Below, piece after piece: positions 1 through 64,000 of a stretch of 64,000 bases of DNA (within the stretch, counting starts at the first letter, position 1; every line of letters begins with the position of its first letter). A model generated the notes under the pieces. It was not told where the DNA came from and ran no database searches. It was given only the letters and a program-made list of their open reading frames with translations. A program made the translations under genes and the position numbers. The stretch lies in the IMG/VR virus record IMGVR_UViG_3300043409_001462, positions 96,001-160,000 of that record. One strand, 5' to 3'. The stretch is from a virus.

Positions 1-487
1 CCTAGAGAGCGCACAGTTGCTTTCTACGGCTCATCGTGTACTAGATGGAGTAGAAAAAGTTAGTCAACGTCTTGTTCCTAATACACTAGAAAATCCTAAG
101 TATCGTAAACATAAAACTTGGCAATTACCTGATGCACGTGATTACGTAATGTATCAGGCTACGCATATCAATCATCCCTCTGCTGTTTGGTGCCGTACTT
201 CTGTAGAAAATTATGATTGGCTCGTAGATCATATGTATGCTCTAATGCGCGAGTATACTTATCGTTATGGTAAAACGCACAAGTGTCAGGGCGAGCTTTC
301 GTATCAACTTCAATCTCCTCCTAAAAATCTTAAGGATTGGGATTGGACTCCGATGCCTTCTTGTATGGCGGAAGAGTATATTATTTCAGATAATCCCTTG
401 ACAAATTATCGAAACTATTATAGAATAGGAAAGTTAAATCTTCATAAGTGGACTAAACGTGAACCTCCGAGGTGGATCAATGAGTAG
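1..487 (+). CDS. Pyrimidine-dimer DNA glycosylase/endonuclease V-like protein (5' truncated by window edge)
   Basis: Frame is open from the window start (LESAQLLSTAHR); motifs HINHPSAVW, EYTYRYGKTHK, YRNYY are typical of DenV-like proteins of T4-like phages. Confidence 0.7.
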   Translation, partial: LESAQLLSTAHRVLDGVEKVSQRLVPNTLENPKYRKHKTWQLPDARDYVMYQATHINHPSAVWCRTSVENYDWLVDHMYALMREYTYRYGKTHKCQGELSYQLQSPPKNLKDWDWTPMPSCMAEEYIISDNPLTNYRNYYRIGKLNLHKWTKREPPRWINE

Positions 488-701
488 GTATGATATGGGT
501 AGATTTGAATGGGACTGGTTCATTGGATGGACCTGCGGAACAGTGGTAATTTTAGGTATTTTAACCGCAATTTATCATGGAACTGCTGATAGTAATCAAA
601 GGTATTATGCATCGATGGATAAGTGTATCGCCGCTGGTGGTTCATTTATTCCTACAGGCGGTCAGAGTGGTGCAATTTGTTTGATGGGGATGAAGCAATG
701 A
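480..701 (+). CDS. Small membrane protein
   Basis: ATG overlaps upstream gene; one hydrophobic segment (FIGWTCGTVVILGILTAIY) followed by a Cys pair. Confidence 0.55.
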   Translation: MSRYDMGRFEWDWFIGWTCGTVVILGILTAIYHGTADSNQRYYASMDKCIAAGGSFIPTGGQSGAICLMGMKQ

Positions 702-1111
702 GTTTTTATACAGACGTAAGAGATTTTCATCAGGCTTTCGGGCAGCGTATTGGCGAGAAGCCAGAGCTTCCTGATATTGAAGAACGTAAGCTCCGTATTA
801 AACTCCTTGATGAAGAAGTATTCGAATATACGGATGCGGAATATGCAGACGACCTTGTTGAAATTGCTGATGCCCTTGCTGACATTATCTATATTGCTTG
901 TGGCACTGCCGTTTCTTACGGTATTCCTTTGGACGATGTTTTTGATGAGGTCCATCGAAGCAATATGGCAAAGCTGGTCGATGGTAAGGTTATACGTCGC
1001 GCTGATGGTAAGATCCAAAAGCCTGAGGGATGGCAACCACCAGATATTAAAAGCATTTTAGATAAAGCACACACAAAATATATTTGTAAAATTGCTTCTA
1101 TTACGCTATAA
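698..1111 (+). CDS. MazG-like/PRA-PH family nucleotide pyrophosphohydrolase
   Basis: VRDFHQAF, LLDEEVFE, EIADALADIIYI, EVHRSNMAK, DGKIQKP motifs; ATGA overlap start. Confidence 0.85.
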   Translation: MSFYTDVRDFHQAFGQRIGEKPELPDIEERKLRIKLLDEEVFEYTDAEYADDLVEIADALADIIYIACGTAVSYGIPLDDVFDEVHRSNMAKLVDGKVIRRADGKIQKPEGWQPPDIKSILDKAHTKYICKIASITL

Positions 1112-1149
1112 TAGTTGGATATATAATATGTGTTTTGAGGAGAACAATT

Positions 1150-2466
1150 ATGGTTGAAACTCTTATAATTAAAAATGCAAATCTTCCTAAGAAAGCTAAT
1201 AAAGAGCTTATTCTAGGTACATTTATTACAAAAGATTCGTACGATCGTGTTATCGAATCCGACTGCGATCTTTATGCCTGGAATCAAACAGGAATTAATA
1301 ACGAAGAAAATTTAATTTTTAAGTTTCGTAAAAATATTTTTACGAAAGAAGAATGTGATGCTGCATATGCTGGTTTGAGAGAAGCTGCTACAGAATCTCA
1401 AAATCGTGGTATGGCTGCTGGTCCTCGTGGCGACCAACTCGGTCAGGAAGGTCGTGGTAATCGCGACTGGGTTACTGCTGAGCAAGAAGATATTATTTCA
1501 TTTTTGAAACGTCCTCTCAATAGTATTGAAGATGGTACCAGCATCGAGTCTATTATTAATATGCGTGTCTCTTCTAATAAAGAAGAGACACGTGGGCGTG
1601 TGTGGCTTCGTTCAGAAGTTACTAAATTATACCCAGAGTATCATGGTTGGTTCGATCAGTGGCTTAATCGTATTAAGGATCTTTCGCGCGAAGAACAGCT
1701 TAAAGAAGCTTATAAGATTGATGATTTTATTTCTGAAACTAACTACGCTCAATCCGTAAAATCTGGTATTGCTGGATATTTTGACAGCTACCCACGTATA
1801 CCTTATGGGCGTGCTACATCATACACTGAAAAGAATCCTGAAAAGTTTGCACTTTGTTACCCTTATCTCCATAAGCTTAACGACCAGTTTCGCGAACTGA
1901 TTCCTAATAGATGGAAGGCGCAAAATGCAGAAGCAAACAAGCTTGACACAAGATTCCGTATTGATGGCACTGTCTTCACTACTCTTACTGTTAACCACAA
2001 CTGGCGTACTGCCTGCCACCGTGATGCTGGTGATCTCACTAGCGGTTTCAGCAATATTTGTGGCGTCACTGGCCCAGAAGGTAAGGGATGGCGTGGCGGT
2101 CAGTTTATTCTCCCTGAGTACAGGATTGCTATTAATCTCCAGCCTGGTGATATGTTGCTCGTCAATAATCATGAAGGAATCCACGGAAACGACGAGCTCA
2201 TTGGCGATGACAATGATCGTATGACTATCGTTGCATACTTCCGTGAGAAGATGACAGAACTTCAATCATGGGATTACGAAAAGCTTCGCAAGCAGTATAT
2301 TGATGAGCGTAGATTAAATAAGGATCATAAGTTCCAACGTCCTCTTTGGAATGGCGTTTCCCCTGCTATGTGGGTAGACCAAGAATGGTATGATTATATG
2401 AAAAAACATAATATGGCCGACCCTTATAAGAAGGAAGAGCAATCAACGTTGGATAGTTTCTTTTGA
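1150..2466 (+). CDS. TET/JBP-family 2OG-Fe(II) 5-methylpyrimidine dioxygenase
   Basis: FTTLTVN, HxD (TACHRDAGD), distal His (GIHGN), Arg (RMTIVAYFRE); GAGGAG RBS; neighbours are base-modification genes. Confidence 0.85.
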   Translation: MVETLIIKNANLPKKANKELILGTFITKDSYDRVIESDCDLYAWNQTGINNEENLIFKFRKNIFTKEECDAAYAGLREAATESQNRGMAAGPRGDQLGQEGRGNRDWVTAEQEDIISFLKRPLNSIEDGTSIESIINMRVSSNKEETRGRVWLRSEVTKLYPEYHGWFDQWLNRIKDLSREEQLKEAYKIDDFISETNYAQSVKSGIAGYFDSYPRIPYGRATSYTEKNPEKFALCYPYLHKLNDQFRELIPNRWKAQNAEANKLDTRFRIDGTVFTTLTVNHNWRTACHRDAGDLTSGFSNICGVTGPEGKGWRGGQFILPEYRIAINLQPGDMLLVNNHEGIHGNDELIGDDNDRMTIVAYFREKMTELQSWDYEKLRKQYIDERRLNKDHKFQRPLWNGVSPAMWVDQEWYDYMKKHNMADPYKKEEQSTLDSFF

Positions 2467-3242
2467 AAATCGCTAAAATTTGTAATGAGTGGGAGCTTCC
2501 GTTCAACTTCGACCTAAAGAGCGAGGAGAACGTAAGCCTCCACAATCGTTCATATCTTCATTATGCCGCCGAACACCCAGAACTTGTTTCTTCAAAGTGC
2601 TGGGCCACTAAATGGCTCCTTGAAGATATTATTGACATGTCTCAAACCTATACTGCTATCGAGTACATGGCAGGTATTGGTGTTCAAAGTCTTTTGATTC
2701 AAAAGCTCTTTAATCTAGAATTTCATGTTATGGGAGAGCTAGACGAAGGATGCGTCGAACATCTTTCTAGCATTGACTGGGACCATAAGGCGATTGTAAA
2801 ATGTCAAGATGCACAAAAGTCTTTGATGGAAGATAATAATTTTGATTTGAAGTTTCTTGATCTTCCTAACTCTAGTATCCTTCAGGTTACAACAAAGTGG
2901 AAAGATGGATTCAACAAATTGTTTGAATCTAACCCAAAGCTTGTTGTTTGGACAGATACATCTATCACGTATCCTATTTCTATTCATGGCGAGAAGTATG
3001 GTAATATCTTAGGTGCTAAACTCGATACAAAATTCGACTACATTAATTCATATTCAGCTTGGCTTTTTAGAAATTTCGGTTATACTATAAAGAGAGCTGC
3101 AATCAGAGGGACTAACGCTGTGTATTTTGCAGCAGTTCCTGGATTAGTGTCTACTACTATTTCTAGTTTCCCAATCGCTGAAAACGAAGGTGGGTTTTAT
3201 TTTATCGGAGAGGAAAAAAGCACTCTTGACAGTTTCTTCTAA
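2463..3242 (+). CDS. Putative class I SAM-dependent methyltransferase in DNA-modification cluster
   Basis: Motif I-like EYMAGIG, acidic motif II (ELD), DA, DLKFLDLP; no PC motif of C5-cytosine methyltransferases. Confidence 0.55.
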   Translation: MKIAKICNEWELPFNFDLKSEENVSLHNRSYLHYAAEHPELVSSKCWATKWLLEDIIDMSQTYTAIEYMAGIGVQSLLIQKLFNLEFHVMGELDEGCVEHLSSIDWDHKAIVKCQDAQKSLMEDNNFDLKFLDLPNSSILQVTTKWKDGFNKLFESNPKLVVWTDTSITYPISIHGEKYGNILGAKLDTKFDYINSYSAWLFRNFGYTIKRAAIRGTNAVYFAAVPGLVSTTISSFPIAENEGGFYFIGEEKSTLDSFF

Positions 3243-4386
3243 TCAAATTATCGGTCGCTGGTCAGAACTTAACAATCAACCAGAAATTTCAGATCTTAAA
3301 GCAGGTATGGATTTTCGAGAACCTCGTTATCGTCGAGAAGTATTTTTACGATTTTATGAATATCATTTGAAATATAAATCGCATCCTGGCGCTGTTTATT
3401 TTGCTATGCCATGGCTTGCTAAAAAATTAAATATGGACATGGAAACAAAGCTATGGTTTGCTTTTATCAATGGATGCTCTCAAAACATAGTTACAACTTA
3501 TATTATCTTTCAAAAATACCCTAATCTTAAAGAAGTTAAACTAGAACAGCTTTCTGAATGGTGGGGAGATAACCAGCATAAGTTCAAAGCTGGTTCTGGT
3601 TGGGATACAGATCGTAAATATTTCAAGTATGGGAAAACAGGATTCCCAAACTGTGTAAAGTCGTATAAAGAAAACGTTGATAAATTTGGATCACAGGTTG
3701 ACTTGTTCAACAGTTTAAGCTATACTAATGATAAGTCAAAAAACTTCCAAAATACCTGGGATTATGTTCGTAAGAACTTTATGACCTTTGGTCGTCTTTC
3801 TGCGTTTTCCTATCTTGAGTATTTACGTATTCAGGGTGTAAACTTAGATTGTGATAATCTTTTTCTAGAAGATATTGATGGTTCTCGTTCTCACCGTAAT
3901 GGTCTATGTAAAGTACTAGGTCGTGACGATCTTGACTGGTGGAAGCAGGATCTTAAGTATGATGCCGAAACTATCGAATGGTTGAAGGTAGAAGGCGAAA
4001 TGCTTCTTAATGAAGCAAAAGCTCGTTTTGGACATCTATATAAAGACGTTTCGTATTTTACATTAGAGTCAACTTTCTGTTGTTATAAATCTTGGCATAG
4101 ACCCAAGCGTCGTTATCCTAATGTATACATGGATATGTTCCATGATCGTATTAAGTATGCAGAGTCAGAGTGGGATATGAGTTTAGATTTGTTTTGGCAA
4201 ATGAGAAAAGAATGTTTGCCTGAACACCTGCGTTTAGAAGATAATCCTAAAGACCCAGGATTAGTTCCTGAAAAGCAAAATCATTATCTTACTACAGGAC
4301 AGGTGATAATGATGGATAAAGAGTGGGAATGTTTTGAAAACGATTTCTATGGTCCAAAAGGCATTGAACATTTTTATACGGAGTGA
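3226..4386 (+). CDS. Amino acid:DNA transferase-like protein (aGPT-Pplase2 family, HhH-glycosylase fold)
   Basis: WFAFING, WDTDRKY, FGRLSAFSYLEYL, SRSHRNGL, TLESTFCCYKSW; TTG start after GGAGAGG. Confidence 0.75.
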   Translation: MTVSSNQIIGRWSELNNQPEISDLKAGMDFREPRYRREVFLRFYEYHLKYKSHPGAVYFAMPWLAKKLNMDMETKLWFAFINGCSQNIVTTYIIFQKYPNLKEVKLEQLSEWWGDNQHKFKAGSGWDTDRKYFKYGKTGFPNCVKSYKENVDKFGSQVDLFNSLSYTNDKSKNFQNTWDYVRKNFMTFGRLSAFSYLEYLRIQGVNLDCDNLFLEDIDGSRSHRNGLCKVLGRDDLDWWKQDLKYDAETIEWLKVEGEMLLNEAKARFGHLYKDVSYFTLESTFCCYKSWHRPKRRYPNVYMDMFHDRIKYAESEWDMSLDLFWQMRKECLPEHLRLEDNPKDPGLVPEKQNHYLTTGQVIMMDKEWECFENDFYGPKGIEHFYTE

Positions 4387-4388
4387 CT

Positions 4389-4928
4389 ATGAAAGTTATA
4401 GCAATCGGTGGTAATCCAGGCAGTGGTAAGTCGACGCTGATGAAGCGTGTGATTGAGTATTACACTCCTGTAAAAAAGTATGATGAGTTTAAGTTGGTTC
4501 CTTACCTACAGAATAACAAAATTTACATTCTTGGTAAGTATGATGAAGGTGAAGTATTTTCTGGCACTGACCGTATGAGTATGGCAGTTCAGCCAGAGGC
4601 TATTAAATTTTTAGCTAGTCTTCCTGCTGATTCTATAGTATTATATGAAGGTGATAGATTGTTCACTGCTTCATTCCTAGAAGATTGTGCAGAGAAGTAT
4701 GAATTGAAGATTATTCATTTATCTACTTCTGTGGAAGTTCGTGAAGATCGTTACAAGGAACGTGGGAGCAACCAAAACGTTACATGGCTTCAGGGTCGTG
4801 AAAGTAAGATCAATAACATTTTGACGAATATGTCTCTATTATTTTTCGTAGACTCATTTCAAAACGACGACTGGTTTGAACAAGAAATTATATTTCAATC
4901 TATAATTAATGAGGTGAACAATGGATGA
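4389..4928 (+). CDS. P-loop nucleotide/5hmU-DNA kinase-like protein
   Basis: Walker A GNPGSGKS, GTDRMSMAVQP, EGDRL motifs of kinases associated with thymine hypermodification. Confidence 0.75.
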   Translation: MKVIAIGGNPGSGKSTLMKRVIEYYTPVKKYDEFKLVPYLQNNKIYILGKYDEGEVFSGTDRMSMAVQPEAIKFLASLPADSIVLYEGDRLFTASFLEDCAEKYELKIIHLSTSVEVREDRYKERGSNQNVTWLQGRESKINNILTNMSLLFFVDSFQNDDWFEQEIIFQSIINEVNNG

Positions 4929-5283
4929 TATTAAAGTTGTATATGGCCCAGCTGACAAATATGATACTAGCGTAACTGCTTCTTATGGAGAAACTGACTT
5001 GACTGGAAAAAATTTCTACAAATATGCTGAAAACAAAATTCTTGCAGATCTTTGTGACTATATAGATAAGACGTACGATCAACACTACATGTCTGAAAAT
5101 GATGTACAGTGTTTTGATGCGTGGATTGCTCTTGGAGATGCGACTCCTACCTTCCGTAATACAGCCTTGAAGTATCTTTGGCGTTATGGTAAGAAGAGCG
5201 GTAACAACAAAGATGACTTGATGAAGACCTTACATTACACACTGTTGTGTTTGTATAACGATCACTATAAGGATGTTAAATAA
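4921..5283 (+). CDS. DUF3310-like protein
   Basis: TYDQHY...NTALKYLWRYGKK...DLMKTLHY pattern. Confidence 0.7.
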   Translation: MDDIKVVYGPADKYDTSVTASYGETDLTGKNFYKYAENKILADLCDYIDKTYDQHYMSENDVQCFDAWIALGDATPTFRNTALKYLWRYGKKSGNNKDDLMKTLHYTLLCLYNDHYKDVK

Positions 5284-6137
5284 TGGAAATTAATGTACCA
5301 ATCGAAATGCTTCGTGAGCGGAAGCTTTTCGTCGCGACTCCAATGTATGGCGGTATGTGCGCTGGAATGTTTGCTAAGTCTACTGCCGACTTGTCTGCTA
5401 TTTGTACGCAGTATGGTATTCCCCTACAGTACTACTATCTCTTCAACGAGTCATTGATCACTCGTGCACGCAACTACTGTGTTGATGAGTTTATGCGTTC
5501 GGATGCTGAACATCTTATGTTTATTGATGCTGATATTGGTTTCAATCCTCAGGATGTTATTGCTCTTATGGCTTTGCAGGCACAGGAGCCAGATAAGTAT
5601 GATATCATTGGTGGACCTTATCCTAAGAAGTGCATCAGCTGGGAAAAGATTAAGCTTGCAGTTGATAAGGGTATGGCTGACGAAGATCCAAACGTACTAG
5701 AAAAGTTCGTTGGTGATTATGTTTTCAATCCTAAGAATAACACTGGATCTATTCCTCTTGGAGAGCCAGTAGAAGTTCTAGAGATTGGTACTGGTTTTAT
5801 GATGATCAGTAAGCAAGCTTTGACTAAGTTTAGAGATAGCTATCCTCAACTTAGCTATAAGCCTGATCACGTTCGTACTGAAGCTTTTGATGGGTCACGT
5901 GAAATCCTCCAGTATTTCCAGGCTGAGATTGATCCTGTTTCTAGACGTTACCTTTCAGAAGACTATTGGTTTTGTCAGAAGGTTCAGGCTATTGGTCTCA
6001 AGACTTGGTTCTGTCCTTGGATGAAGATGCAGCACGTTGGCTCTTACATCTTTGGTGGTTCGTTGTCAGATCTTGCGTCTATTGGGGCGGCAGCAACTGC
6101 TGATCCTAGTGCTCTTGGTGGTAAGAAGAAGAAGTGA
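5283..6137 (+). CDS. GT-A fold glycosyltransferase
   Basis: FVATPMYGG, ESLITRARN, DxD (FIDADIGF), GTGFMMI, LSEDYWFC. Confidence 0.8.
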   Translation: MEINVPIEMLRERKLFVATPMYGGMCAGMFAKSTADLSAICTQYGIPLQYYYLFNESLITRARNYCVDEFMRSDAEHLMFIDADIGFNPQDVIALMALQAQEPDKYDIIGGPYPKKCISWEKIKLAVDKGMADEDPNVLEKFVGDYVFNPKNNTGSIPLGEPVEVLEIGTGFMMISKQALTKFRDSYPQLSYKPDHVRTEAFDGSREILQYFQAEIDPVSRRYLSEDYWFCQKVQAIGLKTWFCPWMKMQHVGSYIFGGSLSDLASIGAAATADPSALGGKKKK

Positions 6138-6151
6138 AAAAGGAATATATC

Positions 6152-6814
6152 ATGAATCTTAATGTGAAGACTATCGAAATCCTCAAGAATTTTTACTCTA
6201 TCAATCCTTCGCTCGTCGTGAAGGAAGGTAACGTATTGACTACCATTTCAACTGGTAAGACAATCGTCGCCAAGGCGACTGTACCAGATACATTTAGTAA
6301 GCGTTTTGCTATGTATAATCTTGGTCGGTTTATTAATTCTGTTACCTCTTATGAGAAGGCGGAAATTACATTTAATGACACTAACGTTGTTATTAAGGAA
6401 ACTGATAAGAATGAGAGCACTCGTTTGGCTTATGCTGATGAGTCAGGTATCAAGGTTCCTCCTGAGAAGGCTATTAATCTTCCTACAATCGATGCTACCT
6501 GTAAGATTACTACTGTAGCTCTTCGCACTGTACAAAAGCAGCTTGGTATTCTTGATGTACCTGAAATTGCTGTTACTGGCGATGGAACAAATATCTATCT
6601 TCAAGCTGTTGATTCTAAGAACGTAAATAGTGATACATTTTCTATTGTTATTGGATCAACTGATCGCACATTCCGTGCTTTGTTCAAGGTTGAAAACATC
6701 AAGGTGATTCCTGGAGACTACGAAGTTGATATTTGTTCGAAGGGCATCTCCCACTTTAAGGGAGAAGGTATCGAATACTGGATTGCAGTCGAGGCAAATT
6801 CAACCTACAGTTAA
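6152..6814 (+). CDS. 45: Sliding clamp gp45
   Basis: TIEILKNFYSINPS N-terminus, FKVENIKVIPGDY, YWIAVE C-terminus; synteny with gp44/gp62. Confidence 0.92.
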   Translation: MNLNVKTIEILKNFYSINPSLVVKEGNVLTTISTGKTIVAKATVPDTFSKRFAMYNLGRFINSVTSYEKAEITFNDTNVVIKETDKNESTRLAYADESGIKVPPEKAINLPTIDATCKITTVALRTVQKQLGILDVPEIAVTGDGTNIYLQAVDSKNVNSDTFSIVIGSTDRTFRALFKVENIKVIPGDYEVDICSKGISHFKGEGIEYWIAVEANSTYS

Positions 6815-6817
6815 GGG

Positions 6818-6846
6818 TTGACTTTTTCTACGGGAGGAGCTATTAT
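6818..6846 (+). promoter_or_regulatory. Sigma70-like promoter with -10 inside an inverted repeat
   Basis: TTGACT-N17-TATTAT; GGGAGGAGC...GTTCCTCCC hairpin covers the -10. Confidence 0.65.
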
Positions 6847-6866
6847 AGTTCCTCCCACTTTATATT

Positions 6867-7427
6867 ATGAGGTATGTGATGCATATCGATGCAAAAAAGA
6901 AATTACTGATAACAGAAATTGTTAAGATAGGATTAAATATTCCTTTCCAATCAGTCAAAGCGAAAATTATTTATTTTAATGAAAATGGTTCTTTAGAACC
7001 AAGATTAAGTATGTCATTTTCACCGAATATTCCAATTAATTCAACAGGAATATACACAATATACGCATCAAAAGATGGAATTGATGAGTGTCTTTATGTT
7101 GGTGAATCTGCTTACTGTGTCAGTCAAAGAATCAGAAGGTTTTTCAAAGAGCTTACTGGTTGTAGTAATCCAAATGAAACTCATCCAGCTGCAACTAAAG
7201 CTAAAGAGAATCGATATTCTCTAGAATCACATACTTTTAAAGTAAAGTGGATTCCATGGCCTTCAATAATTGAAGCCGCTCTAAAATTCGATGTTAAATT
7301 TGACGATTATTTTATGAATAATTTAGATAGCGAAATATCTTATTTAGTTAAATCGAAGTATAATTGCACAACATATATGATGTACGGTTATAGTGCTGCA
7401 ACTCTAAAAGACTTTTTGGGAGTTTAA
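6867..7427 (+). CDS. GIY-YIG-like endonuclease
   Basis: TGIYTIY...LYVGES...QRIRRF. Confidence 0.6.
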   Translation: MRYVMHIDAKKKLLITEIVKIGLNIPFQSVKAKIIYFNENGSLEPRLSMSFSPNIPINSTGIYTIYASKDGIDECLYVGESAYCVSQRIRRFFKELTGCSNPNETHPAATKAKENRYSLESHTFKVKWIPWPSIIEAALKFDVKFDDYFMNNLDSEISYLVKSKYNCTTYMMYGYSAATLKDFLGV

Positions 7428-7428
7428 T

Positions 7429-8367
7429 ATGCTTGAAGAATTTCTCTGGGTTGAGAAGTATCGTCCTAAAACTGTTGAGGAAACTATCCTACCTGCTGAT
7501 CTCAAGGCTGTATTCCAACAGTTCGTCGATCAGAAGAACATTCCTAATCTAATCTTATCTGGTTCTGCAGGCGTTGGTAAAACAACTATCGCTCGAGCTA
7601 TGCTCGAACAACTCGAATGCGACTACATCGTAATCAATGGGTCTATGAATGGTGGCATTGACACTCTCCGAAATGAAATCCTCTCTTTCGCTTCATCCGT
7701 CTCACTCCAGGGTGGACGTAAATATGTCATTCTTGACGAAGCAGATTACCTCAACGCAAACTCTACCCAACCCGCTCTCCGAAATTTTATGGAAGAGTTC
7801 TCTCGAAACTGTGGTTTCATTCTCACATGCAACTTTAAAAACAGAATCATTGAACCGCTACATTCTCGGTGCTCTGTCGTAGACTTCAAGATCAGCAAGA
7901 AGGATATGGCCAAGCTCGCTATGCAGTTTATGAAGCGAGTCAACATTATTCTTAATACAGAAAACATCAAGTATGAGTCTGCTGTTGTTGCAGAGGTAAT
8001 CCAAAAGCATTTCCCTGATTGGCGTCGTGTTCTTAATGAGCTGCAACGCTATGCAGCTACAGGTTCTATTGACACTGGTATTCTTGCTAATATGCAGGAT
8101 ATATCGATCAAAGAACTGGTCGATCTCCTTAAGGACAAAAACTTTACTGAGATTCGCAAGTGGGTTGCTAATAATCCTGACTATGATCAAAACGAAATTT
8201 ATCGCAAGCTTTATGAGCAAGCTTGTAATTTCCTAGAGGCTACAGCTGTAGCGCAACTTGTATTGATTATAGCTAGGTATCAGTATCAGGCTGCTTTTTC
8301 TGCCAATGCAGAAATCAATCTCGTTGCTTGTTTGACTGAGGTTATGAAGGATTGTGAATTTCAATGA
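7429..8367 (+). CDS. 44: Clamp loader large subunit gp44
   Basis: WVEKYRP, Walker A GSAGVGKTT, ILDEAD, PLHSRC. Confidence 0.95.
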   Translation: MLEEFLWVEKYRPKTVEETILPADLKAVFQQFVDQKNIPNLILSGSAGVGKTTIARAMLEQLECDYIVINGSMNGGIDTLRNEILSFASSVSLQGGRKYVILDEADYLNANSTQPALRNFMEEFSRNCGFILTCNFKNRIIEPLHSRCSVVDFKISKKDMAKLAMQFMKRVNIILNTENIKYESAVVAEVIQKHFPDWRRVLNELQRYAATGSIDTGILANMQDISIKELVDLLKDKNFTEIRKWVANNPDYDQNEIYRKLYEQACNFLEATAVAQLVLIIARYQYQAAFSANAEINLVACLTEVMKDCEFQ

Positions 8368-8741
8368 GTCCATTCGACATTATCAATTCTATCACTTACA
8401 ACAAGAAGCGTTTGATTGACGATTCTAATGAGAAGATGTACAATGCGTATCAGGTAAATAAAGGTTTGTCTTATTTTAAAGACACAATCTTCATTGCTCA
8501 AGAAATGAACATGAATTATCATCTTGATAATTTGCTTCAGCATGACTATCTTTTCCATACCGTAAGGAAGCAGAAGAGATTTGCTAAGTGGGTTAAGAAA
8601 GACAAGGATGCTGATATTGAAGCTATCAAGATTTATTTCAATTATGGCTATCGTAAAGCGCAAGAAGCTTATTCGATCCTATCAAAAGATCAGCTTGAGT
8701 ACATAAAGGAAAAAGTCAAGGGTGGAGCTTGCAATCGATAA
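8364..8741 (+). CDS. 62: Clamp loader small subunit gp62
   Basis: NKGLSYF, RKQKRFAKW, IKIYFNYG; follows gp44. Confidence 0.9.
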   Translation: MSPFDIINSITYNKKRLIDDSNEKMYNAYQVNKGLSYFKDTIFIAQEMNMNYHLDNLLQHDYLFHTVRKQKRFAKWVKKDKDADIEAIKIYFNYGYRKAQEAYSILSKDQLEYIKEKVKGGACNR

Positions 8742-8806
8742 AAGCATAAATACCTCATAACATGTTCAAGTGACAAAAACAAAAACAAATAATTATGAGG
8801 TAAACG

Positions 8807-9205
8807 ATGGCTATATTAGATTCACTGATCGAGGTGAAAATTGCTGAGGAAGAAGATTTCCTAAAGATTAAGGAAACTCTTACACGTATCGGCGTTGCAT
8901 CTAGAAAAGATCACAAGCTTTATCAATCATGTCATATCCTGCACAAGCAGGGTAAATATTATATCGTACACTTTAAAGAGTTGTTTTCTCTTGATGGTAA
9001 ACCAACAAATTTCAGTGAAGAAGATATAGGTCGCAGAAACACAATTTGTCAGCTACTCGAAGACTGGAACTTGATCAAGGTAGTAGAAGCTGATAAAATC
9101 AAATTACCAAAATCTCCTATGAGCCAAATTAAGATCCTACCTCATAAGGAAAAGGATGAATGGGAATTGGTAGCAAAGTACAATATCGGTAGGAAAAAAA
9201 CCTAA
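8807..9205 (+). CDS. regA: Translational repressor RegA
   Basis: FLKIKETLTRIGVAS, LYQSCHILHKQGKYYIVHFKELF. Confidence 0.95.
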   Translation: MAILDSLIEVKIAEEEDFLKIKETLTRIGVASRKDHKLYQSCHILHKQGKYYIVHFKELFSLDGKPTNFSEEDIGRRNTICQLLEDWNLIKVVEADKIKLPKSPMSQIKILPHKEKDEWELVAKYNIGRKKT

Positions 9206-9221
9206 TATAATGTGAGGCGAA

Positions 9222-9569
9222 ATGTTTAGTATGTTCAAACCAAAACCAAAAACTACGGCTGACCAACAGCTGGAAGAAATTAAAAATATCCTGTTCCCAC
9301 CATTCAAGAAGCAAACAGAAAAAGATGTTACGTTTCTGATTGACTATTCGGCTGACTCGAATCTACAAGCAGCTGTCAATGATCTTGAAGAAGGTCATTG
9401 CGATGAGATTGTTATAGGTACAATAAACAAGGTTGTGGATAGAATGGTTGAAGTCAGAAAAATTCTCAAGGCGTATGGAGAATTTGATACCGACGCAAAA
9501 TACATTATCGTTGATGATATGCCTACCGATAAAGAGGATATTGAAGTTGGAAATGAAAGACGACATTGA
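9222..9569 (+). CDS. Hypothetical protein
   Basis: ORF with GAGG RBS after regA. Confidence 0.6.
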   Translation: MFSMFKPKPKTTADQQLEEIKNILFPPFKKQTEKDVTFLIDYSADSNLQAAVNDLEEGHCDEIVIGTINKVVDRMVEVRKILKAYGEFDTDAKYIIVDDMPTDKEDIEVGNERRH

Positions 9570-9735
9570 CTATTTGATCGAAGCTCTTGAAGAGATGATC
9601 GACGCCAGAGATGATATGTGGCAGGAAGAGAAATTCTGCAACTACAAACAGATGACTAAGATTGGGGTGGAACGCTACGAACCAGCTCGCGAAAAGCTTA
9701 GGTTCTTTCTAAAAGAAATTGTTAAGCTTAAGTAA
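9553..9735 (+). CDS. Hypothetical protein
   Basis: ATG overlapping upstream gene end. Confidence 0.5.
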   Translation: MKDDIDYLIEALEEMIDARDDMWQEEKFCNYKQMTKIGVERYEPAREKLRFFLKEIVKLK

Positions 9736-9743
9736 ATTAGGTG

Positions 9744-9772
9744 TTGACTTCTCCGTCTAGGTGGGGTACAAT
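9744..9772 (+). promoter_or_regulatory. Early sigma70-like promoter
   Basis: TTGACT-N17-TACAAT. Confidence 0.75.
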
Positions 9773-9798
9773 AATAGAGTTGAAATAGGAGCTAAAAA

Positions 9799-9966
9799 AT
9801 GAACCTTTCGGATCTCTTTGCTGAGTTTAAGTCACTTCCCTCCGCCGAAGCCAAGGTTGAGTACCTTCGGTCTCTTGCTACGCTCAACCTTCCCTACGAT
9901 ATTAATTACCAAGCTCTAATTGCCGCTTGGGAACGTATAGCTCGAGTTGAAGCGGCTCGAGCTTAA
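9799..9966 (+). CDS. Small early protein (55 aa, not in ORF track)
   Basis: AGGAG RBS then MNLSDLFAEFKSLPSAEAKVEYLR... Confidence 0.6.
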   Translation: MNLSDLFAEFKSLPSAEAKVEYLRSLATLNLPYDINYQALIAAWERIARVEAARA

Positions 9967-10010
9967 CAATAAAAAAATAAAAAAAAGTATTGTCTAGCTA
10001 CGATTTAGGG

Positions 10011-10039
10011 TTGACTTCCTCGACTAACTGTAGTATACT
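10011..10039 (+). promoter_or_regulatory. Early sigma70-like promoter
   Basis: TTGACT-N17-TATACT with A-tract upstream. Confidence 0.8.
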
Positions 10040-10086
10040 ATATGCATGGTTGGTTGAGGTTGTCGCCTCGTTACAGGAGCTGAGCA

Positions 10087-10278
10087 ATGAAAGCTTTCAC
10101 GGTTTACGGTTCTTTCTACGGTTCGGATGAGCTTCCCGAGGCTATCGCCTCTTTTCCCACCTATCTTGAGGCTGAGATTTTCGTTCGCGATTATCCCGAG
10201 TCCGACCCTATCGTCGAGTACGATCGGTACTTGATTGAGATGACGGTTGGTGGCGCTCGTTTTACTACCTACGCCTAA
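10087..10278 (+). CDS. Small early hypothetical protein
   Basis: AGGAG RBS; behind early promoter. Confidence 0.6.
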   Translation: MKAFTVYGSFYGSDELPEAIASFPTYLEAEIFVRDYPESDPIVEYDRYLIEMTVGGARFTTYA

Positions 10279-10291
10279 CTGGAGCTTGACT

Positions 10292-10465
10292 ATGACTGTA
10301 TACGTTCTTCTCGTTGGATACGACTATGAGGGGCAGCAGTGCCTCGGTGTATATTACTCTCGCCAGGAGGCTCAGGAAGCCTTCGAGGCGGCTGACTGGT
10401 TGGGTGGGTACCCTGCGATCGAGGAACGAGTCCTCGGCGTCCCTGCAGAAGCTCTTGACCTCTAG
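10292..10465 (+). CDS. Small early hypothetical protein
   Basis: GGAG RBS; MTVYVLLVGYDYEG...LGVY pattern common in phage early genes. Confidence 0.6.
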   Translation: MTVYVLLVGYDYEGQQCLGVYYSRQEAQEAFEAADWLGGYPAIEERVLGVPAEALDL

Positions 10466-10474
10466 GAGATAATT

Positions 10475-10660
10475 ATGTTCGTAGCAATTCTCACGAATTT
10501 CGGTAACACCATCTATAGCGGTGACGACCTGTCAGCTGCTATTGCTAAGGTTGAGTCTGCTTGCTTCGAAGCCACGGTTCAGCATTACGAATCAGACGGT
10601 CGTAGCGGACTGATGAGCTATTCTCCCATCTCTGGGTGGAGGACGATTGTTTCGTTCTAG
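10475..10660 (+). CDS. Small early hypothetical protein
   Basis: AGGAG RBS. Confidence 0.6.
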   Translation: MFVAILTNFGNTIYSGDDLSAAIAKVESACFEATVQHYESDGRSGLMSYSPISGWRTIVSF

Positions 10661-10674
10661 GAACAATTTTCCTG

Positions 10675-10703
10675 TTGACTTCCTCTGAAAGCTGTAGTAT
10701 ACT
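10675..10703 (+). promoter_or_regulatory. Early sigma70-like promoter
   Basis: TTGACT-N17-TATACT; near copy of the promoter at 10011. Confidence 0.8.
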
Positions 10704-10831
10704 ATATGTACGGTTGATAAGGAGCCTCTGATGTCTACGAATGATCTTCTGATTGTGTTTGGTCCGCTTATCGTGATGGCGCTGGGTATGGCGCTCGGTC
10801 TTATCGTTTACACCATCCGTGAGGTACGCTA

Positions 10832-11191
10832 ATGTCTGGTATGAACCTGCTGCTGTCTGATTCTCGTGGCGTCTATATCCCTCGCGACTTCGCTGATTTC
10901 GGCGCGCATTGGGATGGCGTAAAAGCCGAAGATCTCGAAATTCTCGCCGCTGGACCCGACCACGAGCACTACTGGGAAGCCTGGGACGCTGTGTTGGGGG
11001 CTGCTACCTATACCGATGGTAAAAACAATGTGTGGCACCTTTCTCAAGACGGTGACTTGTGGGCTGTTTGTCCTGATCTTATGACCGATGAGGAGTACTA
11101 TGGCTACTACGGCGAGCATCGTTCTGATCTCGACGCTGACAGTCGATTTGAAACTGACAACTGGTATGACACTTCTGCGGAGTTGCGCTAA
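10832..11191 (+). CDS. Acidic early hypothetical protein
   Basis: GAGG RBS; DSRGVYIP...YWEAWD...QDGDLW. Confidence 0.65.
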   Translation: MSGMNLLLSDSRGVYIPRDFADFGAHWDGVKAEDLEILAAGPDHEHYWEAWDAVLGAATYTDGKNNVWHLSQDGDLWAVCPDLMTDEEYYGYYGEHRSDLDADSRFETDNWYDTSAELR

Positions 11192-11406
11192 TGTCTGATA
11201 CATTTTTCTCTCGTCCACCTGATACTCAGATTCGTGAGCTGGTAGATGAGCTATACAAGCGACTCATCGATAGTCGTAGGCTGCTCAAGATGTACGACGA
11301 GGATCCTGATCTAGCTCGTCGTAGTCATGACAAAGGTTACGCTCAAGGTATTCGTGAGGAAATCGCTTACCTAGGTCGTTTGCTCGACAAATATGAGCGT
11401 AGCTAA
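11191..11406 (+). CDS. Hypothetical protein
   Basis: Translationally coupled ORF. Confidence 0.55.
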   Translation: MSDTFFSRPPDTQIRELVDELYKRLIDSRRLLKMYDEDPDLARRSHDKGYAQGIREEIAYLGRLLDKYERS

Positions 11407-11777
11407 TGACTATGCATCTTCTGCCTGCATTCGTTTCTACAACGAGCACTCGCAAACGTAAGTCAAAGCTTACGAGTAAGGCTAAGATTCAACTTGCAAC
11501 GCATCAGCAGTGGGTTGAAAAAATGACAAAAGGTATGAAGTCGGATAAGAAAGTACTTGACAAAGCCTGGAGAAAAGAGTATACTAGTTCTATGGTTGTT
11601 GATCGTTCGGCGTTTCAGAAGTCAGGTATGGCTCCTGGTGTTTGTGCGAAACCAGAAGAGAAAGTTTACTCTGGTGAAATGCAGCTGTTAGGTATTGCTA
11701 CGATGCACAAGTCCAATATGGTTCCTGTGTTTAAGAAGCAAGATGCCGAAGATATCGCTAGGATGAGGAGAGGTTGA
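11406..11777 (+). CDS. Conserved T4-like hypothetical protein
   Basis: GIATMHKSNMVPVF motif. Confidence 0.7.
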   Translation: MTMHLLPAFVSTTSTRKRKSKLTSKAKIQLATHQQWVEKMTKGMKSDKKVLDKAWRKEYTSSMVVDRSAFQKSGMAPGVCAKPEEKVYSGEMQLLGIATMHKSNMVPVFKKQDAEDIARMRRG

Positions 11778-11953
11778 TGAACGATCAAATTGAAATTCAA
11801 GCTCAAGACAACTCTGGTATGTGGCGTACGTATCATGTAACCATGAACGATTCGCAACGAATTTTGGCTGAGATGCGGTCTATCCAATCTCGCTATCCGA
11901 ACTATCGTGTTCGTGCGATAGATCAGAATGGTCGTGTTGTAGACATTCTGTAA
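11777..11953 (+). CDS. Small hypothetical protein (58 aa, not in ORF track)
   Basis: GAGGAG RBS; MNDQIEIQAQDNSGMWRTY...RVRAIDQNGRVVDIL. Confidence 0.6.
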   Translation: MNDQIEIQAQDNSGMWRTYHVTMNDSQRILAEMRSIQSRYPNYRVRAIDQNGRVVDIL

Positions 11954-11960
11954 ATAGTAG

Positions 11961-11989
11961 TTGACTTTCTTCAAGAAAGTTAGTATAAT
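11961..11989 (+). promoter_or_regulatory. Sigma70-like promoter
   Basis: TTGACT-N17-TATAAT. Confidence 0.8.
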
Positions 11990-12039
11990 AATGAAAGTTG
12001 GTCGTTCGACTGACTAAATAAGTGGAAATGGAGAATTAA

Positions 12040-12327
12040 ATGACTAAGACTGCTCGTGTATTGAATGCCTTTTTGAATGGTGAGAAGCTTACTGCTAAGC
12101 AGATCGCCGCACGTTTTGGTGCTGGTAATCCCCATGAGATCGTTCGTTCGCTCCGCTCTAAGGGCTATGCAATCTATCTCAATGAACATACGAATTCGAA
12201 GGGTAATACGACCAATAAGTATCGCCTCGGTGCACCTTCTCGTGCTATCGTAGCTGCTGGTATCGCTGCTCTAGGTCCAGATTCAGTAGGACCAAATGCC
12301 CGCAAAGTTGCGGTGGGTCTCGTCTAA
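12040..12327 (+). CDS. Winged-helix DNA-binding protein
   Basis: GEKLTAKQIAARFG...VRSLRSKGYAIYLN...YRLGAPSR. Confidence 0.7.
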   Translation: MTKTARVLNAFLNGEKLTAKQIAARFGAGNPHEIVRSLRSKGYAIYLNEHTNSKGNTTNKYRLGAPSRAIVAAGIAALGPDSVGPNARKVAVGLV

Positions 12328-12348
12328 AGGTAGGGAATCCTACTAGTG

Positions 12349-12379
12349 GGCGGGATCCGAAAGGTTCCCGCCTTTTTTT
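12349..12379 (+). terminator. Rho-independent terminator
   Basis: GGCGGGATCC-GAAA-GGTTCCCGCC followed by T7. Confidence 0.85.
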
Positions 12380-12383
12380 ATGG

Positions 12384-12443
12384 TTGACTTCCTTCTAAAA
12401 GTCAGCTATACTAAGTTAAGAATAAAGACTACGCTGTTTGACA
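12384..12443 (+). promoter_or_regulatory. Promoter of the tRNA/ncRNA operon with boxA-like antitermination element
   Basis: TTGACT-N17-TATACT (12384-12412); GCTGTTTGACA at 12433-12443 resembles rrn boxA (GCTCTTTAACA). Confidence 0.7.
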
Positions 12444-12466
12444 TTGTTGGAAGCAGAAGCAATCGA

Positions 12467-12580
12467 AAGGTTGTTTCTTCATGGATGCACTTACGGTTCG
12501 ATTCCGTAGTGGTCTGATCAACCGCCTAGTTCTAGACTAGAAAAGCTGTGGACAGGAGTGCATCTTTGAAGAAACAACTT
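12467..12580 (+). ncRNA. Unclassified structured RNA 1 (long closing stem, T-loop hairpin)
   Basis: GTTGTTTCTTCA/TGAAGAAACAAC and GGATGCACTT/GAGTGCATCT enclose hairpins ACGG-TTCGATT-CCGT, GTGGT-CTGATCA-ACCGC, CTAGT-TCTAG-ACTAG. Confidence 0.6.
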
Positions 12581-12772
12581 ATTAGGTGTGGTGTTATGGA
12601 AAATTGCAGTGTTCCTGCACAGCGCACAGTCCCTGGAGCCCTCTGTCCTGCAGGCACGGCATAAACTGAGTTGCAATCAAAAATTGGGGTCGCGCCCAGC
12701 AATAAGATTGCAGAGTAAAGCGAACGGTATGGCGGTCTATCCATATCCATAACATAACATCACTCCTAATAA
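12579..12772 (+). ncRNA. Unclassified structured RNA 2 (~190 nt)
   Basis: TTATTAGG..TGTTATGGA pairs with TCCATAACA..CCTAATAA; inner TGCAATC/GATTGCA stem; no credible ORF. Confidence 0.55.
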
Positions 12773-12777
12773 GTATT

Positions 12778-12854
12778 GGACTCTTAGCTCATTTGGTTAG
12801 AGCAGCGGTCTTTTAAACCGTTGGTGCTGGGTTCGAGTCCCAGAGAGTCCACCA
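12778..12854 (+). tRNA. tRNA-Lys(TTT)
   Basis: Cloverleaf, loop CTTTTAA, encoded CCA. Confidence 0.92.
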
Positions 12855-12939
12855 TAATTGCTTGTAGGGAGAGCCTAGTCGCTCCTGCATGTATTGGAGA
12901 GGCTTAAGCCTGGCGGTATACAGCAAGCAACTTATATAC

Positions 12940-13014
12940 TGGCGTATAGCTCAGTGGTAGAGCACTGTCCTGATAAGACAGGGGTCAATGGATCGTAACC
13001 ATTTACGCCAACCA
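12940..13014 (+). tRNA. tRNA-Ile(GAT)
   Basis: Loop CTGATAA; atypical T loop ATCGTAA; CCA. Confidence 0.88.
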
Positions 13015-13024
13015 AATAGAATAA

Positions 13025-13101
13025 CGGAGATTGGCTCAGTCTGGTAGAGCATTCGCTTTGGGAGCGAAGGGTCGCAAGTTCGAATCTTGCATCTCCGACC
13101 A
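13025..13101 (+). tRNA. tRNA-Pro(TGG)
   Basis: Loop TTTGGGA; CCA. Confidence 0.92.
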
Positions 13102-13107
13102 AATAAC

Positions 13108-13197
13108 GGAAGAATGGCCGAGTGGTTGATGGCTCTAGTCTTGAAAACTAGCATACCTGCAAGGGTATCGTGGGTTCGAATCCTACTTCTTCCGCCA
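13108..13197 (+). tRNA. tRNA-Ser(TGA)
   Basis: Loop CTTGAAA; long variable arm; GCCA. Confidence 0.92.
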
Positions 13198-13211
13198 TAA
13201 ATAAAAGAATT

Positions 13212-13298
13212 GAGTAGGCTGCAGAGACGGTGGACTGCAACGGACTGTAAATCCGTCCTCTAAGAGCGTTGTGGGTTCGAATCCTACCCTACTCACCA
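13212..13298 (+). tRNA. tRNA-Tyr(GTA)
   Basis: Loop CTGTAAA; long variable arm; CCA. Confidence 0.9.
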
Positions 13299-13304
13299 TA
13301 ATAT

Positions 13305-13382
13305 CCTCCGTTGGTGTAGCGGTCTAACATACCCGCCTTTCAAGCGCGGAGATCATCGGTTCAAATCCGATACGGAGGACCA
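13305..13382 (+). tRNA. tRNA-Glu(TTC)
   Basis: Loop CTTTCAA; bulged anticodon stem; CCA. Confidence 0.85.
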
Positions 13383-13388
13383 AATAAT

Positions 13389-13464
13389 GGACCATTAGCT
13401 CAGCTGGTAGAGCAGGAGACTCTTAATCTCTTTGTCGCAGGTTCGATCCCTGCATGGTTCACCA
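13389..13464 (+). tRNA. tRNA-Lys(CTT)
   Basis: Loop CTCTTAA; CCA. Confidence 0.92.
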
Positions 13465-13470
13465 AAGTTT

Positions 13471-13546
13471 TCCGCGATAGCTCAGTTGGTAGAGCGTCTG
13501 ACTGTTAATCAGAATGTCCCTGGTTCGAGCCCAGGTCGTGGAGCCA
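13471..13546 (+). tRNA. tRNA-Asn(GTT)
   Basis: Loop CTGTTAA; GCCA. Confidence 0.93.
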
Positions 13547-13550
13547 ATTT

Positions 13551-13625
13551 GGTCCGTTAGCTCAGCGGAAGAGCAACTCCTTTACACGGAGAAGGTCGGC
13601 AGTTCAACCCTGTCACGGACTACCA
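13551..13625 (+). tRNA. tRNA-Val(TAC)
   Basis: Loop TTTACAC; CCA. Confidence 0.9.
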
Positions 13626-13629
13626 TTAT

Positions 13630-13705
13630 GGGGACATAGCTCAGTTGGGAGAGCGTCTGATTTGCATTCAGAAGGTCTGCGGTTCGATCCCGCATGTCTC
13701 CACCA
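13630..13705 (+). tRNA. tRNA-Ala(TGC)
   Basis: Loop TTTGCAT; G3:U70; CCA. Confidence 0.92.
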
Positions 13706-13804
13706 TAGGTGATGAGTTGTAGGTAAACCTGAATGCGCTAGGGAACCTTCCTAACTGTTGAGTGATGATGTCGTCACGCACTAGTTACTCAACAGTCCAG
13801 TTTC

Positions 13805-13880
13805 GCCCGTATAGCTCATCTGGTAGAGCACCTGTTTTGTACTCAGGAGGCGGTGGGTTCGAGTCCTGCTGCGGGCACCA
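13805..13880 (+). tRNA. tRNA-Thr(TGT)
   Basis: Loop TTTGTAC; CCA. Confidence 0.88.
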
Positions 13881-13886
13881 TTCTAT

Positions 13887-13961
13887 CGCGGGGTGGAGAA
13901 GTAGAATCTCGTTTGGCTCATACCCAAAAGACCGTCTGTGCAATTCAGACCTCCGCAACCA
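13887..13961 (+). tRNA. tRNA-fMet(CAT), initiator-like
   Basis: CGCGGGG start with C1:A72 mismatch; loop CTCATAC; atypical T loop; CCA. Confidence 0.82.
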
Positions 13962-13964
13962 ATT

Positions 13965-14039
13965 GCTCTCGTACGCATCTGGTGAGGCGACCCCTCTGTC
14001 TAAGGGGCGAGGAGGGTTCGATTCCCTTCGAGAGCGCCA
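13965..14039 (+). tRNA. tRNA-Asp(GTC)
   Basis: Loop CTGTCTA; GCCA. Confidence 0.88.
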
Positions 14040-14056
14040 CTTAATAAGGCTGTATT

Positions 14057-14662
14057 ATGCAAAATGAAGTGATAAGTCTTTTCCCAACAGCTGTTATGAA
14101 GTCTACATTGGACAGAAAACTTTCAAGAAAAGAAGTTAATTTTGTAAAGAAGAATTTTAAAAATATTAGAAGCAATTTGCAAAACAGTACTAGTTGTGAT
14201 AATTATATTTTAGAAAACCAAGAATTTGTTTCTTTGAAAGAGTTTATTGAAACACAGTTAGATGTATATTACAGAAAAGTATTAAATGTTGATACAAGCT
14301 CAAAGATCTACATTACACAATCATGGTTGAATTATTCTAAGCCAGGTGAATCACATCATCCACATACACATACTAATAGTTTTTTGAGTGGCGTATTCTA
14401 CATTAGCACAAATGAAAATGATAGAATTTTCTTTAGAAAACAAAAAGAATTTATACATATACCACCAACTGTTTGTAATGTTTGGAATTCTGATTTGTGG
14501 GCATTGTCAGCTGTAGAAGGATATCTTTATATTTTTCCTTCAAACCTTGAGCATTATGTGGAAAAAATAACAGGTAGTAAAACAAGAATTAGTTTGAGTT
14601 TCAATTCATTCATATCTGGAAAAATTGGAGCTCCTGATTTCTTATCAGAATTAAAGATATAA
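14057..14662 (+). CDS. 2OG-Fe(II) oxygenase (TIGR02466-like)
   Basis: LFPT start, SWLN, HxH (HHPHTHTNSFLSGVFY), FPSNLEHYV, RISLSFN. Confidence 0.85.
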   Translation: MQNEVISLFPTAVMKSTLDRKLSRKEVNFVKKNFKNIRSNLQNSTSCDNYILENQEFVSLKEFIETQLDVYYRKVLNVDTSSKIYITQSWLNYSKPGESHHPHTHTNSFLSGVFYISTNENDRIFFRKQKEFIHIPPTVCNVWNSDLWALSAVEGYLYIFPSNLEHYVEKITGSKTRISLSFNSFISGKIGAPDFLSELKI

Positions 14663-14663
14663 T

Positions 14664-14738
14664 TGGGGATTAGTTAAATTGGTATAACGGAGGATTCTGA
14701 CTCCTTTGTTCGAGGTTCGAGTCCTTGATCCCCAGCCA
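14664..14738 (+). tRNA. tRNA-Gln(CTG)
   Basis: Loop TTCTGAC; GCCA. Confidence 0.9.
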
Positions 14739-14741
14739 ATT

Positions 14742-14816
14742 GGTGCCTGAGTAGGACGGTAATGCGCAGGTCTGCAAAACCTTGAGAACCCAGTTCAACT
14801 CTGGGAGGCACCTCCA
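14742..14816 (+). tRNA. tRNA-Cys(GCA)
   Basis: Loop CTGCAAA; U73 CCA. Confidence 0.88.
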
Positions 14817-14824
14817 AATTTTGT

Positions 14825-14899
14825 GCGGGTATAGCTCAGTGGTAGAGCACTTCGTTGCCAACGAAGATGTCGTCGGTTCGACCCCGATTGCCCGCTCCA
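14825..14899 (+). tRNA. tRNA-Gly(GCC)
   Basis: Loop TTGCCAA; U73 CCA. Confidence 0.92.
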
Positions 14900-14976
14900 G
14901 TTCCGATAGCTCAACTGAATAGAGCAACGGTCTACGAAACCGTAGGTTGAGGGTTTGAGTCCTTCTCGGAACACCA
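14900..14976 (+). tRNA. tRNA-Arg(ACG)
   Basis: Loop CTACGAA; CCA; abuts tRNA-Gly with no spacer. Confidence 0.9.
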
Positions 14977-14994
14977 TTCATAGAAAGGTATATA

Positions 14995-15591
14995 ATGATT
15001 AGCAAACATTTATTGAATGAATTGAATTATATTGTAATTGATAGTGGTGTAAAGATGGAAGGTAATTTGTTTTACTACCATCAGACGACACCATCTGATA
15101 ATCTTTACGAACCTTTCGAAAAGAAACGTCAGAACCTACAGCTATTGGCTAAGAAGTTTGATAACATTATGGAGATCGGTTTCAATGCTGGCCATAGTGC
15201 TGCTTTGATGCTCGAAGCCAATCCTAATCTGTTCTTGGTTAGCATCGATATTGGTGAACATAGCTATGTTTCTTCATGCGGAAAGGCTATTCAATCTGCT
15301 TTCCCTGGAAGGCACCAGCTTATCATCAAGGATTCGAAGCTTATCACTCAGAAAGAAATTAGCTTCGCTCAAGCTGTCATCGTTGATGGTGGTCATGAAT
15401 TTGATGATTGCTCTGCAGACTTGGAGTTGTGTAAAACGTACTGCGCGCCAGGAACAGTTATCGTTATCGACGATATTGATTTGAATGGAGTGCAGCTTGC
15501 GTATAGGCATCACTCTAGAAGTTTGTCAGTATGGAAAGATATTGAAACAATATATAACCAAGCTTTCTTCACATTAAACTCGCCCGAGTAG
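14995..15591 (+). CDS. Class I SAM-dependent methyltransferase (Methyltransf_24-like)
   Basis: MEIGFNAGHS, SIDI, VDGGH, VIDD. Confidence 0.85.
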   Translation: MISKHLLNELNYIVIDSGVKMEGNLFYYHQTTPSDNLYEPFEKKRQNLQLLAKKFDNIMEIGFNAGHSAALMLEANPNLFLVSIDIGEHSYVSSCGKAIQSAFPGRHQLIIKDSKLITQKEISFAQAVIVDGGHEFDDCSADLELCKTYCAPGTVIVIDDIDLNGVQLAYRHHSRSLSVWKDIETIYNQAFFTLNSPE

Positions 15592-15658
15592 TCCAATTGG
15601 CAGAGGCGCTGGTCTTAGAAACCAGATGTTGGGGGTTCAAATCCCTCCTCGGGCACCA
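15582..15658 (+). tRNA. tRNA-Leu(TAG), short variable loop
   Basis: Loop CTTAGAA; CCA; overlaps the upstream stop codon. Confidence 0.88.
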
Positions 15659-15662
15659 TTTT

Positions 15663-16263
15663 AGGTTGTGTTCAGCATACAATGGATGAACCAGTCGGTC
15701 GGGTGTTCGAGTCACCCCAGGAGCTCCTTGCTTCTGTAGCTCAGTGGTAGAGCAACTGCCAAAAAGTACAACCTGTTGAAAATAGTGCTTGACTTATCCG
15801 TAGATAAAGCGTATTATATGTGTATTGAGTTTGAGATTGACCGTTCAGCAAACAGCTTTTGATCAAGCTAGTAGCCCCTGGGCTACGTATAGACTGGCTT
15901 TATACCTGGTCTCCAGTGGTTGTTTCTTCGGGCGTCCACTATAAAAAAATGAAATAAGAAGTCAATCTGTTGAGTTTTAGGAAGCATTCGGCAAACAATT
16001 ATTGATTGGTTCAACTCCAATACCAGCGGTTCACGCTAGTACGCCTCGTGTGGGGCAACTGCTTCCTGTTGAGTTCTAGGATTGTTACAGCATAAATGCA
16101 CTTGATTTGTAATCAAACCCGCAAAGGGCAATCCTGTTGAGTTTTAGGGTCAGTTCCGCATCTAAAATGATTGCATATATCAAACCAAGATGACCCTGTT
16201 GAGTTTAGATTCAGTTCCGCAACCAATCAAATCGACTTGAAATCGACCAAAGTGAATCTGTCG
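15663..16263 (+). ncRNA. Array of six Y-RNA-like/tRNA-mimic cassettes upstream of Ro60-like gene
   Basis: Units start at 15663, 15834, 15979, 16078, 16146 and 16207; each is AG-stem + T(T/A)CNGCA + variable cargo + complementary stem-CT + GTTGA(G) (GTCG in unit 6). Confidence 0.85.
15789..15817 (+). promoter_or_regulatory. Sigma70-like promoter inside the RNA array (would drive units 2-6 and the DUF2828 gene)
   Basis: TTGACT-N17-TATTAT. Confidence 0.75.
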
Positions 16264-16280
16264 TAAAATGGAGAAGTGAA

Positions 16281-17711
16281 ATGAATACCTTTGTAAATGC
16301 CGTTGTTAATCAGGAAGCTCGTACCGAAAATGGTATGAAGGCTCGCCAGTCTACTGCTAATGCATTGACTGATCTGTTCTTCAAGATCGGTGCTATGCGT
16401 GGTCAGAATGTAATTCCTGCTTGGACTGCTGCTCGTGCTCATGATACTTTGCTTGCATCTCGTATCGCTCTTTGGGCACGTGATGTTCGTGGTGGTGCTG
16501 GTGAACGTAAAATCTTCCGTGACATTTTAGTTGATCTTGCTTCAGCTGATCCTCATCGTGGTGTGGCTCTTGGTCGTAAGATTCCAGAGCTTGGTCGTTG
16601 GGATGACTTCCTTGTGTTCGTTGGTACCCCTCTTGAGGAGTATGCGTTCGAAACTATCCGCGAAGCTCTCGAAGCTGGTAATGGTCTCTGTGCAAAGTGG
16701 ATGCCTCGTCAAGGTGAAACAGCTGTAAAGCTTCGTAAGTACCTTGGTTGGACTCCTAAGTTCTACCGAAAGCGTCTGGTTGAATTGACCAAGGTTGTCG
16801 AAACTCAGATGTGCGCTAAGGACTGGGATAACATCAACTTCAACCATGTTCCTTCGGTTGCTTCTTCTCGTTACAAGAAGGCATTCGCTCGTCATACTGA
16901 CAAGTACAAGGAATGGACTGCGGCTCTTGTTTCTACTGATCCAGAGGTGGCTAAGTCTGTTAAGGTCAATGCTGGTGCGGTTTATCCTTACGATGTGTTG
17001 AAGGGTGTGATTAATCATTATGGGCGTTATGATCAATCTAACTTGAATCATATCCTTGCTCAGTGGGAAGCTTTGCCTAACTTCGTTGGTAATGCTAACA
17101 TTCTTCCGCTTGTTGACGTTTCTGGTTCAATGACTTCGAAGGCTGGTGGTTATCAGTCAAAGTCAGAAGTAACCTGCCTTGATGTTGCAGTTTCTCTTGG
17201 TCTGTATCTCGCAGACAAAAACAAGGGTAAGTTCAAGGATACTTTCTTGACCTTCTCTAGCGATCCTCAGCTGCTTCATCTTCGCGGTAACATCCTCGAT
17301 AAGGTAAAGCAGATGGTATCTTCAAAGTGGGAAATGAACACCAATTTGCATCGTGCGTTGGATAAGATCCTTCGCACCGCGATTGAAGGTAACGTTCCTC
17401 AGTCAGAAATGCCAGGTGCATTGTTGATCCTTTCTGATATGCAGTTTGATTCTTGCACTCGTCACGATGACTCTGCTATGGAAATGATTAAGCGTAAGTA
17501 TGTTGATGCTGGTTACAATGTACCTAACATTGTGTTCTGGAATCTCAATGCTCACGACAATGTTCCTGTCAAGTATGACACTCGTGGTGCTGCTCTTGTT
17601 TCTGGTTTCTCACCTTCTATCGTTAAGGCTGTTCTGCAGGCTGAGATGGATAACTTTACGCCAGAAGCTATCATGATGCAAACCATTATGAACCCACGAT
17701 ATGACTACTAA
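16281..17711 (+). CDS. DUF2828-family helical + vWA protein (Ro60/TROVE-like RNA-binding protein)
   Basis: RTENG, RDVRGGAGER, GRWDD, AKWMPR, VPSVAS, MIDAS DVSGSM, NTNL, ILSDMQFD, FWNL, VSGFSP. Confidence 0.85.
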   Translation: MNTFVNAVVNQEARTENGMKARQSTANALTDLFFKIGAMRGQNVIPAWTAARAHDTLLASRIALWARDVRGGAGERKIFRDILVDLASADPHRGVALGRKIPELGRWDDFLVFVGTPLEEYAFETIREALEAGNGLCAKWMPRQGETAVKLRKYLGWTPKFYRKRLVELTKVVETQMCAKDWDNINFNHVPSVASSRYKKAFARHTDKYKEWTAALVSTDPEVAKSVKVNAGAVYPYDVLKGVINHYGRYDQSNLNHILAQWEALPNFVGNANILPLVDVSGSMTSKAGGYQSKSEVTCLDVAVSLGLYLADKNKGKFKDTFLTFSSDPQLLHLRGNILDKVKQMVSSKWEMNTNLHRALDKILRTAIEGNVPQSEMPGALLILSDMQFDSCTRHDDSAMEMIKRKYVDAGYNVPNIVFWNLNAHDNVPVKYDTRGAALVSGFSPSIVKAVLQAEMDNFTPEAIMMQTIMNPRYDY

Positions 17712-17780
17712 GGAAAAGCTTATAGTATTCCTTATGCTAATGTGGATGCCCATTGTTGTGATGGGCATCCTATTCTTCAC

Positions 17781-17856
17781 GCTGCAATAGCTCAGTTGGT
17801 AGAGCACTTGATTAGTAATCAAGATGTCGCGAGTTCGATCCTTGCTTGCAGCACCA
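17781..17856 (+). tRNA. tRNA-Thr(AGT)
   Basis: Perfect stem CTTGA/TCAAG, loop TTAGTAA; CCA. Confidence 0.88.
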
Positions 17857-17933
17857 GCCCATATAGTCCAATTGGAAGAGGCGTCGGCTTCAAACTCCGA
17901 ATGTTGTAGGTTCGAGTCCTACTATGGGCACCA
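17857..17933 (+). tRNA. tRNA-Leu(CAA), short variable loop
   Basis: Loop TTCAAAC; CCA. Confidence 0.85.
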
Positions 17934-17934
17934 T

Positions 17935-18008
17935 GCTACCTTAGTGTAATGGCAGCACCCGAGTTTGTGGAGCTTGGAGCACAGGATCGATACCTGTAGG
18001 TAGTACCA
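17935..18008 (+). tRNA. tRNA-His(GTG) lacking G-1, with A73
   Basis: Loop TTGTGGA; ends ACCA; base before position 1 is T. Confidence 0.85.
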
Positions 18009-18015
18009 TATTAAT

Positions 18016-18090
18016 GCCGATGTAGCTCAGTGGTAGAGCATTCGCTTCATACGCGACTGGTCACTGGTTCAAATCCAGTTTTCGGCACCA
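18016..18090 (+). tRNA. tRNA-Met/Ile2(CAT)
   Basis: Loop TTCATAC; paired G1-C72; CCA. Confidence 0.85.
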
Positions 18091-18144
18091 ATCCCCGCCA
18101 TCCCGATACGTCGGTTGGCACCTCCAGCTTCAGGGCTGGAGAAT

Positions 18145-18220
18145 GCTCCTCTGGTATAGCTGGTGCGTACGCTCGTCTGAAGAACGAGAGGATGCGGTTC
18201 GATTCCGTGGGGGAGCACCA
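18145..18220 (+). tRNA. tRNA-Phe(GAA)
   Basis: Loop CTGAAGA; CCA. Confidence 0.88.
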
Positions 18221-18222
18221 AA

Positions 18223-18230
18223 TATAAATA
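18223..18230 (+). promoter_or_regulatory. T4-type late promoter
   Basis: TATAAATA; also at 19080, 38921, 39071, 42526, 52591 and on the minus strand at 30850 and 58674. Confidence 0.7.
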
Positions 18231-18355
18231 TCTCAAAATGGAGATATTATGTACAAAATATACACGCTAGTGATTGATAACATTACCAAATTAGTTTGGT
18301 TAGCATTAATGACCTATTGGTTATCCGATGGTGTCAAGATAACGTCGCTATTCAA

Positions 18356-19003
18356 ATGAAGAAATTAGCTCTCTTCAATCATCACCCTGAATGTTCTAAT
18401 CAGTGTTGTATGGGTATGATGAGAGCTTTAGAACCACATTATAAAGTCAAGTGGTTTGATGTTCGTTCCAATCTAGACGAGGTGCTTGATAATGTGGATG
18501 GGTTACTTTTTCCTGGTGGCATTGGCGATAGTGATTCCTATTTCGATTTCTTTACACGTTCTAAAGCTAACAAAATCGCATCGTTTATTGCTAGAGGCGG
18601 TCGGTATATCGGCATTTGTATGGGTGCTTATTGGGCTGGGTCTAGATATTTTGACATTCTTGACAATGTAGATGCGGTTCAGTATATTAAAAGACCAACA
18701 GCTGAGATACGCCGAAGCTATGGCACGGTTGCTGATATCGAATGGCTTGGTCAAAAAGAAAAGATGTTCTTCTATGATGGCTGTACCTTTGTTGGACCAG
18801 GTCGCTATGATACTATTGCCAAGTATGCCAACGATGAACCAATGGCGATCATTCAAGGCAACATAGGTATTATTGGTTGCCACCCTGAGAGCGAAGAGTT
18901 TTGGTTCGAAGATCCTTATCAATATATCAACAAACACTGGCATAAAGGTAAGCATCATCAGTTACTACTAGAATTCGTAAATAAGTTATGGAGAGTTGGC
19001 TGA
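18356..19003 (+). CDS. BPL_N / class I glutamine amidotransferase-like protein
   Basis: LFPGGIG, GGRYIGICMGAYWA nucleophile elbow, GCHPE. Confidence 0.8.
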   Translation: MKKLALFNHHPECSNQCCMGMMRALEPHYKVKWFDVRSNLDEVLDNVDGLLFPGGIGDSDSYFDFFTRSKANKIASFIARGGRYIGICMGAYWAGSRYFDILDNVDAVQYIKRPTAEIRRSYGTVADIEWLGQKEKMFFYDGCTFVGPGRYDTIAKYANDEPMAIIQGNIGIIGCHPESEEFWFEDPYQYINKHWHKGKHHQLLLEFVNKLWRVG

Positions 19004-19079
19004 GTGGCCTAAAGCACTCGTTTGCTAAATGAGCGAAGGTGAAAATCTTCCGTGAGTTCGAATCTCACACTCTCCGCCA
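18990..19079 (+). tRNA. tRNA-Ser(GCT)
   Basis: Loop TTGCTAA; long variable arm; overlaps the upstream CDS end. Confidence 0.9.
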
Positions 19080-19093
19080 TATAAATAAAAAGT

Positions 19094-19167
19094 ATCAGTG
19101 AAGTGTTACGGTAGCACATCGGTCTCCAAAACTGAGGGCGAGGGTTCGACTCCTTCCACTGGTGCCA
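19094..19167 (+). tRNA. tRNA-Trp(CCA)
   Basis: Loop CTCCAAA; GCCA. Confidence 0.88.
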
Positions 19168-19221
19168 TTTCATACAATGCTTTTGATGAAGATTTTGTCA
19201 TATTCATCAAAGGAGTAATAT

Positions 19222-20952
19222 ATGAAAAAAATATTAGCGTTTATTGCTGCACTTTTCTGCGTAACTTCAGTATATGCACAAACTTTACCATCAGGTTCAA
19301 TTGGTACAGTAACAAACAATACACCTAACACCTGGCAAACATTCACATACACATTCACACCATCAACAACTGGTGCTAACTTTCTCGGCTTTGCATTTCG
19401 TCAGGATCCAGCTTTCTGGACTTTCGATAATGTAAAGCTTACAGCTGCTGGTTCAACAACTAATCTTTTGACTAATGGTGCGTTTGACAATGGTGGTTCA
19501 TTTAGTGTAACAACCAGCAATGGTCCATCATCCATTCAAGCCCCAACTAACTGGGGTGTTTGGTATCAGAATGGAACATATCCAGCCGCTGCTGGTCAGT
19601 GGCAAAGCTCAGGTGTTTGGTACGATGGTGCTGTTGGTACATTCGATGGTATCTATCAGGGCATAGTCCTACAAGCAGGAACAACTTATACCATAGCCTT
19701 TGATGTCAGTGGAAACAATACTGCTAACACTAGCTCTATTCAGCTTGGTGCATATGGTGGCGCTTGTGCTGATGTATCGGTTTCACCCGATCAATGTACT
19801 ATTCCATCGTCTGTTGGCTTCACGACATTAGCAACTCCAGCTCAAGGCGCTTCTGCTGGTGGACCACCAACTCCTCCACCTGTTACTCTTGTCAGCACTA
19901 CAAACGCTCCATCAACTTCTGTTGCAACAACGGTAAATGGTACAGCTGTAACAGTTAACAATGTAGCTACTGGTGGTACAAATAATGGTAGATGGATTGC
20001 TGTAACAAGAACAACAACACCTGTTACTACAAGACCATTTACTGTCACAACTGTGACAACTCCACACGCTACTGAAACTTATAGCGATGGAACAACTGTT
20101 ACAACAAATGGTACTGCTGTAACAACTACTCAAACTGGTGCTACTGTTACTGTAGGTCAATCAACAGCTCAAACTGCTTCTGCTTCTGCTATTGCTCTCA
20201 AAGATGCAATGGCTATTAGTAGATTCAATCCATTTATTGTAGATGCTCTTGCAACCAAAGATGGTGCATGGGCAACTCCTTCTATGGGATATGCTAAGAC
20301 TGGTGGTTCATTTAGAACAAGTGGTCTTGGACTTGGCGCTCAGACAACTGTAGAAGAGAATACTTTTGGTATCGCTGGTACATTTGGTAAAACAAACAGT
20401 AGTGGTTATCTAAACTCTCAATCTCAAGCTGATACATATGGTGCAACTGCATATGTTTTAAGCAGACAGAGTGATATTTGGGTAAAAGGATCTGTTGGGT
20501 TCAATGTGTCAGAATATAACACAACAACATCACTTCCAGTGTTTGCTCTTATCAATCAGAGCAATGTAAGAGCTAAGAATTATTATGCTGATGTGACATT
20601 CTACTCTGCGCAGGAGTATTTTGGCTTCAGACCGTTGGTTGGCGTTGTTGTAACTAACTCAACAATATCATCAAAGGCTCAATCAGGTTCGCCTCTGCTT
20701 TCAACATTACCGACTGATGATAGAGTTATCGAAGCTCGACCATATGCTGGTATCAGATTTGATATTGACCAGACATTTGGAATTGAAACAAGAGTAACAC
20801 AATCAAAAGACTTCAAGACAGTTGGACAGGCTCGTTTGACTGCTAATCATGAAGTGTTCAAGGATGTGTTCTTCAACGTTCAAGCTGGGTTTGAAAAAGG
20901 TTCTGGTTACACAGCAGCTGTAGGTATGATTGGTTTGAAAATCAACTTCTAA
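19222..20952 (+). CDS. Autotransporter-like outer-membrane protein
   Basis: Sec signal peptide, beta-sandwich-like passenger, Pro/Thr-rich linker, amphipathic beta-strands ending GLKINF. Confidence 0.7.
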   Translation: MKKILAFIAALFCVTSVYAQTLPSGSIGTVTNNTPNTWQTFTYTFTPSTTGANFLGFAFRQDPAFWTFDNVKLTAAGSTTNLLTNGAFDNGGSFSVTTSNGPSSIQAPTNWGVWYQNGTYPAAAGQWQSSGVWYDGAVGTFDGIYQGIVLQAGTTYTIAFDVSGNNTANTSSIQLGAYGGACADVSVSPDQCTIPSSVGFTTLATPAQGASAGGPPTPPPVTLVSTTNAPSTSVATTVNGTAVTVNNVATGGTNNGRWIAVTRTTTPVTTRPFTVTTVTTPHATETYSDGTTVTTNGTAVTTTQTGATVTVGQSTAQTASASAIALKDAMAISRFNPFIVDALATKDGAWATPSMGYAKTGGSFRTSGLGLGAQTTVEENTFGIAGTFGKTNSSGYLNSQSQADTYGATAYVLSRQSDIWVKGSVGFNVSEYNTTTSLPVFALINQSNVRAKNYYADVTFYSAQEYFGFRPLVGVVVTNSTISSKAQSGSPLLSTLPTDDRVIEARPYAGIRFDIDQTFGIETRVTQSKDFKTVGQARLTANHEVFKDVFFNVQAGFEKGSGYTAAVGMIGLKINF

Positions 20953-20955
20953 TTC

Positions 20956-20980
20956 GGGGGAGCTTCGGCTCCCTTTTTTT
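20956..20980 (+). terminator. Rho-independent terminator
   Basis: GGGAGC-TTCG-GCTCCC + T-run. Confidence 0.85.
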
Positions 20981-21022
20981 ATTATCTAAATATCAAATAT
21001 GTGAATCGATTCGGAGTTTGAT

Positions 21023-22192
21023 ATGATCTATGGTTATCATCCTACATACTATAAACATTTTTTGAGAATTGCTTCTAAATATCCTAACGATAGCAGAGCG
21101 AAACAAATCTTAAACTTTAACTTCCACAGCAGAAAGGAAAATCCTCTCTGGTGGATTAGTCGTTTTATGCACAATCAAGTTCCAGTTGACAGAACTGATA
21201 CATTTAATATTCTTAAGGTTGACACTTGGTCGATACCAGATGTAGATACATCATTCAAAAAAACATTCGATCAAATATGCTACGGAACAGCTACAGAATA
21301 CTGGAACAATAATGACGACGTAAGCGTTCTTTGGTCTGGTGGATTAGATAGCACATGTGTCGCTATTGCATTCATAGAAACAAAACCAGCTGGTAAAAAA
21401 CTAACATTGGTAGGCACGCAAGAAAGCGTTGACGAGTATCCCTCTTTCTATGAACAGCATAAAGCTTTAATGAAGATTGATACTACTGAAGAATTTTGGG
21501 GAAGGTTTAAATATCATCAAAATGAAACTCTGTATGTTTCTGGTGATATTGGGGACCAAATATTCGGCGGTGTTATAGATGAATATGCTGATCATAAAGA
21601 CGAACCTTGGGAGAGCTTTATCGAGTGGAAAGATGTGTTCGAACAAAGTGCTTTCAATGCAGATAATTTAATCCGAGATTGGTATAAGGATGAAAAAAGT
21701 TTATTCATCAAAAGATTTACTGAGTTCAATAAAAAAGCACCATTCCCAATCGTTACTATTTTAGATTTTGTCTGGTGGTTAACATTTACAACTAGATTTA
21801 ATGGTGCTGCAAACAACATAACAAATCTTGTCAATGCAGTTTATAAATTAGAAAAAGCTGCTATAGGAACAGTTAACTGTTTCTTTCACAACTACGAATT
21901 TGAACAATGGTCGATGCTTAATCATCATTTGAAATTTCCTGGCGGACCAGAAACATACAAACAACCTATCAAAGATTTTATTGCGAAGTACAATGGTGAT
22001 ATGGATTTTCTTCTCAATAAAAGAAAAGAAAAATCTACACCTCGCCTTTTAGGAAGCGATGATTGGTTTAAACAATGGCGCTTGAACGATTACTCAAATT
22101 ATTATTTGATTATGTCAGATGGAACCATATATAATACTAAGAATGACATTCCTTTCGAACTGATGGTAAAGTCTTTAACATTTATAAAGTGA
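21023..22192 (+). CDS. PP-loop adenine nucleotide alpha-hydrolase (asparagine synthase-like)
   Basis: WSGGLDST, SGDIGDQIFG, DFVWW. Confidence 0.7.
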   Translation: MIYGYHPTYYKHFLRIASKYPNDSRAKQILNFNFHSRKENPLWWISRFMHNQVPVDRTDTFNILKVDTWSIPDVDTSFKKTFDQICYGTATEYWNNNDDVSVLWSGGLDSTCVAIAFIETKPAGKKLTLVGTQESVDEYPSFYEQHKALMKIDTTEEFWGRFKYHQNETLYVSGDIGDQIFGGVIDEYADHKDEPWESFIEWKDVFEQSAFNADNLIRDWYKDEKSLFIKRFTEFNKKAPFPIVTILDFVWWLTFTTRFNGAANNITNLVNAVYKLEKAAIGTVNCFFHNYEFEQWSMLNHHLKFPGGPETYKQPIKDFIAKYNGDMDFLLNKRKEKSTPRLLGSDDWFKQWRLNDYSNYYLIMSDGTIYNTKNDIPFELMVKSLTFIK

Positions 22193-22198
22193 GATGAT

Positions 22199-22951
22199 AT
22201 GGAAAGAATTATTGGAAGTGTTTTAGATGGTCACTATTATAATGATGATGGGTCTCGGAAGAAGATAGGAATATACTGTCAGCAAATAGATAGGTGGATT
22301 CTTATTGATGAATATGACATGTGGATTACATTTAAAACTGCACAAGCTTTATCATCAAAATTAGCAACTACTGTTTATATTCTTTCTGGTGATTTGCAGG
22401 GTATGAACAACGAGAACTGTATTGAATATAGCATCCTAAACAAAACGATATTCAAACGCAAAAACGTTGCTGATCTGATTCAAAATCAAACTCCTACTAT
22501 GAAAAAGGTAGTCGACGATAATATTGTTAAGGTTGGATTGCCTGAAGATTTTTTGTCAATTGTTGGGCGCAAGAAGTTAGAAAAAATGAAAAAATATGTA
22601 AATTTTGTTAACAAGTGTATCTACGGTGTAGAAATATGTAATTCTAAAAATTGGATTGATAATAAAACTGTAGCCATAGTATATCATCCGAAAGAATGGA
22701 GCGATGTGATAACACCATATGAACACAAATCAGAATCAGATAAAAGTGTGTTCAGCGAAATCAATGGCGTTCTGTATTTTTCCAACTCAGTTAAAGAAGC
22801 TAAAGCTGAGATAAAGAATTTGTTTCAATTTTATCTAGATGAATGTTTGGTATCGACCAATCTTGTAAACGTTTTTTATAATGTCATCAAAGAAAAAAAT
22901 CCATTCTCAGAGTATGTCTATAAAACTTCTAACTTTTACAAAACTACTTGA
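22199..22951 (+). CDS. Hypothetical protein
   Basis: 250-aa ORF between two PP-loop paralogues. Confidence 0.65.
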   Translation: MERIIGSVLDGHYYNDDGSRKKIGIYCQQIDRWILIDEYDMWITFKTAQALSSKLATTVYILSGDLQGMNNENCIEYSILNKTIFKRKNVADLIQNQTPTMKKVVDDNIVKVGLPEDFLSIVGRKKLEKMKKYVNFVNKCIYGVEICNSKNWIDNKTVAIVYHPKEWSDVITPYEHKSESDKSVFSEINGVLYFSNSVKEAKAEIKNLFQFYLDECLVSTNLVNVFYNVIKEKNPFSEYVYKTSNFYKTT

Positions 22952-22965
22952 ACGAGTAAATCATC

Positions 22966-24273
22966 ATGATAACTTCAGACGAAACACTTTATTTTTTTAA
23001 CATAAGAGACCAGCAAAAGTTTTGGAAAGAAATTTATCCATCGGCTCCACCAGCAAGTAAATTTTATATTGACATCACAAAAAGAATAAACCCACATAGA
23101 CTTTGTAATAGAAACGAAGGCGAGTGGAGTTTACCTTGGAAGCAACACGCTCCTGATAAATTTAAAATGCTTCCATACAATCCAAATTTTAATAAAACGT
23201 ATGAAGAAGTAACTGATGAAAGAGCTATGGATATCAAACGAGGTATCCATGCTGGTAAAAAATATGCAGTGATGTATTCTGGTGGTATGGATTCTACCAG
23301 TGTTGTTGTCGCACTATTAAAGAACTTGACCAAGGAAGAATTAAAATGCGTTACGATATGCGCATCGATTCATAGTCTTGTAGAATATCCCCTTTTCTGG
23401 CGCAAATATATTCAAGATAAATTTGAAGTTTTAGATTCCAACAAATATTTGTACGACGATTATATTGGTATGGGTTATACTCCTATCACAGCTGATGAGG
23501 GTGATTGTATCTTTGGTACTTCTATCGGATTGCAACTTTATCATAATTACGATTATCTTGTTGGGTTGCAGGATCCTGCGGTGCAGGGTAATTTAATGAA
23601 ATTGAAATATCGAATATCAGATGGTGATGTTCATTATAGTCTTTTTAAAGATGTTATCGCTAGATATTTTGCATATGACGATACGCCTTCTGGATTAGAA
23701 TTCGGCAGGTTACTTTATGCGAAGTATCATCGTAATATTATTACGTCTTCCGTGCCAATTTATTCTCTACACGATTTCTTTTGGTGGCTTATCTTCAACG
23801 TAAAATATTTGAATTGTTCAATCCGTGGCGCTATTTTCTTCAACGCTACAATGCCTTTCGATAAGTGCGTTGACTCTATTGAAAACTGGTTTAATGGACC
23901 TGGATTTCAGTACTGGAGTATGAATAACAATAACAATGGATTGAAAATTAAAAAGACTCTAGCTTCATATAAACATATTCAAAGGAAATATATCTACGAT
24001 TTCACCAAAGATGATTGGTATTTTTGGTACAAAACCAAGCTAGAATCTATGGGTAATTTGTCTGTCAAGGGTAAAAATGATATGTCTAAATCATTTACCA
24101 ATAGCGTTATTGGAATTAATGATAAGAATGAGTATCTTTGTATCCCTGACCCTGATGATTTAGATTCAGTTGTCAATAGCAAATATCAAGGTGTGTATCA
24201 TTATGGTCCAGATGTGAGAAATTTTTTCGAAGAATCATTAATGAAATTCGAAATAGACTGGATGGATGACTAA
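22966..24273 (+). CDS. PP-loop adenine nucleotide alpha-hydrolase (paralogue)
   Basis: YSGGMDST, TADEGDCIFG, HDFFWW, YKTKLES. Confidence 0.7.
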   Translation: MITSDETLYFFNIRDQQKFWKEIYPSAPPASKFYIDITKRINPHRLCNRNEGEWSLPWKQHAPDKFKMLPYNPNFNKTYEEVTDERAMDIKRGIHAGKKYAVMYSGGMDSTSVVVALLKNLTKEELKCVTICASIHSLVEYPLFWRKYIQDKFEVLDSNKYLYDDYIGMGYTPITADEGDCIFGTSIGLQLYHNYDYLVGLQDPAVQGNLMKLKYRISDGDVHYSLFKDVIARYFAYDDTPSGLEFGRLLYAKYHRNIITSSVPIYSLHDFFWWLIFNVKYLNCSIRGAIFFNATMPFDKCVDSIENWFNGPGFQYWSMNNNNNGLKIKKTLASYKHIQRKYIYDFTKDDWYFWYKTKLESMGNLSVKGKNDMSKSFTNSVIGINDKNEYLCIPDPDDLDSVVNSKYQGVYHYGPDVRNFFEESLMKFEIDWMDD

Positions 24274-24333
24274 ATAGAGTTGCAGGGGTCATGACCTGTA
24301 TCATTTAACGTTAAATCAACATGGAGTTTTTTA

Positions 24334-25278
24334 ATGACAACTAATATTCGCTGGGTTATCGCCCATGAACCAGTAGATCTTTTCCTTAAGGTTGCTGATT
24401 CTTTTTCTAAGGAAGTAAACGAACAGACTAACGGTAAGTTCAATATCGAAGTTCTTTCGCTTACTGATTATTCTAAGAAGTATAATGGTGGCAAGAAGGT
24501 ATCTAAGAACGATCTTATGAACCTTATTGATACTGGCGCTATCGAAATGAGCCATATCTACACTACTTGGCTTGCAGACTACAACAAGGACCTTCATGCC
24601 CTTGATCTTCCATTCCTATTCAAGGATCATGATCACGCTGACCGTGTTCTTGAAGGCGATCTTGGCAAGTCATTGCTTGCTGACGTTTCTAAGACTTCCA
24701 ACATCAAGGCAATGAGCTTCACTTACTCTGGCGGTTATCGTATCGTTCCTGCGAACTTCGCAGCTGATACTGTATCTGCATGGGAAGGTAAGGTAGTTCG
24801 TACTAGCCGTTCTCCAGTTGCTGTTGATACATTCAAGCTTCTTGGTGCAACTCCTCGTGCAGACATTGAACTTGAAGAAATGAACTCTGCTGCTGACGCT
24901 GGCGTTATCGCTGCTGGCGAATCAACATATGTTCGTGTGTTCCCACTCGAGCAGAATAAGAGCTTCGAAGTTGTTAACGATACAGCTCATAGCTTGTTCC
25001 TAACTTCAATCATCGTGAACCAGGATTTCTTCAAGCAGTTCGATGCTGAAACACAGGAAATCTTTGCTAACGCTGCATTCAACGCTGCTCGTAAGGAGCG
25101 TCGTGAGTCTGTTGCTGATATTCCAAACATCCTTGCTCAGTGCGAAGCTACTGGCGTTAAGGTTGTTAAGATGTCTGAAACTGAAGCAGGCAAGTTCAAG
25201 GCAATCACATCTAAGGTTTATGAGATGTACGCTGACTACTTCACTCCAGGTCTTGTGCGCAAGCTCCAGGTTGCTTAA
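24334..25278 (+). CDS. dctP: TRAP-type substrate-binding protein DctP-like, no signal peptide
   Basis: TNGKFNIEV, LDLPFLFKD, GYR, FKLLGATP, H..FLTSIIVNQDFF. Confidence 0.8.
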   Translation: MTTNIRWVIAHEPVDLFLKVADSFSKEVNEQTNGKFNIEVLSLTDYSKKYNGGKKVSKNDLMNLIDTGAIEMSHIYTTWLADYNKDLHALDLPFLFKDHDHADRVLEGDLGKSLLADVSKTSNIKAMSFTYSGGYRIVPANFAADTVSAWEGKVVRTSRSPVAVDTFKLLGATPRADIELEEMNSAADAGVIAAGESTYVRVFPLEQNKSFEVVNDTAHSLFLTSIIVNQDFFKQFDAETQEIFANAAFNAARKERRESVADIPNILAQCEATGVKVVKMSETEAGKFKAITSKVYEMYADYFTPGLVRKLQVA

Positions 25279-25299
25279 TAGCTACTAATAAATAATACA

Positions 25300-25327
25300 G
25301 GGGTGGGGGAAACTCCACCCTTTTTTA
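25300..25327 (+). terminator. Rho-independent terminator
   Basis: GGGTGGGG-GAAA-CTCCACCC + T7. Confidence 0.85.
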
Positions 25328-25348
25328 TGATAACTGATGGAGACTTAT

Positions 25349-25603
25349 ATGTTTAATTTTCTTTCTTCTAAGTGGACTGAGCAACAGCGTCGTAGCATCA
25401 CTAAAGTCGTCACTTGGAGAATTCTCGTTACAATCACAAATTTTGTTGGTGGATGGCTTGCCTCTGGATCTTGGCAAGTTGGTCTTGGTGTAGTTTCATT
25501 TGCGCTTGTAGTCAACTCAATTCTTTATTGGTTTCACGAGAGAGCATGGAATCGTACTGACTGGGGTAAGCAGGTTAAAGAGCCTGAGGAAACTCCAATT
25601 TGA
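25349..25603 (+). CDS. DUF2061 membrane protein
   Basis: RSITKVVTWR...YWFHERAW..WG. Confidence 0.8.
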   Translation: MFNFLSSKWTEQQRRSITKVVTWRILVTITNFVGGWLASGSWQVGLGVVSFALVVNSILYWFHERAWNRTDWGKQVKEPEETPI

Positions 25604-25651
25604 CTATTTCTATCGATTGAGGTATAATATATTCAATCGATGGAGAAAGAT

Positions 25652-26470
25652 ATGACACCACTTATATGGACATGCGTATACGGAGGAGATGATTATTTCA
25701 ATATCCTCCGTATCAGTTTAGAATCACTAATCAAGTATGGAAAATACAAGCGTAGCCTGTATATTTTTTCTGATAAGGATCAGCAACAAACACTTCAATA
25801 TGTACCAACCGAACTTTGGTCTTGGACGATAGTTCTTCCATTCCCAGAAAAAGCGCACATCTCAGCAAGATATGAATGTTCCAGTTATCTACCGAAGGAC
25901 TACGACGTTTATCTTTACGTAGATACAGACATCATCTACGATGCATCAGTATGGCCAATGCTTTATGACATCAAAAATTCAGAGAAGCTGTGCTTCACTA
26001 GCGAAAAGCATCTCTACCCAAATCTTCAGGCGAAAATTGGTTCGCTTCGAAACGGTAGCGCGTACAACTCTGAATGGTTCGGCTTGGCTATCGCTCATCA
26101 GGATGGTAGTTTGGAAGATTGCTACCTACCAATCATCAACTCAGGCGTCATAGGCTCGAACGATTTGGACGAGTTGATAACCGTATGCTGTGATATTAAA
26201 GCCAAGCTCAAGTACATCGATCCAAAATACCTCCAAGAGTTTGGCGACCAACCCGTAACGAATTATGTAATAATCCAATACGGTTGCGAAACGAATATTA
26301 CCAGATACGTTCACTTCGTCAATTCGGCTCCACCAGAGCTACACGTACGTAATGGGGTGGGGTTGCGAGGAATGGTTCATTTTTTGTGGGCTGGAAGCCT
26401 CAAATACGCCGAAATGAGCCAGTACCTAGACCTCCTAGAGCGGATGGGACTGGACGCTCCTCAGGGCTAG
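25652..26470 (+). CDS. GT8-like glycosyltransferase
   Basis: YVDTDII, INSGV, GDQPVTN, VHF; own promoter TTGACT-N17-TATAAT at 25600-25628. Confidence 0.7.
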   Translation: MTPLIWTCVYGGDDYFNILRISLESLIKYGKYKRSLYIFSDKDQQQTLQYVPTELWSWTIVLPFPEKAHISARYECSSYLPKDYDVYLYVDTDIIYDASVWPMLYDIKNSEKLCFTSEKHLYPNLQAKIGSLRNGSAYNSEWFGLAIAHQDGSLEDCYLPIINSGVIGSNDLDELITVCCDIKAKLKYIDPKYLQEFGDQPVTNYVIIQYGCETNITRYVHFVNSAPPELHVRNGVGLRGMVHFLWAGSLKYAEMSQYLDLLERMGLDAPQG

Positions 26471-26586
26471 AAATACTTCTATAATACTTGTTTTTTACTT
26501 GTAATACTTACAGTCATGAGAGTATACACAAAGCAAGAAAAATCGCCTATACTGTGATTTTTTAGTATTCGCAAGTATTAAATCGG

Positions 26587-26614
26587 TTGACTTTTCCTCT
26601 AGATAGGGTACAAT
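26587..26614 (+). promoter_or_regulatory. Early sigma70-like promoter
   Basis: TTGACT-N16-TACAAT; further promoters at 26855-26883 and 27932-27960. Confidence 0.7.
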
Positions 26615-26642
26615 ATATGTAACCTAAAGAAAGGAGCACCGA

Positions 26643-26858
26643 ATGACCCGTCATAATCCCCGCCTCGTACCCGAGTTCCTCGCCCGATACCCCTCCGTAG
26701 ACGGCTATACTCTCATCTGTGTCTGTGAGGAAATCAATCGCCGTACTCAAGCTGGAGTTGGCGTACAGGGTATCCTAACTCAAGCTCTGCTTTTAGACAA
26801 CGCTGGTCAATACCTAGCTCGAGTCTGTGAGTCACTTCAAGCCCAACAAAGTGCTTGA
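26643..26858 (+). CDS. Early hypothetical protein
   Basis: AAGGAG RBS. Confidence 0.6.
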   Translation: MTRHNPRLVPEFLARYPSVDGYTLICVCEEINRRTQAGVGVQGILTQALLLDNAGQYLARVCESLQAQQSA

Positions 26859-26910
26859 CGAGTTTCGCGAATTACGCTATAATATATCTACGGTTGAAGA
26901 GGAGAACGAT

Positions 26911-27165
26911 ATGAACCCCACCTACACGAAGATCCCCCTCGAAAAGCTCGACGAAGTTCGTACGGCTCTTAATGCCAAGCTCAAGGCGCATAGCCAAGCT
27001 ACTGGCTTTCGCTATAAGACCCGTACCTTTTACCTCGGTCCCCGTAAGGTTTATGGCGGTCGTCGTCAGGGTACTACCAACAAGAGCGACGCCTATAGCG
27101 CCAAGCTTGCCGTTTACGAGGATAATGGTCGTTACGGTTACTTTGATATCGCCTACTACGTTTGA
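26911..27165 (+). CDS. Early basic hypothetical protein
   Basis: GAGGAG RBS after the promoter at 26855. Confidence 0.6.
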   Translation: MNPTYTKIPLEKLDEVRTALNAKLKAHSQATGFRYKTRTFYLGPRKVYGGRRQGTTNKSDAYSAKLAVYEDNGRYGYFDIAYYV

Positions 27166-27175
27166 GGAGAAAGCT

Positions 27176-27457
27176 ATGAAACTCGACGATTATGATTTTG
27201 ATATGACTGCCAAGGCTGTGTTCGCGATGAACCCTTCGGCTCCCCAAAATTACGATACCTGGGAGGACCTGAAGTCCTTCATGGTTTCCATGGCGTACAC
27301 CTACGGTCACAAGACCAACTCTTTCAGCACCAGTGGATTCCAGCTGACTTTCTTTCCGAGCTCTAATGACACAGATATTAGCTGTCGTTCGTCTGTTTCG
27401 TCTTTTGTTGCGCTTGAGTATGTGAAGCGTATGACCCTCGTCAAGGAGAATGCATAA
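27176..27457 (+). CDS. Early hypothetical protein
   Basis: GAGGAG RBS, MKLDDYDF... Confidence 0.6.
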   Translation: MKLDDYDFDMTAKAVFAMNPSAPQNYDTWEDLKSFMVSMAYTYGHKTNSFSTSGFQLTFFPSSNDTDISCRSSVSSFVALEYVKRMTLVKENA

Positions 27458-27642
27458 TGTTTATCGCAAAACCCAACCTGAATAACTCACTCGGTCAAAA
27501 GACTTTCTCCGATATGGAGGCGGCTGTTACCTACCTCGAGGAAGCCACTGGTTACAAGATGGATTTTGTTACCGACAAGCGTACGAAGGAGCGCACTTAT
27601 GACTGGGAAATCATCGGCAAACTCAAGCGTGTCAAAGCGTAA
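27457..27642 (+). CDS. Early hypothetical protein
   Basis: AAGGAG RBS, coupled start. Confidence 0.55.
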   Translation: MFIAKPNLNNSLGQKTFSDMEAAVTYLEEATGYKMDFVTDKRTKERTYDWEIIGKLKRVKA

Positions 27643-27748
27643 CCCATTCGCACATGAGCTTAACGATGCAAAGTTTCGGTTGCGCATCGTTAAGCCACGT
27701 AAGGGCAAAGGTTCTTATTCTCGCAAGGAGTCAAAATTATGGGTATGA
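27629..27748 (+). CDS. ArfA-like small basic protein
   Basis: NPFAHELNDAKFRLRIVKPRKGKGSYSRK aligns by eye with ArfA N..L.D..FR.R..K..KGKGSY.RK. Confidence 0.6.
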   Translation: MSKRNPFAHELNDAKFRLRIVKPRKGKGSYSRKESKLWV

Positions 27749-27924
27749 TGAAAGAACGCTATATGGATATCGTTGATTACGCCGAAGAGTGCTGTGGTGG
27801 TACGCTTCAACATGATGAAGCTTGGAAGATGTTTCAGATGGTTTATCCTGACGAAGGCGAGATTTTCGAAGAAGCTTGGAACAACTGGGATTCTTTTTCT
27901 GAATATATTCTAACACATCATTAA
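27739..27924 (+). CDS. Hypothetical protein
   Basis: AAGGAG RBS, MGMMK start. Confidence 0.55.
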   Translation: MGMMKERYMDIVDYAEECCGGTLQHDEAWKMFQMVYPDEGEIFEEAWNNWDSFSEYILTHH

Positions 27925-27987
27925 AAAGTGCTTGACTTATCTCTAAATATTAAGTATAATAGATCTTGATGATGAAGGAGTATATGC

Positions 27988-28182
27988 ATGTCAAAACCAA
28001 AGTTCAAAGTTTGCTACGATGTTAAGCACGTCGTAAAAGGTGATGGTATCTATGGATTACTCGTCACCAAAAAGTCTTACTTCCATACCTTACAGGAAGC
28101 ATTCTCCTTCTCTAAGGAGATTTATGGTCTTCGTATAAATGGTGTAGAAGTAGTAGGTCGTCCATCTATCGAACGTATGTGA
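27988..28182 (+). CDS. Hypothetical protein
   Basis: AAGGAG RBS after promoter. Confidence 0.6.
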   Translation: MSKPKFKVCYDVKHVVKGDGIYGLLVTKKSYFHTLQEAFSFSKEIYGLRINGVEVVGRPSIERM

Positions 28183-28189
28183 GGGAACT

Positions 28190-28471
28190 ATGCGTAAACT
28201 GTTGATCGTTGCATCTTTGTTGGCTATGTCTTCAGCTGCAATCGCTGCAGACGGTCGACGTATGTATGGTGGTCCTAATCGACCTGCTCATGGACATCAT
28301 CGTCACCATAACGTACTGCCATGGATAGCTGGTGGATTAGCTCTTGGAGCAATTGCTGGTGGAGCATATTACTACGACCATAGCCCACCAAGGTATCGTC
28401 GTCAGTGTTATGACGATTTAATTGGTTACGATCGTTATGGTCGTGAAGTTTGGCGCAAATATTGCAATTGA
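28190..28471 (+). CDS. Secreted Gly/His/Tyr-rich protein (BA14K-like architecture)
   Basis: Signal peptide, His-rich stretch, AGGLALGAIAGGA hydrophobic segment, Cys pair. Confidence 0.55.
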   Translation: MRKLLIVASLLAMSSAAIAADGRRMYGGPNRPAHGHHRHHNVLPWIAGGLALGAIAGGAYYYDHSPPRYRRQCYDDLIGYDRYGREVWRKYCN

Positions 28472-28478
28472 GGTTAAT

Positions 28479-29456
28479 ATGAAAATTGGTGATACAGTAG
28501 AGTTGATAGATGAGAATGATTACGAAGGCAACTATCGTGGTCGTATGAAGGTGGTCAACATCAAAGGTCTGTCCGTTCTGTGCGACCACCCATTCTACGA
28601 CGAGTTGCTTTGGGTTCTTGAGGATCAATTGGTGGTAATGGAGGAAGCAAATGACTGATGATGGTAAGTACAAGTGCACATACTCTTTTAGCTGTGAATA
28701 TGAGAATGTTGCTTTGCCTGGCGAGCCGAAGCACAGCTTGAATGTTCTATCTTTCGATGGTACTGATGCTCACATTCAAACAGTGGTCAACCAGTTTGTT
28801 ACCTTTTTGAAGGCATCTGGTTACAGTTTCCAGGATTTGGAGATCATTAAAGATGCTAATTCCTACAAAGTATAGCATTGGGTACACCTATTGGGTGCCT
28901 CGTGTTTACAAGCAATTTGTGAGTACAGAAACTCTTTATTATGAAGGTGAAGAGTGGACTCGTGATGTGTATGAAATGCGTGCTTTTGCCAAGCAGAAGG
29001 TGGTCCGTTGTATGGAAATCAAGGTCCATAAAAATGGTACGCATTCTGTAATGTATGGTGTAGAGAATATTACAGATGCTGGTACAAGTATGTTTCAGTG
29101 GTATCCAGAAGCAAATATACCTGAAAGCAATACCGAAGAGATTGCTCTAGCTTTTGCTGAGGGATTCTTGAAAGATAACCCAGACACAGAATACTTTGGT
29201 AACTAGGAGATAAGTAATGATAGATAATGCATTGCAGTTGATTAACCATAAAGGTGCGCTGTTGAAGGAGATTGCATTCCTTGAAACACAGCTTAAAGAT
29301 CACGATACTGGTCATATCCGTACAGCTATCAGTGTTCTTGAAGGTCGTGTGAAGGATATCGTTGAGTTTCTTAATGATACCGATAGAAAGTCAAAGCATT
29401 TGATGAATGGTATCATGAATTGGGACAAGATTATGTCCACACCTGGTAACCTATAA
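28479..29456 (+). CDS. Run of four small hypothetical genes (28479-28658, 28651-28875, 28853-29206, 29217-29456)
   Basis: Overlapping or coupled + strand ORFs with RBSs. Confidence 0.55.
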
Positions 29457-29485
29457 TAAGTAGTGGTGTTGTTAAAGTTTATTGA

Positions 29486-29561
29486 TCGGGGTTAGTTCAA
29501 TTGGTAGAACTACAGACTTTGAATCTGTGTGTTGGTGGTTCGAGCCCATCACCCCGAGCCA
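29486..29561 (+). tRNA. tRNA-Gln(TTG)
   Basis: Loop CTTTGAA; U1-A72; GCCA; isolated from the main cluster. Confidence 0.9.
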
Positions 29562-29574
29562 ACTTTGGAGATAT

Positions 29575-30193
29575 ATGATGGATGGATATCAAGGCGATTC
29601 AAATAATTTACTCGAAAAACTCAAATATGCTACTCAAAGTTCTTCAATAGTAGATTTATATTGGGGTGAAGTTATGGAACTTTTGAGAGAAAGTCGAGAT
29701 AAAATTGAAGAATTGACTTCACTTCTTAAAGAGGATAAGTGATGTTTTTCAGCAAGAAGAACGAAAAGTATATTCGTTGGAAAATTGAGATTGATGGTAT
29801 CACTGCAGAAGGTAAGCCAATCTATCATGTGTACAAAGCAAGAGCGCCATACGGTATGGATTTGGTCTGTGAGTTTCATGACTACGATCAAGCAAGGCAA
29901 TTTGTAGAGAAGCACATTGACTTCCCTATCTACTTCTATAAGGATTAGCAATGCCATTCGGTGGATACAACCCATTAGACGACGGCGAATACCAAGATTT
30001 TTCGCCCTGGTTCAAGCCCAAAAAGGAACCTAAAATGTCAGAGCTTGATTTAACAAAGATACAGTTGGTTTGGTCTCAAGATATCTTGGTCAGGATCAAA
30101 ACAATCCTAGACTCAAAAGGATGGACAGACGAGCAGAAGTTGGTCAGCATTGCTTGGCTTGTAAAGCAAGCTGTTAAAAGAGAAGATGACTAG
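29575..30193 (+). CDS. Three small hypothetical genes (29575-29742, 29739-29948, 29951-30193)
   Basis: Coupled + strand ORFs. Confidence 0.5.
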
Positions 30194-30477
30194 TTTTTCT
30201 TCTCTGCTCTCTTCTTCGCCTCGTCAAGCGTCTTATACAATGCATTCATATTCTTCTGGCACTCAGTATTCTTTGAATGTAATTCTACCAGAAGTTTTGC
30301 AACCTGCACATCCGTTAAAGTTTCAGAATTTGGAAATCGTCTTACGTTTTGACAGTAAAACATCGATTTGTCTGGCACAACTACCTGTAGTTCTGTTTTA
30401 GTAATAATTTGTGGCGGAAGAGCTTTGGCGCATCCTGCAAGAGATAAAGCTATAAACGAAGCAAATATTACTCTCAT
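30190..30477 (-). CDS. o-spanin (Rz1-like lipoprotein)
   Basis: Lipobox LAGC, Pro-containing periplasmic part; follows i-spanin. Confidence 0.7.
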   Translation of the reverse strand: MRVIFASFIALSLAGCAKALPPQIITKTELQVVVPDKSMFYCQNVRRFPNSETLTDVQVAKLLVELHSKNTECQKNMNALYKTLDEAKKRAEKKN

Positions 30478-30827
30478 TTTACCACATCCTTCAGCTTGTT
30501 TACTGTATCTTTAAGAACCTTTGAAGACTCTTTATCAGCTGCAACTGTTTCTTTCGAATTTAAATCTGCGCTAATAGAATTGATTTTATCTTCAAAAACT
30601 TTTTTTGATGCAGCGTTTTCTGCTTCTATTTCTCTACGCTTCTTTTCGATATCTTCGATTTGTTGACGTAGTATTTCTTTGTCTTTGGCGTCCTGTTCGA
30701 TTTGTTTTTGGTTGTACTCTAAAAGAGCTTCGCGCTCGATACCTGCGCGCCAAGAATAATACCCTGCTGAAAGAGCACCGAATGCTAGTATACCAATAAA
30801 TATGTAAAGTTGTAAACGTCCAAACAT
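30474..30827 (-). CDS. i-spanin (Rz-like)
   Basis: N-terminal TM helix then coiled coil; minus-strand TATAAATA at 30850-30857. Confidence 0.7.
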   Translation of the reverse strand: MFGRLQLYIFIGILAFGALSAGYYSWRAGIEREALLEYNQKQIEQDAKDKEILRQQIEDIEKKRREIEAENAASKKVFEDKINSISADLNSKETVAADKESSKVLKDTVNKLKDVVK

Positions 30828-30856
30828 CGTAACCTCCATAGCTAGGAGCTATTTAT

Positions 30857-31462
30857 ATGAAAGTATATCTCGGACCTTATAAAAACTGGATTGGACCGTA
30901 TCAGATTGCCGATGCTGTTTTCTTTTGGGTAAATCGTCGTGGTGTCTTTGCTGACGATGACCCTCGTCATGACCGTTGGGACTACAAGGCAGCTGATGCG
31001 TTTGGCGACTGGCTCGCTGATATCAAGTGGCTCTATAAGTCTTGTAACTGGATTCATGCGAAGCGCAAGCGTAATATCAAGGTACGTATTGACGAGTATG
31101 ACACTTGGTCAATGGATCACACTCTTGCTTACATCGTTCTGCCTATGCTTAAACAGTTGAAAGCTACAAAGCACGGCTCGCCTTTCGTTGATGATGAGGA
31201 TGTTCCTGAACACCTTCGTTCAACTGCTGCACCAGAACTAACTGACGAAGAAAAGAAATGGGGTGAAACAGATGCGTTGTTTCATGACCGTTGGGTTTAT
31301 GTTCTCGACGAAATGATCTTCGCTTTTGAATTAGAAATTAACGACGAATGGGATGATGAATATCACAAAAGTGGCGATTATGATGCTATGAACGTTATTG
31401 GTGATCGTCAGAAAAACGGCTTCCGCTTGTTCGGTAAATATTATCAGGGGCTATGGGACTAA
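30857..31462 (+). CDS. Conserved phage hypothetical protein
   Basis: DTWSMDHTLAYIVLPMLKQLK..KHGSP, GFRLFGKYYQGLWD. Confidence 0.75.
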   Translation: MKVYLGPYKNWIGPYQIADAVFFWVNRRGVFADDDPRHDRWDYKAADAFGDWLADIKWLYKSCNWIHAKRKRNIKVRIDEYDTWSMDHTLAYIVLPMLKQLKATKHGSPFVDDEDVPEHLRSTAAPELTDEEKKWGETDALFHDRWVYVLDEMIFAFELEINDEWDDEYHKSGDYDAMNVIGDRQKNGFRLFGKYYQGLWD

Positions 31463-31677
31463 TGGAAACTCTGACTCAATACACTCAAATCCCAGAAGAA
31501 GTTGTACAGCAAGCAGCAGAGATGTGTTCAGATGATGAAAACAATAGCTTCTTTAGAATATGGAATGTTGGTCAAGGGTATAAGTCTGCTGGTATGACAC
31601 CTATCTATTTACTAGATCAAACAGTAATGCAATTATTTGTTGTAGCCCAAGAAACTTTTGGAAAAAAATTGCACTAA
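31462..31677 (+). CDS. Hypothetical protein
   Basis: Coupled ORF. Confidence 0.55.
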   Translation: METLTQYTQIPEEVVQQAAEMCSDDENNSFFRIWNVGQGYKSAGMTPIYLLDQTVMQLFVVAQETFGKKLH

Positions 31678-31770
31678 CCCCTTTAAAAATATTGCGTCGC
31701 AACCTATATAATATGTGAGATGCCAGTCGGGTCTCGCAATTATCAACTCTCGCTTCACAGGAGAACTACT

Positions 31771-32265
31771 ATGACTAACTTTAAATTCGATCACACATTC
31801 TCAGACCTCGCCAAGTTCGACAAGTTTTATGTTGGCTCTGATAAGTTTCTAGCAAAGATGCAGGAAACAGCAGAGCATCTAGCAAATACTGCAACTCATG
31901 GCGCGTATCCTCCATTTAACCTCAAGAAAACTGATGACAATGTTTATGTCGTCGAGCTTGCTGTTGCTGGCTTTGCTAAGCAGGATATCGAGCTTACGCT
32001 TGAAGAGAATAAGCTAATCATCAAGGGTGGCACTACACTTGATACTCTTACATCTGATGGTATCGATACTCAGTACCTTCATAAGGGCATTTCAGACCGT
32101 GCATTTACCCGCACCTTCTCGCTCGCTGACAATGTTGTCGTGAATAATGCGCAGATGGTTAATGGACTTCTTAAAATTTGGCTGGAACACATTATTCCAG
32201 AGCACAAGAAGCCAAAGAAAATTGACATCGAAGAAGAGGTAGCGACAAAGGTTGCTAAGAAATAA
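31771..32265 (+). CDS. Small heat-shock protein Hsp20 (IbpA-like)
   Basis: YPPFNL, ELAVAGF, YLHKGISDRAFTRTF, NGLLKIWLE. Confidence 0.92.
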   Translation: MTNFKFDHTFSDLAKFDKFYVGSDKFLAKMQETAEHLANTATHGAYPPFNLKKTDDNVYVVELAVAGFAKQDIELTLEENKLIIKGGTTLDTLTSDGIDTQYLHKGISDRAFTRTFSLADNVVVNNAQMVNGLLKIWLEHIIPEHKKPKKIDIEEEVATKVAKK

Positions 32266-32460
32266 ATGTTTGACTTGTTTACAAATTATATCGACCAATC
32301 ATTAATTTGGATGAAGAGAAGCTTTGCTTATAATAAGGCAGCATCAGAGCTTCATAATCTTTCTGATAGAGAGCTTGCCGACTTGGGCATTTACCGTGGT
32401 GAAGTACATAATGTCGTTTTGAATACATTGAGACAGCGAATCCCAAGTCGGTCCTTTTAA
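32266..32460 (+). CDS. DUF1127 small protein
   Basis: ELHNLSDRELADLGIYRGEV. Confidence 0.8.
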   Translation: MFDLFTNYIDQSLIWMKRSFAYNKAASELHNLSDRELADLGIYRGEVHNVVLNTLRQRIPSRSF

Positions 32461-32469
32461 CAATAAATA

Positions 32470-32498
32470 ACGGGGAAGCAATTCCCCGTTTTCTTTTA
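32470..32498 (+). terminator. Rho-independent terminator
   Basis: ACGGGGAA-GCAA-TTCCCCGT + T-rich tail. Confidence 0.75.
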
Positions 32499-32509
32499 TG
32501 GAGATAGAT

Positions 32510-33124
32510 ATGAAAGTCACACTCGAACAATTATGCAATTTCTTCGAAGACACAGATGATTTTGTGCTAGAGAAATTCGTCGGTCCAATTAATCAAATTA
32601 TCGAAGATTTTGACATCAATACACCTAAGCGTTTGTCTATGTTTCTTGCACAGGTAGGGCATGAGTCAGGTGGGTTGACAAGGCTTCATGAGAATTTGAA
32701 CTACAAGGCTGCTCGCCTTTCTCAGATCTTTCCAAAATATTTCAGGGACGTTGATCCTGATGATTATGCAAACAAGCCTGAAGCTATCGCTAATCGTGTG
32801 TACGCTAGTCGCATGGGTAATGGTGATGAAGATTCTGGTGATGGTTATCGCTTTCGCGGTCGTGGTGCTATCCAGTTGACTGGTCGTTCGAATTACACTG
32901 CATGTGGTGCAGATCTTGAAGTTGATTTGATTAACAATCCCGACTGGTTGGAAACTCCAGAAGGTGCTATTATGTCAGCTGCTTGGTTCTGGGACCAGCA
33001 TGATCTAAATGACTGGGCGGACAAGAGTGATGTTACTACAGTATCAAAGAAGATCAATGGTGGTACTATTGGTCTCGAAGAGCGCAAAGAACTATTTGAA
33101 GAAGCACTCACAATTTTCGCTTGA
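32510..33124 (+). CDS. GH19 (chitinase-like) endolysin
   Basis: FLAQVGHESGG, ENLNY, DGYRFRGRGAIQLTGRSNY, SAAWFW, KKINGG. Confidence 0.9.
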   Translation: MKVTLEQLCNFFEDTDDFVLEKFVGPINQIIEDFDINTPKRLSMFLAQVGHESGGLTRLHENLNYKAARLSQIFPKYFRDVDPDDYANKPEAIANRVYASRMGNGDEDSGDGYRFRGRGAIQLTGRSNYTACGADLEVDLINNPDWLETPEGAIMSAAWFWDQHDLNDWADKSDVTTVSKKINGGTIGLEERKELFEEALTIFA

Positions 33125-33185
33125 TTTTTTCAACGTAGTAGGGTATTATTGGTAACAGTGATGCCCTACACTCACATTCGGAGTT

Positions 33186-35654
33186 ATGATGAAGTTTTAC
33201 ACAAGTGTTTATCAGCGTGGAGATAAGATTTATGTTCGTGGTTATGAAGACGGTCAACGTGTAGAATTTATCGAGAAGTATAAGCCATACCTCTTTCTTC
33301 CTAAGAAGGATGGGTTTTATCGTACACTGGATGGTAAGCAAGTTGATAAAATGCAGTTCGAGTCTATTTCGGACGCACGTGATTTTTGTGAGAAATATAA
33401 AGACGTATCGAACTTTGATTATTATGGACTGAACAACTATCAATATGTGTTTATGTATGACTATTACAACGGCGAGATCAATTACGATCCGTCGATTATT
33501 TCAGTAGTAACTATCGATATCGAGTGTGCAGCTGACGAGGGATTTCCTGATATTCAGAAGGCTGATAAAGAAATCACAGCTATCACTCTACGTAAGAACG
33601 GTAAGAACATTGTGTTCGGATGTGGAGAATATATTGAGCACAATGATGAGACCAAGTATATTCGTTGCAAAGATGAATTCGAATTGCTTGATAAATTTAT
33701 CAAAGTGTGGAATCATCCTACTTGGAAGCCAGATGTTGTTACTGGTTGGAACATAGAGTTCTTCGACATTCCTTACACGGTCAATCGTATCAAGAACGTA
33801 CTAGGCATAGAGTATGCTAAGAAGCTATCTCCTTGGCTTATTCTTGACGAGAAAGAAGTTGAATTCAAAGGCAAAAAAAATCAAACATACACTCCAGCTG
33901 GTATTGCTGTTCTTGACTATTATCAGTTGTATCGTAAGTTTTCATTCGGTAACCAAGAGAACTATAAGCTAGATTATATTTCTCAAGTTGAGCTGGGCGA
34001 GCAAAAGATCGATTACTCTGAATATGGTTCATTGCTTGAATTGTATAAGAGTAACTTTCAAAAGTTTATCGAGTATAACATTCACGACTGTGTGCTTGTT
34101 GATAGGCTTGACGAAAAGCTTAAGTTCATTGAACAGGTTATGGCGTTGGCGTATGACGCAAAGGTAAACTATGGTGATACCATGACGACTGTTCGTCCAT
34201 GGGATGTAATTATTCATAACTATCTGCTTGATCGTCGTATTGTTATTCCTCAGTTCGAACCTTCTAGGCAGGAGTTCGAATTGGTTGGTGGTCATGTGAA
34301 GGAACCTGTCCCAGGTTTGTATAAGTGGGTTGTATCATTCGATTTGAACAGTCTGTATCCGCATTTGATTATGCAATATAATATCAGCCCAGAAACATTC
34401 ATTACCCGTTTACCTAACTTCAATTCAATTGATAGTTTGCTTGATGGGACAATGTCGCATAACTGCGAACATGCTATCGCAGCGAACGGTTGCATCTATC
34501 ATAAGGACAAGCAAGGGTTTCTACCTCAGCTTATGGAAACAATGTACGACGACCGTACAAAGTATAAGAAGCTAATGATTGAAGCCAAGAAGCGATATGA
34601 GGAAAGTCACTCTCGCGAGGACGAGATGTTGATTGCTCGTTATCATAATATGCAGATGGCCAAGAAGATTCAATTGAACTCAGCTTACGGTGCGCTTGGT
34701 AATAGATACTTCCGTTGGTTCAGCTTTAATAATGCAGAAGCTATCACTATGTCTGGTCAGCTTTCTATCCGTTGGATTGAGAAAAAGATGAACCAGTTTA
34801 TGAACAAGGTTTGTAAGACCAAGGGAATAGATTTTGTTGTTGCTTCTGATACCGACTCAATCTATGTTACCTTTGATAGATTGATCCCTGCAGGTAGCGA
34901 CGAACTTGAAGCAGTAAAGTTAATCGATCAGTTCTGCGAAACTAAAATTCAGCATTATATCAACTCATGCTACGACGAGCTAGCTGGTATGATGAATGCT
35001 TATCAGCAGAAGATGCAAATGAAACGCGAAACTATCGCTAACAAGGGCATCTGGCGTAAGAAGAAGATGTATATTTTAAATGCCTGGAACGTTGAAGGTG
35101 TTCAGTATGATAAACCAAAGCTGAAGATTCAGGGTATCGAAGCTGTTCGTTCTTCAACACCTCACGTCTGTCGCGAGAAAATTAAACAGGCGTTGGATAT
35201 CATTATGAATAAAGATGAAGAGACACTTCAAGCATTTATTGAAACGTTTCGTCAAGAGTTTCTTGAACTTCCTTTCGAGAAAGTCGCCTTTCCTCGTGGA
35301 ATTAAAGGTATGAGTAAGTATTCTAGTAAGAAAGAAATATATATCAAAGGTACACCTATTCAAGTTAAAGGTGCATTGCTTTTCAATAACCTACTGCAAA
35401 CTAAAGGTATGAAAAACATACCACCTATCATGGATGGTGATAAAGTTAGGTTTGCTTATCTCAAATTGCCTAATCCTATCGGTGATACTGTTATTGCAAC
35501 TCCTGATGAACTTCCGAAAGAATTCAAGCTTGATAAGTATATCGATCGCGAGATGCAATTCAATAAAAGTTTCGTAGAACCACTACGCTCAATCACAGAA
35601 GTTATCGACTGGGAAGTTGAGCAGAGAGCAACATTGGAGGATTTCTTTGGCTAA
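33186..35654 (+). CDS. 43: Family B DNA polymerase gp43
   Basis: Exo DIE, SFDLNSLYPH, KIQLNSAYG, DTDS; C-terminal TLEDFFG. Confidence 0.97.
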   Translation: MMKFYTSVYQRGDKIYVRGYEDGQRVEFIEKYKPYLFLPKKDGFYRTLDGKQVDKMQFESISDARDFCEKYKDVSNFDYYGLNNYQYVFMYDYYNGEINYDPSIISVVTIDIECAADEGFPDIQKADKEITAITLRKNGKNIVFGCGEYIEHNDETKYIRCKDEFELLDKFIKVWNHPTWKPDVVTGWNIEFFDIPYTVNRIKNVLGIEYAKKLSPWLILDEKEVEFKGKKNQTYTPAGIAVLDYYQLYRKFSFGNQENYKLDYISQVELGEQKIDYSEYGSLLELYKSNFQKFIEYNIHDCVLVDRLDEKLKFIEQVMALAYDAKVNYGDTMTTVRPWDVIIHNYLLDRRIVIPQFEPSRQEFELVGGHVKEPVPGLYKWVVSFDLNSLYPHLIMQYNISPETFITRLPNFNSIDSLLDGTMSHNCEHAIAANGCIYHKDKQGFLPQLMETMYDDRTKYKKLMIEAKKRYEESHSREDEMLIARYHNMQMAKKIQLNSAYGALGNRYFRWFSFNNAEAITMSGQLSIRWIEKKMNQFMNKVCKTKGIDFVVASDTDSIYVTFDRLIPAGSDELEAVKLIDQFCETKIQHYINSCYDELAGMMNAYQQKMQMKRETIANKGIWRKKKMYILNAWNVEGVQYDKPKLKIQGIEAVRSSTPHVCREKIKQALDIIMNKDEETLQAFIETFRQEFLELPFEKVAFPRGIKGMSKYSSKKEIYIKGTPIQVKGALLFNNLLQTKGMKNIPPIMDGDKVRFAYLKLPNPIGDTVIATPDELPKEFKLDKYIDREMQFNKSFVEPLRSITEVIDWEVEQRATLEDFFG

Positions 35655-35868
35655 AACAGATGACGACAACGACTTCGGTTTTTCTTTCTCGCATACCGAA
35701 GATATTAAAATAGAAGCCAACGATAAAGTTGAAGGGTTGAGAAAGATGATTATGCCTCTACTCAACAATCTAATGAAGAACCCAGACAAGGACACAATTG
35801 TTTGGCCAGATCGCGAAAAGAAAATTAAAGCATTCATCAAAAAGATGGATGACTATATTAACTCTTGA
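35647..35868 (+). CDS. Conserved hypothetical protein
   Basis: DFGFSF...PLLNNLMKNPDKDTIVWPDR. Confidence 0.65.
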   Translation: MAKTDDDNDFGFSFSHTEDIKIEANDKVEGLRKMIMPLLNNLMKNPDKDTIVWPDREKKIKAFIKKMDDYINS

Positions 35869-35917
35869 CAAATACAATAATATAAGCTATACTAATAATA
35901 TTACATAGGAGAACAAT

Positions 35918-36958
35918 ATGTCGCTTAAAGATCGTTTGATTAAGAACTCTACTATTGATTTGACTTCTACTCTTGAAGATAGCAAGATCTTCACCAAGAA
36001 GGATATGATTCCTACCTCTGTACCTATGATCAACGTTGCGTTGTCAGGGTCAGTTGATGGCGGTATTACTCCTGGTCTAACCATGCTTGCAGGTCCGTCA
36101 AAGCATTTCAAAACTGGTTTTGCTTTGCTACTCGCCTCAGCTTTTCTAAAGAAGTATAAAGATGGAATTATTCTCTTTTATGATTCTGAGTTTGGTACTC
36201 CTCAGTCTTATTTTCAAACGTTTAATATTCCTTTCGATTCTGTGGTGCATACACCGATTACTGATATCGAAGAGCTAAAGTTCGATATCATGCAGCAGAT
36301 GAAAGAACTAGGTCGTGATGATCATTGTATGATTGTTATTGACTCTATCGGTAATCTTGCTTCAAAGAAGGAAGTCGAAGACGCTCTTGATGGTAAGTCT
36401 GTTGCTGATATGACTCGTGCCAAGCAGCTTAAGTCATTGTTCCGTATGATTACACCTCATCTGACTCTCAAGGATATTCCTATGGCTGTAATCAATCATA
36501 CGTATAAGGAAATTGGTCTCTATCCCAAGGATATCGTTGGCGGTGGTACAGGCTCGTATTATGGTTCAGACAACATCTGGATCCTTGGGCGTCAACAGGA
36601 AAAGGATAGCGATGGTATTTCGGGTTATCATTTCGTAATTAATGTGGAGAAGTCAAGATATGTCAGAGAAAAGTCAAAGATTCCTATCACTGTTTCATTC
36701 GAAGGAGGTATTAATCGCTGGTCTGGCTTGCTTGATGTCGCTCTTGATGGTGGCTACATTGTTAAACCTAAAAATGGATGGTATGCTACGGTGGATAGAG
36801 ATACTGGCGAAGTTCGTCAGCCCTCAATGAGAGCTGGTGATATTGTTGACAATGGCGAATTTTGGAAAAATATGTTTTTGTCAACTGACTTTTCTAAGTA
36901 TATTGAGAACAAATATAAGATGTCTATGGGTCCAATTATGGAGAGTGATGATGAGTAA
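35918..36958 (+). CDS. uvsX: RecA-like recombinase UvsX
   Basis: AGPSKHFKT, YDSEFG, IDSIGNLAS, KSVADMTRAK; promoter TTGACA-N17-TATACT at 35865-35893. Confidence 0.95.
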   Translation: MSLKDRLIKNSTIDLTSTLEDSKIFTKKDMIPTSVPMINVALSGSVDGGITPGLTMLAGPSKHFKTGFALLLASAFLKKYKDGIILFYDSEFGTPQSYFQTFNIPFDSVVHTPITDIEELKFDIMQQMKELGRDDHCMIVIDSIGNLASKKEVEDALDGKSVADMTRAKQLKSLFRMITPHLTLKDIPMAVINHTYKEIGLYPKDIVGGGTGSYYGSDNIWILGRQQEKDSDGISGYHFVINVEKSRYVREKSKIPITVSFEGGINRWSGLLDVALDGGYIVKPKNGWYATVDRDTGEVRQPSMRAGDIVDNGEFWKNMFLSTDFSKYIENKYKMSMGPIMESDDE

Positions 36959-37172
36959 GGTACTGTCTGAATTTTGGAGTGATGATAATTACAAGAAAGC
37001 TTTGGTTTGTGTTGATGCTAAAACTCAATGCTATTTTATTGAGTGTTACGATGTACATCTTAGTGGATTAAAGATTGTAGATACAATTTCTTTTCCTGGT
37101 AGGAGCCTTAGATATGCAGAAGATGCAGCTGAGAACTTTATACTTGGTATACTAAATGTCAAAGCTTCTTAA
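36948..37172 (+). CDS. Small hypothetical protein
   Basis: SLRYAEDAAENFILG. Confidence 0.55.
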   Translation: MMSKVLSEFWSDDNYKKALVCVDAKTQCYFIECYDVHLSGLKIVDTISFPGRSLRYAEDAAENFILGILNVKAS

Positions 37173-37259
37173 TTATACAGCTCCATTAAGATCCTCGGTG
37201 GAAGTGGGTTCACCGAGGTTGGCGAAATTTGCAAAAGACGTAACGGAGAATAGATGGAC

Positions 37260-38696
37260 ATGGCGATTGAAAATGCGATTTTTGGGAACCTGGTATACAA
37301 TGAAGAATACGCTCGCAAGTGCATACCCTTTCTCAAAGAGGAATATTTCTCTACGCAGGATCAAAAAGCGTTATTCCGACTCATTAAAGAATACGTAGAC
37401 AAATATAATTCTTTCCCCACCAAAGAAGTTATGGCTATTGACTTGTCTAACACTGATGGCATAAGCGAAGATACCTTTAAGAACTGTAAGGAGTTAATCA
37501 GTGGTCTCACGCATGACAAAGAAACCCAAGTCGATTGGCTCTTGGACCAAACAGAGAAATTCTGTCAAGACAAAGCAATCTATAATGCGATCATGGCGTC
37601 AATCGGGATTCTTGATGATAGCTCTGGGAAAACCTCAAAGGGGTCAATACCTCAGATACTCTCCGATGCACTTGCTGTATCGTTTGACACACATATTGGT
37701 CATGACTTCCTTGAAGACTCGGATACACGCTATGAGTTCTATCACACCAAGGAAAGTCGTATCCCGTTCGACCTCGAGTACCTTAACAAAGCAACGAATG
37801 GCGGGTTGCCTAAGAAAACGCTCAACATTGCTCTAGCAGGCACTGGCGTTGGTAAGTCTCTATTTATGTGTCATTGTGCAGCATCTAACCTTGTAAATGG
37901 TTTGAATGTGCTGTACATTACGATGGAGATGGCGGAAGAAAAGATCGCAGAGCGTATTGACGCCAACCTGCTTGACACCCCTATTGATCAACTAGCATTA
38001 TTACCCAAGGACGTTTACGATAAAAAGGTTGAGCGTATTCGTAAAAAGACAGCGGGTAAGTTGATCGTGAAGGAGTACCCTACAGCATGCGCAGGTTCGG
38101 CTAACTTCCGCCATCTTCTAAACGAACTTAAGTTGAAGAAAAACTTTGTACCCGATATTATCTATATCGATTATCTAAACATTTGTATGTCATCGAGGAT
38201 TAAAAATGGAGCCAACGTCAATTCTTATACCCTTGTCAAAGCCATTGCAGAAGAACTGCGAGGACTTGCAGTGGAGTTCAATGTTCCTGTCGTCTCTGCG
38301 ACTCAAACAACTCGAAGCGGATATTCGAACAGCGACGTGGGACTGGAAGATACGTCAGAGTCCTTCGGACTCCCAGCCACAGCTGATTTTATGTTTGCAC
38401 TCATCGCGTCCGAAGAACTTACTGACCTCGGTCAAATTATGGTTAAACAGCTCAAGAATCGCTATAATGATCCAGGGGTGTATACTAAGTTTTGTGTTGG
38501 TGTGGATCGCAGCAAGATGCGGCTATACAATGTAGAACAGTCTGCTCAGGAAGATATTCTCGATGGTCCTAAAAAGAAAAAAGATCGAGATGAAGACAAG
38601 TCTGTATTTGATAATGGTAAGTTTATGACGGAAGACCTAGAACGTAGTAAGCCTAAACAGAAGTTTGATAAAAACAAATTTGCGGGGTTCAAATGA
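37260..38696 (+). CDS. 41: Replicative helicase gp41
   Basis: LAGTGVGKS, YITMEMAEE, IYIDYLNIC, SATQTTR, SESFGLPATAD, KQLKNRY. Confidence 0.96.
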   Translation: MAIENAIFGNLVYNEEYARKCIPFLKEEYFSTQDQKALFRLIKEYVDKYNSFPTKEVMAIDLSNTDGISEDTFKNCKELISGLTHDKETQVDWLLDQTEKFCQDKAIYNAIMASIGILDDSSGKTSKGSIPQILSDALAVSFDTHIGHDFLEDSDTRYEFYHTKESRIPFDLEYLNKATNGGLPKKTLNIALAGTGVGKSLFMCHCAASNLVNGLNVLYITMEMAEEKIAERIDANLLDTPIDQLALLPKDVYDKKVERIRKKTAGKLIVKEYPTACAGSANFRHLLNELKLKKNFVPDIIYIDYLNICMSSRIKNGANVNSYTLVKAIAEELRGLAVEFNVPVVSATQTTRSGYSNSDVGLEDTSESFGLPATADFMFALIASEELTDLGQIMVKQLKNRYNDPGVYTKFCVGVDRSKMRLYNVEQSAQEDILDGPKKKKDRDEDKSVFDNGKFMTEDLERSKPKQKFDKNKFAGFK

Positions 38697-38902
38697 GCAA
38701 GCGTAAGATGACATATAATCTAGTCGAAGGCAAAGATAAGTCTATGTACGATGTACTAGAGGAAACTACATCTCAGGTAATCAAATCGTTCCCTGGAGAT
38801 AAATTTCTAGAAGCAAAATCATTCATGCGCCACTTAAACCTTGGTGGTGGATTCGATGGTTGGACTCCATCATTTTTGTTAAAAAAAATTAAAAATGCTT
38901 GA
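38693..38902 (+). CDS. Conserved hypothetical protein
   Basis: LNLGGGFDGWTPSF motif. Confidence 0.65.
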   Translation: MSKRKMTYNLVEGKDKSMYDVLEETTSQVIKSFPGDKFLEAKSFMRHLNLGGGFDGWTPSFLLKKIKNA

Positions 38903-38920
38903 AAAAACATCGTTACGTTG

Positions 38921-39066
38921 TATAAATAATCTCAGAAATGATATGTATTACGTTTAACGTATGAGGCACGAGGCTAATTAGGCTACGGAATAGTTGAGAG
39001 AAAACGGTGGGGTTCCGCTCAACCATATCAATCTGTTTTGGGGGGATCGAAAGGTCCTCCCTTTTT
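38921..39066 (+). ncRNA. Candidate late-expressed small RNA with own promoter and terminator
   Basis: TATAAATA, then GATATG...CATATC-closed ~90 nt structure, then GGGGGATC-GAAA-GGTCCTCC-T-run. Confidence 0.55.
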
Positions 39067-39096
39067 ATTTTATAAATATATTAAAACGGGGTAACT

Positions 39097-40455
39097 ATGT
39101 CTTATAACTATAATCAATTAACAGTATCTGCAAAAAAAGCTGTTAGCTTGATCATAAGCAGTGGGGTCCCAGCTTCAATTAAAACTTCTAGGTATCAAAC
39201 GCAAATTAAAGCCGTTGAAGTTTCGTATAAAGGCAATTTAGGCGATTTGTTAGAAGCTTCAGGGTTGATAGGCACCTTAACAGATTTATCTTCTATAGAA
39301 GAAAAAAATATATCAGGAAAATATAAAGCTAAGTTGTTTACCACAGCAAAAGCTGCCAAAGCTTTTTCGAAAGAAGAGTCATTTTTTATTGTTAATACCT
39401 TTACTGAAAAAGGTAGTCTTAAAACAAAAGATTTAGCACCAGATAAACTCGGGTTAACTGCATATACGGATATCAGGAGTTTTGATAAAGCTATATCTTC
39501 TGGCATCGAATATCTAGCAGTTGACGAAGCTATTAAATTCGTATTGGGTTCTTTACATTACGATATACGACAATTTAAATCAAACAACTCTGATGTCGTG
39601 CCTTTTAGTAAAGAAACTAAAGAGCTTATGTCTGTAACAAAACCTCAAGACAGACAAGCCATCGGTAAAGATTTCGGAGAGATACTTTCCCTACGTTGGT
39701 ATATCACGCAAAAATTTGCACAACCAGTAACGAAATTTGGATTTTCGGCTGTTAGTAACGAAGCACTCGTAGATTTTTATGTCGTTCATGGTAAAATAAC
39801 TTCAAATGTGTCGGCTAAGTTTGAAGCTGGTGCTGCGCCTTCTATTGGTTCTATTGTAAAAAATATTGATAAAGTATACAAATCTCCAACGAGCGAAGAG
39901 AAAAAAGCAATTGACGTTTTGAAAGCTCTCGCGAGTGAAAAAGATAACACTTCAACTAAAATACTCAACGCATATAAAACGTTGAAATTACCAGCATTAG
40001 CTAAATTAAATACCATTCTAAAAAAGAACAGTGTAGAATTGAAAGATATTAACGAACATATTCAATCTATTGCAAAAAGTGGCAGTAAAGCTGCGAATAG
40101 AATAAAATTATTTAAAATTAAATTTGATTCGGTTTATACACTATTAAACAAAACTGCATCCGAAGATTCTTTAAACACAGTATTTTATAATGAAACATAT
40201 CCAAAACCATATTATTCATTATTGTTATCACCAATGGGTTACGCATTAGTTGATTATATGAATAAAACTCCTATCTATCAGGACATACTCAATAATATAA
40301 GTAGGAGTATGAAAACAGAACAAGTGTATTTAAATTTCACCTCAAGCGGTATGAAGTTTGAAAAAAAACTCTTTTCAAAAGCAGAATTTAAATTTGCATA
40401 TGGAGCTAATGCAAAAGATGCAAACAATACTGGCATTAAGTTCTCTATGAAATAA
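39097..40455 (+). CDS. Late hypothetical protein (452 aa)
   Basis: Long ORF after TATAAATA; KDFGEI...DF...VSAK resembles a PD-(D/E)xK nuclease pattern (weak). Confidence 0.65.
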   Translation: MSYNYNQLTVSAKKAVSLIISSGVPASIKTSRYQTQIKAVEVSYKGNLGDLLEASGLIGTLTDLSSIEEKNISGKYKAKLFTTAKAAKAFSKEESFFIVNTFTEKGSLKTKDLAPDKLGLTAYTDIRSFDKAISSGIEYLAVDEAIKFVLGSLHYDIRQFKSNNSDVVPFSKETKELMSVTKPQDRQAIGKDFGEILSLRWYITQKFAQPVTKFGFSAVSNEALVDFYVVHGKITSNVSAKFEAGAAPSIGSIVKNIDKVYKSPTSEEKKAIDVLKALASEKDNTSTKILNAYKTLKLPALAKLNTILKKNSVELKDINEHIQSIAKSGSKAANRIKLFKIKFDSVYTLLNKTASEDSLNTVFYNETYPKPYYSLLLSPMGYALVDYMNKTPIYQDILNNISRSMKTEQVYLNFTSSGMKFEKKLFSKAEFKFAYGANAKDANNTGIKFSMK

Positions 40456-40469
40456 TAAAAAGGCATAAT

Positions 40470-42530
40470 ATGTTAAAGTTCAATACTTACTTATTAGAAT
40501 CATTAGATATCGAGAAGCTTAAACATCTTGAGCATCTCGAAGACCATATAATTCATGGTGGCCATGAAGGTGTAATACACGCCTCTGAAACGTTATCTGA
40601 TGTGGTTGGAATTCTAGAGGGTAAGCCAAGAAAAAACTTCAATCAACAAACTAGAATAACAACAAAGTATGATGGCGCTCCATCTATTGTATTCGGTATC
40701 AATCCAGAAAATGGTAAGTTCTTTGTTGCATCTAAGTCAGCATTCAATAAAAATCCAAAGATAAACTACAACGACAGAGATATCGAAGAGAACCATGGTC
40801 ATGCTCCTGGACTTGTAGAAAAACTAAAGCTAGCTTTGAAAGAGCTACCAAAAATTATGCCAAAGTCAGGTGTGTTTCAAGGCGACTTAATGTATGGTAA
40901 GGAAGATCTATCAAAGAACGAAAATGGCACTTATAGCTTTACACCTAACACAATTACATATACTACAGATAATCCCGAACAAACTCGTAGCGCTGAAGTA
41001 GCAAACATTGGTGTCGTAGTTCACTCTAGATATACTGGTAAAACATTAGCTGATGCAAAGGTAAGCTTTGATGTTGATCAAAGCCAGTTCAAACGTAATC
41101 CTGACGTTCATATGGTTAATCCAGAAATATCTGGAGCCAATATCAAACCTGTTGAAAAGAAAAAGTACGAAGCAGAACTTCAGCAAGCAACAGATATCTA
41201 TAAAACATTAGACGATGATTTCTTTAATATCGTCGACGGTCATAACGACACATTGAAAATGTATATCAATTCATGTGTAAGAAATAAAAGCGTTCCTGAA
41301 GGTAAAGGTTATCTAGCTTTCGTTAAAGATAGAGCTGACAAAGAAGTAGAAAAAGCAAAGTCTGCAGATGGTAAAACTAAGAAGAAAGCTGCGTCAGCTG
41401 CTATTACTTCACATGTCAAAAACCATATGGATCAATTTAATAGTTTGTTTAGATTACATTACTCTTTACAGCAAGCGAAAGATACATTAACAACTGCATT
41501 ATCTACCACTGTCAACACAGGATTTAAAACTACACTCGGTGGTAAACCAGCAAAGCAAGAAGGCTTCGTTGCTATTCGTGGTGGAAGACCAACTAAACTA
41601 GTTGATCGTGCAGAGTTCAGTGCTGCTAATTTCTCTGGTGGCTCATTCCAGAAAGCAGCAAAAGAAGAAGAAGCTGCTGCTGAAGATTTAAATCCAGTTG
41701 TTACTGCATGGGGAAGAATGAATCCTCCAACTCATGCTGGTCATGGAGCTGTTGTTGGTAAAGTAATGGACCTAGCTAAAGAGTTAAAGGCTCCACATTC
41801 TATTGCTCTTACTAGATCACAAGATCCAGAAAAGAACCCACTATCACCAGAACAAAAACTAAAGCATGCCAAGCGTATGTTCCCTGGTGCTAATGTAATG
41901 ATAGCTGATGAAGATGCTAAAACAGTTATTGAACATATTAAGAAACTAAATCAAAAAGGTCACAAGCATCTTGCTTTGGTTGTTGGTTCTGATCGTGTAG
42001 AACAGATGCAAAAGCTTCTTGATCAGTATAATGGTAAAGAGTATAAGTTCAAAAAGATAGATGTTGTATCAGCTGGTCAGCGAGATATGGATGCTGATGT
42101 TGATGAAGAAGATGAAAAGCCATCTAAAGATGAAACACCACAGCAGAGAAAAGAGCGTGAAGAAAAGAAACGTCGTAAAATGTCTGCTTCTAAAATGCGT
42201 GGACATGCTATCAAAGGTAAATATCAAGACTTCAAATCAGGTATGCATCCAGATGCTCCAGAAGAACATACTCGTGAAATGTATGATGAAGTTCGCCAGG
42301 GTATGAATATCGATATTGGACCAAATACATCTGGTATATCATTAGCTCGATACGCTAAACGTAAAGATCCTATTGGTATGAAAGCTCGTAGAGAAATGAA
42401 GCGTAGAGAAATAGTTAAGCAACAAGAAATTAACACGAAACAAGCGAAAAAACCAGTTAAGCCATCAGATAAACCAAAAGTAGCTGGTTTTAAGCAGTTT
42501 TCTCCTGCTAAGAAAATCGTAAAAATATAA
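40470..42530 (+). CDS. Fusion of ligase-like (DUF6267-type, KxDG) and HxGH cytidylyltransferase-like domains
   Basis: HLEHLED, TKYDGAPS, FQGDLMY, EGFV, KLVDR; then WGRMNPPTHAGH, KNPL, VVGSDR, VVSAGQRD, MSASKMR. Confidence 0.75.
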   Translation: MLKFNTYLLESLDIEKLKHLEHLEDHIIHGGHEGVIHASETLSDVVGILEGKPRKNFNQQTRITTKYDGAPSIVFGINPENGKFFVASKSAFNKNPKINYNDRDIEENHGHAPGLVEKLKLALKELPKIMPKSGVFQGDLMYGKEDLSKNENGTYSFTPNTITYTTDNPEQTRSAEVANIGVVVHSRYTGKTLADAKVSFDVDQSQFKRNPDVHMVNPEISGANIKPVEKKKYEAELQQATDIYKTLDDDFFNIVDGHNDTLKMYINSCVRNKSVPEGKGYLAFVKDRADKEVEKAKSADGKTKKKAASAAITSHVKNHMDQFNSLFRLHYSLQQAKDTLTTALSTTVNTGFKTTLGGKPAKQEGFVAIRGGRPTKLVDRAEFSAANFSGGSFQKAAKEEEAAAEDLNPVVTAWGRMNPPTHAGHGAVVGKVMDLAKELKAPHSIALTRSQDPEKNPLSPEQKLKHAKRMFPGANVMIADEDAKTVIEHIKKLNQKGHKHLALVVGSDRVEQMQKLLDQYNGKEYKFKKIDVVSAGQRDMDADVDEEDEKPSKDETPQQRKEREEKKRRKMSASKMRGHAIKGKYQDFKSGMHPDAPEEHTREMYDEVRQGMNIDIGPNTSGISLARYAKRKDPIGMKARREMKRREIVKQQEINTKQAKKPVKPSDKPKVAGFKQFSPAKKIVKI

Positions 42531-42598
42531 ATAGAAAGTTCGCAGAAAGCTACGGCAACCCTGCAATTGTTCAATGGTTAAGCCCAAGGGAAACACCA

Positions 42599-43777
42599 AT
42601 GTTAAAAGATACAAGTCTCCAAACTAGTCCTCAGCTAGCTCTTGTAGAGCAACCAAGGGTTGTCGTAGCCCTTTCTACTAAACAGGTTATATCACTTTTT
42701 AAAAAATCAGAATACTCACATATTCCTTTTGACACTTTGAAAGAAGTATATCAAAGAGGTTATTCACAAAGTTTATCCGAGCAAATTGCATACAATAGAG
42801 TTAATTCATTTATTGCAGGTGGTGCAGCGATGGAAATTGATCAAGATTTAGTAGAAGGTCTCAAAACAACAGGTCGCAAAGACTTACATGGAAAAGATTC
42901 TAGACTTCATCATAAAGAATTAAAAGCATCTGGTTATGTAAGCAAGGGTTCTGATGCGAATTATAAAAATAGTGAAGGAACAGAACACTCTTACTATCAT
43001 CCTAAATCAAATACCATGCATGCATTTCGCGCCAAAGGTGGAAAGATTAATCATGCATATGAATGGACACCAAACATATCTTATGGCAAAGCTCATGGCG
43101 CTGTTGTTCATGAAGAAACTATTAATGAAAAGCGTGGTCTTTGGGATAATATCCATGCAAAGAGAGAACGTATTAAACGTGGCTCTGGCGAAAGCATGCG
43201 TAAGCCAGGATCAAAAGGCGCACCAACAGCTGCTGCGTTAAAAAATTCACAGACAAAAGAAGAATATACAGGCGCTGAAAAAGTGTCTAAGAATTCAGAC
43301 GATGCGTCAAGCCGTTTCGTTGGCGCTAACTCTTTAACTGATGTTTATAAGAAAGCAACACCAGGTTATACTTCTACCGTCAAGCGTGTAGTAAAAGAAA
43401 TGGCTACTCGTGTAAACGAAGGCGACGTAATTAAAACTAAATTCGCCACAAAGAATATGCATAAACGAGGTATTGAAGGACCGCATCCTGTTGTTGGTGA
43501 TGATCTTATGCGTAACTGGGCGCTTCATAAAATGCCTAAAAAATCTCATGATATGCCAGATATTTCATATCATATGGGAACAGCAAGATTCCATAATATG
43601 GAAAAGGGAACACATTTTGATGTTAAAGGCGGCGCTCCAAGAACTACTGTTATTACAAAACATAATAACAAACCTACTCTTGGATTGATAGCTCCAAAAA
43701 GCCCTGTGAGTTTTAAACAAGATAAAGTGAAAAAGAAAAAGGGTAATGTTGTTCCTATTAAAGGTAAAGATAAATAA
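42599..43777 (+). CDS. Putative virion/head protein
   Basis: Late promoter; EVYQRG..NRVNSFI, GLWDNIHAKRERIK modules separated by [ILV]xE sites. Confidence 0.6.
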   Translation: MLKDTSLQTSPQLALVEQPRVVVALSTKQVISLFKKSEYSHIPFDTLKEVYQRGYSQSLSEQIAYNRVNSFIAGGAAMEIDQDLVEGLKTTGRKDLHGKDSRLHHKELKASGYVSKGSDANYKNSEGTEHSYYHPKSNTMHAFRAKGGKINHAYEWTPNISYGKAHGAVVHEETINEKRGLWDNIHAKRERIKRGSGESMRKPGSKGAPTAAALKNSQTKEEYTGAEKVSKNSDDASSRFVGANSLTDVYKKATPGYTSTVKRVVKEMATRVNEGDVIKTKFATKNMHKRGIEGPHPVVGDDLMRNWALHKMPKKSHDMPDISYHMGTARFHNMEKGTHFDVKGGAPRTTVITKHNNKPTLGLIAPKSPVSFKQDKVKKKKGNVVPIKGKDK

Positions 43778-43809
43778 GAATAGTAACTAAAATATAATGG
43801 AGAAAACAA

Positions 43810-44256
43810 ATGGAAATTATGGATTTAATAGTAACAGTAATTGTGGTTGGTTTTGCTGGTTGGCTTGTTTTAGAATTTCTTCTTCCAAAGAAAGATAAAG
43901 TAGAATCAGAAACTAAAATTGAACCTGCAAAGAAAATCGATTCTGACTTTGTTACTGGTTTAACTGTTGAGAAAGTTGAAGAAGTTAAACCTGCACCAGT
44001 TGCATCACTTGAACCAGTGGTTGAAAAAGCAAAAGAAGAAGAAGTTAAGAATGTTGAAACTGCAGTAGTTGAAGAAGCTAAAGAAGCAGCTGCTGAATTG
44101 GTTAAAGAAATTGATCAAGTCTTAGAAGAAGTTAAAGTAACAACTAAGAAAGTTAAGGCTAAGGCAAAGGCTATTGAAGAAGCTATTGAAGAAAAAGCAG
44201 AGCAGTTAGAAGCTGCAGTAAAGAAAACAAGAGCAAAGGCGAAGAAGAATGGATGA
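43810..44256 (+). CDS. Membrane-anchored Lys/Glu/Ala-rich protein
   Basis: N-terminal TM helix then charged low-complexity region. Confidence 0.6.
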   Translation: MEIMDLIVTVIVVGFAGWLVLEFLLPKKDKVESETKIEPAKKIDSDFVTGLTVEKVEEVKPAPVASLEPVVEKAKEEEVKNVETAVVEEAKEAAAELVKEIDQVLEEVKVTTKKVKAKAKAIEEAIEEKAEQLEAAVKKTRAKAKKNG

Positions 44257-44686
44257 ATTAATTGAGCAAATGAAGGTAACTCTTGCTAGTACCTTCTCAT
44301 TCTATTTGAAAGCTCATAATTTTCATTGGAACGTGGAAGGTGCAAACTTTCCACAGTTTCATTCATTCTTTGAAGGGATTTATACTGATGCGTGGGGAGC
44401 AGTTGATGTTATTGCCGAACATCTTCGTACATTAGATGCATATGCTCCTGGTTCACTAAGTCGTTTTGGTGAATTATCTTTAATTAAAGACGAAATCAAT
44501 ATTCCTTCTGCTATCGCTATGATGACTAAGTTAACAACTGATAATGGCACAATGATTGAATTGTTGAATAAAACTCAGGCTCTTGCAGAACAAAATAATA
44601 AAATGGGATTAGCTAACTATCTACAAGATCGCATCGACGCCCACGAAAAACATGGCTGGATGCTACGTTCAATTATAAAGGCATAA
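44249..44686 (+). CDS. dps: Dps ferritin-like DNA protection protein
   Basis: KAHNFHWNVEG..F..FH, D.IAEHLR, HEKHGWML. Confidence 0.92.
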   Translation: MDELIEQMKVTLASTFSFYLKAHNFHWNVEGANFPQFHSFFEGIYTDAWGAVDVIAEHLRTLDAYAPGSLSRFGELSLIKDEINIPSAIAMMTKLTTDNGTMIELLNKTQALAEQNNKMGLANYLQDRIDAHEKHGWMLRSIIKA

Positions 44687-44688
44687 CA

Positions 44689-46128
44689 ATGAGAGACAAT
44701 CGCAGCTTAGAACAAAAGATTAGAAATATCGTACACGAATCAAATCGTAATACAGAGCTACGTAAAAAAGAACCTAATGTTGGTCGCCCAACAGGTGATA
44801 ATAAGCTCGCGAAGCAGGGTCAAATTAAAACTAAAATTATTGATGAAGATAAAGAATGGGAAAAAGATTCAGCTGCTGTAAAAGCTTCTACAGATAAAAA
44901 ATTCGTTAGTAAAATGGCAAACAAATGGGGCGAACGTGGTGGTGCATTTTTAAGTCATCCATCAATCACTGGCTCAGATAAAAGAGAAAAGAAAACAGTA
45001 AAAGAAGACAGCGAATATGGTATGGCTCGTAACGAATTAGAAACAGCCAAGCGTGCTATCGATAGATTAAATGCAAAGATGGGTAAAGGCGAAGGCGAAC
45101 TCGAAGCTTGGGTGCAGTCTAAAATAACTAAAGCCGCTGATTACCTAGACACAGTTGCTGATTATATCGAAAGCGGATCAGTTAAAGAAGAAGTAATTGA
45201 TGAAGACACAGCTGTCGCTAGCGTATCAACTAAAGATACACCAAAAGAACAGCCTGAAAGTAAGAACAAAAAAAAGGATGATGGTAAAGATTTGATGGAA
45301 CCAGGCACCATCAAAGGTGGTAAAACAGAAGTTGATACAGAACCAACAACTGATGATCGCGCTGACGATGGTAAGAAAATTAACAAAAACGAAAAAGCAA
45401 CAAAAGCAGCTAATGCACAGGCTGGCGTCAAGGAGGAAACAATGAACAAAACTAAACATTTCGGACTGCCAGCTGATCTAATTGCAGCAGTTACAGAAGC
45501 ACTTAAGGGTGATCAGCATAAGATTGATGCCAATAAGAATAATAAGATTGATTCTCATGATTTCAAACTTCTTAGAGGTAAGAAGAAGGTTGAAGAAGAA
45601 GTAGAAGAGCTTGATGAACGTGATGCTGGTAATAAAGCTAAGAAAGATGCTGCTGTTGCTTCTGTTGGTGCAGCAAACAAAGACGAAAAGCATCTTACTA
45701 CTAAAGGTACAGGAATTCGTGGTAGCGTAGCTGACAAGATTCGTGGTCGCGAAGTAACTTCTGGCAAGGATCGTATGAAAGAAGAAGTCGAATCGATCGA
45801 AAAGCTTTCAAAAGATACAATGAAATCTTACGAAGAAACTGATCCAGGTTTCTCAGAAGCTGAACTAGCCCGTATCGAAGAAATCGCAAACAACATCGAT
45901 GAAGTAGTAACAGCAAGAAAGCTTACACCAGCTGATAAGGCTGCAAGAGCAAAGTATCTTGAAGGTCATGCAGCAAAAATGGCTGGTATGGCTCATCATG
46001 CTATTAAGGGTGACGCAAAGTCATTCAAAGCTCGTAACACAGAACATGGCGATTATTCAAAAGAGCCAAGTAAAATGGCAGGTATTGGTTTAGATTACAC
46101 TTTAACAAAGCAAGATACCAAAAGATGA
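44689..46128 (+). CDS. Putative internal head polyprotein
   Basis: Highly charged; repeated VKEE/LDE sites; ELEAWVQSKITKAADY; EF-hand-like DANKNNKIDSHD. Confidence 0.55.
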   Translation: MRDNRSLEQKIRNIVHESNRNTELRKKEPNVGRPTGDNKLAKQGQIKTKIIDEDKEWEKDSAAVKASTDKKFVSKMANKWGERGGAFLSHPSITGSDKREKKTVKEDSEYGMARNELETAKRAIDRLNAKMGKGEGELEAWVQSKITKAADYLDTVADYIESGSVKEEVIDEDTAVASVSTKDTPKEQPESKNKKKDDGKDLMEPGTIKGGKTEVDTEPTTDDRADDGKKINKNEKATKAANAQAGVKEETMNKTKHFGLPADLIAAVTEALKGDQHKIDANKNNKIDSHDFKLLRGKKKVEEEVEELDERDAGNKAKKDAAVASVGAANKDEKHLTTKGTGIRGSVADKIRGREVTSGKDRMKEEVESIEKLSKDTMKSYEETDPGFSEAELARIEEIANNIDEVVTARKLTPADKAARAKYLEGHAAKMAGMAHHAIKGDAKSFKARNTEHGDYSKEPSKMAGIGLDYTLTKQDTKR

Positions 46129-46700
46129 AATCTTTCTCATCATTTATAACTGAGGCTAGAAGACCTAAGATTCGTCCCGATGCAAAACATGGGGACGAAC
46201 CAGGTGTTACTGATAAGAGTAACAACATTGCAACAGTTAACATAACTGATGAGAAACTTCATGAACTTTCACCAGAGCTAGTTGGTAAAGTACACAAGGC
46301 TCGAGCTGTTGGTGGTAAGCCAAGCAAAACACTTGCAGCTAGTAAAACTCTTTCCGCTGCTGTAAGAAAAGCTTGGCTTAAAACTAAAGCTGGTAAAATG
46401 AAAACTGAATCTGTTGGTTTAGATGTTACTGCAAAAACTCCTATCCCTCATGTGACCATTTCGAAAACATCTCGTAATAAAGCTACTAATGCACCAGCTT
46501 CTGCTGCTTCTTCTCAGGCAGCTGCTACAAATAGATCTGCAGATCTACAAAAGAATGCTGAGAAAGAAAGAGAAGCTAAGAAAAAAGCTTCTCAATCTGA
46601 AATTGCAACAAGAAAAGTAGCTGAGAAATTACGTAAATCGACTGGTCTTAAACCACCTGAAGCACCAAAAGCAAAACAGATGGCTGCACCGAAAATTTAA
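46125..46700 (+). CDS. Basic putative internal head protein
   Basis: MKSFSSFITE resembles the T4 capsid-targeting sequence. Confidence 0.55.
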   Translation: MKSFSSFITEARRPKIRPDAKHGDEPGVTDKSNNIATVNITDEKLHELSPELVGKVHKARAVGGKPSKTLAASKTLSAAVRKAWLKTKAGKMKTESVGLDVTAKTPIPHVTISKTSRNKATNAPASAASSQAAATNRSADLQKNAEKEREAKKKASQSEIATRKVAEKLRKSTGLKPPEAPKAKQMAAPKI

Positions 46701-46743
46701 AAACAATAAATAGAAAAAACACTTTCTCTAGGAGGATATCTAA

Positions 46744-47505
46744 ATGGCACAATGGGGTAGAAACGATCAGGCTGTTACAGCTAACACTAGTACTACTGTA
46801 GAAACATCAACTGGCGCACCAATCGGTACTTGGGCTCTCGTAAAAGGTAGCGGCAACGGTACAACACCAATCGCAATGACACCAAATGGACATTTTGGTA
46901 ACACGTCATCAGGTTCAAGAGCATCTGTTGACGTTAATATGTTCGGTAACACAACTCCAGGCGCTTTTATTCCTGGCGCTGCTTATGGTGTATTCGGAGC
47001 TGGTGCTGATTCTAGTGGAGCTGCTGGTATTGAATTGGCAGTCGATAATGCTGCTGGTCGTAAATTGACTCATGCTGGATGGCAGCTACGTAAAGCTGGC
47101 ACTGGTCCAGTAATCGGTGTTTCTTTTACTGGCGGTGCTGCTACTGCTTATAATAATGCTGATATTCTTGTTGTTAGATCAACTCAGGCTGGTGGCAATG
47201 CAGCAATTTCAATGACTACTAACTCAACTGGTGGTAGTTTAACTCTAGCAATTACTAATGCTGGTGCTGGATTTCTTGTAACATCAATTCCAACTTCAAA
47301 CTTAGTAATCACTAACACAGCTGGTGGTACAGCTGCTGGTAACTCAACAGTAACTAACTTTGTTGTAACTGTTGGTGGTCGTGCTGGTCGTGTGCAGTAT
47401 GAAACACTTGTAGCTATGGGATCTCTTGGCGCTCAAACTGCCGCTTATGGTACTGCAGCTGCTGTAGCTGATGCATCGGACGACGCAATTCTTCCAGATG
47501 CCTAA
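46744..47505 (+). CDS. Virion structural protein
   Basis: MAQWG start, HAGW, GGRAGRVQYETLVAM; Gly/Ala/Thr-rich. Confidence 0.7.
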   Translation: MAQWGRNDQAVTANTSTTVETSTGAPIGTWALVKGSGNGTTPIAMTPNGHFGNTSSGSRASVDVNMFGNTTPGAFIPGAAYGVFGAGADSSGAAGIELAVDNAAGRKLTHAGWQLRKAGTGPVIGVSFTGGAATAYNNADILVVRSTQAGGNAAISMTTNSTGGSLTLAITNAGAGFLVTSIPTSNLVITNTAGGTAAGNSTVTNFVVTVGGRAGRVQYETLVAMGSLGAQTAAYGTAAAVADASDDAILPDA

Positions 47506-47521
47506 TAGTTAGGACTAACTG

Positions 47522-48667
47522 ATGGCTAATGATTCAAAAAAAGTATCGGAATTAACTGTTACTACTAGTCTATCTGCAAATGATAGACTAGTAGTTCTTA
47601 CCAATCCGAACACTTCTGGCGCCGCTGTAAAAACTATTACATCAACTACTTTTGCGAATTCTGTAGTTAATTATATACCAAAAGCTAACAGTTCTGTTCT
47701 TGGAATTGTTAGAGTAGGTAATAACATTGTATCTGTTAATGGTGTCATAAGCACTTCATATTCTCTTCCAAATTCAAGTATAGTAGGTTATATTTTAACA
47801 GTTAATTCTTCTGGTAATTCTGCATGGAGTGCATTTACTGGAGTAAATAATGTTAGAAGTATTTTTAGTGGTACTTCTAACAGTGTATCATCAGAAGATA
47901 GTGTATTATTAGTTAATCCATATGTTTCTGGTGCTAACGTTACTATTATTCTTCCAATCGAAAGCGCTATTGAAGGTAAAGAAATTCTTATTAAGAATGT
48001 AGACGCTACAGGAAACAAAAAAGTAAGAATTACAACTGATGATGTTGGTAATGCTTATCTTGAAGATCCAATAACTGGTAGCTTTGTTACATATTATGAT
48101 TTGATTGAAACAGGTCAAGCCGAAACATGGATTCATGATGGTAATGTTTATCGTCATTTAAACACAGCACGTGCTACTCCTATTTTCTATACTAACGCAA
48201 ACACATACGCACAAGTTGTTATCAAAAATGCTTCTGCTGGTAATAATGCTTCTTCTGATCTAGTTTTATATAATAATGCTGGTGACGAAGCAGCTGGTGC
48301 TGGTCCGTATATTGATTTAGGTATCAATAGTAATACGTATTCGAATTCATCATATAGTATTGGTGGATTTAGCGACGGATATCTATTCAACGTTGGCGGT
48401 AATCTTACCGTTGGTACATCAGATGATAAATCTATCATTTTCCATGCTAATGGAACAACTGTAGATAAAAGAGTATTGACTATTAATAGTACAGCTGTAA
48501 GTATTAATAGTACTTCAGTATCGATAGCTGGTTTATTACAAGCACCACAAAGTACAAAACAAAACAACTCTACTGGAACTGTTGGACAAATTTGCTGGGA
48601 TGGTAGCTATATATATGTATGCACTGCAACGAACGTTTGGAAAAGAGCAACACTTAACACATTTTAA
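47522..48667 (+). CDS. Fibre-like virion structural protein
   Basis: KKVSEL N-terminus; Ser/Thr/Asn-rich; C-terminal GTVGQICWDGSYIYVCTATNVWKR. Confidence 0.7.
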   Translation: MANDSKKVSELTVTTSLSANDRLVVLTNPNTSGAAVKTITSTTFANSVVNYIPKANSSVLGIVRVGNNIVSVNGVISTSYSLPNSSIVGYILTVNSSGNSAWSAFTGVNNVRSIFSGTSNSVSSEDSVLLVNPYVSGANVTIILPIESAIEGKEILIKNVDATGNKKVRITTDDVGNAYLEDPITGSFVTYYDLIETGQAETWIHDGNVYRHLNTARATPIFYTNANTYAQVVIKNASAGNNASSDLVLYNNAGDEAAGAGPYIDLGINSNTYSNSSYSIGGFSDGYLFNVGGNLTVGTSDDKSIIFHANGTTVDKRVLTINSTAVSINSTSVSIAGLLQAPQSTKQNNSTGTVGQICWDGSYIYVCTATNVWKRATLNTF

Positions 48668-48677
48668 AGTAACATGA

Positions 48678-49079
48678 ATGATTTTTGAGAATTTGACTGA
48701 TGATAATTTTTTAATTTATTGTGCTAAACATTATGATAACCCTCAGTGTCATTCAACTGAAGAGTTTATGGAAGACTTGAAACGCATAAAGTATATTAAA
48801 AAATTGATAACAAGATACGTAGAGAATGGTGATTTGAAAGAGAGATTAATTCTCAATCATCTTACCATTCTCTATAATGTTTTTGGGGCTGAACATTTAT
48901 GTAGAATATTATACCTTAAAATGAAGCCGCAGTATAGTTATATTAAACCGTTTTTAATTATGTTAAATATAATACCAGAGCGATTGTTTAATATAAAAGA
49001 CGAAAAGATTATCGACACTAATACAATTCCAATGGACGAAAACATCGTCAAGATTTTAAGAGCATTATCAAATGGATAA
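48678..49079 (+). CDS. Conserved T4-like hypothetical protein
   Basis: YDNPQC...EDLKRIKYIKKL...ERLILNH. Confidence 0.75.
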   Translation: MIFENLTDDNFLIYCAKHYDNPQCHSTEEFMEDLKRIKYIKKLITRYVENGDLKERLILNHLTILYNVFGAEHLCRILYLKMKPQYSYIKPFLIMLNIIPERLFNIKDEKIIDTNTIPMDENIVKILRALSNG

Positions 49080-49213
49080 AAAGTTAGTAAAAGAAGATGG
49101 TATTGCTCCTAGTGCAGTAAACGCTACTAGTCCAGCTGTTGCTGGAACTGCTGGTGATATAACATGGGCGAAACAGAAAAAAAAACTTCGTGTTATAACC
49201 AGGCAGAACCCAA

Positions 49214-49588
49214 ATGGCACCAACTGTTGATCGTATTGATTCAATAATTGAAAAATTATCGTTAATTGCAATTGATTTAAAATCAATGATAGCAGTTCAT
49301 GAGCAACGTATAAATCAGCAAGAAAAAGCTTCTATAGATATACAAATATCAGTTGAAAAACGTCGTGAAGAATTGGATATAAAATTGAAAGATGTATACG
49401 ATACGATTCGTGAAAGAGATGATAAACTTTTTGCTGAAATTAGAGCAAGTAGAGAAGAGCATAACAAACACTATCAATGTTTAAATGAAAAATTTACATC
49501 CATTCAAAAAATTATATGGATGGCTATAGGTGGTGGTATTGTGCTAGGATATGCACTGTCTTTTATTACAAATTATTTAAAATTCTAG
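49214..49588 (+). CDS. Coiled-coil protein with C-terminal TM helix
   Basis: IAVHEQRI coiled coil; WMAIGGGIVLGY. Confidence 0.65.
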   Translation: MAPTVDRIDSIIEKLSLIAIDLKSMIAVHEQRINQQEKASIDIQISVEKRREELDIKLKDVYDTIRERDDKLFAEIRASREEHNKHYQCLNEKFTSIQKIIWMAIGGGIVLGYALSFITNYLKF

Positions 49589-49663
49589 GACAATAATAAC
49601 CCTTTACTTTTTCCTATTATACCAGTATAATTCTATGTGAGACTGTGATATAGGAGATAAGTT

Positions 49664-50689
49664 ATGGACTGGATTGAGAATAAATACTTGATGTTGATTT
49701 CAAGTCGACTCGAGAGATTTAAAAGAAAATCAGGAAACGTGTTTAACTTTCGTTGTCCGATTTGTGGTGACTCAGAAACACATAAAAATAAAACTCGTGG
49801 ATACATATATGATAAGAAAGGTAAGTCGCTTTTCCACTGTCATAACTGCAATGCCACAATGGGCTTGAGTAATCTAATCAAATCAATAGATCAAGTTCTC
49901 TATAATGAGATGCAGCTTGAAAAGCTAAGAGGCGAAAAAACACCAGAGCAAACAGAGCTTGAATCGTTCGTAGAAAAAATGAAGAAACCTATCTTTATGA
50001 AAGAAGGTCCATTGAAAGGACTTAAGAAGGTTTCGCAGCTATCGCCAGACCATAGAGTAAAGAAGCTGGTTGACGCTCGTAAAATTCCTAACCCATATCA
50101 CGCCAAGTTATTTTCTTGCCCCAATTTTAAACAGTTTACAAACAATTTGATTCCTAATAAGTTCGATGAGGAATCTATTGCAAGAGATGAAACACGTTTA
50201 TTGATTCCATTTTTTGACAAAGAAAAGAGGTTACATGCTTACCAAGGTCGCGCATTGGGTGACTCCAAAGTTAAATATATTACGATTATTCTTGATGATT
50301 CAGTCCCTAAATTGTATGGCTTGGATAGTGTCGATTTTACAAAAACTTTATATGTTTTTGAAGGTCCGATTGACTCCATGTTCATACCTAACTCAATCGC
50401 TACTGCGGGTGGTGATTTGGTTAGTTCTATTGGAATGTACGGTGATAAAAAAAATATCGTTATTGTCTATGACAACGAACCAAGATCAAAAGACACAATA
50501 AAAAAGCTTGACAAAGCGATCATGCAGGGGTATAATATTGTAATATGGCCTGATAACCTAGAGCATAAAGACATCAACGATATGGTTCTTGCAGGTATGA
50601 GTTCTGAGTTTATTACGCATATTTTGAAAACAAATACCTACCGAGATCTAGCTGCCAAGCTAGCGCTAACTAAATGGAGCAAAGTGTGA
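49664..50689 (+). CDS. 61: DNA primase gp61
   Basis: Zn ribbon CPICGDS..CHNC, YQGR, TOPRIM EGPIDS, YDNEPR, KDINDM. Confidence 0.95.
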   Translation: MDWIENKYLMLISSRLERFKRKSGNVFNFRCPICGDSETHKNKTRGYIYDKKGKSLFHCHNCNATMGLSNLIKSIDQVLYNEMQLEKLRGEKTPEQTELESFVEKMKKPIFMKEGPLKGLKKVSQLSPDHRVKKLVDARKIPNPYHAKLFSCPNFKQFTNNLIPNKFDEESIARDETRLLIPFFDKEKRLHAYQGRALGDSKVKYITIILDDSVPKLYGLDSVDFTKTLYVFEGPIDSMFIPNSIATAGGDLVSSIGMYGDKKNIVIVYDNEPRSKDTIKKLDKAIMQGYNIVIWPDNLEHKDINDMVLAGMSSEFITHILKTNTYRDLAAKLALTKWSKV

Positions 50690-51892
50690 TGGAAGATGAT
50701 ATCGTTAGTCGTATCGATAAGCTGATACTTGGTTGGGAACGAGAGTATGGTATCACCAACAAGACGATGGTTGATGCTATGTTAACAATCATTGATTTGC
50801 GTTCTAAGATTCCTGGATACGATGATCTTCATACAATTATCGAAAAGCAAGAAGAAGAAATTCATATGCTTCGCGCTCAGTGTCTTATTCGTAAAGATAT
50901 GATTGAAAAGCTTAAGTCAGGTCCTGGTGGCATCATGGAAATGAAACAAACTATTGCTGATCTAGAAAAGTACCGTAACCTCGTAGAGTTTATCGCCAAT
51001 GACTATATCGAGTTGAGTTATGAGAAAGCTCAATGTCAGCGTGATGATTGGCGCAAGCGTTGTAATAAACTTATAAAGGAATTAAATAATGGCATATAGT
51101 CAAACAGGCAATCCATTGAAAGATGATTTGCTTTTTAAATTGTTTCAAGATCATGTTAGGCAAGAGCTTCGAACAGCATTAACGCCTGTAATTGAACAGG
51201 TTGTTGATAGCTGTATTGATAAAGCTATTGATAGTATGGGTGTTACGATTCATAGTTATTATGATCATACTGGTCTTGGGCAAGTAGTCAAGATCATTAT
51301 GGAAAAGAAATGACAAAAATAGATAGATTGGTTTTAGGTGCATATATGACTGGATACAAATCTAAAAAAATGCTGGCCGAAAGCCGCGAACCAGACGTAC
51401 CTGATGTAGATTATCATTATAGAGAGACAAGTGATATGATTATGGAAAAGGCTAACTCTGATTTGTTCTACAATCTTCGTCATTTGAAGATGTTTAAAGA
51501 ACGTACTAAGATGGAAAAGTCCCGTTGGTTTATTACCTGGGATGATGGTGATAGAATTATCGTTCATGACGACCGTAAGCAAGTTATTTGTGAACTCGAT
51601 GATATTGTAATGGCTGAGTATATTTGCTCACTACATAATATGTCTTTTATGTTAATTAAGGAAGTGGAGCAAAAATATGAAACTTGTTAAATTTACAAAT
51701 AACAATGAACAGTTAAAGGGTATGCCTGTTTATTTGATGGACGAACATATCGTTTCTGTATTTGAAATGCCAACAGAAGGTGGTAGTTTAGTTACTTCTA
51801 TCTATGGTATCCGTGGTGATACATGGTATGTTGAGGAAGGTTTAAAGGAAGTTGTTGATATTGTTAATGGGAGAATAATTGATGCCCGCTAA
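50689..51892 (+). CDS. Four hypothetical genes (50689-51099, 51089-51313, 51310-51690, 51677-51892)
   Basis: Coupled + strand ORFs; the last resembles FlbD-like small proteins. Confidence 0.55.
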
Positions 51893-52595
51893 AATTATTG
51901 CTGTTACACAGCCATTGATACATAAAAGTGGCGATGTTATATATGACGAATCTGGATTTATTATTGGTGAGGCTGATGGTTTAAAACTTACAGTCGATGA
52001 ATTTATCGCCTATGTTGCTCGTGTATCTAATCCAGGTAATCAACATAACACCTTGACTGCACCAAAGCTGCTTCGTTATCTTGCCAAGCATAAGCACTGG
52101 TCGCCATTCGAGATGGTTAATGTGGTTATGGAGATAAATACGACTAGAGATATTGGTCGTCAGATCCTTCGCCATCGTTCCTTCACCTTCCAGGAGTTTA
52201 GTCAACGCTATGCAGATCCAACCAAAGATATGGGGTTTACCGTTCGTGAAGCCCGTTTACAAGATATATCCAATCGACAAAATTCCGTCGAAACGGACGA
52301 TGAAGCAATTCAAAAAAGATGGATTGACCAACAAAATTGGGTCAGAGAACTCTCAATGCAAGTCTATCAGGAAGCAATCGCAAACGGAATTGCCAAGGAG
52401 CAAGCACGTGCTGTCTTACCAGAAGGACTTATTCTTAGCCGCATGTATATGGCTGGCAGTCTTCGCTCTTGGATTCATTATTGCCAACTGAGATCTGGTA
52501 TTGAAACGCAGAAAGAACATCGTGAAATTGCTCTTGATGCTTGGTATCAGATTACTGAGCACTTCCCATCTCTTAAGGATGCCCTGGATATATAA
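51879..52595 (+). CDS. thyX: Flavin-dependent thymidylate synthase
   Basis: HWSPFE, RHRSFTFQEFSQRY, EQARAVLP, TQKEHR. Confidence 0.95.
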   Translation: MMPAKIIAVTQPLIHKSGDVIYDESGFIIGEADGLKLTVDEFIAYVARVSNPGNQHNTLTAPKLLRYLAKHKHWSPFEMVNVVMEINTTRDIGRQILRHRSFTFQEFSQRYADPTKDMGFTVREARLQDISNRQNSVETDDEAIQKRWIDQQNWVRELSMQVYQEAIANGIAKEQARAVLPEGLILSRMYMAGSLRSWIHYCQLRSGIETQKEHREIALDAWYQITEHFPSLKDALDI

Positions 52596-52617
52596 ATAGT
52601 GGGTAACGGAGATTAAC

Positions 52618-53055
52618 ATGAAGAAATTAGCGTTCATATTCTTTCTAATTTCTTCTGTTTCTTTTGCTGGTGAAATTCAATTTGGATTCAAGAGTCCATC
52701 ATTTAACGGTGTAGGATACTCTTCTCATGTTCTTACTATTGAAAACTTAGAAGCAACAAGAAAGCAGAAGATATTCGACGATAGAAAATCAGCTGCTGAA
52801 AAGGCTGCTTCTGATGCAAAGAATACGAACCTAGCTAAGTTTCTCAATAACTTAGAGAGTCGTATATACGCTACTATTTCTCAAAATATTGCTTCCGAAT
52901 TGTTTAAAGACGGGGGAGCATCGGCAGGTGAATTTAATATCCAAGGTAATAACTTACAGTGGGTTTCTGATGGTTCAACTATTACGTTACGAATAACTGA
53001 TCCAGGTGGAAGTGTGACGCAAGTGGTTGTACCTTATGGGAGTTTGGCATGGTAA
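52618..53055 (+). CDS. csgF: Curli assembly component CsgF-like
   Basis: Signal peptide then GEIQFGFKSPSFNG; adjacent to csgG. Confidence 0.75.
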   Translation: MKKLAFIFFLISSVSFAGEIQFGFKSPSFNGVGYSSHVLTIENLEATRKQKIFDDRKSAAEKAASDAKNTNLAKFLNNLESRIYATISQNIASELFKDGGASAGEFNIQGNNLQWVSDGSTITLRITDPGGSVTQVVVPYGSLAW

Positions 53056-53855
53056 AGTATACAGCTATAGTATTAGCTTTGTTACTTGGTGGATGTACTG
53101 GTAAGCAAGTAACAACACAATCTGTTGTTGAAGCTGAGGTTGATGCGCCTGAGATTATAACTCACAAGCGTTTCAACGAGATTGTCAACATTACACCACC
53201 AGTTGGGGATCCTATTCCAATTGCAGTTTATCGCTTTCAAGATATGTCTGGTCAACGTAAGCCTAATAACAATTATGCATCATTGAGCTCTGCTGTTACT
53301 CAGGGCGGTGATGTATTTCTTATCAAGGCATTACAGGACGCTGGTAAGGGTAAATGGTTTCAACCTGTAGAGCGTGTTGGTCTCGAGAATTTAGTTAAAG
53401 AGCGTCAGCTTATTCGCTCGCAGAGAGAAACATATGAAAAGGATCAGGCAAAGCCACTGGTACCTCTTATTGTAGCAGGAGTTATGATTGATGGTGGAAT
53501 TGTCGGTTATGATACTAATATGGGTACTGGTGGTATTGGCGCTCGCTTTCTTGGAATAGGTGTCGACCAACAGTATCGTAAAGATGAAATAACAGTTATG
53601 GTTCGATTGATCTCAGTCAACACTGGTGAGATATTAATATCAACTGGAGCTACTAAAACTATCTATTCTACAGGAACTAACTTAAACTTGATGAAGTTTG
53701 TTGATGCTGGTACTAAGTCGTTTGAACTTGAGGCTGGTTCTTCCGTCAACGAGCCTACAACATATGCTGTTAGAATAGCTATTGAAGCAGCTATTGTTGA
53801 TATGATTAAAGAAGGCGTAAAGAAGAAAATCTGGGCTTATAAGAAAGGAAAATAA
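53049..53855 (+). CDS. csgG: Curli secretion channel CsgG-like lipoprotein
   Basis: Lipobox LGGC; AVYRFQDMSGQRKP, SSAVTQG, VERVGLENLVKERQLIR, GGIVGYDTN. Confidence 0.88.
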   Translation: MVKYTAIVLALLLGGCTGKQVTTQSVVEAEVDAPEIITHKRFNEIVNITPPVGDPIPIAVYRFQDMSGQRKPNNNYASLSSAVTQGGDVFLIKALQDAGKGKWFQPVERVGLENLVKERQLIRSQRETYEKDQAKPLVPLIVAGVMIDGGIVGYDTNMGTGGIGARFLGIGVDQQYRKDEITVMVRLISVNTGEILISTGATKTIYSTGTNLNLMKFVDAGTKSFELEAGSSVNEPTTYAVRIAIEAAIVDMIKEGVKKKIWAYKKGK

Positions 53856-54530
53856 ATGAAAACACTAACAAGAATGATTGCGTTTTTGTCATTCTTTGTT
53901 ATGATTCAGTATGCATATGCGGCAGGTAATAAAATATACGTTGACCAAATTGGTGATGGTTCAAATATAACTATGACGCAAACTGGAAGTGATAACGGGA
54001 TTGGTACACCTACCACCCGTAGTATGTTTAGTGGCACAAACAACACAGTAACAGTATCTCAAATAGGTAATCAAAACAACCAATTAATCAAAGTAATTGG
54101 TGATGGTGTTACTTTGAATTCAACTATCACTGGTAATACAAACCAAGTTGATATTGAATGTACTTCTTGTACAGCATCAAGTATAACCAGTGCAGTAACT
54201 GGTAGTAGTAATTTAGTTACAATAACTAACGAAAATTTAACAAATACAGCTTTAACAATTGATTCAGATAATAACACTGTCACAATGACCAATAACTCAT
54301 CTTCTATTGGCGGCGTAAATAACGTCATCAATATTTCTGGTGGTAATGGCAACCAAGTAACCATTGATCAAACAGGGGTTGCTGGTCCACTTGGTCATAA
54401 GATTGATTTGGCAGTAACTGGTGCGCTTAATAATGTTCAAATAGGACAAGGCGGATCAGTTGATTCAATCGTTAATAGTACGATTACTGGCTCTAGCAAC
54501 ACTCTTATTATTAAGTCTAACCACCAGTAG
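53856..54530 (+). CDS. Curlin-repeat protein (CsgA/CsgB-like)
   Basis: Signal peptide; repeated xxQxGxxN / ITGxxNxV units. Confidence 0.75.
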   Translation: MKTLTRMIAFLSFFVMIQYAYAAGNKIYVDQIGDGSNITMTQTGSDNGIGTPTTRSMFSGTNNTVTVSQIGNQNNQLIKVIGDGVTLNSTITGNTNQVDIECTSCTASSITSAVTGSSNLVTITNENLTNTALTIDSDNNTVTMTNNSSSIGGVNNVINISGGNGNQVTIDQTGVAGPLGHKIDLAVTGALNNVQIGQGGSVDSIVNSTITGSSNTLIIKSNHQ

Positions 54531-55566
54531 TGGTGAAATAGGCAAGGTTACAGAGCAATCTGGACCTACTGAAATACGCAGAGACAAAGCAAACTTACCT
54601 AGCTCAATATCATCAGGTATTGAGATGAGTGATATTGTTACTACGGCTAATAGCAAAACTGCTATTACATTTAAAGATGATACTAAGGTACAAATAACAG
54701 AACAGAGTAAACTTGTTATTGATACGTTTGTTTATGATGGTGAAAAGAAAACTGGTAAACTTGCTATCAAGATGGCTCTTGGCACTATTAAATATGCAAG
54801 CGGTCAGATAGCAAAAAATGACCCACAGCAAGTTGTGGTAGAAACACCAACAGCAACGATTGGTGTAAGAGGAACAGATTTTTCGGGGACTGTAGATGAA
54901 ACTGGACGCTCAACAATCATATTGTTACCATCATGCCCACTGGGTTGGAAAAGTATTGAAAGAGATTGTGTTACTGGTAATATTTCTGTCACTACTATTA
55001 TGGGCACTATCTGGTTAACAAAACCGTTCGAAGCAGTTGTTGTTAATACAGTTATAGCACAACCAAAGTCAGCTATATTGAATCTCAGTTTAGATCAGAT
55101 TAATAATATGCTGATCGTTACGCCTCCTAAAGAAGTTAGAGAAGAGCGTACAAGAGATAAAAGTAAAGCTTTCAATTTTCTTGATGAGAATGCTCTTGAT
55201 AAAGATCTGTTAAAATTTGATGGTTTAGATAACAATGCATTAGATAAACCAACAGGTCTAGAAAGAAACTATTTAGATTCTGATTTCCTTTTGAACTATT
55301 TGGATATTCAGAACAGTCAAATGTTGAGTAATGAACTGGATGAGTTTAATGGATTGTTGCCTAAATATAATAAATCTACAGGGTTGAAATATACGGTTGA
55401 TGATACTACTTTGTCATTGTATAGGGAAACCTATTCTAGTTATTTTGAATTAAAAGTAGATACAACAAGAAGCTTGACTTTGAATATTAATCAAGATAAC
55501 CTAGCAATTAAACAGATAGTAAATAGTGCTGGATCAACAACAATAACAATAAAACAGAGTAACTGA
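54460..55566 (+). CDS. FecR-domain protein
   Basis: ITFKDDTKVQITEQS, VETPTATIGVRGTDF. Confidence 0.8.
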   Translation: MIQSLIVRLLALATLLLLSLTTSSGEIGKVTEQSGPTEIRRDKANLPSSISSGIEMSDIVTTANSKTAITFKDDTKVQITEQSKLVIDTFVYDGEKKTGKLAIKMALGTIKYASGQIAKNDPQQVVVETPTATIGVRGTDFSGTVDETGRSTIILLPSCPLGWKSIERDCVTGNISVTTIMGTIWLTKPFEAVVVNTVIAQPKSAILNLSLDQINNMLIVTPPKEVREERTRDKSKAFNFLDENALDKDLLKFDGLDNNALDKPTGLERNYLDSDFLLNYLDIQNSQMLSNELDEFNGLLPKYNKSTGLKYTVDDTTLSLYRETYSSYFELKVDTTRSLTLNINQDNLAIKQIVNSAGSTTITIKQSN

Positions 55567-55567
55567 T

Positions 55568-55846
55568 ATGTCATTACTTCGTATAGCAATATTATTGATT
55601 TTCGTTAATTTGAGCTGTTATGCTAATGCTCAAACCGTAAACAATGCAACCGTGAATATACAAGGAGCGAATCAAAGTGTATCTATTACTCAGTCTGGTG
55701 CTGGCCATTCTGCTAATCTTAACTTTATTGGCGATAGCATCAATGCAATTATCTCTCAAACTGGAAACACACCTCAGTCGTTTAGCCTTTCTGTTACTTG
55801 TGGTTACAGTTGTCCTGTCTCCCCTTATATTGTTAATCAGTACTAG
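55568..55846 (+). CDS. Small secreted curlin-like protein
   Basis: Signal peptide; IQG.NQ, ITQSG, ISQTG repeats. Confidence 0.6.
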   Translation: MSLLRIAILLIFVNLSCYANAQTVNNATVNIQGANQSVSITQSGAGHSANLNFIGDSINAIISQTGNTPQSFSLSVTCGYSCPVSPYIVNQY

Positions 55847-55848
55847 CG

Positions 55849-57906
55849 ATGGAAAAGATAGGCTTATACCTCACAAGCACATGGATGGTTGCTATCAGCG
55901 CCTGTCTCCTGTTGACATTGTATGTAATCAATCCAAGTCCTATACAAACACTTCAGCTAAAAACTTTTGATTATCTAATAACTTCACTTGATAGAAAACA
56001 ATCAGATGAAATTGTCGTTGTCAACTTTGGTGAAAAGTCGGTCGAACAGTTTGGTCAGTGGCCATTCGACAGACGCGATATCGCAAAGACGATTGATAAA
56101 CTAAAAGAAAACGGTGCTGCGGTAATCGTTGCACCTATTTTGTTTTCCGAAAAGGATAGAGCAGGTGGCGATGATGAACTGGCAAAAACTCTTGATGGTG
56201 TTATCCTCGCACAAACACCTACTACACAAAACAATAAGCCTGATTCGGTCCGTCGTGGGTTCGCTAGTATCGGTCCTATTGATCCTGCTGGGGTTGTCTA
56301 TCGTTGGCCTGGTGGACTACGCCCTCTTGACCAGCATGCCAAAGTTGCCTCAGGAGTTGGTGTGGTCGCAACAGTTCCTGAAGTGGACGGTGTGGTTCGC
56401 CGTATTCCTTTACTTGTCAATATTGCATCTGGTCTTTATCCAAGTATTCCTTTGGAGACCATTCGTGTCGCTGCTGGAGATCCTAGCTTTCAAGTTAAGA
56501 CGAACGAAGGTGGAATAGAGGCTGTAAGGGTTCCAGCGTTTCCTGCTATACCAACTGATGAAAGAGGACGAATCTGGTTAAGCTGGAATACCAAATTTGA
56601 AACAATAGAAACAACTCAAATCGACAACCGTGTCAAAGATAAGATAGTCATACTTGGTTTGACTATTGAAGGTGTTGGAGGTATAATAGGTACTCCAATA
56701 GGTGAGAAGTGGGCACATGAGATACAAGCTCAGGCTCTTCAAACACTAGTTGATGGTACTTCTATTTCTCGCCCCAGCGTAGGAAGGCTAGTAGAAGGAA
56801 TATTACTAACCACCATGCTACTACTATTGCTCCATATAGTTCCAAGACTGACTGTAGCGTTAACAGTTCCATTCTACGCTTTCATTGTGGTTGGAGTATC
56901 AGTTTCGAGTTATTATTTATTTAAAACACAGCTGCAGTTATGGGACCCAAGTTATATAGTATTGGCTGTATCTATCATATTTGCCCATCTAGTGTTTAAT
57001 AACTTTGCTCGTGAGTTTAGATTAAAGCAACAAATCAAGAAGCAATTTGGAACTTATCTTTCACCAGCTTTGGTTGAAAAGTTGCAGAAAAATCCAGAAC
57101 TACTAAGATTAGGAGGAGAAACACGTGAGCTATCTATTATGTTTACTGACGTTAGGGGTTTCACGACTATTTCTGAACATTATGGTAGTGATGTACAAGG
57201 TCTTACGCAAATAATGAATCGATATATGACAGCGATGACAGCTAAGATAATTCAAAACGAAGGTACATTAGACAAGTATATTGGCGATGCTCAGATGGCG
57301 TTTTGGAATGCACCACTAGATGATGAAATGCACGCTAGACATGCAGTAAAAACGGCGTTGGAGATGTTAAATGATTTGGAACGATTTAATAAAGAAATCG
57401 CTTTGGAAGGAGTTCCTGCTTTCGGTATGGGATTGGGTATTAACACTGGTAGTGTTGTTGTGGGTAACATGGGAAGTTCTCAGCGTTTTGATTACACATG
57501 TTTGGGTGATACTGTTAATTTGGCTTCGAGGTTAGAAGGTCAATCAAAACCATATCATGTAAAGATGGTTATCGGACCACAAACATATGAGTATGTTAAG
57601 GATGAATACCTATGCTTAGAGCTAGATTGTCTTGCTGTTAAGGGTAAAACAAAAGGCGTTAACATATACACTATCGTAAACAAGAATGGACTCAACATAG
57701 CCGCATCTCGCTCTCACGCAGAATTTTTAATGCATTATCGTGAACAAAATTGGGATAAAGCTCTTGAATATATACCGTATATAGAACAAGCATTCGAAGG
57801 CGATATGATAGAATACTATGAAATGATGAAAGAGAGAGTAGAGGACTATAAGAAGAATCCTCTATCAAAGGATTGGGATGGAGTATATCGTACCAACAGC
57901 AAGTAA
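55849..57906 (+). CDS. CHASE2-domain class III adenylate/guanylate cyclase
   Basis: GQWPFDR (CHASE2), three TM helices, FTDVRGFT, DKYIGDAQMAFW, GDTVNLASRLEG, VKGK. Confidence 0.92.
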   Translation: MEKIGLYLTSTWMVAISACLLLTLYVINPSPIQTLQLKTFDYLITSLDRKQSDEIVVVNFGEKSVEQFGQWPFDRRDIAKTIDKLKENGAAVIVAPILFSEKDRAGGDDELAKTLDGVILAQTPTTQNNKPDSVRRGFASIGPIDPAGVVYRWPGGLRPLDQHAKVASGVGVVATVPEVDGVVRRIPLLVNIASGLYPSIPLETIRVAAGDPSFQVKTNEGGIEAVRVPAFPAIPTDERGRIWLSWNTKFETIETTQIDNRVKDKIVILGLTIEGVGGIIGTPIGEKWAHEIQAQALQTLVDGTSISRPSVGRLVEGILLTTMLLLLLHIVPRLTVALTVPFYAFIVVGVSVSSYYLFKTQLQLWDPSYIVLAVSIIFAHLVFNNFAREFRLKQQIKKQFGTYLSPALVEKLQKNPELLRLGGETRELSIMFTDVRGFTTISEHYGSDVQGLTQIMNRYMTAMTAKIIQNEGTLDKYIGDAQMAFWNAPLDDEMHARHAVKTALEMLNDLERFNKEIALEGVPAFGMGLGINTGSVVVGNMGSSQRFDYTCLGDTVNLASRLEGQSKPYHVKMVIGPQTYEYVKDEYLCLELDCLAVKGKTKGVNIYTIVNKNGLNIAASRSHAEFLMHYREQNWDKALEYIPYIEQAFEGDMIEYYEMMKERVEDYKKNPLSKDWDGVYRTNSK

Positions 57907-57916
57907 GTTTTTATAC

Positions 57917-58351
57917 TTACTTGCCTTTATTTGCTGGCTCTGCTTTGGGCTCTTGCTTTGGTGGCGTTATGGATATATTATCTATCTTGATAGTACTATT
58001 ATTATGCTTGGCTGCTAATTCTTCTGCAGCCTTAACCTGTTTATCGGCAGCTTCAAGTTCGCGAGATTGAGCTTTAGCTGCTGTTTCTACGTCGTGTAGG
58101 TGTCTTTCTGATTCAATTTCTTTACCGCGTAACTGTAATACAATATTAATTTTTTGATTCAAACGAATCAAATCATTGTCTAACATACGGATACGATCTA
58201 TGAGTGCTATAAGTACAGTGCTGGCTTCACTTGTTACAGGTTTGATCTCTTTTGTTGCCCAGGTCCATACATAGTAAATCATATATCCCATGCCACCAGC
58301 GGCTACAATAGGAAATCCGTATTTGTTAATTAGTTCTGCTAACCCACCCAT
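57917..58351 (-). CDS. Membrane protein (GFPI motif, holin-like), paralogue 1
   Basis: YGFPIVAAGG, LIDRIRMLDNDLIRL. Confidence 0.65.
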   Translation of the reverse strand: MGGLAELINKYGFPIVAAGGMGYMIYYVWTWATKEIKPVTSEASTVLIALIDRIRMLDNDLIRLNQKINIVLQLRGKEIESERHLHDVETAAKAQSRELEAADKQVKAAEELAAKHNNSTIKIDNISITPPKQEPKAEPANKGK

Positions 58352-58632
58352 TAGTCTCTCCTTGCATCATTTTTGCCATCTGCGCGTGCGATTCTATCCA
58401 CGTCTGGCTTTACGCCCAATGCGTTTGAAACCAATGTATCGATTCGAATAACGTCATGATTCATTGTTTTGACACGATTATCAAGAGCAGTAATAATACC
58501 AGAGAGACTCTTGACCGCAGACATAACACCAGCGAGGATAAATTTCATTGTTAGAAATACAAAATATCCACCAGCACAGGCTGAAGCGATAGGAAACCCT
58601 ACCTCGGCTACTAATTTAAACCATTCATCCAT
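58351..58632 (-). CDS. Membrane protein (GFPI motif, holin-like), paralogue 2
   Basis: VGFPIASACA, LDNRVKTMNHDVIRI; minus-strand late promoter at 58674-58681. Confidence 0.65.
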   Translation of the reverse strand: MDEWFKLVAEVGFPIASACAGGYFVFLTMKFILAGVMSAVKSLSGIITALDNRVKTMNHDVIRIDTLVSNALGVKPDVDRIARADGKNDARRD

Positions 58633-58699
58633 ATCAACACCTTTTTAGTTGACTTATCAGTAAGAATATAGTATATTTATAATCAAGAGGAGAATAAAA

Positions 58700-60991
58700 A
58701 TGATGGCAAGTATTCAAGTAACGAAGCGTAACGGTAGTAAAGAACCTCTTGATCTGAATAAATTCCATAAGGTGGTAGCTTGGGCTTGTGAAGGACTGAA
58801 TGCAGTTTCTGAATCAGAAATTGAATTGAAGTCGCATATTCAGTTTTATAATGGAATCAAAACAACAGACATTCAAGAAACTTTGATCAAAGCTGCAGCT
58901 GATTTGATCAGTGAAGATACTCCTGCGTATCAGTATGTTGCTGGTCGTCTTATTAACTATCATCTTAGAAAGCAAGTTTATGGCGACTACAACCTTCCTA
59001 CTCTCGTTGCTCATATTGATAATGTTATTGGGGCTGGATACTACGACAAGAATATTAAAGAATGGTATTCTATTGATGATATGGTTATTCTTAATTCTTA
59101 TATTGATCACAAGCGAGACTTTTCAATTGCTTATGTTGGTATGGAGCAATTTCGCGGCAAATATTTGATCAAGAACCGTTCGACTGGACAAGTTTTTGAA
59201 ACGCCTCAGTTTGCGTACATGCTGATAGCAATGGTGTTATTCCGCAATTATCCAAAAGAAACACGTTTGAAATGGGTAAAGGATTTATATGACGCAACAT
59301 CTACTTTTGAAATTTCGCTGCCGACTCCTATTATGGCAGGTCTCCGCTCGCCTCAGAAGCAATTCTCTTCGTGCGTCCTTATCGAGGCAGATGACAGCCT
59401 TGATTCAATTAATGCTACAGCTTCCGCAATCGTTAAGTATGTTTCTCAAAAAGCTGGTATCGGTATTAATGCTGGGCGTATTCGTGCTCTCGGCTCTCCT
59501 ATTCGCGCTGGTGATACTACGCATACTGGTGTGGTGCCTTTCTTCAAGCACTTTCAGTCTGCAGTTAAATCGTGTTCACAAGGCGGTGTCAGAGGCGGTG
59601 CAGCAACTCTATACTACCCTATCTGGCATTTGGAAGTCGAAGATCTATTGGTACTAAAGAACAACAAAGGTACAGAAGATAATCGTATCCGTGGTTTGGA
59701 CTATGGCGTTCAATTTAATAAGGTGATGTATGAAAGACTGCTTGTGGGTGGAAACATCACCCTCTTTTCCCCTAATGACGTTCCTGCTCTTTATGATGCT
59801 TTCTTTGTGGACGTGGATAAGTTTCGAACTCTATACCTCGAAGCAGAAGCAGATCCAACCATCAGAAGAAAGTCAATCCCAGCCGTTGACCTCTTTTCAG
59901 CTTTCATGCAAGAGAGAAAAGATACAGGGCGAATTTACCTGCAAAATGTAGATCATGCAAACGACCACGGATCCTTCATCAAAGAACTAGCACCCATTCA
60001 TCAGTCTAACCTTTGCTGTGAAATTGACTTGCCGACCAAGCCACTAAATGATATTAATGATCCTGATGGAGAGATTTCACTATGTACATTAGCTGCTATC
60101 AACTGGGGAAAAATTCGTGATCCTGCTGACTTTGAACGTCCTTGCACTTTGGCTGTTCGTGCACTTGATGAGCTACTCGACTATCAGGACTATCCTGTCT
60201 TGGCAGCAAAAAATTCCACGATGGCAAGGCGTCCTCTTGGAGTTGGTATCATTAATCTTGCTTATTGGCTCGCTCGTAATGATTTGTCTTACCAGCATAT
60301 TGATCATGATGGTTTGAGTAAGCTACATTCATTTGCAGAGGCTTGGTCTTATTATCTTATTAAAGCATCAGTTGATCTAGCAGAGGAGAAGGGTGCCTGT
60401 GAGAAGAGTAATGAAACAAAGTATAGTCAAGGTGCGTTCCCCATACACACCTACAAGAGAGAACTGGACGATATTGTATCGCCTGAATATCGGATGGACT
60501 GGGTTTCGTTGGGCGCTAAAGTTCAGCGTGTCGGCATCAGGAACTCAACTCTTATGGCTCTCATGCCATCAGAAACATCAGCACAGATTAGCAACGCAAC
60601 GAATGGTATTGAACCGCCAAGATCTTTGGTTTCGGTTAAACAAAGTAAGGATGGTGTACTTAAGCAAGTCGTACCTGAGGTGCGTAAGCTTAAAAAGAAG
60701 TACGATCTTCTCTGGGACCAACAATCGCCAGAGGGATACCTTAAAATCTGTGCAGTTCTTCAGAAGTTCATTGATCAAGGAATTTCCGTTAACACCTCGT
60801 ACAACCCAAAGTTCTACGAAGATGAAAAGATACCGATGAGTGATATGATTGGTCATCTATTGATGTTCTATAAGTATGGTGGAAAACAGCTATATTATTT
60901 CAACACCAATGATGGTGCTGGCGAGTATGAAGAAGCACCATTGGCTCCTGGCGTAGATAACGAAGAGGATTGTGAATCATGCAAGATTTAA
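58700..60991 (+). CDS. nrdA: Ribonucleotide reductase class Ia alpha subunit
   Basis: ATP cone VTKRNG, PTPIMAG, QFSSCVL, SNLCCEI, C-terminal CESCKI. Confidence 0.97.
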   Translation: MMASIQVTKRNGSKEPLDLNKFHKVVAWACEGLNAVSESEIELKSHIQFYNGIKTTDIQETLIKAAADLISEDTPAYQYVAGRLINYHLRKQVYGDYNLPTLVAHIDNVIGAGYYDKNIKEWYSIDDMVILNSYIDHKRDFSIAYVGMEQFRGKYLIKNRSTGQVFETPQFAYMLIAMVLFRNYPKETRLKWVKDLYDATSTFEISLPTPIMAGLRSPQKQFSSCVLIEADDSLDSINATASAIVKYVSQKAGIGINAGRIRALGSPIRAGDTTHTGVVPFFKHFQSAVKSCSQGGVRGGAATLYYPIWHLEVEDLLVLKNNKGTEDNRIRGLDYGVQFNKVMYERLLVGGNITLFSPNDVPALYDAFFVDVDKFRTLYLEAEADPTIRRKSIPAVDLFSAFMQERKDTGRIYLQNVDHANDHGSFIKELAPIHQSNLCCEIDLPTKPLNDINDPDGEISLCTLAAINWGKIRDPADFERPCTLAVRALDELLDYQDYPVLAAKNSTMARRPLGVGIINLAYWLARNDLSYQHIDHDGLSKLHSFAEAWSYYLIKASVDLAEEKGACEKSNETKYSQGAFPIHTYKRELDDIVSPEYRMDWVSLGAKVQRVGIRNSTLMALMPSETSAQISNATNGIEPPRSLVSVKQSKDGVLKQVVPEVRKLKKKYDLLWDQQSPEGYLKICAVLQKFIDQGISVNTSYNPKFYEDEKIPMSDMIGHLLMFYKYGGKQLYYFNTNDGAGEYEEAPLAPGVDNEEDCESCKI

Positions 60992-61403
60992 ATCACTGTG
61001 ATTGTTCAACTATTTGTTCTCGTTGGGTACGATACAGCGACGGTTCTGGTGGATGGTTTTGTCCTTATGCTCTCTACTCTGAGACCATCTGTAAAAAAAC
61101 TACCGACATTGGTAAAGATATGCAACCAACAATTGTTGAAAAAGTTGTGCCAAAAATAATTGAATATGATGAAAGTTGTAAAATATGAGATACTTCTGTT
61201 ATAATTCAATTGATCCAAAGACAGGCGATAAATCGGTTGAAACAGTATCAGAGCAACAAATTCGTGATTGGGAATGGTACGCATGGCAACGTAGGAAGTC
61301 TTGGAAAGAAGGAACAGATTATGTGAACAAAACCTACTGTTTCCAAGACTGTCTAGATGAATGGATCATTGTTAACCAAGCATGGGAGAGTACTAATGAA
61401 TGA
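60979..61403 (+). CDS. Two small hypothetical genes (60979-61188, 61185-61403)
   Basis: Coupled ORFs. Confidence 0.5.
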
Positions 61404-62088
61404 ATCACACGCATATCCAGCACCAGTAGTTGATTGGGGTCTAAGAACATATCTCGTTGGTGTGTTCAATCACATGGGAATCGCATTGCTAATCAGTGCG
61501 GTTGTCAGCGCATACATTGGTCTCACACCTGAGATTGGTGCAGCTATTTGGGGAACACCATTCAAGTGGGTTGCTATCTTTGCGCCTCTTGCATTCGTAT
61601 TTCTGTTTGCATATATTGCAGATAAGATTTCATCAGGAACTGCAGCAATCATGCTCTATTGTTTTGCTGGTTTGATGGGATTGAGCCTCAGTAGCATCTT
61701 TATGATATTCAAGTTGGGTAGCATTGCTAATGTGTTCTTCATTAGTGCTGCAACATTTGGTGCTACTGCATTGTATGGCTACACTACCAAGCGCGATCTT
61801 AGTAGCATGGGTTCGTTCCTCATGATGGGCGCAATTGGTTTGATTATTGCTGGTGTCGTCAATCTGTTCCTACAGAGTAGCGTTATGGCCTTTGTCATCA
61901 GTGTCATCGGTGTGCTTATCTTTGTTGGCTTCACCGCATATGACATGCAGGATATCAAAGAGAAGTACTACGAACTAAATGACGATGAAGAAATCCGCAA
62001 GGCTGGTATCTTTGGCGCTCTTAATCTTTACCTAGACTTCATCAATATCTTTGTGAACCTGCTACAGTTGTTGGGAGATAGAAAGTGA
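61396..62088 (+). CDS. Bax inhibitor-1/YccA family membrane protein
   Basis: Seven hydrophobic segments; YGYTTKRDLS, TAYDMQDIK, ALNLYLDFINIF. Confidence 0.9.
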   Translation: MNESHAYPAPVVDWGLRTYLVGVFNHMGIALLISAVVSAYIGLTPEIGAAIWGTPFKWVAIFAPLAFVFLFAYIADKISSGTAAIMLYCFAGLMGLSLSSIFMIFKLGSIANVFFISAATFGATALYGYTTKRDLSSMGSFLMMGAIGLIIAGVVNLFLQSSVMAFVISVIGVLIFVGFTAYDMQDIKEKYYELNDDEEIRKAGIFGALNLYLDFINIFVNLLQLLGDRK

Positions 62089-63351
62089 ATGATTCATTAG
62101 AAAAAGCTAATGGTCTTCATATCGTTGTTCACGAAACAGAACCAACAGCAAAAATCTATATGTTCATAGATGGAAAATATACACATTGGGTTGAATATGA
62201 TGTGGAACAGATGTGGAATATGATGGAAGTTTTTCGTAAAAAGCTTGATCAAATGGTGGAGAATATGTGATGAACGAGCGAATTAAAGAACTACATGAAC
62301 AGGCTGAAGTGTATTCTTCTATGTGGACAGGGGAAGAAAAACAAAAAGCATTACTAGAAAAGTTTGCTGAGTTGATCGTTAAAGAGTGTGTTAGGTGTGT
62401 TACTCAACCAACTATTCAGGCTGAATTTCCGTATGATATTGCTATAAGAGAATTGCAAAACGTATTAGCAAATGATATGAAGTCTCACTTTGGAGTTAAG
62501 TGATGAACAGACGTAGTATGCTATCTTTTCTTGGTGTTGGTGCTGTTGGTGCGTCAACTCTTGGCGCTCAATCAGGTATGAATCCTGTTCCTTCTACTCA
62601 TGGCACAACTTACGATATGGCATATTCTATTACCAAAGAACCATACGATATTCCTATGGTAAAAGATACCAGTGGATATATCAAAGACATGCAGGAACAG
62701 CTATCGCTAATCACTAGCGACCCTGCTAAGTGGATTGCTCAGAGAGTTACAGACGAAATGAAAGATTGGCGTATGGGGTTTGGAGGTGTCAGGCTTAATG
62801 ATATTGATCCAGACATTCGCAATATGAAGTCGGTCTCAGAAACAACCAAGATGCGTATGTACTTTGAACGGCGAGCAAAACGGCAAGCTGAAGTCAATCA
62901 AATGTCATTGACGGCTCGCATTGCAGAATATCTGGGAGTGAAGGTGTGAGTGAGTGGTCTGAGAAAAACGATTCTACTACCGAAAGTACTGAGTGGATTG
63001 TAAGATGGGAAAATGGTAAATCCAAAAGATATGTTCCCTATGATTATTTGGGTGTAACACGATTTGTTATAAACGGTCTTAAAGAAGGTAAAGTTTATCT
63101 TAACGAAAAAGAAGTTGTTGAACATATAATGTGGGATGGATCATCTTATTGTAAACTTAGGATAAATGATGAGTGAGTGGTCTGATAAACGCGATAGAGA
63201 ATATCGTGATATAGAATATATCGATAAAACATATAAAGATAAATGGTTCGTTCATAGAGTTATTAGGTTTCTTCGTGATCATCCCGAAAGAGCGCCAGAC
63301 TATATAGATTTCGTACCAGATTGGGAGACTAGGAATATAGATGTCGTATAG
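62085..63351 (+). CDS. Five small hypothetical genes (62085-62270, 62267-62503, 62500-62949, 62946-63176, 63166-63351)
   Basis: Overlapping coupled ORFs; 62500-62949 begins with a twin-arginine motif. Confidence 0.55.
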
Positions 63352-64000
63352 TGTATTTGATTCAAATAACAAGAAAGACGCAACACAGGTAAGAGCATTC
63401 TTTGATGATGCTCCTACTATTGCTCGTTATGATAAGCAAAAGTATGCATGGATTGAGAAGCTAACTGATAAACAGCTTGGTTTCTTTTGGCGTCCAGAGG
63501 AAGTCGATATCTATAAGGATGCTAAAGATTTTAAGGATTTGACTGTCCATGAACAACATATTTTTACCTCAAATCTTAAGCGACAAATTCTCCTTGACTC
63601 AGTACAAGGTAGGGCACCAACAATGGCATTTGGACCTATTTGTAGTTTACCTGAACTCGAAACATGGATCACAACTTGGGCATTCTCAGAGACCATCCAC
63701 TCACGCAGCTATACGCACATCATACGAAACATTTATCCAAACCCATCTAAAATCTTCGACGAGATAATGGATATCCCTGAGATCGTCGATTGTGCTGGCG
63801 ATATTAGTAAGTACTATGATACATTGATTGAATATAATAATCTATCAACTGTTGATCCTTATTGGGATAATGCTCCTACTATTTCAATACATGAGCACAA
63901 AAAGGCTCTTTGGCTTGCGCTAATGTCTGTTAACGTACTTGAAGGAGTTAGATTTTATGTATCTTTTGCATGCTCATGGGCATTTGCTGAAGTCAAAAGG
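63341..64000 (+). CDS. nrdB: Ribonucleotide reductase class Ia beta subunit (3' truncated; not in ORF track)
   Basis: MSYSVFD...ARYDKQKY...QLGFFWRPEEVD...NLKRQILLDSVQGR...SETIHSRSY...LEGVRFYVSFACSWAF. Confidence 0.95.
   Translation, partial: MSYSVFDSNNKKDATQVRAFFDDAPTIARYDKQKYAWIEKLTDKQLGFFWRPEEVDIYKDAKDFKDLTVHEQHIFTSNLKRQILLDSVQGRAPTMAFGPICSLPELETWITTWAFSETIHSRSYTHIIRNIYPNPSKIFDEIMDIPEIVDCAGDISKYYDTLIEYNNLSTVDPYWDNAPTISIHEHKKALWLALMSVNVLEGVRFYVSFACSWAFAEVKR

Follow-up and report, generated by a model that had tools for sequence, protein, structure and literature searches.

A candidate post-replicative thymine hypermodification cassette with polymerase-like C-terminal tails in a T4-like phage

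Introduction

Can a phage that replicates with ordinary thymidine nucleotides hypermodify thymine afterwards, within its DNA, and which enzymes would it use? The question is raised by a gene cassette in a 64,000-nucleotide stretch (the window; IMGVR_UViG_3300043409_001462:96001-160000) of a T4-like phage from a metagenome, for which the complete genome of 173,384 bp is available (CheckV 100%). An initial annotation of the window read the cassette as a pathway acting on thymine in DNA, and took as its premise that characterised phage TET enzymes work only on 5-methylcytosine (5mC). That premise is outdated: 5mC is indeed the substrate of the characterised phage TETs of clades A and B (PMC8256090), but phage T-dioxygenases have now been characterised by O'Toole et al. 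2026 (PMC13229309), and TET89 is another (PMC8256090). The accompanying caveat that similar neighbourhoods might already have been predicted was correct, as these are published (Lee 2021, PMC8989533; O'Toole 2026, PMC13229309). TET_JBP genes adjoining thymine hypermodification genes, and replacing the dUMP hydroxymethylase, were reported in 2021 (PMC8989533), and ParB-dependent phage T-dioxygenase clusters are described in which 5mYOX clade C1 enzymes occur with ParB, AADT, a P-loop kinase and GATase (PMC13229309). The type of pathway is already published, and what differs here is the methyltransferase-like partner and the polymerase-type tails on the enzymes.

Results

Layout of the cassette

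On the + strand the genes run from a Tet/JBP dioxygenase (TET) through a methyltransferase-fold protein (MT), an AADT, a P-loop kinase, a DUF3310 protein and a GT-A fold glycosyltransferase (GT) to a gp45-like sliding clamp (6152..6814, +; Pfam gp45-slide_C; phrog_223, 4e-62; start inferred from homologues). The genes lie close together, and stop and start codons overlap. Ahead of the TET gene is a promoter-like site (1084-1112), and a terminator-like hairpin (6832-6856) lies 3' of the clamp gene, which is co-transcribed with the cassette. ORF calling recovered all of the cassette genes in the initial annotation, at the same positions and on the + strand, and the profile check proposed there placed Tet_JBP, ADDT and the P-loop kinase all above their Pfam cut-offs. 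Among cultured phages there was no nucleotide match to the cassette.

TET, MT, AADT and kinase occur together in all 35 related IMG/VR loci with enough DNA, and again in distant non-T4 (siphovirus-like) contigs (L047 and L048), which defines a four-gene core; the coupling of TET/JBP to the kinase/transferase pair and a methyltransferase is inherited as a block, in 35 contigs and beyond. Upstream, a gene for a MazG-like nucleotide pyrophosphohydrolase (623..1111, +; Pfam PRA-PH, 7.5e-22) is kept ahead of differing cassettes in three related loci (L040, L042 and L044) and is a backbone gene at the upstream edge of a variable slot, outside the cassette. Three genes that follow gp46 upstream of the window, encoding proteins of 344 aa and 205 aa and a cupin of 223 aa, were considered as extra pathway members and rejected as conserved parts, because they are absent from all MT-type relatives with enough upstream DNA.

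We consider it likely, on the gene content and motifs described below, that these genes form a cassette for post-replicative hypermodification of thymine, putative clamp tails included. Replication would proceed with normal dTTP, after which the Tet/JBP dioxygenase would convert T in DNA into 5hmU by oxidation, the P-loop kinase would phosphorylate 5hmU, perhaps together with the DUF3310 protein, and the Cys/Glu pair of AADT would exchange the phosphate for an amino acid or amine. In the weakest step, MT would then tailor the group so attached, with N-methylation as the likeliest reaction, and the product would be an uncharacterised base. Through their tails TET, MT and AADT would be tethered to gp45, the clamp whose gene closes the operon. 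We infer all five steps from homology, and the substrate (T or 5mC), the nucleophile and the final base are proposed in the same spirit.

The dioxygenase and the supply of thymine

The TET gene (1150..2466, +; ORF start 1135 or 1150) has GAGGAG placed 7 nt upstream of the ATG at 1150, and its product scored 69 bits for Tet_JBP (PF12851), above the cut-off of 34.9 (72 bits in the genome search), and matched phrog_24024 at 3e-137. All 13 homologues aligned, with identities down to 36%, keep H290-x-D292, H345 and R357, and the motif pattern indicates that H290, D292 and H345 are probably the Fe(II) ligands and R357 the 2-oxoglutarate Arg. Sequence searches of the PDB with TET, AADT and the MT profile returned nothing useful.

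ThyX, which had been noted in the window, is present there as a Pfam Thy1 match (51996..52571, the extent of the match, +; 126.5 bits, 8.8e-38), and the phage therefore makes ordinary dTMP. The remainder of the genome was also checked for a dUMP hydroxymethylase or a C5-methyltransferase (C5-MT), as had been recommended, and profile searches of the whole 173-kb genome found neither Thymidylat_synt (the ThyA-family hydroxymethylase) nor PF00145 DNA_methylase (C5-MTase), and no ParB_N match at E<=1. As ThyX is present and a hydroxymethylase absent, replication would use normal dTTP.

The transferase and kinase

AADT (aGPT-Pplase clade 2; 3190..4386, +, start uncertain) could begin at GTG 3190, at TTG 3226 behind GGAGAGG, or at ATG 3307, and matched ADDT (PF18724) with 70.5 bits against a cut-off of 26.2, over profile positions 10-228 of 232. 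Its Glu/Cys pair, within TLESTFCC, consists of E254 and C258 (numbered from ATG 3307); both are invariant in nine aligned AADTs, which include the ViI-like PhiSH19 gp159. Mutation of the essential Cys and the neighbouring Glu kills M6 gp51 and ViI gp247 (PMC8989533). The P-loop kinase (4383..4928, +), with the Walker A motif GGNPGSGKST, matched Ploopntkinase3 (PF18751) with 46.4 bits against a cut-off of 27 and is found in all related cassettes with enough DNA. We propose it as the 5hmU DNA kinase; the chemistry of both the 5hmU kinase and AADT has been shown on 5hmU (PMC8989533).

The next ORF (4921..5283, +) matched Pfam DUF3310 with 23.6 bits, just short of the cut-off of 24. Fusions of DUF3310 to nucleotide kinases occur in PHROG families, and within T4-like cassettes DUF3310 travels with the kinase, being present in L042 and L044 and absent from L040 and from phage DLP6.

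Polymerase-like tails on three enzymes

TET and MT both end in STLDSFF (2443-2463 and 3219-3239, respectively) and AADT ends in KGIEHFYTE (4357-4383), each a hydrophobic-acidic peptide at the extreme C-terminus that resembles that of the cognate DNA polymerase. The reference for this clamp-binding type of tail is ATLEDFFG, the C-terminus of the gp43-like family B DNA polymerase (33162..35654, +; Pfam DNA_pol_B and exo1). Across the whole genome a strict form of the motif ends four + strand ORFs of at least 100 aa (polymerase, TET, MT and AADT) against 0.59 expected (Poisson p about 0.003), and the only other match to the tail motif is an ORF at 6867-7427. The two STLDSFF tails are written with different codons at five of seven positions. 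Among 120 close TET homologues, 97-103 end in the tail; none of 120 GT-like proteins does, and the tail was not found on TET, MT and AADT from non-T4 relatives without gp45 context. In DLP6, the one relative compared for this pairing, the polymerase ends in ATLDSFFA and TET in ATLGDFFV. Two further base-modifying enzymes, the AGT-family glucosyltransferase and the C5-MT of a sister phage, carry the tail.

In T4 the C-termini of gp43, gp55 and gp33 are clamp-binding motifs that can replace one another (PMC2988020). Like the tails described here, they are short, hydrophobic and acidic, stand at the very end of the protein, as on the phage polymerase, and follow a variable linker. Unlike gp43, gp55 and gp33, and unlike the disputed pairing of alpha-glucosyltransferase with gp45, the putative clamp-binding tails in the window sit on DNA base-modifying enzymes; a recent preprint found no gp45 binding by T4 glucosyltransferases (10.64898/2025.12.06.692756). 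Complex prediction for the clamp trimer with MT, with no interface given, was classed as weak support, with an ipSAE of 0.60 in three runs against 0.02 for the best control. Of the solved complexes 58 of 80 passed, as did 2 of 110 mismatched pairs, and passes at <=0.60 comprise just 7 of the 80 solved complexes and both of the passing mismatches. The runs agreed in at least 89% of contacts and partner pLDDT was at least 79, although a similar complex, that of the RB69 clamp with the polymerase peptide, is already solved and may have shaped the prediction. We propose that the tails on TET, MT and AADT may tether these enzymes to the operon's own gp45 clamp. The kinase, which would also act on DNA, has no clamp-type tail, so tethering would not be universal. 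No description of polymerase-like tails on TET, MT or AADT was found in the published work compared.

A methyltransferase-fold protein from an unnamed family

The MT gene (2463..3242, +) encodes a class I SAM-methyltransferase fold, as judged from an AlphaFold model (pLDDT 89.7) and fold comparison. Its top structural match was Trm1 (3axt; VIA Z 15.5, rmsd 4.3, 216 residues aligned), followed by RsmD, Trm5, TYW2 and TrmM, and more than 400 chains were matched at Z>=8, all those listed being methyltransferases. Motif I, EYMAGIG, is conserved, with E67, G71 and G73 invariant, and E92 and D94 are nearly invariant; even distant members keep the acidic motif II and a SAM motif I of the form E-Y/F-x-G/A-G-x-G. 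Motif IV is non-canonical, reading DLPNSS (D-L-P-N/S-S-S), and is not preserved in distant relatives, which retain the Asp alone, while the motif VI region has no Cys. The initial description of a methyltransferase lacking the C5 Pro-Cys motif accordingly holds, since DLPNSS contains no Pro-Cys. No Pfam or NCBIfam family passes for the window MT, RrnaAD was found below threshold in 8 of 23 relatives (best E 3e-4), and the family comprises 273 representative clusters. The identity of this 259-aa ORF as a ParB-like activator was rejected because the fold is that of a methyltransferase and the genome is without ParB_N. We propose MT, from its modelled fold, as the tailoring enzyme.

Two sister cassettes (L042 and L044) bear on this role. 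They share the order MazG, TET, AADT, kinase, DUF3310, GT-like and clamp, with TET 73%, kinase 66-69%, DUF3310 72-73% and the GT-like protein 79-87% identical to those of the window, and they carry the tail on TET and AADT. They differ in having GATase, an amidoligase-like gene, and a phosphatase or GNAT between TET and AADT, with no MT, and in an AADT of another clade, only 30% identical to that of the window. MT is replaced where AADT differs and TET and kinase are similar, and MT therefore tracks the type of AADT, as expected of a tailoring step. In the published work compared we found no description of an MT family co-varying with its AADT clade. Since the MT family is unnamed and the AADT clade distinct, the product would probably be an uncharacterised thymine derivative.

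These observations also bear on whether MT might instead serve the dioxygenase as an accessory or activator in the role of ParB, for example by presenting DNA or by bridging to the clamp, which we regard as unlikely. The MT gene overlaps the TET stop codon (2463 versus 2466), their tails are identical, the genome is without ParB, and motif IV is non-canonical and lost from distant members; furthermore, clade C1 TETs without ParB were reported to be inactive alone in E. coli, on both T and 5mC (PMC13229309, PMC8256090), which also weighs against the thymine pathway proposed above. However, TETs 73% identical to that of the window occur in the MT-less cassettes, L048 carries both a ParB_N protein and MT, the SAM-binding motif I and motif II are conserved throughout, and MT co-varies with the AADT clade and not with TET.

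The glycosyltransferase and the cytosine alternative

The last gene before the clamp (5283..6137, +) encodes a protein with a Lys-rich C-terminus whose Foldseek matches in the PDB were all GT-A enzymes, including STIV A197, LH3 and GtrB (best 2c0n, 1.5e-6; query model pLDDT 73.8), and in which D82-x-D84 is invariant. An enzyme with this fold and an intact DxD, in the same operon directly 3' of the cassette, could glycosylate 5hmU or the appended group to give a sugar-bearing, base-J-like thymine, particularly as glycosyltransferases are the commonest 5mYOX gene neighbours (PMC13229309) and DLP6 retains TET and GT without MT, AADT or kinase. We nonetheless judge this improbable. GT homologues far outnumber the cassette (more than 8000 clusters versus 37 for MT), the gene is kept at 83% identity beside the TET-less ThyA-like/AGT/C5-MT cassette of the sister phage, and phiM12, phiN3 and OC carry GT with no TET by tblastn; GT is missing beside the cassette in other contexts (for example L026 and L029), and the clamp-type tail is absent from all 120 GT members. 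Membership of GT in the cassette, as initially annotated, is unsupported, and judged by its distribution the gene is a backbone gene of the lineage, not a pathway member. The route first proposed, without its glycosylation, stands as the best reading, with T oxidised to 5hmU in DNA, phosphorylated, substituted and tailored, given the intact motifs, ThyX, the lack of a hydroxymethylase or C5-MTase, and inheritance as a block.

That the dioxygenase acts on 5mC, with kinase and transferase elaborating 5hmC, is very improbable. In its favour, the characterised clade A and B enzymes do act on 5mC, phosphorylation of 5hmC by P-loop kinases was raised as a possibility for some contigs by Burke et al. 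(PMC8256090), and the MT-fold gene occupies the position of the C5-MT in their clusters, but the complete genome has no PF00145 match, MT has neither Pro-Cys in motif IV nor Cys in the motif VI region, TET is missing from the sister phage whose corresponding slot holds a C5-MT, 5hmU is the base on which the chemistry of AADT and kinase was demonstrated (PMC8989533), and C5-MT occurs in only 6% of 5mYOX neighbourhoods (PMC13229309).

Discussion

Comparison with known systems

The thymine pathway proposed here has its closest published counterparts in the ParB-dependent clusters, which likewise place a Tet/JBP enzyme without C5-MT beside AADT and a Ploopntkinase3-type kinase and follow the same post-replicative logic, with a normal dTMP supply. 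In mycobacteriophage Prince (cluster B) the order is ParB, thymidine hydroxylase, AADT and kinase, and the window AADT is 39% and the kinase about 30% identical to the mycobacteriophage proteins, which are without the polymerase-like C-terminal tails of the window enzymes. A co-located ParB-like activator marks the ParB-dependent T-dioxygenase subclass, whereas the window genome has no ParB, the neighbour of TET has a methyltransferase fold and lies 3' of it, and the cassette sits beside the clamp gene of a T4-like myovirus.

With the pathways of ViI, M6, PaMx11 and phiW-14, described by Lee et al. 2021 (PMC8989533), the cassette shares the core of kinase and AADT, including the Glu/Cys pair conserved in a ViI-like homologue, and the use of modular tailoring genes. 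In situ formation of 5hmU by TET_JBP was proposed in the same work, where sequences 22-25 of Fig. 2 are TET_JBP metavirome contigs. Those four pathways differ in that 5hmdU is made before replication, by a ThyA-family enzyme that is absent from the window genome, and in that their tailoring relies on PLP decarboxylases, radical SAM isomerases, flavin lyases and acetyltransferases, with no SAM methyltransferase of the window family. Burke et al. 2021 (PMC8256090) described C5-MT/TET clades C and D in which contigs 72, 80 and 86 have a P-loop kinase and aG/PT-PPlase, with T4-type neighbours. These resemble the window in having a methyltransferase-like gene beside TET with kinase and transferase, and in E. 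coli their enzymes showed no activity on 5mC. By their description, however, their methyltransferase-like proteins, chosen for BLAST similarity to C5-MTs, retain Cys in motif IV, while the window MT does not match PF00145 and has Asn or Ser at this position, so that the two are set apart by description.

Possible recruitment by the clamp and the swappable slot

A broader and more tentative reading, to which we give somewhat less than an even chance, is that the post-replicative base modifiers of T4-like phages may be brought to fresh DNA by a polymerase-type gp45-binding peptide, as on TET, AADT and MT here and on AGT and C5-MT in the sister phage. The clamp would take the place of the ParB-like CTP clamp, and MT with its AADT clade would yield an undescribed thymine derivative, such as an N-methylated aminoacyl-thymine. 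A clamp in the role of ParB would explain why ParB-less clade C1 enzymes look dead in E. coli. If this is true, the need for a clamp is a testable reason why some phage T-dioxygenases were inactive when expressed alone, the addition of gp45 and its loader would unlock the reconstitution of many silent pathways, and phages would link base modification to the replication fork as eukaryotes link DNMT1 to PCNA.

The slot upstream of the clamp, from MazG to the clamp gene, is a swappable DNA-modification island, and as a site where whole DNA-modification cassettes are exchanged it offers a natural library for new base chemistries.

Gene layout and genome setting

The phage is T4-like, and the source record of the window spans 173,384 bp with a completeness rating of 100%. 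UvsW, gp55, gp47 and gp46 are encoded directly upstream of the region, while the gp45 clamp gene followed by the gp44/gp62 loader genes and RegA lies downstream of the cassette. The family B DNA polymerase (33162-35654) is closest, among cultured phages, to cyanomyophage polymerases (52–54% identity). ORF calls placed six tightly packed + strand genes in the gap from a MazG-like gene (623-1111) to the clamp gene, and these encode a Tet_JBP dioxygenase (TET; 1150-2466), a 259-aa protein with no assigned sequence family (MT; 2463-3242), an amino-acid:DNA transferase (AADT; 3190-4386), a Ploopntkinase3 kinase (4383-4928), a DUF3310 protein (4921-5283) and a 284-aa protein of PHROG 1574 (the GT-A gene product; 5283-6137). 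The Tet_JBP, AADT and P-loop kinase families named in the initial annotation were all assigned by profile. A promoter-like site is located 5' of TET, a terminator-like hairpin 3' of the clamp gene, and the genome has a single AADT copy. Just upstream of the window, gp46 is followed by three genes (L046:6944-9259; record G000:C1:92944-95259) encoding a 344-aa protein, a 205-aa protein and a 223-aa cupin; no relative whose upstream DNA extends far enough has this trio, which is specific to this genome.

ThyX is encoded, as had been claimed, and whole-genome searches with the Thymidylat_synt profile, whose family includes the dUMP and dCMP hydroxymethylases, and with the DNA_methylase profile gave no match; thus neither a dUMP hydroxymethylase nor a C5-methyltransferase (C5-MTase) was found elsewhere in the genome. 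The ParB_N profile also had no match in the whole genome.

Comparison of modification cassettes

Using 35 IMG/VR loci encoding an MT relative, scored where DNA was sufficient, we found TET, MT, AADT and kinase together in every locus that could be scored, usually in the same order. In L047, a siphovirus-like contig with a distant MT relative, TET, MT and AADT are followed by portal and terminase genes and then the kinase. A second siphovirus-like contig (L048:2523-7401), also with a distant MT relative, encodes ParB_N, a TET-like protein that does not reach the Pfam cut-off, a weak match to PLP enzymes, MT, AADT and kinase directly before terminase, and ParB and MT are therefore able to coexist in one cassette.

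The TET family comprises 2266 clusters. In two sister T4-like phages (L042 and L044) the cassette is headed by a TET 73% identical to that of the window, with MT replaced by a GATase, an amidoligase-like gene and a phosphatase or GNAT; their kinase and DUF3310 proteins are 66–73% identical to those of the window, whereas the AADT is only 30% identical. A third sister phage (L040:1350-6984; ENA contig of 156,867 bp) carries a different cassette in the same slot, with a ThyA-family 218-aa gene, dCMP deaminase, AGT-family glucosyltransferase, epimerase, UDP-glucose dehydrogenase and C5-MTase. On these locus comparisons, the slot from MazG to the GT/clamp genes is a swappable modification island in which TET, kinase and DUF3310 are the constant parts, and MT with its AADT clade forms one exchangeable pair.

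The structure model of the 284-aa protein is a GT-A glycosyltransferase with an invariant DxD. Its coupling to the cassette, as put forward in the initial annotation, is not supported: homologues form >8000 clusters, hundreds of them at >80% identity, and occur in phages phiM12, phiN3, phiM7 and OC, where tblastn detected no TET, and in L040 the 83% identical gene follows the quite different cassette. The gene is among the most conserved of the region (80–94% identity in hundreds of clusters). The window protein (5283-6137) has a Lys-rich C-terminus, LGGKKKK.

The methyltransferase-fold protein and a proposed pathway

No Pfam domain was found in the 37 close MT clusters or in 273 representative clusters from a large library. 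The predicted structure (pLDDT 89.7) has a class I SAM methyltransferase fold, with Trm1 the best match by VIA (Z 15.5), then RsmD-like, Trm5, TYW2, RlmL/K and TrmM, and Foldseek concurred. Motif I (E-Y-M-A-G-I-G) and the acidic residues following strand 2 are conserved.

Phage T-dioxygenases make 5hmU in DNA (PMC13229309; TET89 in PMC8256090), P-loop kinases phosphorylate it there (PMC8989533), and AADTs, using an essential Cys/Glu pair, put glycine or serine in place of the phosphate (PMC8989533). In alignments, the Fe/2OG residues of TET and the Cys/Glu pair of AADT are invariant. By this published chemistry, TET would convert T in DNA to 5hmU, the kinase would phosphorylate it, and AADT would replace the phosphate via its Cys/Glu pair. 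We propose that MT would then add a methyl group to the appended amine, because the structures closest to its fold are those of N-methyltransferases that modify amino groups, and because MT follows the AADT clade. That MT instead activates TET is less likely, since near-identical TETs occur in cassettes without MT and L048 carries both ParB and MT. The fold, together with a motif IV (D-L-P-N/S-S-S) that has no Cys, as initially noted, means that MT is neither a C5-MTase nor a ParB.

C-terminal tails and the sliding clamp

TET and MT both end in STLDSFF and AADT in GIEHFYTE, short hydrophobic-acidic tails like that of the phage's own polymerase (ATLEDFFG). Among the 158 + strand ORFs that are 100 aa or longer, 4 end in a strict form of the tail motif (0.59 expected); a relaxed form selects 5 of 479 ORFs. 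The codons of the two STLDSFF peptides differ at 5 of 7 positions. Tails were present on 97–103 of 120 close TETs and 24 of 37 close MTs, on 5–6 of 146 distant MT representatives and on 0 of 120 GT-likes. Sister phages bear them on TET, AADT, a 363-aa protein, AGT and C5-MTase; the L040 AGT ends ATLASFF and its C5-MTase TNLSQFI, so the tail is also found on these DNA-acting enzymes. None was seen on the sister phages' epimerase, dehydrogenase, deaminase, ThyA-like protein or GATase (small-molecule metabolism), on the kinase, or on TET, MT and AADT of the siphovirus-like contigs and mycobacteriophage Prince. In Stenotrophomonas phage DLP6 the polymerase ends ATLDSFFA and TET ATLGDFFV.

The 363-aa protein (L042:7976-9067), which has no family and lies in the GATase-type cassette, ends in a clamp-type tail (GSLECFMM), which suggests that it may also act on DNA. 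The fifth relaxed-motif ORF (6867-7427, +) encodes 186 aa between the clamp (6152-6814) and clamp-loader (7429-8741) genes, has no Pfam or PHROG family match and ends with a tail resembling that of the polymerase (AATLKDFLGV). It may encode a nuclease tethered to the clamp or represent an insert similar to a homing endonuclease.

In T4, the binding of gp43, gp55 and gp33 to gp45 is mediated by hydrophobic-acidic C-termini that are interchangeable (PMC2988020). When a complex of MT and the clamp trimer was predicted, it scored 0.60 in three runs against 0.02 for the best control, with contact agreement of at least 89% and partner pLDDT of at least 79, although a like complex was already solved. 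The mark is reached by 58 of 80 solved complexes and 2 of 110 mismatches, and only 7 of the 80, but both passing mismatches, did so at 0.60 or under; the score is thus weak support and gives no interface. A recent preprint did not reproduce the interaction claimed for T4 alpha-GT and gp45 (10.64898/2025.12.06.692756). Taking together the tail distribution, the T4 precedent, this score and the alpha-GT result, we therefore treat clamp tethering of the tailed enzymes as a well-motivated hypothesis, not a result.

Relation to known systems

The initial annotation allowed that such neighbourhoods might already have been predicted, and Lee et al. 2021 indeed stated the same idea for metavirome contigs (PMC8989533). 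O'Toole et al. 2026 linked clade C1 T-dioxygenases to GATases, P-loop kinases and AADTs (PMC13229309), and cluster B mycobacteriophages hold a ParB version of the pathway in cultured phages. Unlike these systems, this locus has no ParB, pairs an orphan MT family with a distinct AADT clade of its own, is placed in a T4-like modification island and has enzymes that bear the tails; the locus gains in interest if clamp coupling holds.

Among cultured relatives, C48C1 as well as DLP6 and Cr30 encodes a TET of the same clade as that of the window. TET homologues in DLP6 (KU682439.2:27179-28525), Caulobacter phage Cr30 (38–46% identity to the window TET in both) and S-CBWM1 (28%) are annotated 'SNF2 DNA repair protein'. 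These proteins are Tet/JBP dioxygenases, and the DNA of all three phages may therefore carry 5hmU or a derivative.

Follow-up and report, generated by a model that had tools for sequence, protein, structure and literature searches.

The locus raises the question of why enzymes that modify viral DNA end in nearly the same short peptide as the DNA polymerase of the same phage, and whether this peptide could fix them to the sliding clamp gp45, as was supposed in the original prediction. The window, i.e. the whole analysed stretch of 64,000 nucleotides of viral DNA, contains a compact cluster of modification and replication genes, of which the following features are needed below.

1135-2466, plus strand: TET/JBP-type 5-methylpyrimidine dioxygenase, probable ATG at 1150 (Pfam PF12851, E 3.5e-19; phrog_24024, E 3e-137)
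2463-3242, plus strand: ORF3, 259 aa, predicted class I SAM-methyltransferase fold; its TTG start overlaps the TET stop
3190-4386, plus strand: amino-acid:DNA transferase (ADDT/AADT), likely start ATG 3307 (Pfam PF18724, E 2.2e-19, 70.5 bits at a cut-off of 26.2)
4383-4928, plus strand: P-loop nucleotide kinase 3 of the 5-hydroxymethylpyrimidine DNA kinase type (Pfam PF18751, E 4.4e-12), tail-less
4921-5283, plus strand: DUF3310 protein (Pfam PF11753), tail-less
5283-6137, plus strand: phrog_1574 protein, directly upstream of gene 45 in a conserved position; its C-terminus is Lys-rich and is not a clamp motif
6152-6814, plus strand: gp45 sliding clamp, 220 aa from ATG 6152, homologues 217-220 aa (Pfam PF09116, E 1.5e-12; phrog_223, E 4e-62)
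6867-7427, plus strand: 186-aa ORF between genes 45 and 44, with a GIY..YVG motif recognized by eye; tail ATLKDFLGV encoded at 7398-7424
7429-8367 and 8364-8741, plus strand: clamp loader gp44 and gp62, respectively, with homologues annotated as gp44/gp62 in phages DLP6 and Cr30
33162-35654, plus strand: gp43 family B DNA polymerase (phrog_262, E 0; about 49% identity to cyanomyovirus gp43); tail ATLEDFFG encoded at 35628-35651, which serves as the reference clamp-binding tail of this phage

The gp45 start at 6152 lies 1.8 kb downstream of the ADDT-family transferase. The cluster gave no match by megablast against 50,697 phage records.

C-Terminal Tails in the Window

The TET/JBP frame ends in ..EEQSTLDSFF (tail codons 2443-2463) and ORF3 in ..EEKSTLDSFF (tail codons 3219-3239), the two tails being 780 bp apart. 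As originally described, the ends EQSTLDSFF and EKSTLDSFF are written mostly in different codons: STLDSFF is encoded by TCA ACG TTG GAT AGT TTC TTT in TET and by AGC ACT CTT GAC AGT TTC TTC in ORF3, so that five of the seven codons differ and the peptide is identical. The other ends named there were likewise found in the sequence, namely RATLEDFFG in gp43, AATLKDFLGV in the frame 6867-7427, and GIEHFYTE in the transferase (encoded at 4360-4383).

The tail consensus is a small residue, Leu, Asp or Glu, any residue, Phe, and Phe, placed at the C-terminus or at most two residues from the end. The strict C-terminal pattern was detected in 4 of the 460 stop-to-stop ORFs of at least 50 aa in the window (TET, ORF3, 6867-7427, and gp43), and in the rest of the 173-kb genome no further credible gene with the strict tail was found, while the background rate was 2 of 1791 ORFs from 80 unrelated phage loci. 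The presence of the tail in TET, ORF3, and gp43 is thereby confirmed as real and far beyond chance. The frame 6867-7427 had no match in family-profile searches (Pfam, PHROG, NCBIfam) and its AF2 model, with pLDDT 40, is unreliable for the fold; ATLK[DN]FLG is retained in three homologues that occupy the corresponding place, and the GIY-YIG label given earlier is a putative one. The gp55 protein of this phage ends in ..GLEKFV followed by an acidic run. Two other ends were left out of the clamp-tail count, the gp26-like tail TSLTDFFTLR and the SLEFF that lies inside the acidic C-terminal tail of gp32.

TET/JBP Enzyme and ORF3

The TET protein scored 69 bits against PF12851 at a curated cut-off of 34.9, and residues H295, D297, H350, and R362, which make up the HxD..H iron triad and the 2OG-binding Arg, were invariant in 50 diverse homologues. 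Since the PF00145 C5-methyltransferase was absent from the complete genome in profile search, and since the adjoining kinase and AADT are neighbours typical of thymidine pathways, the gene content suggests that this TET is a thymine dioxygenase rather than a 5mC dioxygenase. In an alignment of 39 TET C-termini near-invariance is confined to L, F, and F, and the linker before the tail varies in both length and sequence. The conserved Gln of the canonical PIP box (Qxx[LIM]xx[FY][FY]) was not found in this alignment: the Gln of the TET tail (Q-x-x-L-x-x-F-F) is not a conserved column in homologues, and ORF3 has Lys at this place. Homologues with as little as about 40% identity still have the tail; in approximately 10% of long-form TETs the end is instead of the form K-x-ATL[FWY], and a few long-form TETs lack any tail. 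In a FastTree phylogeny of 126 representatives 12 tail changes were counted; as some of the sequences are truncated, a few pattern matches are false, and the root is arbitrary, the tree is used qualitatively.

ORF3 was without match in Pfam, PHROG, and NCBIfam searches, in tblastn against 50,697 phage records, and in a profile search against PDB sequences. Its AF2 model has pLDDT 89.6, with the last six residues below 50, i.e. the tail is predicted to be disordered. In Foldseek and VIA-align comparisons the modelled fold resembles nucleic-acid methyltransferases (Z 14-15, to Trm1, RsmD, RlmO, and Trm5). Within the ORF3 family no variation was seen at E67, G71, and G73 and very little at E92 and D94, positions that correspond to the Gly-rich motif I and the acidic residue after strand 2, and strand 4 is followed by D-L-P-[NS]-S-S. 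These data support the assignment of ORF3, at the level of the predicted fold, to class I SAM-dependent methyltransferases. The methyltransferase label given earlier to 2463-3242 is thus retained for the fold, but not as a DNA-methyltransferase assignment, as neither a canonical DNA-methyltransferase motif IV (DPPY-type or PCQ) nor a match to a DNA-methyltransferase family profile was found in ORF3.

Tail across Gene Families and Phages

The family survey covered 95 related loci (1.08 Mb, 67 gene clusters), which were searched with strict and loose tail patterns. The tail was present in TET (75/90 strict, 86/90 loose), in all 27 TET-associated glycosyltransferases (TAGT, PF20691), in all 16 members of the ORF3 family, and in all four gp43 proteins. 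The AADT enzymes matched the loose pattern in 27 of 47 cases, with G[LIV]ExF[FM]-like ends, a form shared with the gp55 tails of these phages. No tail was seen in about 60 other gene families of these loci; specifically, the kinase, DUF3310, MazG, phrog_1574, gp45, gp44, gp62, and regA families gave no strict match (kinase 0/44) and at most two loose ones (kinase 2/44, gp44 2/40), and the tail was missing from all 61 DUF3310 and all 53 phrog_1574 homologues. Among the surveyed genes the tail is restricted to DNA-acting enzyme families; over 100 homologues have conserved it, although the linker that precedes it varies.

The form of the tail follows that of the polymerase. In six phages FF ends are used, and LF ends are found in L103, where polymerase and TET both terminate in ..LDDLFG, and in Cr30, with DLSSLF in the polymerase and DLSKLF in the TAGT-like protein. 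The Dam methyltransferase of C48C1 carries a 14-residue extension ending in STLDAFFG, which is missing in five other cyanophage Dam enzymes and appears from this comparison to be a modular gain of the tail. In total at least six unrelated folds share it: 2OG dioxygenase, TAGT, Rossmann methyltransferase, AADT, D12 Dam, and family B polymerase.

Two candidate groups of carriers were rejected. The tail is not a general feature of cyanophage Dam, being lacking in 5/5 of the others, and T4's own modification enzymes do not carry it, since no such tail is present in the T4 sequences of Dam, alpha-gt, or beta-gt.

Association with Gene 45

If the tail were unrelated to the clamp, it should be equally common in phages that have no clamp gene, and this outcome, named beforehand as one that would speak against docking, was not obtained. 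Among 80 loci of short-form TETs no tail and no flanking gp45 gene was found, and several of the checked loci adjoin a ParB gene. In whole records PF09116, a profile specific to gp45-type clamps, was detected in 0/10 records with short-form TETs (seven of the ten being 99-100% complete) and in 5/5 records with tailed TETs; five further TET representatives, available on short contigs only, do not enter this tally. Phages HTVC112P, P12024L, and S-CBWM1 have neither gp45 nor tail, and DLP6, C48C1, and Cr30 have both. Two distant short TETs with tails sit in T4-like contigs. Because most tailed TETs belong to one long-form clade of one viral lineage, the association of tail and gp45 is partly confounded by ancestry.

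Proposed Docking on gp45 and Other Explanations

The SLDFLF/L-like C-terminal tails ascribed to T4 gp43, gp33, and gp55 were verified in NC_000866, where gp43 ends in ..ASLDFLFG, gp55 in ..SLDFLYEAND, and gp33 in ..TLDFLL. According to PMC2988020, such hydrophobic-acidic ends are interchangeable ligands of gp45 and are preceded by a divergent linker. In complex prediction of three gp45 copies with the last 40 TET residues, which speaks weakly for docking, the score was 0.59 (runs 0.59, 0.61, and 0.59; best of three controls 0.00), above a mark reached by 58/80 solved complexes and 2/110 mismatched pairs, with passing scores at or below 0.60 given by only 7/80 solved complexes and by both passing mismatches; the score may moreover reflect likeness only, since the RB69 clamp with polymerase peptide is already solved. 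At least 50% of contacts are shared between the runs, and the partner has a pLDDT of 43 or higher.

According to these data the tail is likely a gp45-docking peptide that would tether post-replicative hypermodification enzymes to the clamp, and the enzymes probably modify newly replicated DNA while held by the clamp. The idea of a clamp tether for base modification has thus been strengthened by the motif, its conservation, its restriction to these enzyme families, its co-occurrence with gp45, and its resemblance to the polymerase and sigma factor tails in these phages; physical binding, coupling to replication, and any selectivity for phage DNA are what we infer. Against docking stands the DNA kinase of the same pathway, which is expected to act on DNA and is tail-less.

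The carriers, which would act on polymerised DNA, are TET/JBP (probably converting thymine to 5-hydroxymethyluracil), AADT, the methyltransferase-fold enzyme, and in sister phages TAGT, and in these enzymes the tail follows a flexible linker of variable sequence. In the proposed mechanism gp44/62 loads clamps at primer ends and nicks, where they stay on the new DNA, an enzyme hooked to such a clamp would scan the duplex in one dimension near the fork, and the three sites of the gp45 trimer could hold successive enzymes of the pathway.

The most serious competitor, which we nevertheless regard as unlikely, is that the tail docks on some other shared partner: gp32, a scaffold that brings the modification enzymes together in a single complex, or the host beta clamp. 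The SLEFF of gp32 indicates that this class of peptide is not exclusive to clamp ligands; however, gp43 and gp55 have the tail peptide at their ends as well, the corresponding T4 proteins use it to bind gp45, and tails are missing where gp45 is missing. The host beta-clamp motif was rejected, as the tails show no QL[SD]LF consensus, having no conserved Gln and a fourth position that is not hydrophobic. Less probable still is an intrinsic role of the tail within every carrier enzyme, whose folding, catalysis, or contact with DNA would depend on it. Such a role has a precedent in ParB-dependent 5mYOX, where truncation of the C-terminal extension strongly cuts activity even when ParB is not needed (PMC13229309), but that extension differs in sequence (tails such as ..GDPLY), and here one peptide occurs on at least six unrelated folds, follows a variable linker, and is predicted to be disordered.

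Hydrophobic C-termini can act as protease tags, and the tail might accordingly be a signal for degradation or localisation, for example a C-terminal degron timing early replication-phase proteins. No observation at this locus speaks for such a signal, and it leaves unexplained the identity with the clamp epitopes of polymerase and sigma factor, the restriction to DNA-acting enzymes within the operon, and the link to gp45, so that we consider it very improbable. Finally, the identical peptides of the two window tails, only 780 bp apart, could be thought a functionless product of chance, or of a 3' gene end recently copied by duplication or gene conversion. Recent duplication is ruled out because the codons differ at five of seven positions and the folds are unrelated, and chance because of the background rate of 2/1791; together with the conservation of the tail to about 40% identity these data refute this origin, to which we give practically no weight.

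With docking on gp45 as the preferred reading, a bolder version may be formulated, which we hold only tentatively and consider rather doubtful: in T4-like phages gp45 would be an obligate processivity and activation factor for the whole post-replicative hypermodification pathway, i.e. for the dioxygenase, the transferase or glycosyltransferase, and the methyltransferase, playing the part of ParB in the ParB-dependent T-dioxygenases, and the tail would be a portable tag appended repeatedly (to TET, TAGT, AADT, ORF3, and C48C1 Dam), making modification strictly replication-coupled.

Comparison with Known Systems

The closest parallel is given by the T4/RB69 epitopes of gp43, gp55, and gp33, which are likewise placed at the extreme C-terminus behind a divergent flexible linker and are hydrophobic-acidic with a Leu-x-x-hydrophobic-aromatic arrangement; the window phage also encodes gp45 and gp44/62, and such a tail is found on gp43 and gp55 of this phage as well. 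The differences are that the carriers here are base-modifying enzymes instead of polymerase and transcription factors and that the motif of these putative gp45 ligands is [ST]L[DE]xFF in place of SLDFL[FYL].

In eukaryotes the maintenance methyltransferase DNMT1 is tethered to PCNA by a PIP box, so that modification follows replication. Common to both cases are a DNA modifier, a trimeric PCNA-type clamp, and Leu-x-x-aromatic-aromatic, with the window TET tail reading Q-x-x-L-x-x-F-F, whereas here the Gln is not conserved, the motif is strictly C-terminal, and the carriers are hypermodification enzymes rather than a maintenance methylase.

Another phage DNA-modifying enzyme proposed to ride the clamp is T4 alpha-glucosyltransferase, for which an interaction with gp45 was put forward by Sommer et al. 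2004, as cited in bioRxiv 10.64898/2025.12.06.692756, whose authors found none either in vitro or in vivo. The T4 enzymes have no tail, while an explicit and conserved sequence signal is present here. The tail-less Dam and glucosyltransferases of T4, together with the negative result of the preprint on alpha-GT and gp45, mean that tethering of modification enzymes to the clamp is no general rule of the T4 family.

The ParB-dependent T-dioxygenases (PMC13229309) are also post-replicative phage 5mYOX enzymes with a subclass-specific C-terminal extension and a downstream kinase and AADT. Their DNA-riding helper is an adjoining ParB homologue and their extension differs in sequence, while the T4-like TET clade described here has no adjoining ParB and bears a polymerase-type tail instead.

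Novelty and Significance

In a literature search no paper describing clamp-type tails on these phage modification enzymes was found. Physical coupling of phage DNA modification to the replisome is disputed for T4 (the 2004 claim versus the 2025 preprint), and this clade offers a clear conserved sequence handle by which such coupling becomes testable. Clamp docking may explain how ParB-independent phage TET/5mYOX enzymes reach double-stranded DNA efficiently and how multistep hypermodification keeps pace with replication. In published assays C-terminally His-tagged TETs and glycosyltransferases were used without clamp, and if the tail works as proposed such assays could understate native activity. 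As a short portable clamp-docking tag, the peptide could possibly be of use in enzyme engineering.

Gene order and the C-terminal peptide

The source genome of the window is T4-like and complete (173 kb, GC 38%), and its gp43 polymerase is ~49% identical to cyanomyovirus gp43. The genes considered here are arranged as follows.

Features of the window
695-1111, plus strand: MazG-like (Pfam PF01503, PRA-PH, E 4.9e-22)
1135-2466, plus: TET/JBP dioxygenase (PF12851, E 3.5e-19)
2463-3242, plus: ORF3, no family match
to 4386, plus: amino-acid:DNA transferase, AADT (PF18724)
4383-4928, plus: P-loop kinase (PF18751)
4921-5283, plus: DUF3310 (PF11753)
5283-6137, plus: phrog_1574 (PHROG; 284 aa, DAD motif, Lys-rich C-terminus)
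6152-6814, plus: gp45 sliding clamp (PF09116, phrog_223)
6867-7427, plus: 186-aa ORF, no family match
from 7429, plus: gp44, gp62 and regA (homologues in DLP6 and Cr30)
33162-35654, plus: gp43 (phrog_262)

The peptide shared by several of these C-termini is a real, conserved and family-specific linear motif. The original prediction had noted STLDSFF on both TET and ORF3 in largely different codons, and indeed 5 of the 7 codons differ; the other ends were also found as described, namely ATLEDFFG in gp43, ATLKDFLGV in the 186-aa ORF (claimed as a GIY-YIG protein) and GIEHFYTE in the transferase. The strict C-terminal pattern matches only 4 of the 460 ORFs of the window, and the only extra matches genome-wide are a gp26-like protein and non-coding frames. 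Outside the window, this gp26-like protein (genome 14148-14876, minus strand) ends in TSLTDFFTLR, and gp32 (genome 9691-10656, plus strand) contains SLEFF within its acidic C-terminal tail.

The 186-aa ORF carries a GIY..YVG motif, with no family profile match and an unreliable structure model, and its homologues keep the tail ATLK[DN]FLG. Of ~46 loci, only 4 have it between gp45 and gp44, a distribution suggestive of a mobile insertion. The phrog_1574 protein is kept directly upstream of gene 45 here, in DLP6, Cr30 and 53 related loci, independently of which modification genes accompany it.

Conservation and family specificity

Nearly all of the 120 closest TET relatives possess a C-terminal [ST/N]L[DE]xFF, and most of the 38 ORF3 relatives end in TLDxFF. 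Among long-form TETs, the mostly tailed set of homologues (representatives at 50% identity), the tail is kept down to ~40% identity, while the linker before it differs in both sequence and length, with L, F and F as the only nearly invariant residues.

Tail counts by family, strict and loose pattern (genes of 95 related IMG/VR loci, clustered into 67 families)
TET-associated glycosyltransferase, TAGT (PF20691): 27/27, 27/27
ORF3 family: 16/16, 16/16
gp43: 4/4, 4/4
TET: 75/90, 86/90
Amino-acid:DNA transferase: 2/47, 27/47
186-aa ORF: 0/3, 3/3
Kinase, DUF3310, MazG, phrog_1574, gp45, gp44, gp62, regA, rest: strict 0, loose at most a few (kinase 2/44, gp44 2/40)

The few remaining positives, which comprise GNAT, GT1-like and small 2OG oxygenase proteins, are likewise putative modification enzymes. 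In cultured phages the tail is found on TET and one TAGT of DLP6, on a TAGT-like protein of Cr30, whose TET ends in a short GATLF variant, and on TET and the D12 Dam methyltransferase of C48C1. The latter (L110:2429-3307, phage record OQ984149.1) adjoins gp43 and has a 14-residue C-terminal extension ending in STLDAFFG, which neither Mic1 nor any of five further cyanophage Dam orthologues has; the tail thus seems to have been acquired here as a module.

Likeness to clamp ligands and predicted docking

The T4 tails read from NC_000866 are ..ASLDFLFG in gp43, ..SLDFLYEAND in gp55 and ..TLDFLL in gp33; hydrophobic-acidic C-termini of this type bind gp45, are mutually interchangeable and, in gp55, are preceded by a linker divergent in sequence and length (PMC2988020). 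The gp55 of the window phage itself, whose gene lies upstream of the window, terminates in ..GLEKFV and then an acidic stretch, and gp55 proteins of 27 related loci end in G[VIL]E[KVI]F[SIV] with acidic residues. The AADT tail G[LIV]ExF[FM] has the same form, so the transferase end, previously regarded as weaker, is better described as a sigma-type version of the motif. In all 8 phages for which both ends are available, polymerase and clients share the same aromatic pair: FF in six of them, and LF in Cr30 and the contig locus L103.

The predicted complex of the gp45 trimer with the last 40 TET residues scored 0.59 (runs 0.59, 0.61 and 0.59) versus 0.00 for the best control, the runs sharing at least 50% of contacts with partner pLDDT of at least 43. 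Of 80 solved complexes 58 reach the prediction mark, as do 2 of 110 mismatched pairs; among those that pass, scores of 0.60 or lower come from just 7 of the 80 solved complexes and from both mismatches. The score may reflect only likeness to a similar complex already solved. For the clamp-binding part of the original claim, modelling hints at docking of the TET tail on gp45.

Tail and clamp: association and descent

Tails were not equally common without the clamp. At 80 loci (0.88 Mb) of short-form TETs, the mostly tail-less set, 0 of 80 TETs carried the tail, no gp45 was found in the flanks and the background of the pattern was 2 of 1791 ORFs. PF09116 was absent from 10 of 10 whole short-form TET records, seven of them 99-100% complete, and present in 5 of 5 records with tailed TETs; HTVC112P, P12024L and S-CBWM1 possess neither gp45 nor tail, and the two distant short TETs with a tail both lie in T4-like contigs. 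Several examined short-form TETs adjoin a ParB gene, in agreement with the ParB-dependent T-dioxygenases of PMC13229309. Because most tailed TETs form one clade, this association is partly phylogenetic. Tail gains in unrelated enzyme families favour selection over an explanation by descent only.

The principal papers on phage TET, 5mYOX and glycosyltransferase enzymes (including PMC13229309) mention clamps only as neighbouring genes and worked with C-terminally His-tagged proteins; literature searches found no clamp-binding motifs on phage modification enzymes. T4's own modification enzymes have no tail, and a 2025 preprint (bioRxiv 10.64898/2025.12.06.692756) did not reproduce the alpha-GT/gp45 interaction that had been put forward for T4 in 2004. 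Taken together, the tail is most likely a gp45-docking peptide, by which enzymes of post-replicative DNA hypermodification would be held at the sliding clamp; as originally proposed, this might also link modification to the fork and confer selectivity for phage DNA.

In one of the two T4-like contigs with a tailed short TET (L103:8550-13293, ENA, 220 kb), gp43 consists of two separate ORFs that match the window's gp43 at residues 9-473 and 491-830, with a 366-aa TET and a 229-aa ORF between them; both the polymerase C-piece and the TET end in ..LDDLFG.

Identity of ORF3 and TET

The ORF3 model (pLDDT 89.6, last six residues disordered) adopts the class I SAM-methyltransferase fold, and its nearest structural matches are RNA and DNA base methyltransferases (Z 14-15). 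Since it has D-L-P-[NS]-S-S at the position of DPPY or PCQ in DNA methyltransferases and no family profile match, the earlier name methyltransferase holds at the fold level only. No C5-methyltransferase was found in the complete genome and the kinase and transferase are adjacent, so that gene content makes a thymine dioxygenase the likelier identity of TET.

Other C-terminal variants

A different short tail, K-x-ATL[FWY] at the very C-terminus, occurs on about 10% of long-form TETs as well as on the TET of Cr30 and on a second TAGT-like protein (P0017, P0029, P0073 and others; L003:7001-8329; L044:11317-12078); it could be the same motif in shortened form. A glutamine amidotransferase family (L099:11380-12060 and 28 homologues), TET-adjacent in many sister phages, has a conserved C-terminal [IVY]EDLQ, and the GNAT family beside it often ends in KG[VL]D[FIL][FY]xE; both are possible further docking-tail variants. 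The 658-aa fusion of TET and P-loop kinase 3 in L204:1259-3235 (P0233) ends in ..DLSEMFG. Many short-form TETs (P0204, P0214, P0270, P0304 and others; L104:3077-4036) have ..R-x-GDPLY-like ends and, where context was checked, adjoin a ParB gene; this conserved motif, distinct from the tail, possibly corresponds to the ParB-related extension that PMC13229309 describes.

What the first reader, a model, noticed from the sequence alone, without database searches (positions are those of the whole stretch)
15663..17711. Array of six modular RNA cassettes with tRNA-mimic cargo directly upstream of a Ro60-like DUF2828/vWA protein
Seen in sequence: six tandem units share one scaffold while the closing stem covaries. 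U1 AGGTTGTG/TACAACCT (15663-15774); U2 AGATTGAC/GTCAATCT (15834-15968); U3 AGGAAGCA/TGCTTCCT (15979-16067); U4 AGGATTGT/GCAATCCT (16078-16135); U5 AGGGTCA/TGACCCT (16146-16197); U6 AGATTCA/TGAATCT (16207-16259). Each 5' strand is followed within 0-2 nt by T(T/A)CNGCA. Each 3' strand is followed by GTTGA(G) (GTCG in U6), and a T-rich linker joins units 2-6. The enclosed cargo (about 30-110 nt) differs in every unit. The array ends about 20 nt before a gene whose helical N-terminus plus DxSxS vWA domain matches the architecture of Ro60/Rsr. Established: bacterial Ro60 binds adjacently encoded Y RNAs through a terminal stem, and YrlA RNAs carry a tRNA-like module. Inference: this is a distinct RNP system in which one protein loads several processed RNAs through a conserved handle (not the canonical Y-RNA GGUCCGA-type motif), each displaying different cargo. 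Possible roles are decoys or baits for host anticodon nucleases, or adaptors for RNA repair or decay.
Basis: partly seen in the sequence, partly recalled or inferred. Interest (0 to 1): 0.95.

Follow-up and report, generated by a model that had tools for sequence, protein, structure and literature searches.

The report
Phage Ro60-like protein with handle-RNA array
A 173-kb phage encodes six small RNAs that share one conserved "handle" but carry different pieces of tRNA, placed directly in front of a gene for a protein predicted to fold like the RNA-binding ring Ro60; I found no paper describing this RNA-protein pair, which recurs in very different phages.

Summary
Six tandem units (15662-16264, + strand) share an 8-bp closing stem that covaries. 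The stem is followed 5' by U(U/A)CNGCA(A) and 3' by an A-rich run and (C)UG-UUGA. A composite scan finds exactly these six on the + strand of the 64-kb window. The gene that follows (16281-17711, DUF2828/DUF7788) has no sequence match to TROVE or Ro60, but its model (pLDDT 93) matches Ro60 structures over its full length (Z 21.3).

A covariance model of the handle gives 195 hits in 80 related loci, all on the gene's strand. In the de-duplicated set 144 lie upstream, 2 downstream and none inside the gene. It also hits beside homologues in Synechococcus and Listeria phages, and weakly beside those of Staphylococcus, Felix O1-type phages and mycobacteriophages. It gives none at E<=0.01 in 1.07 Mb of phages that lack the gene.

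The cargo is tRNA parts: a permuted T/acceptor/D body (U1), a T-arm (U3), and anticodon stem-loop copies (U4, U6).

This is most likely a Ro60/Y-RNA-like particle with a non-canonical handle. Binding and function are untested. Earlier runs of this scan noted the same system on other DNA. I found no published description.

The parts
15582..15658 (+). tRNA-Leu(UAG), the last tRNA before the array. U1 starts 4 nt after it and is probably co-transcribed with it.
   Evidence: ARAGORN; Rfam tRNA 60.6 bits
15662..15779 (+). Unit 1. Handle (UAGGUUGUG / UACAACCUG, UUCAGCA, tail UUGA) enclosing a permuted tRNA-like body: T-arm, closed acceptor-like hairpin, D-arm (YrlA-like layout).
   Evidence: Handle model R2 31.8 bits, E 1.8e-6, not in the training set; Rfam YrlA 39.1 bits, below the gathering score of 69; fold
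15789..15817 (+). Sigma-70-like promoter (TTGACT, 17 nt, TATTAT) between U1 and U2. It probably drives U2-U6 and the gene.
   Evidence: Consensus scan, 10 of 12; both hexamers are invariant in three relatives while the spacer between them varies
15834..15973 (+). Unit 2. Handle (AGAUUGAC / GUCAAUCU, cg, UUCAGCA, tail GUUGA) with a 110-nt cargo of four hairpins and an A-rich 3' segment. What the cargo resembles is unknown.
   Evidence: Composite scan; orthologues in L001-L005; missed by model R2; weak PreQ1-like hit only
15978..16072 (+). Unit 3. Handle with a T-arm-like hairpin (AUUGG-UUCAACU-CCAAU) and two further hairpins.
   Evidence: R2 25.2 bits, E 1.8e-6 with filters off; fold; orthologues
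16077..16140 (+). Unit 4. Handle with an anticodon-arm copy, CUUGA-UUUGUAA-UCAAA (anticodon UGU).
   Evidence: R2 59.8 bits (training member); 15 of 17 nt identical to the anticodon arm of the phage's own tRNA-Thr(AGU)
16145..16202 (+). Unit 5. Handle with a short hairpin with the 7-nt loop UGCAUAU.
   Evidence: R2 51.4 bits (training member); fold
16206..16264 (+). Unit 6. Handle with a hairpin whose loop CUUGAAA equals the anticodon loop of the phage's tRNA-Ser(UGA). It ends 16 nt before the ATG.
   Evidence: R2 50.3 bits (training member); loop comparison; the same position is kept in 44 of 54 loci
16270..16273 (+). Shine-Dalgarno GGAG of the Ro60-like gene.
   Evidence: Read directly in the sequence
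16281..17711 (+). Gene for a 476-aa protein (DUF2828 + DUF7788, phrog_850) with a predicted Ro60-like fold: a ring of helical repeats plus a vWA domain with a full MIDAS motif.
   Evidence: Pfam; PHROGs; AlphaFold2 pLDDT 93, pTM 0.91; Foldseek top 13 all Ro60; VIA-align Z 21.3
17744..17770 (+). Terminator-like hairpin after the gene, followed by the next tRNA block (tRNA-Thr at 17781).

Best explanation
This is a phage-encoded counterpart of the Ro60/Y-RNA particle, built from a very divergent Ro60-fold protein (DUF2828/DUF7788) and its own family of modular small RNAs. The RNAs are made inside the tRNA operon. U1 follows tRNA-Leu, and U2-U6 plus the gene follow a conserved promoter. The units are probably cut apart at the 2-5 nt U-rich linkers. 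Each RNA keeps the same handle: an 8-bp closing helix whose sequence is free to vary, the unpaired motif U(U/A)CNGCAA on its 5' side, an A-rich run on its 3' side, and a single-stranded (C)UG-UUGA tail. I infer that the ring protein recognises this handle. The variable body displays a part of a tRNA: a T/acceptor/D body in U1, a T-arm in U3, and anticodon stem-loops in U4 and U6. The particle would present these parts to enzymes that act on tRNA. The two leading roles are decoy or sponge for host tRNA-cleaving defence nucleases, and tether for an RNA decay or repair enzyme, as Ro60-Y RNA-PNPase does. The last unit lies against the ribosome-binding site, so it may also let the protein repress its own translation. 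Shown here: the RNA family, its covariation, its link to the gene, and the predicted fold. Inferred: binding, processing and function.
For: 1. Handle and covariation.
2. Link to the gene: the R2 model gives 195 hits at E<=0.01 in 80 loci, all on the gene's strand. In the de-duplicated set 144 are upstream, 2 downstream and 0 inside the gene. The last unit ends 6-18 nt before the ATG in 44 of 54 loci.
3. Reach across distant phages: Synechococcus phage BUCT-ZZ01 (E 1e-8 and 2e-4) and Listeria phage LMTA-57 (5e-7 and 3e-6) carry units next to the gene. Staphylococcus, Felix O1-type, Serratia and Campylobacter phages and a mycobacteriophage give weaker hits (E 0.003-0.03) next to the gene. In whole records hits are few and on the gene's strand.
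4. Specificity: no hit at E<=0.01 in T5, T4, CcrColossus or phage G (1.07 Mb). None of these has a homologue of the gene, although T5 and T4 carry tRNA clusters and CcrColossus and G are phages in which canonical Ro60 homologues have been reported (PMC12135203). In this 173-kb genome the only hits are in the array.
5. Fold: pLDDT 93. Foldseek's top 13 are all Ro60, E 7e-9 to 5e-6. VIA-align gives Z 21.3, rmsd 4.3 A over 413 residues, against Xenopus Ro60. The top 10 are all Ro60, and the next matches cover only the vWA domain (Z <= 11.7). The MIDAS residues are invariant.
6. tRNA-part cargo: the YrlA hit of U1; the U4 and U6 loops against the phage's own tRNAs. Of 104 cargo hairpins, 47 have 7-nt loops and 30 fit Y-U-NNN-R-N, against 0.05 per shuffled replicate. 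Loops are kept while stems differ, for example CUUGAAA with 8 distinct stems. Related loci carry acceptor-less and permuted tRNAs inside the handle.
7. Precedent: Ro60 genes with adjacent Y RNAs in bacteria and phages (PMC4201824), and Thermus phage phiLo Ro60 binding two upstream Y-like RNAs and host PNPase (PMC12135203). A Ro60-fold protein, gp130 of the Felix O1-type phage Bas63, located next to the tRNA genes, counters the ppl defence (PMC11482910). I did not check that gp130 is the orthologue.
Against: There is no direct evidence that the protein binds these RNAs or that the units exist as separate RNAs. The protein has no detectable sequence similarity to TROVE or Ro60, so the relation rests on a predicted structure. 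The handle does not resemble the Ro60-binding helix of Y RNAs. Most loci lie in tRNA clusters, so adjacency could partly reflect a shared preference for that region. The negative controls and the Listeria and Staphylococcus loci argue against this. In the KVP40-type phage the only strong hit is 7 kb from the gene, and hits in Felix O1-type phages and mycobacteriophages are weak. This phage has no RtcB or Rnl2-type RNA ligase, which removes one easy link to repair. The anticodon-arm copies resemble the phage's own tRNAs; whether they resemble host tRNAs was not tested, which a decoy model would need.
Confidence: 0.75

Rival explanations
1. The units are cis-acting elements of the tRNA operon and of the gene's leader: processing signals, transcript-stabilising hairpins, or an operator for translational control. 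They are not stand-alone partner RNAs.
For: The last unit ends 6-18 nt before the ATG in 44 of 54 loci, and units are packed 2-5 nt apart. The array is embedded among 25 tRNA genes.
Against: The cargo is long, varied and itself conserved as tRNA parts with covarying stems, which a processing signal does not need. Units also occur downstream of the gene, between tRNAs and 7 kb away. Phages with large tRNA clusters but no such gene have none. An operator role for the last unit is compatible with the main explanation.
Confidence: 0.1
2. The units are ordinary members of the known Y RNA / YrlA family, and the protein is an ordinary Ro60 orthologue. On this reading nothing here is new.
For: U1 matches Rfam YrlA at 39.1 bits. 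Similar sub-threshold hits occur in L005, L017 and L029. The protein has a Ro60-like fold.
Against: The score is well below YrlA's gathering score of 69. The match rests on the tRNA-like T and D arms, while the model's Ro60-binding helix is largely unmatched in U1. U2-U6 match no Rfam family at E <= 0.1; the only hits above that are chance-level ones in U2 (PreQ1, SAM-II, CAESAR). The protein has no TROVE Pfam hit. Phages reported to carry canonical Ro60 homologues (CcrColossus, G) lack the handle.
Confidence: 0.05
3. The array is a repeat family with no RNA function, such as a tandem duplication or a small mobile element, and its place next to the gene is incidental.
For: Tandem arrangement with short linkers.
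Against: Only the handle is shared and the bodies are unrelated. The stems covary. All hits are on one strand. The handle is kept between phages of cyanobacteria, proteobacteria and firmicutes whose proteins are 34-48% identical.
Confidence: 0.02

Closest known systems
Ro60 (Rsr, TROVE + vWA) with Y RNAs, including bacterial and phage YrlA (Rfam RF02553; Chen et al. 2014, PMC4201824)
   Same: A ring-shaped protein of helical repeats plus a vWA/MIDAS domain, encoded next to small RNAs. Each RNA is closed by a terminal stem, and at least one carries a tRNA-like T-arm/acceptor/D-arm module (U1).
   Different: The protein has no detectable sequence similarity to TROVE (DUF2828/DUF7788 instead). 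The handle is a different helix and motif (UACAGCAA plus CUG-UUGA, not the Y-RNA helix). There are up to six units in tandem. Many units carry only an anticodon stem-loop or other tRNA parts. The YrlA model scores U1 at 39 bits against a gathering score of 69.
Thermus phage phiLo Ro60 with Yrl1 and Yrl2 (Hu et al. 2025, PMC12135203; PDB 9KOP, 9L5Y)
   Same: A phage-encoded Ro60-fold protein with partner RNAs just upstream of its gene. It is among the best structural matches (Z 16.9).
   Different: phiLo's RNAs were picked by a CGAA motif in a Y-RNA-like bulged stem. They number two and have no reported tRNA-part cargo. Binding and PNPase recruitment were shown there and are untested here.
Class I RNAs of dictyostelid social amoebae (Rfam RF01414; Kjellin et al. 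2021, PMC7919456; pattern in PMC5054030)
   Same: About 60 nt long. A short covarying stem joins the 5' and 3' ends. The motif (CC)UUACAGCAA lies directly after the 5' strand, the middle is variable, and a conserved CUGU follows the 3' strand. U4 here reads UAGGAUUGU-UACAGCA...GCAAUCCUG-UUGA.
   Different: The Rfam Class I model does not hit the array. Class I RNAs are eukaryotic, dispersed genes, probably transcribed by RNA polymerase III according to the authors, and no tRNA-like cargo is reported for them. Common descent is not shown.
gp130 of Felix O1-type phage Bas63 (PhageMaP preprint, PMC11482910)
   Same: A phage protein with a Ro60-like predicted structure, located beside the tRNA cluster. 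The authors guessed it has RNA partners among the tRNA genes.
   Different: No partner RNA was identified there. It was shown genetically to counter the ppl defence. I did not verify that gp130 is the orthologue of this protein, although Felix O1-type phages do carry one.

Membership tests
Ro60 / TROVE family (PF05731 + vWA) | Sequence match to the TROVE domain or to solved Ro60 proteins | tested here: not met
   Pfam at E<=1 gives only DUF7788 and DUF2828. phmmer against all PDB sequences gives no Ro60.
Ro60 / TROVE family (PF05731 + vWA) | Closed ring of helical repeats followed by a vWA domain | tested here: met
   Model pLDDT 93. Foldseek's top 13 are all Ro60 over the full length. VIA-align Z 13-21 for ten Ro60 entries, against <= 11.7 for vWA-only matches. 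This rests on a predicted structure, not a solved one.
Ro60 / TROVE family (PF05731 + vWA) | MIDAS motif DxSxS...T...D in the vWA domain | tested here: met
   D279, S281, S283, T354 and D386 are invariant in 88 homologues.
Ro60 / TROVE family (PF05731 + vWA) | Binds adjacent small RNAs through their terminal stem | not testable with these tools
   Only genomic association is shown.
YrlA / Y RNA (Rfam RF02553) | Score at or above the family's gathering score | tested here: not met
   U1 scores 39.1 bits against 69. U2-U6 give no YrlA hit at E<=10.
YrlA / Y RNA (Rfam RF02553) | tRNA-like module in the order T-arm, acceptor-like hairpin, D-arm | tested here: met
   Met for U1 only: the T and D arms align with high posterior probability. 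U3 keeps a T-arm.
YrlA / Y RNA (Rfam RF02553) | Conserved Ro60-binding helix of Y RNAs | tested here: not met
   In the cmscan alignment the model's outer helices are largely unmatched in U1, and the real closing stem and CAGCA motif lie outside them.
Dictyostelium Class I RNA (Rfam RF01414) | Match to the family's covariance model | tested here: not met
   Over the whole 173-kb genome, no hit falls in the array. The best hits elsewhere have E 0.03-2.8 and are below the cut-off.
Dictyostelium Class I RNA (Rfam RF01414) | Terminal covarying stem, 11-nt motif ending in ACAGCAA after the 5' strand, and a 3' CUGU | tested here: met
   The layout and the 8-mer UACAGCAA agree with the published pattern GTTGRC-CTTACAGCAA...GTCAAC-TG (PMC5054030) and with the description in PMC7919456. 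This compares motifs with the literature only.
Pfam DUF2828 / DUF7788, PHROG 850 | Profile match above the curated cut-off | tested here: met
   DUF7788 164 bits (cut-off 27.1) and DUF2828 63.4 bits (cut-off 29); phrog_850 E 5e-137 over the full length.
tRNA (RF00005) | Cloverleaf recognised by tRNA models | tested here: not met
   No unit of this window is called a tRNA by ARAGORN or Rfam. In the related locus L019, a unit contains a tRNA hit of 52.8 bits that lacks the acceptor ends.

The most novel reading that the evidence does not exclude
DUF2828-type Ro60-like proteins and their handle RNAs form a programmable decoy particle. One ring protein loads a set of RNAs that display anticodon stem-loops and tRNA bodies. 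These soak up or misdirect host tRNA-cleaving defence nucleases, so that swapping the cargo retargets the decoy. As a corollary, the same handle in Dictyostelium Class I RNAs would mark an ancient RNA-protein partnership shared by viruses and eukaryotes.
Probability: 0.22. Interest if true: 0.92.

Novelty: new variant of a known kind. Interest (0 to 1): 0.8.

Why it matters
Ro60 and its Y RNAs are a classic RNA-surveillance particle whose role in bacteria and phages is still poorly understood. This protein family is large: 6,065 clusters at 50% identity and 711 sequenced phages, including well-studied Felix O1-type, Listeria P100-type and KVP40-type phages. It is mostly annotated as hypothetical or simply as an RNA-binding protein.

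A defined partner RNA family would turn an unexplained gene into a testable system. The family has a simple conserved handle and exchangeable tRNA-part cargo. The anticodon-loop cargo points to the current question of how phages cope with tRNA-targeting defences. The modular handle-plus-cargo design could also serve as a scaffold for displaying RNA. The resemblance to the orphan Class I RNAs of social amoebae gives a lead to a partner for those RNAs too.

Tried and rejected
- DNA similarity searches of the array against sequenced phages gave nothing. blastn found no match, and megablast found only a 42-nt patch inside the gene.
- The first covariance model, R1, included the flanks, so neighbouring units overlapped and suppressed each other. 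I replaced it with the trimmed model R2.
- R2 misses U2, which has a 2-nt gap before the motif and a long cargo. It finds U3 only with filters off.
- The Rfam Class I model (RF01414) does not hit the array, so I do not file the units in that family.
- A search of this genome for RNA repair ligases found no RtcB or Rnl2-type gene. The Rnl1-type search is uninformative because its control found nothing anywhere.
- MAFFT with RNAalifold recovered only the closing stem in U6-type units, because the inner hairpins do not align. I therefore anchored on the loop sequences instead.
- The cargo of U2 gave only chance-level Rfam hits (PreQ1 18 bits, E 0.55).
- I could not read Avesson et al. 2011 or Aspegren et al. 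2004. So I could not find out what the protein DDB_G0281243 is; it has unknown function and was pulled down with a Class I RNA.
- I did not use the complex predictor, because it does not take RNA.
Full report
**Setting.** The window is part of a complete 173,384-bp virus record. It is a large phage with a DNA polymerase, a DnaB-type helicase and ribonucleotide reductase. It has 25 tRNA genes, 24 of them between 12778 and 19167. The finding lies inside this tRNA region.

**The observation.**
- Each has a closing stem of 8-9 bp. The outer part is UAGG/CCUG or UAGA/UCUG (GAGA in U2) and the inner part differs in every unit.
- The 5' strand is followed after 0-2 nt by U(U/A)CNGCA. The 3' strand is preceded by an A-rich run and followed by UUGA(G) (UCGU in U6).
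- Units 2-6 are joined by 2-3 nt T-rich linkers.
- A scan for the whole composite signature finds these six and nothing else on the + strand of 64 kb, plus two isolated hits on the - strand.
- Each unit folds with its closing stem.

**Is the stem real?** My first collection of units required pairing, so its 91% pairing is circular. I therefore defined units in 80 related loci and the window by sequence anchors alone. The anchors were the outer four bases plus the CNGCA motif on one side and CCUG-UUG on the other. I then asked whether the four variable positions between them pair.
- 77 of 103 units pair at all four positions, using 23 different tetramers.
- The mean is 3.48 paired positions, against 2.12 +/- 0.08 when partners are shuffled (maximum 2.40 in 2000 shuffles).
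- The outer pairs also change together (UGGG/CCCG, UAGA/UCUG).
- RNAalifold independently predicts the same stem, with compensatory changes at 4 of 7 pairs.

**The protein.**
- ORF 16281-17711 (476 aa) matches Pfam DUF7788 and DUF2828 and PHROG 850, "RNA-binding protein".
- It has no TROVE hit, and phmmer finds no solved Ro60.
- The family is very large: 6,065 representatives at 50% identity and 711 sequenced phages. These include mycobacteriophage proteins annotated as "Ro-like". One that I checked, Breezona gp55, also shows only DUF2828/DUF7788.
- An AlphaFold2 model built from 88 diverse homologues is confident (pLDDT 93, pTM 0.91).
- Foldseek's 13 best PDB matches are all Ro60: Xenopus, human, Deinococcus Rsr and Thermus phage phiLo. 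They align over the full length at E 7e-9 to 5e-6.
- VIA-align gives Z 21.3 (rmsd 4.3 A, 413 residues) against Xenopus Ro60. The ten best entries are all Ro60. The next matches are vWA domains only, at Z 11.7 or below.
- The MIDAS residues D279, S281, S283, T354 and D386 are invariant.
- So the fold is Ro60-like, while family membership by sequence is not shown.

**Link between RNA and gene.** I built a covariance model of the handle (R2: 67 positions, 8 pairs) from 33 short units.
- In this window it finds U4-U6, which were in the training set. It also finds U1 (31.8 bits) and U3 (25.2 bits with filters off), which were not. Nothing else in 64 kb scores below E 1. U2 is missed.
- In 80 IMG/VR loci whose protein is 61-93% identical, it gives 195 hits at E<=0.01, every one on the gene's strand.
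- In the de-duplicated set, 144 hits lie upstream, 2 downstream and none inside the gene.
- Neighbouring units are mostly 2-5 nt apart. In 44 of 54 loci the last unit ends 6-18 nt before the start codon.
- With filters off, the model also finds units beside distant homologues:
  - two directly upstream in Synechococcus phage BUCT-ZZ01 (E 1e-8 and 2e-4);
  - two directly upstream in Listeria phage LMTA-57 (5e-7 and 3e-6);
  - two just downstream in a Staphylococcus phage (0.003 and 0.012);
  - two between the tRNAs after the gene in a Felix O1-type phage (0.006 and 0.02);
  - single weak hits next to the gene in Serratia phage BF, Campylobacter phage F357 and mycobacteriophage Breezona.
- Whole-record searches show few hits, all on the gene's strand. 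The KVP40-type phage has one strong hit, 7 kb upstream.
- As negative controls I searched T5, T4, CcrColossus and Bacillus phage G, 1.07 Mb in all. None has a homologue of the gene, and none has a hit at E<=0.01. T5 and T4 have tRNA clusters, and Ro60 homologues with Y-like RNAs have been reported in CcrColossus and G (PMC12135203).
- The handle therefore goes with this gene, not with tRNA clusters or with canonical Ro60.

**The cargo.**
- U1 gives a sub-threshold YrlA hit (39.1 bits, gathering score 69) through a T-arm and a D-arm separated by a closed acceptor-like hairpin. This is a tRNA opened at the anticodon arm, with the handle in its place.
- U3 starts with a T-arm (AUUGG-UUCAACU-CCAAU).
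- U4 carries CUUGA-UUUGUAA-UCAAA, which is 15 of 17 nt identical to the anticodon arm of the phage's own tRNA-Thr(AGU).
- The loop of U6, CUUGAAA, equals that of its tRNA-Ser(UGA).
- Across 103 distinct short units, 47 of 104 predicted cargo hairpins have 7-nt loops, and 30 fit the anticodon-loop pattern Y-U-NNN-R-N. Shuffled cargo gives 5 and 0.05 per replicate.
- Anchoring on the loop sequence alone, CUUGAAA is flanked by a stem of at least 4 bp in 14 of 18 cases, with 8 different stems. CUUGUAA, CUUCUAA and CUUUUAA behave the same way.
- Longer units in related loci hold a D-arm, anticodon arm and T-arm without an acceptor stem. One is called a tRNA by Rfam at 52.8 bits. Others hold fully permuted tRNAs.
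- The cargo of U2 (four hairpins plus an A-rich tail, conserved in L001-L005) and the loop of U5 remain unexplained.

**Expression signals.**
- A TTGACT-17-TATTAT promoter lies between U1 and U2. Both hexamers are invariant in three relatives while the spacer between them varies.
- U1 follows tRNA-Leu by 4 nt.
- A terminator-like hairpin follows the gene.
- The units, or at least U2-U6, are thus probably made on one transcript with the gene's mRNA.

**Comparison with what is known.**
- Ro60 genes with adjacent Y RNAs are known in bacteria and 22 phages, found through TROVE annotation (PMC4201824). Thermus phage phiLo Ro60 binds two upstream Y-like RNAs and host PNPase (PMC12135203).
- A preprint notes that gp130 of a Felix O1-type phage has a Ro60-like predicted structure, lies beside the tRNAs and counters the ppl defence. 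It identifies no RNA partner (PMC11482910).
- I found no paper that describes this handle or links it to DUF2828 proteins.
- Following a lead from earlier notes of this scan, I checked the Class I RNAs of dictyostelids. The published pattern GTTGRC-CTTACAGCAA...GTCAAC-TG (PMC5054030), and the description of a 6-bp terminal stem, an 11-nt motif and a 3' CUGU (PMC7919456), match the layout and the 8-mer seen here. However, Rfam's Class I model does not hit the array. I therefore report a resemblance, not membership.
- One of four proteins pulled down with a Class I RNA, DDB_G0281243, has unknown function (bioRxiv 10.1101/2020.04.05.026054). I could not find out what it is.

**Verdict.** The best explanation is a Ro60/Y-RNA-like particle with a divergent protein and a non-canonical, modular RNA family that displays tRNA parts. 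Binding, processing and function are inferred. I rate decoy and tether roles as about equally likely. This phage has no RtcB or Rnl2-type RNA ligase of its own. Earlier runs of this scan reported the same system in many other genomes.

Noticed in passing
window 13305-13382 (+): A tRNA with anticodon UCA. ARAGORN calls it tRNA-SeC and Rfam scores it as tRNA at 54 bits. It could be an opal-suppressor or recoding tRNA carried by the phage.
   Followed up: no
window 14742-14813 (+): Rfam finds a further tRNA (43.9 bits) that ARAGORN did not call. It lies between tRNA-Gln and tRNA-Gly.
   Followed up: no
window 10655-10682 (+): A short hairpin, UUCUAGGAA(5 nt)UUCCUGUUGACUUC, has the same outer stem and tail as the handle but no CAGCAA motif and no cargo (model R1, E 0.07). 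It may be chance.
   Followed up: no
window 14057-14662, 14995-15591, 18296-19003, 21023-22192, 22966-24273 (+): Enzyme genes are interleaved with the tRNA cluster or lie just after it: a 2OG-Fe(II) oxygenase, a methyltransferase, a glutamine-amidotransferase-like protein, and two proteins with weak PP-loop ATPase-like hits (QatC/LarE-like). These are possible nucleic-acid-modifying enzymes.
   Followed up: partly
window 15910-15956 (+), inside U2: The last hairpin of U2 plus its A-rich tail gives a weak PreQ1-aptamer-like hit (18 bits, E 0.55). This hairpin-plus-tail module is conserved in the U2 orthologues of L001-L005.
   Followed up: partly
L087:1470-2021 (Listeria phage LMTA-57): A ROOL RNA match (88.5 bits, gathering score 99.1) lies about 0.65 kb upstream of the two handle units and the DUF2828 gene.
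   Followed up: no
L019:888-1006: A handle unit whose cargo Rfam calls a tRNA (52.8 bits, model positions 5-66). It has a D-arm, an anticodon arm (UGU) and a T-arm, with the handle replacing the acceptor stem.
   Followed up: partly
L085:1319-2578 and L087:5850-7061: In Serratia phage BF an RNA ligase gene lies two genes upstream of the DUF2828 gene. In Listeria phage LMTA-57 an RtcB-type 'tRNA-splicing ligase' lies 1.3 kb downstream. This phage has neither.
   Followed up: partly
literature (bioRxiv 10.1101/2020.04.05.026054): DDB_G0281243, a Dictyostelium protein of unknown function, was pulled down with Class I RNA DdR-21. Whether it is a DUF2828-type protein could not be checked here.
   Followed up: partly
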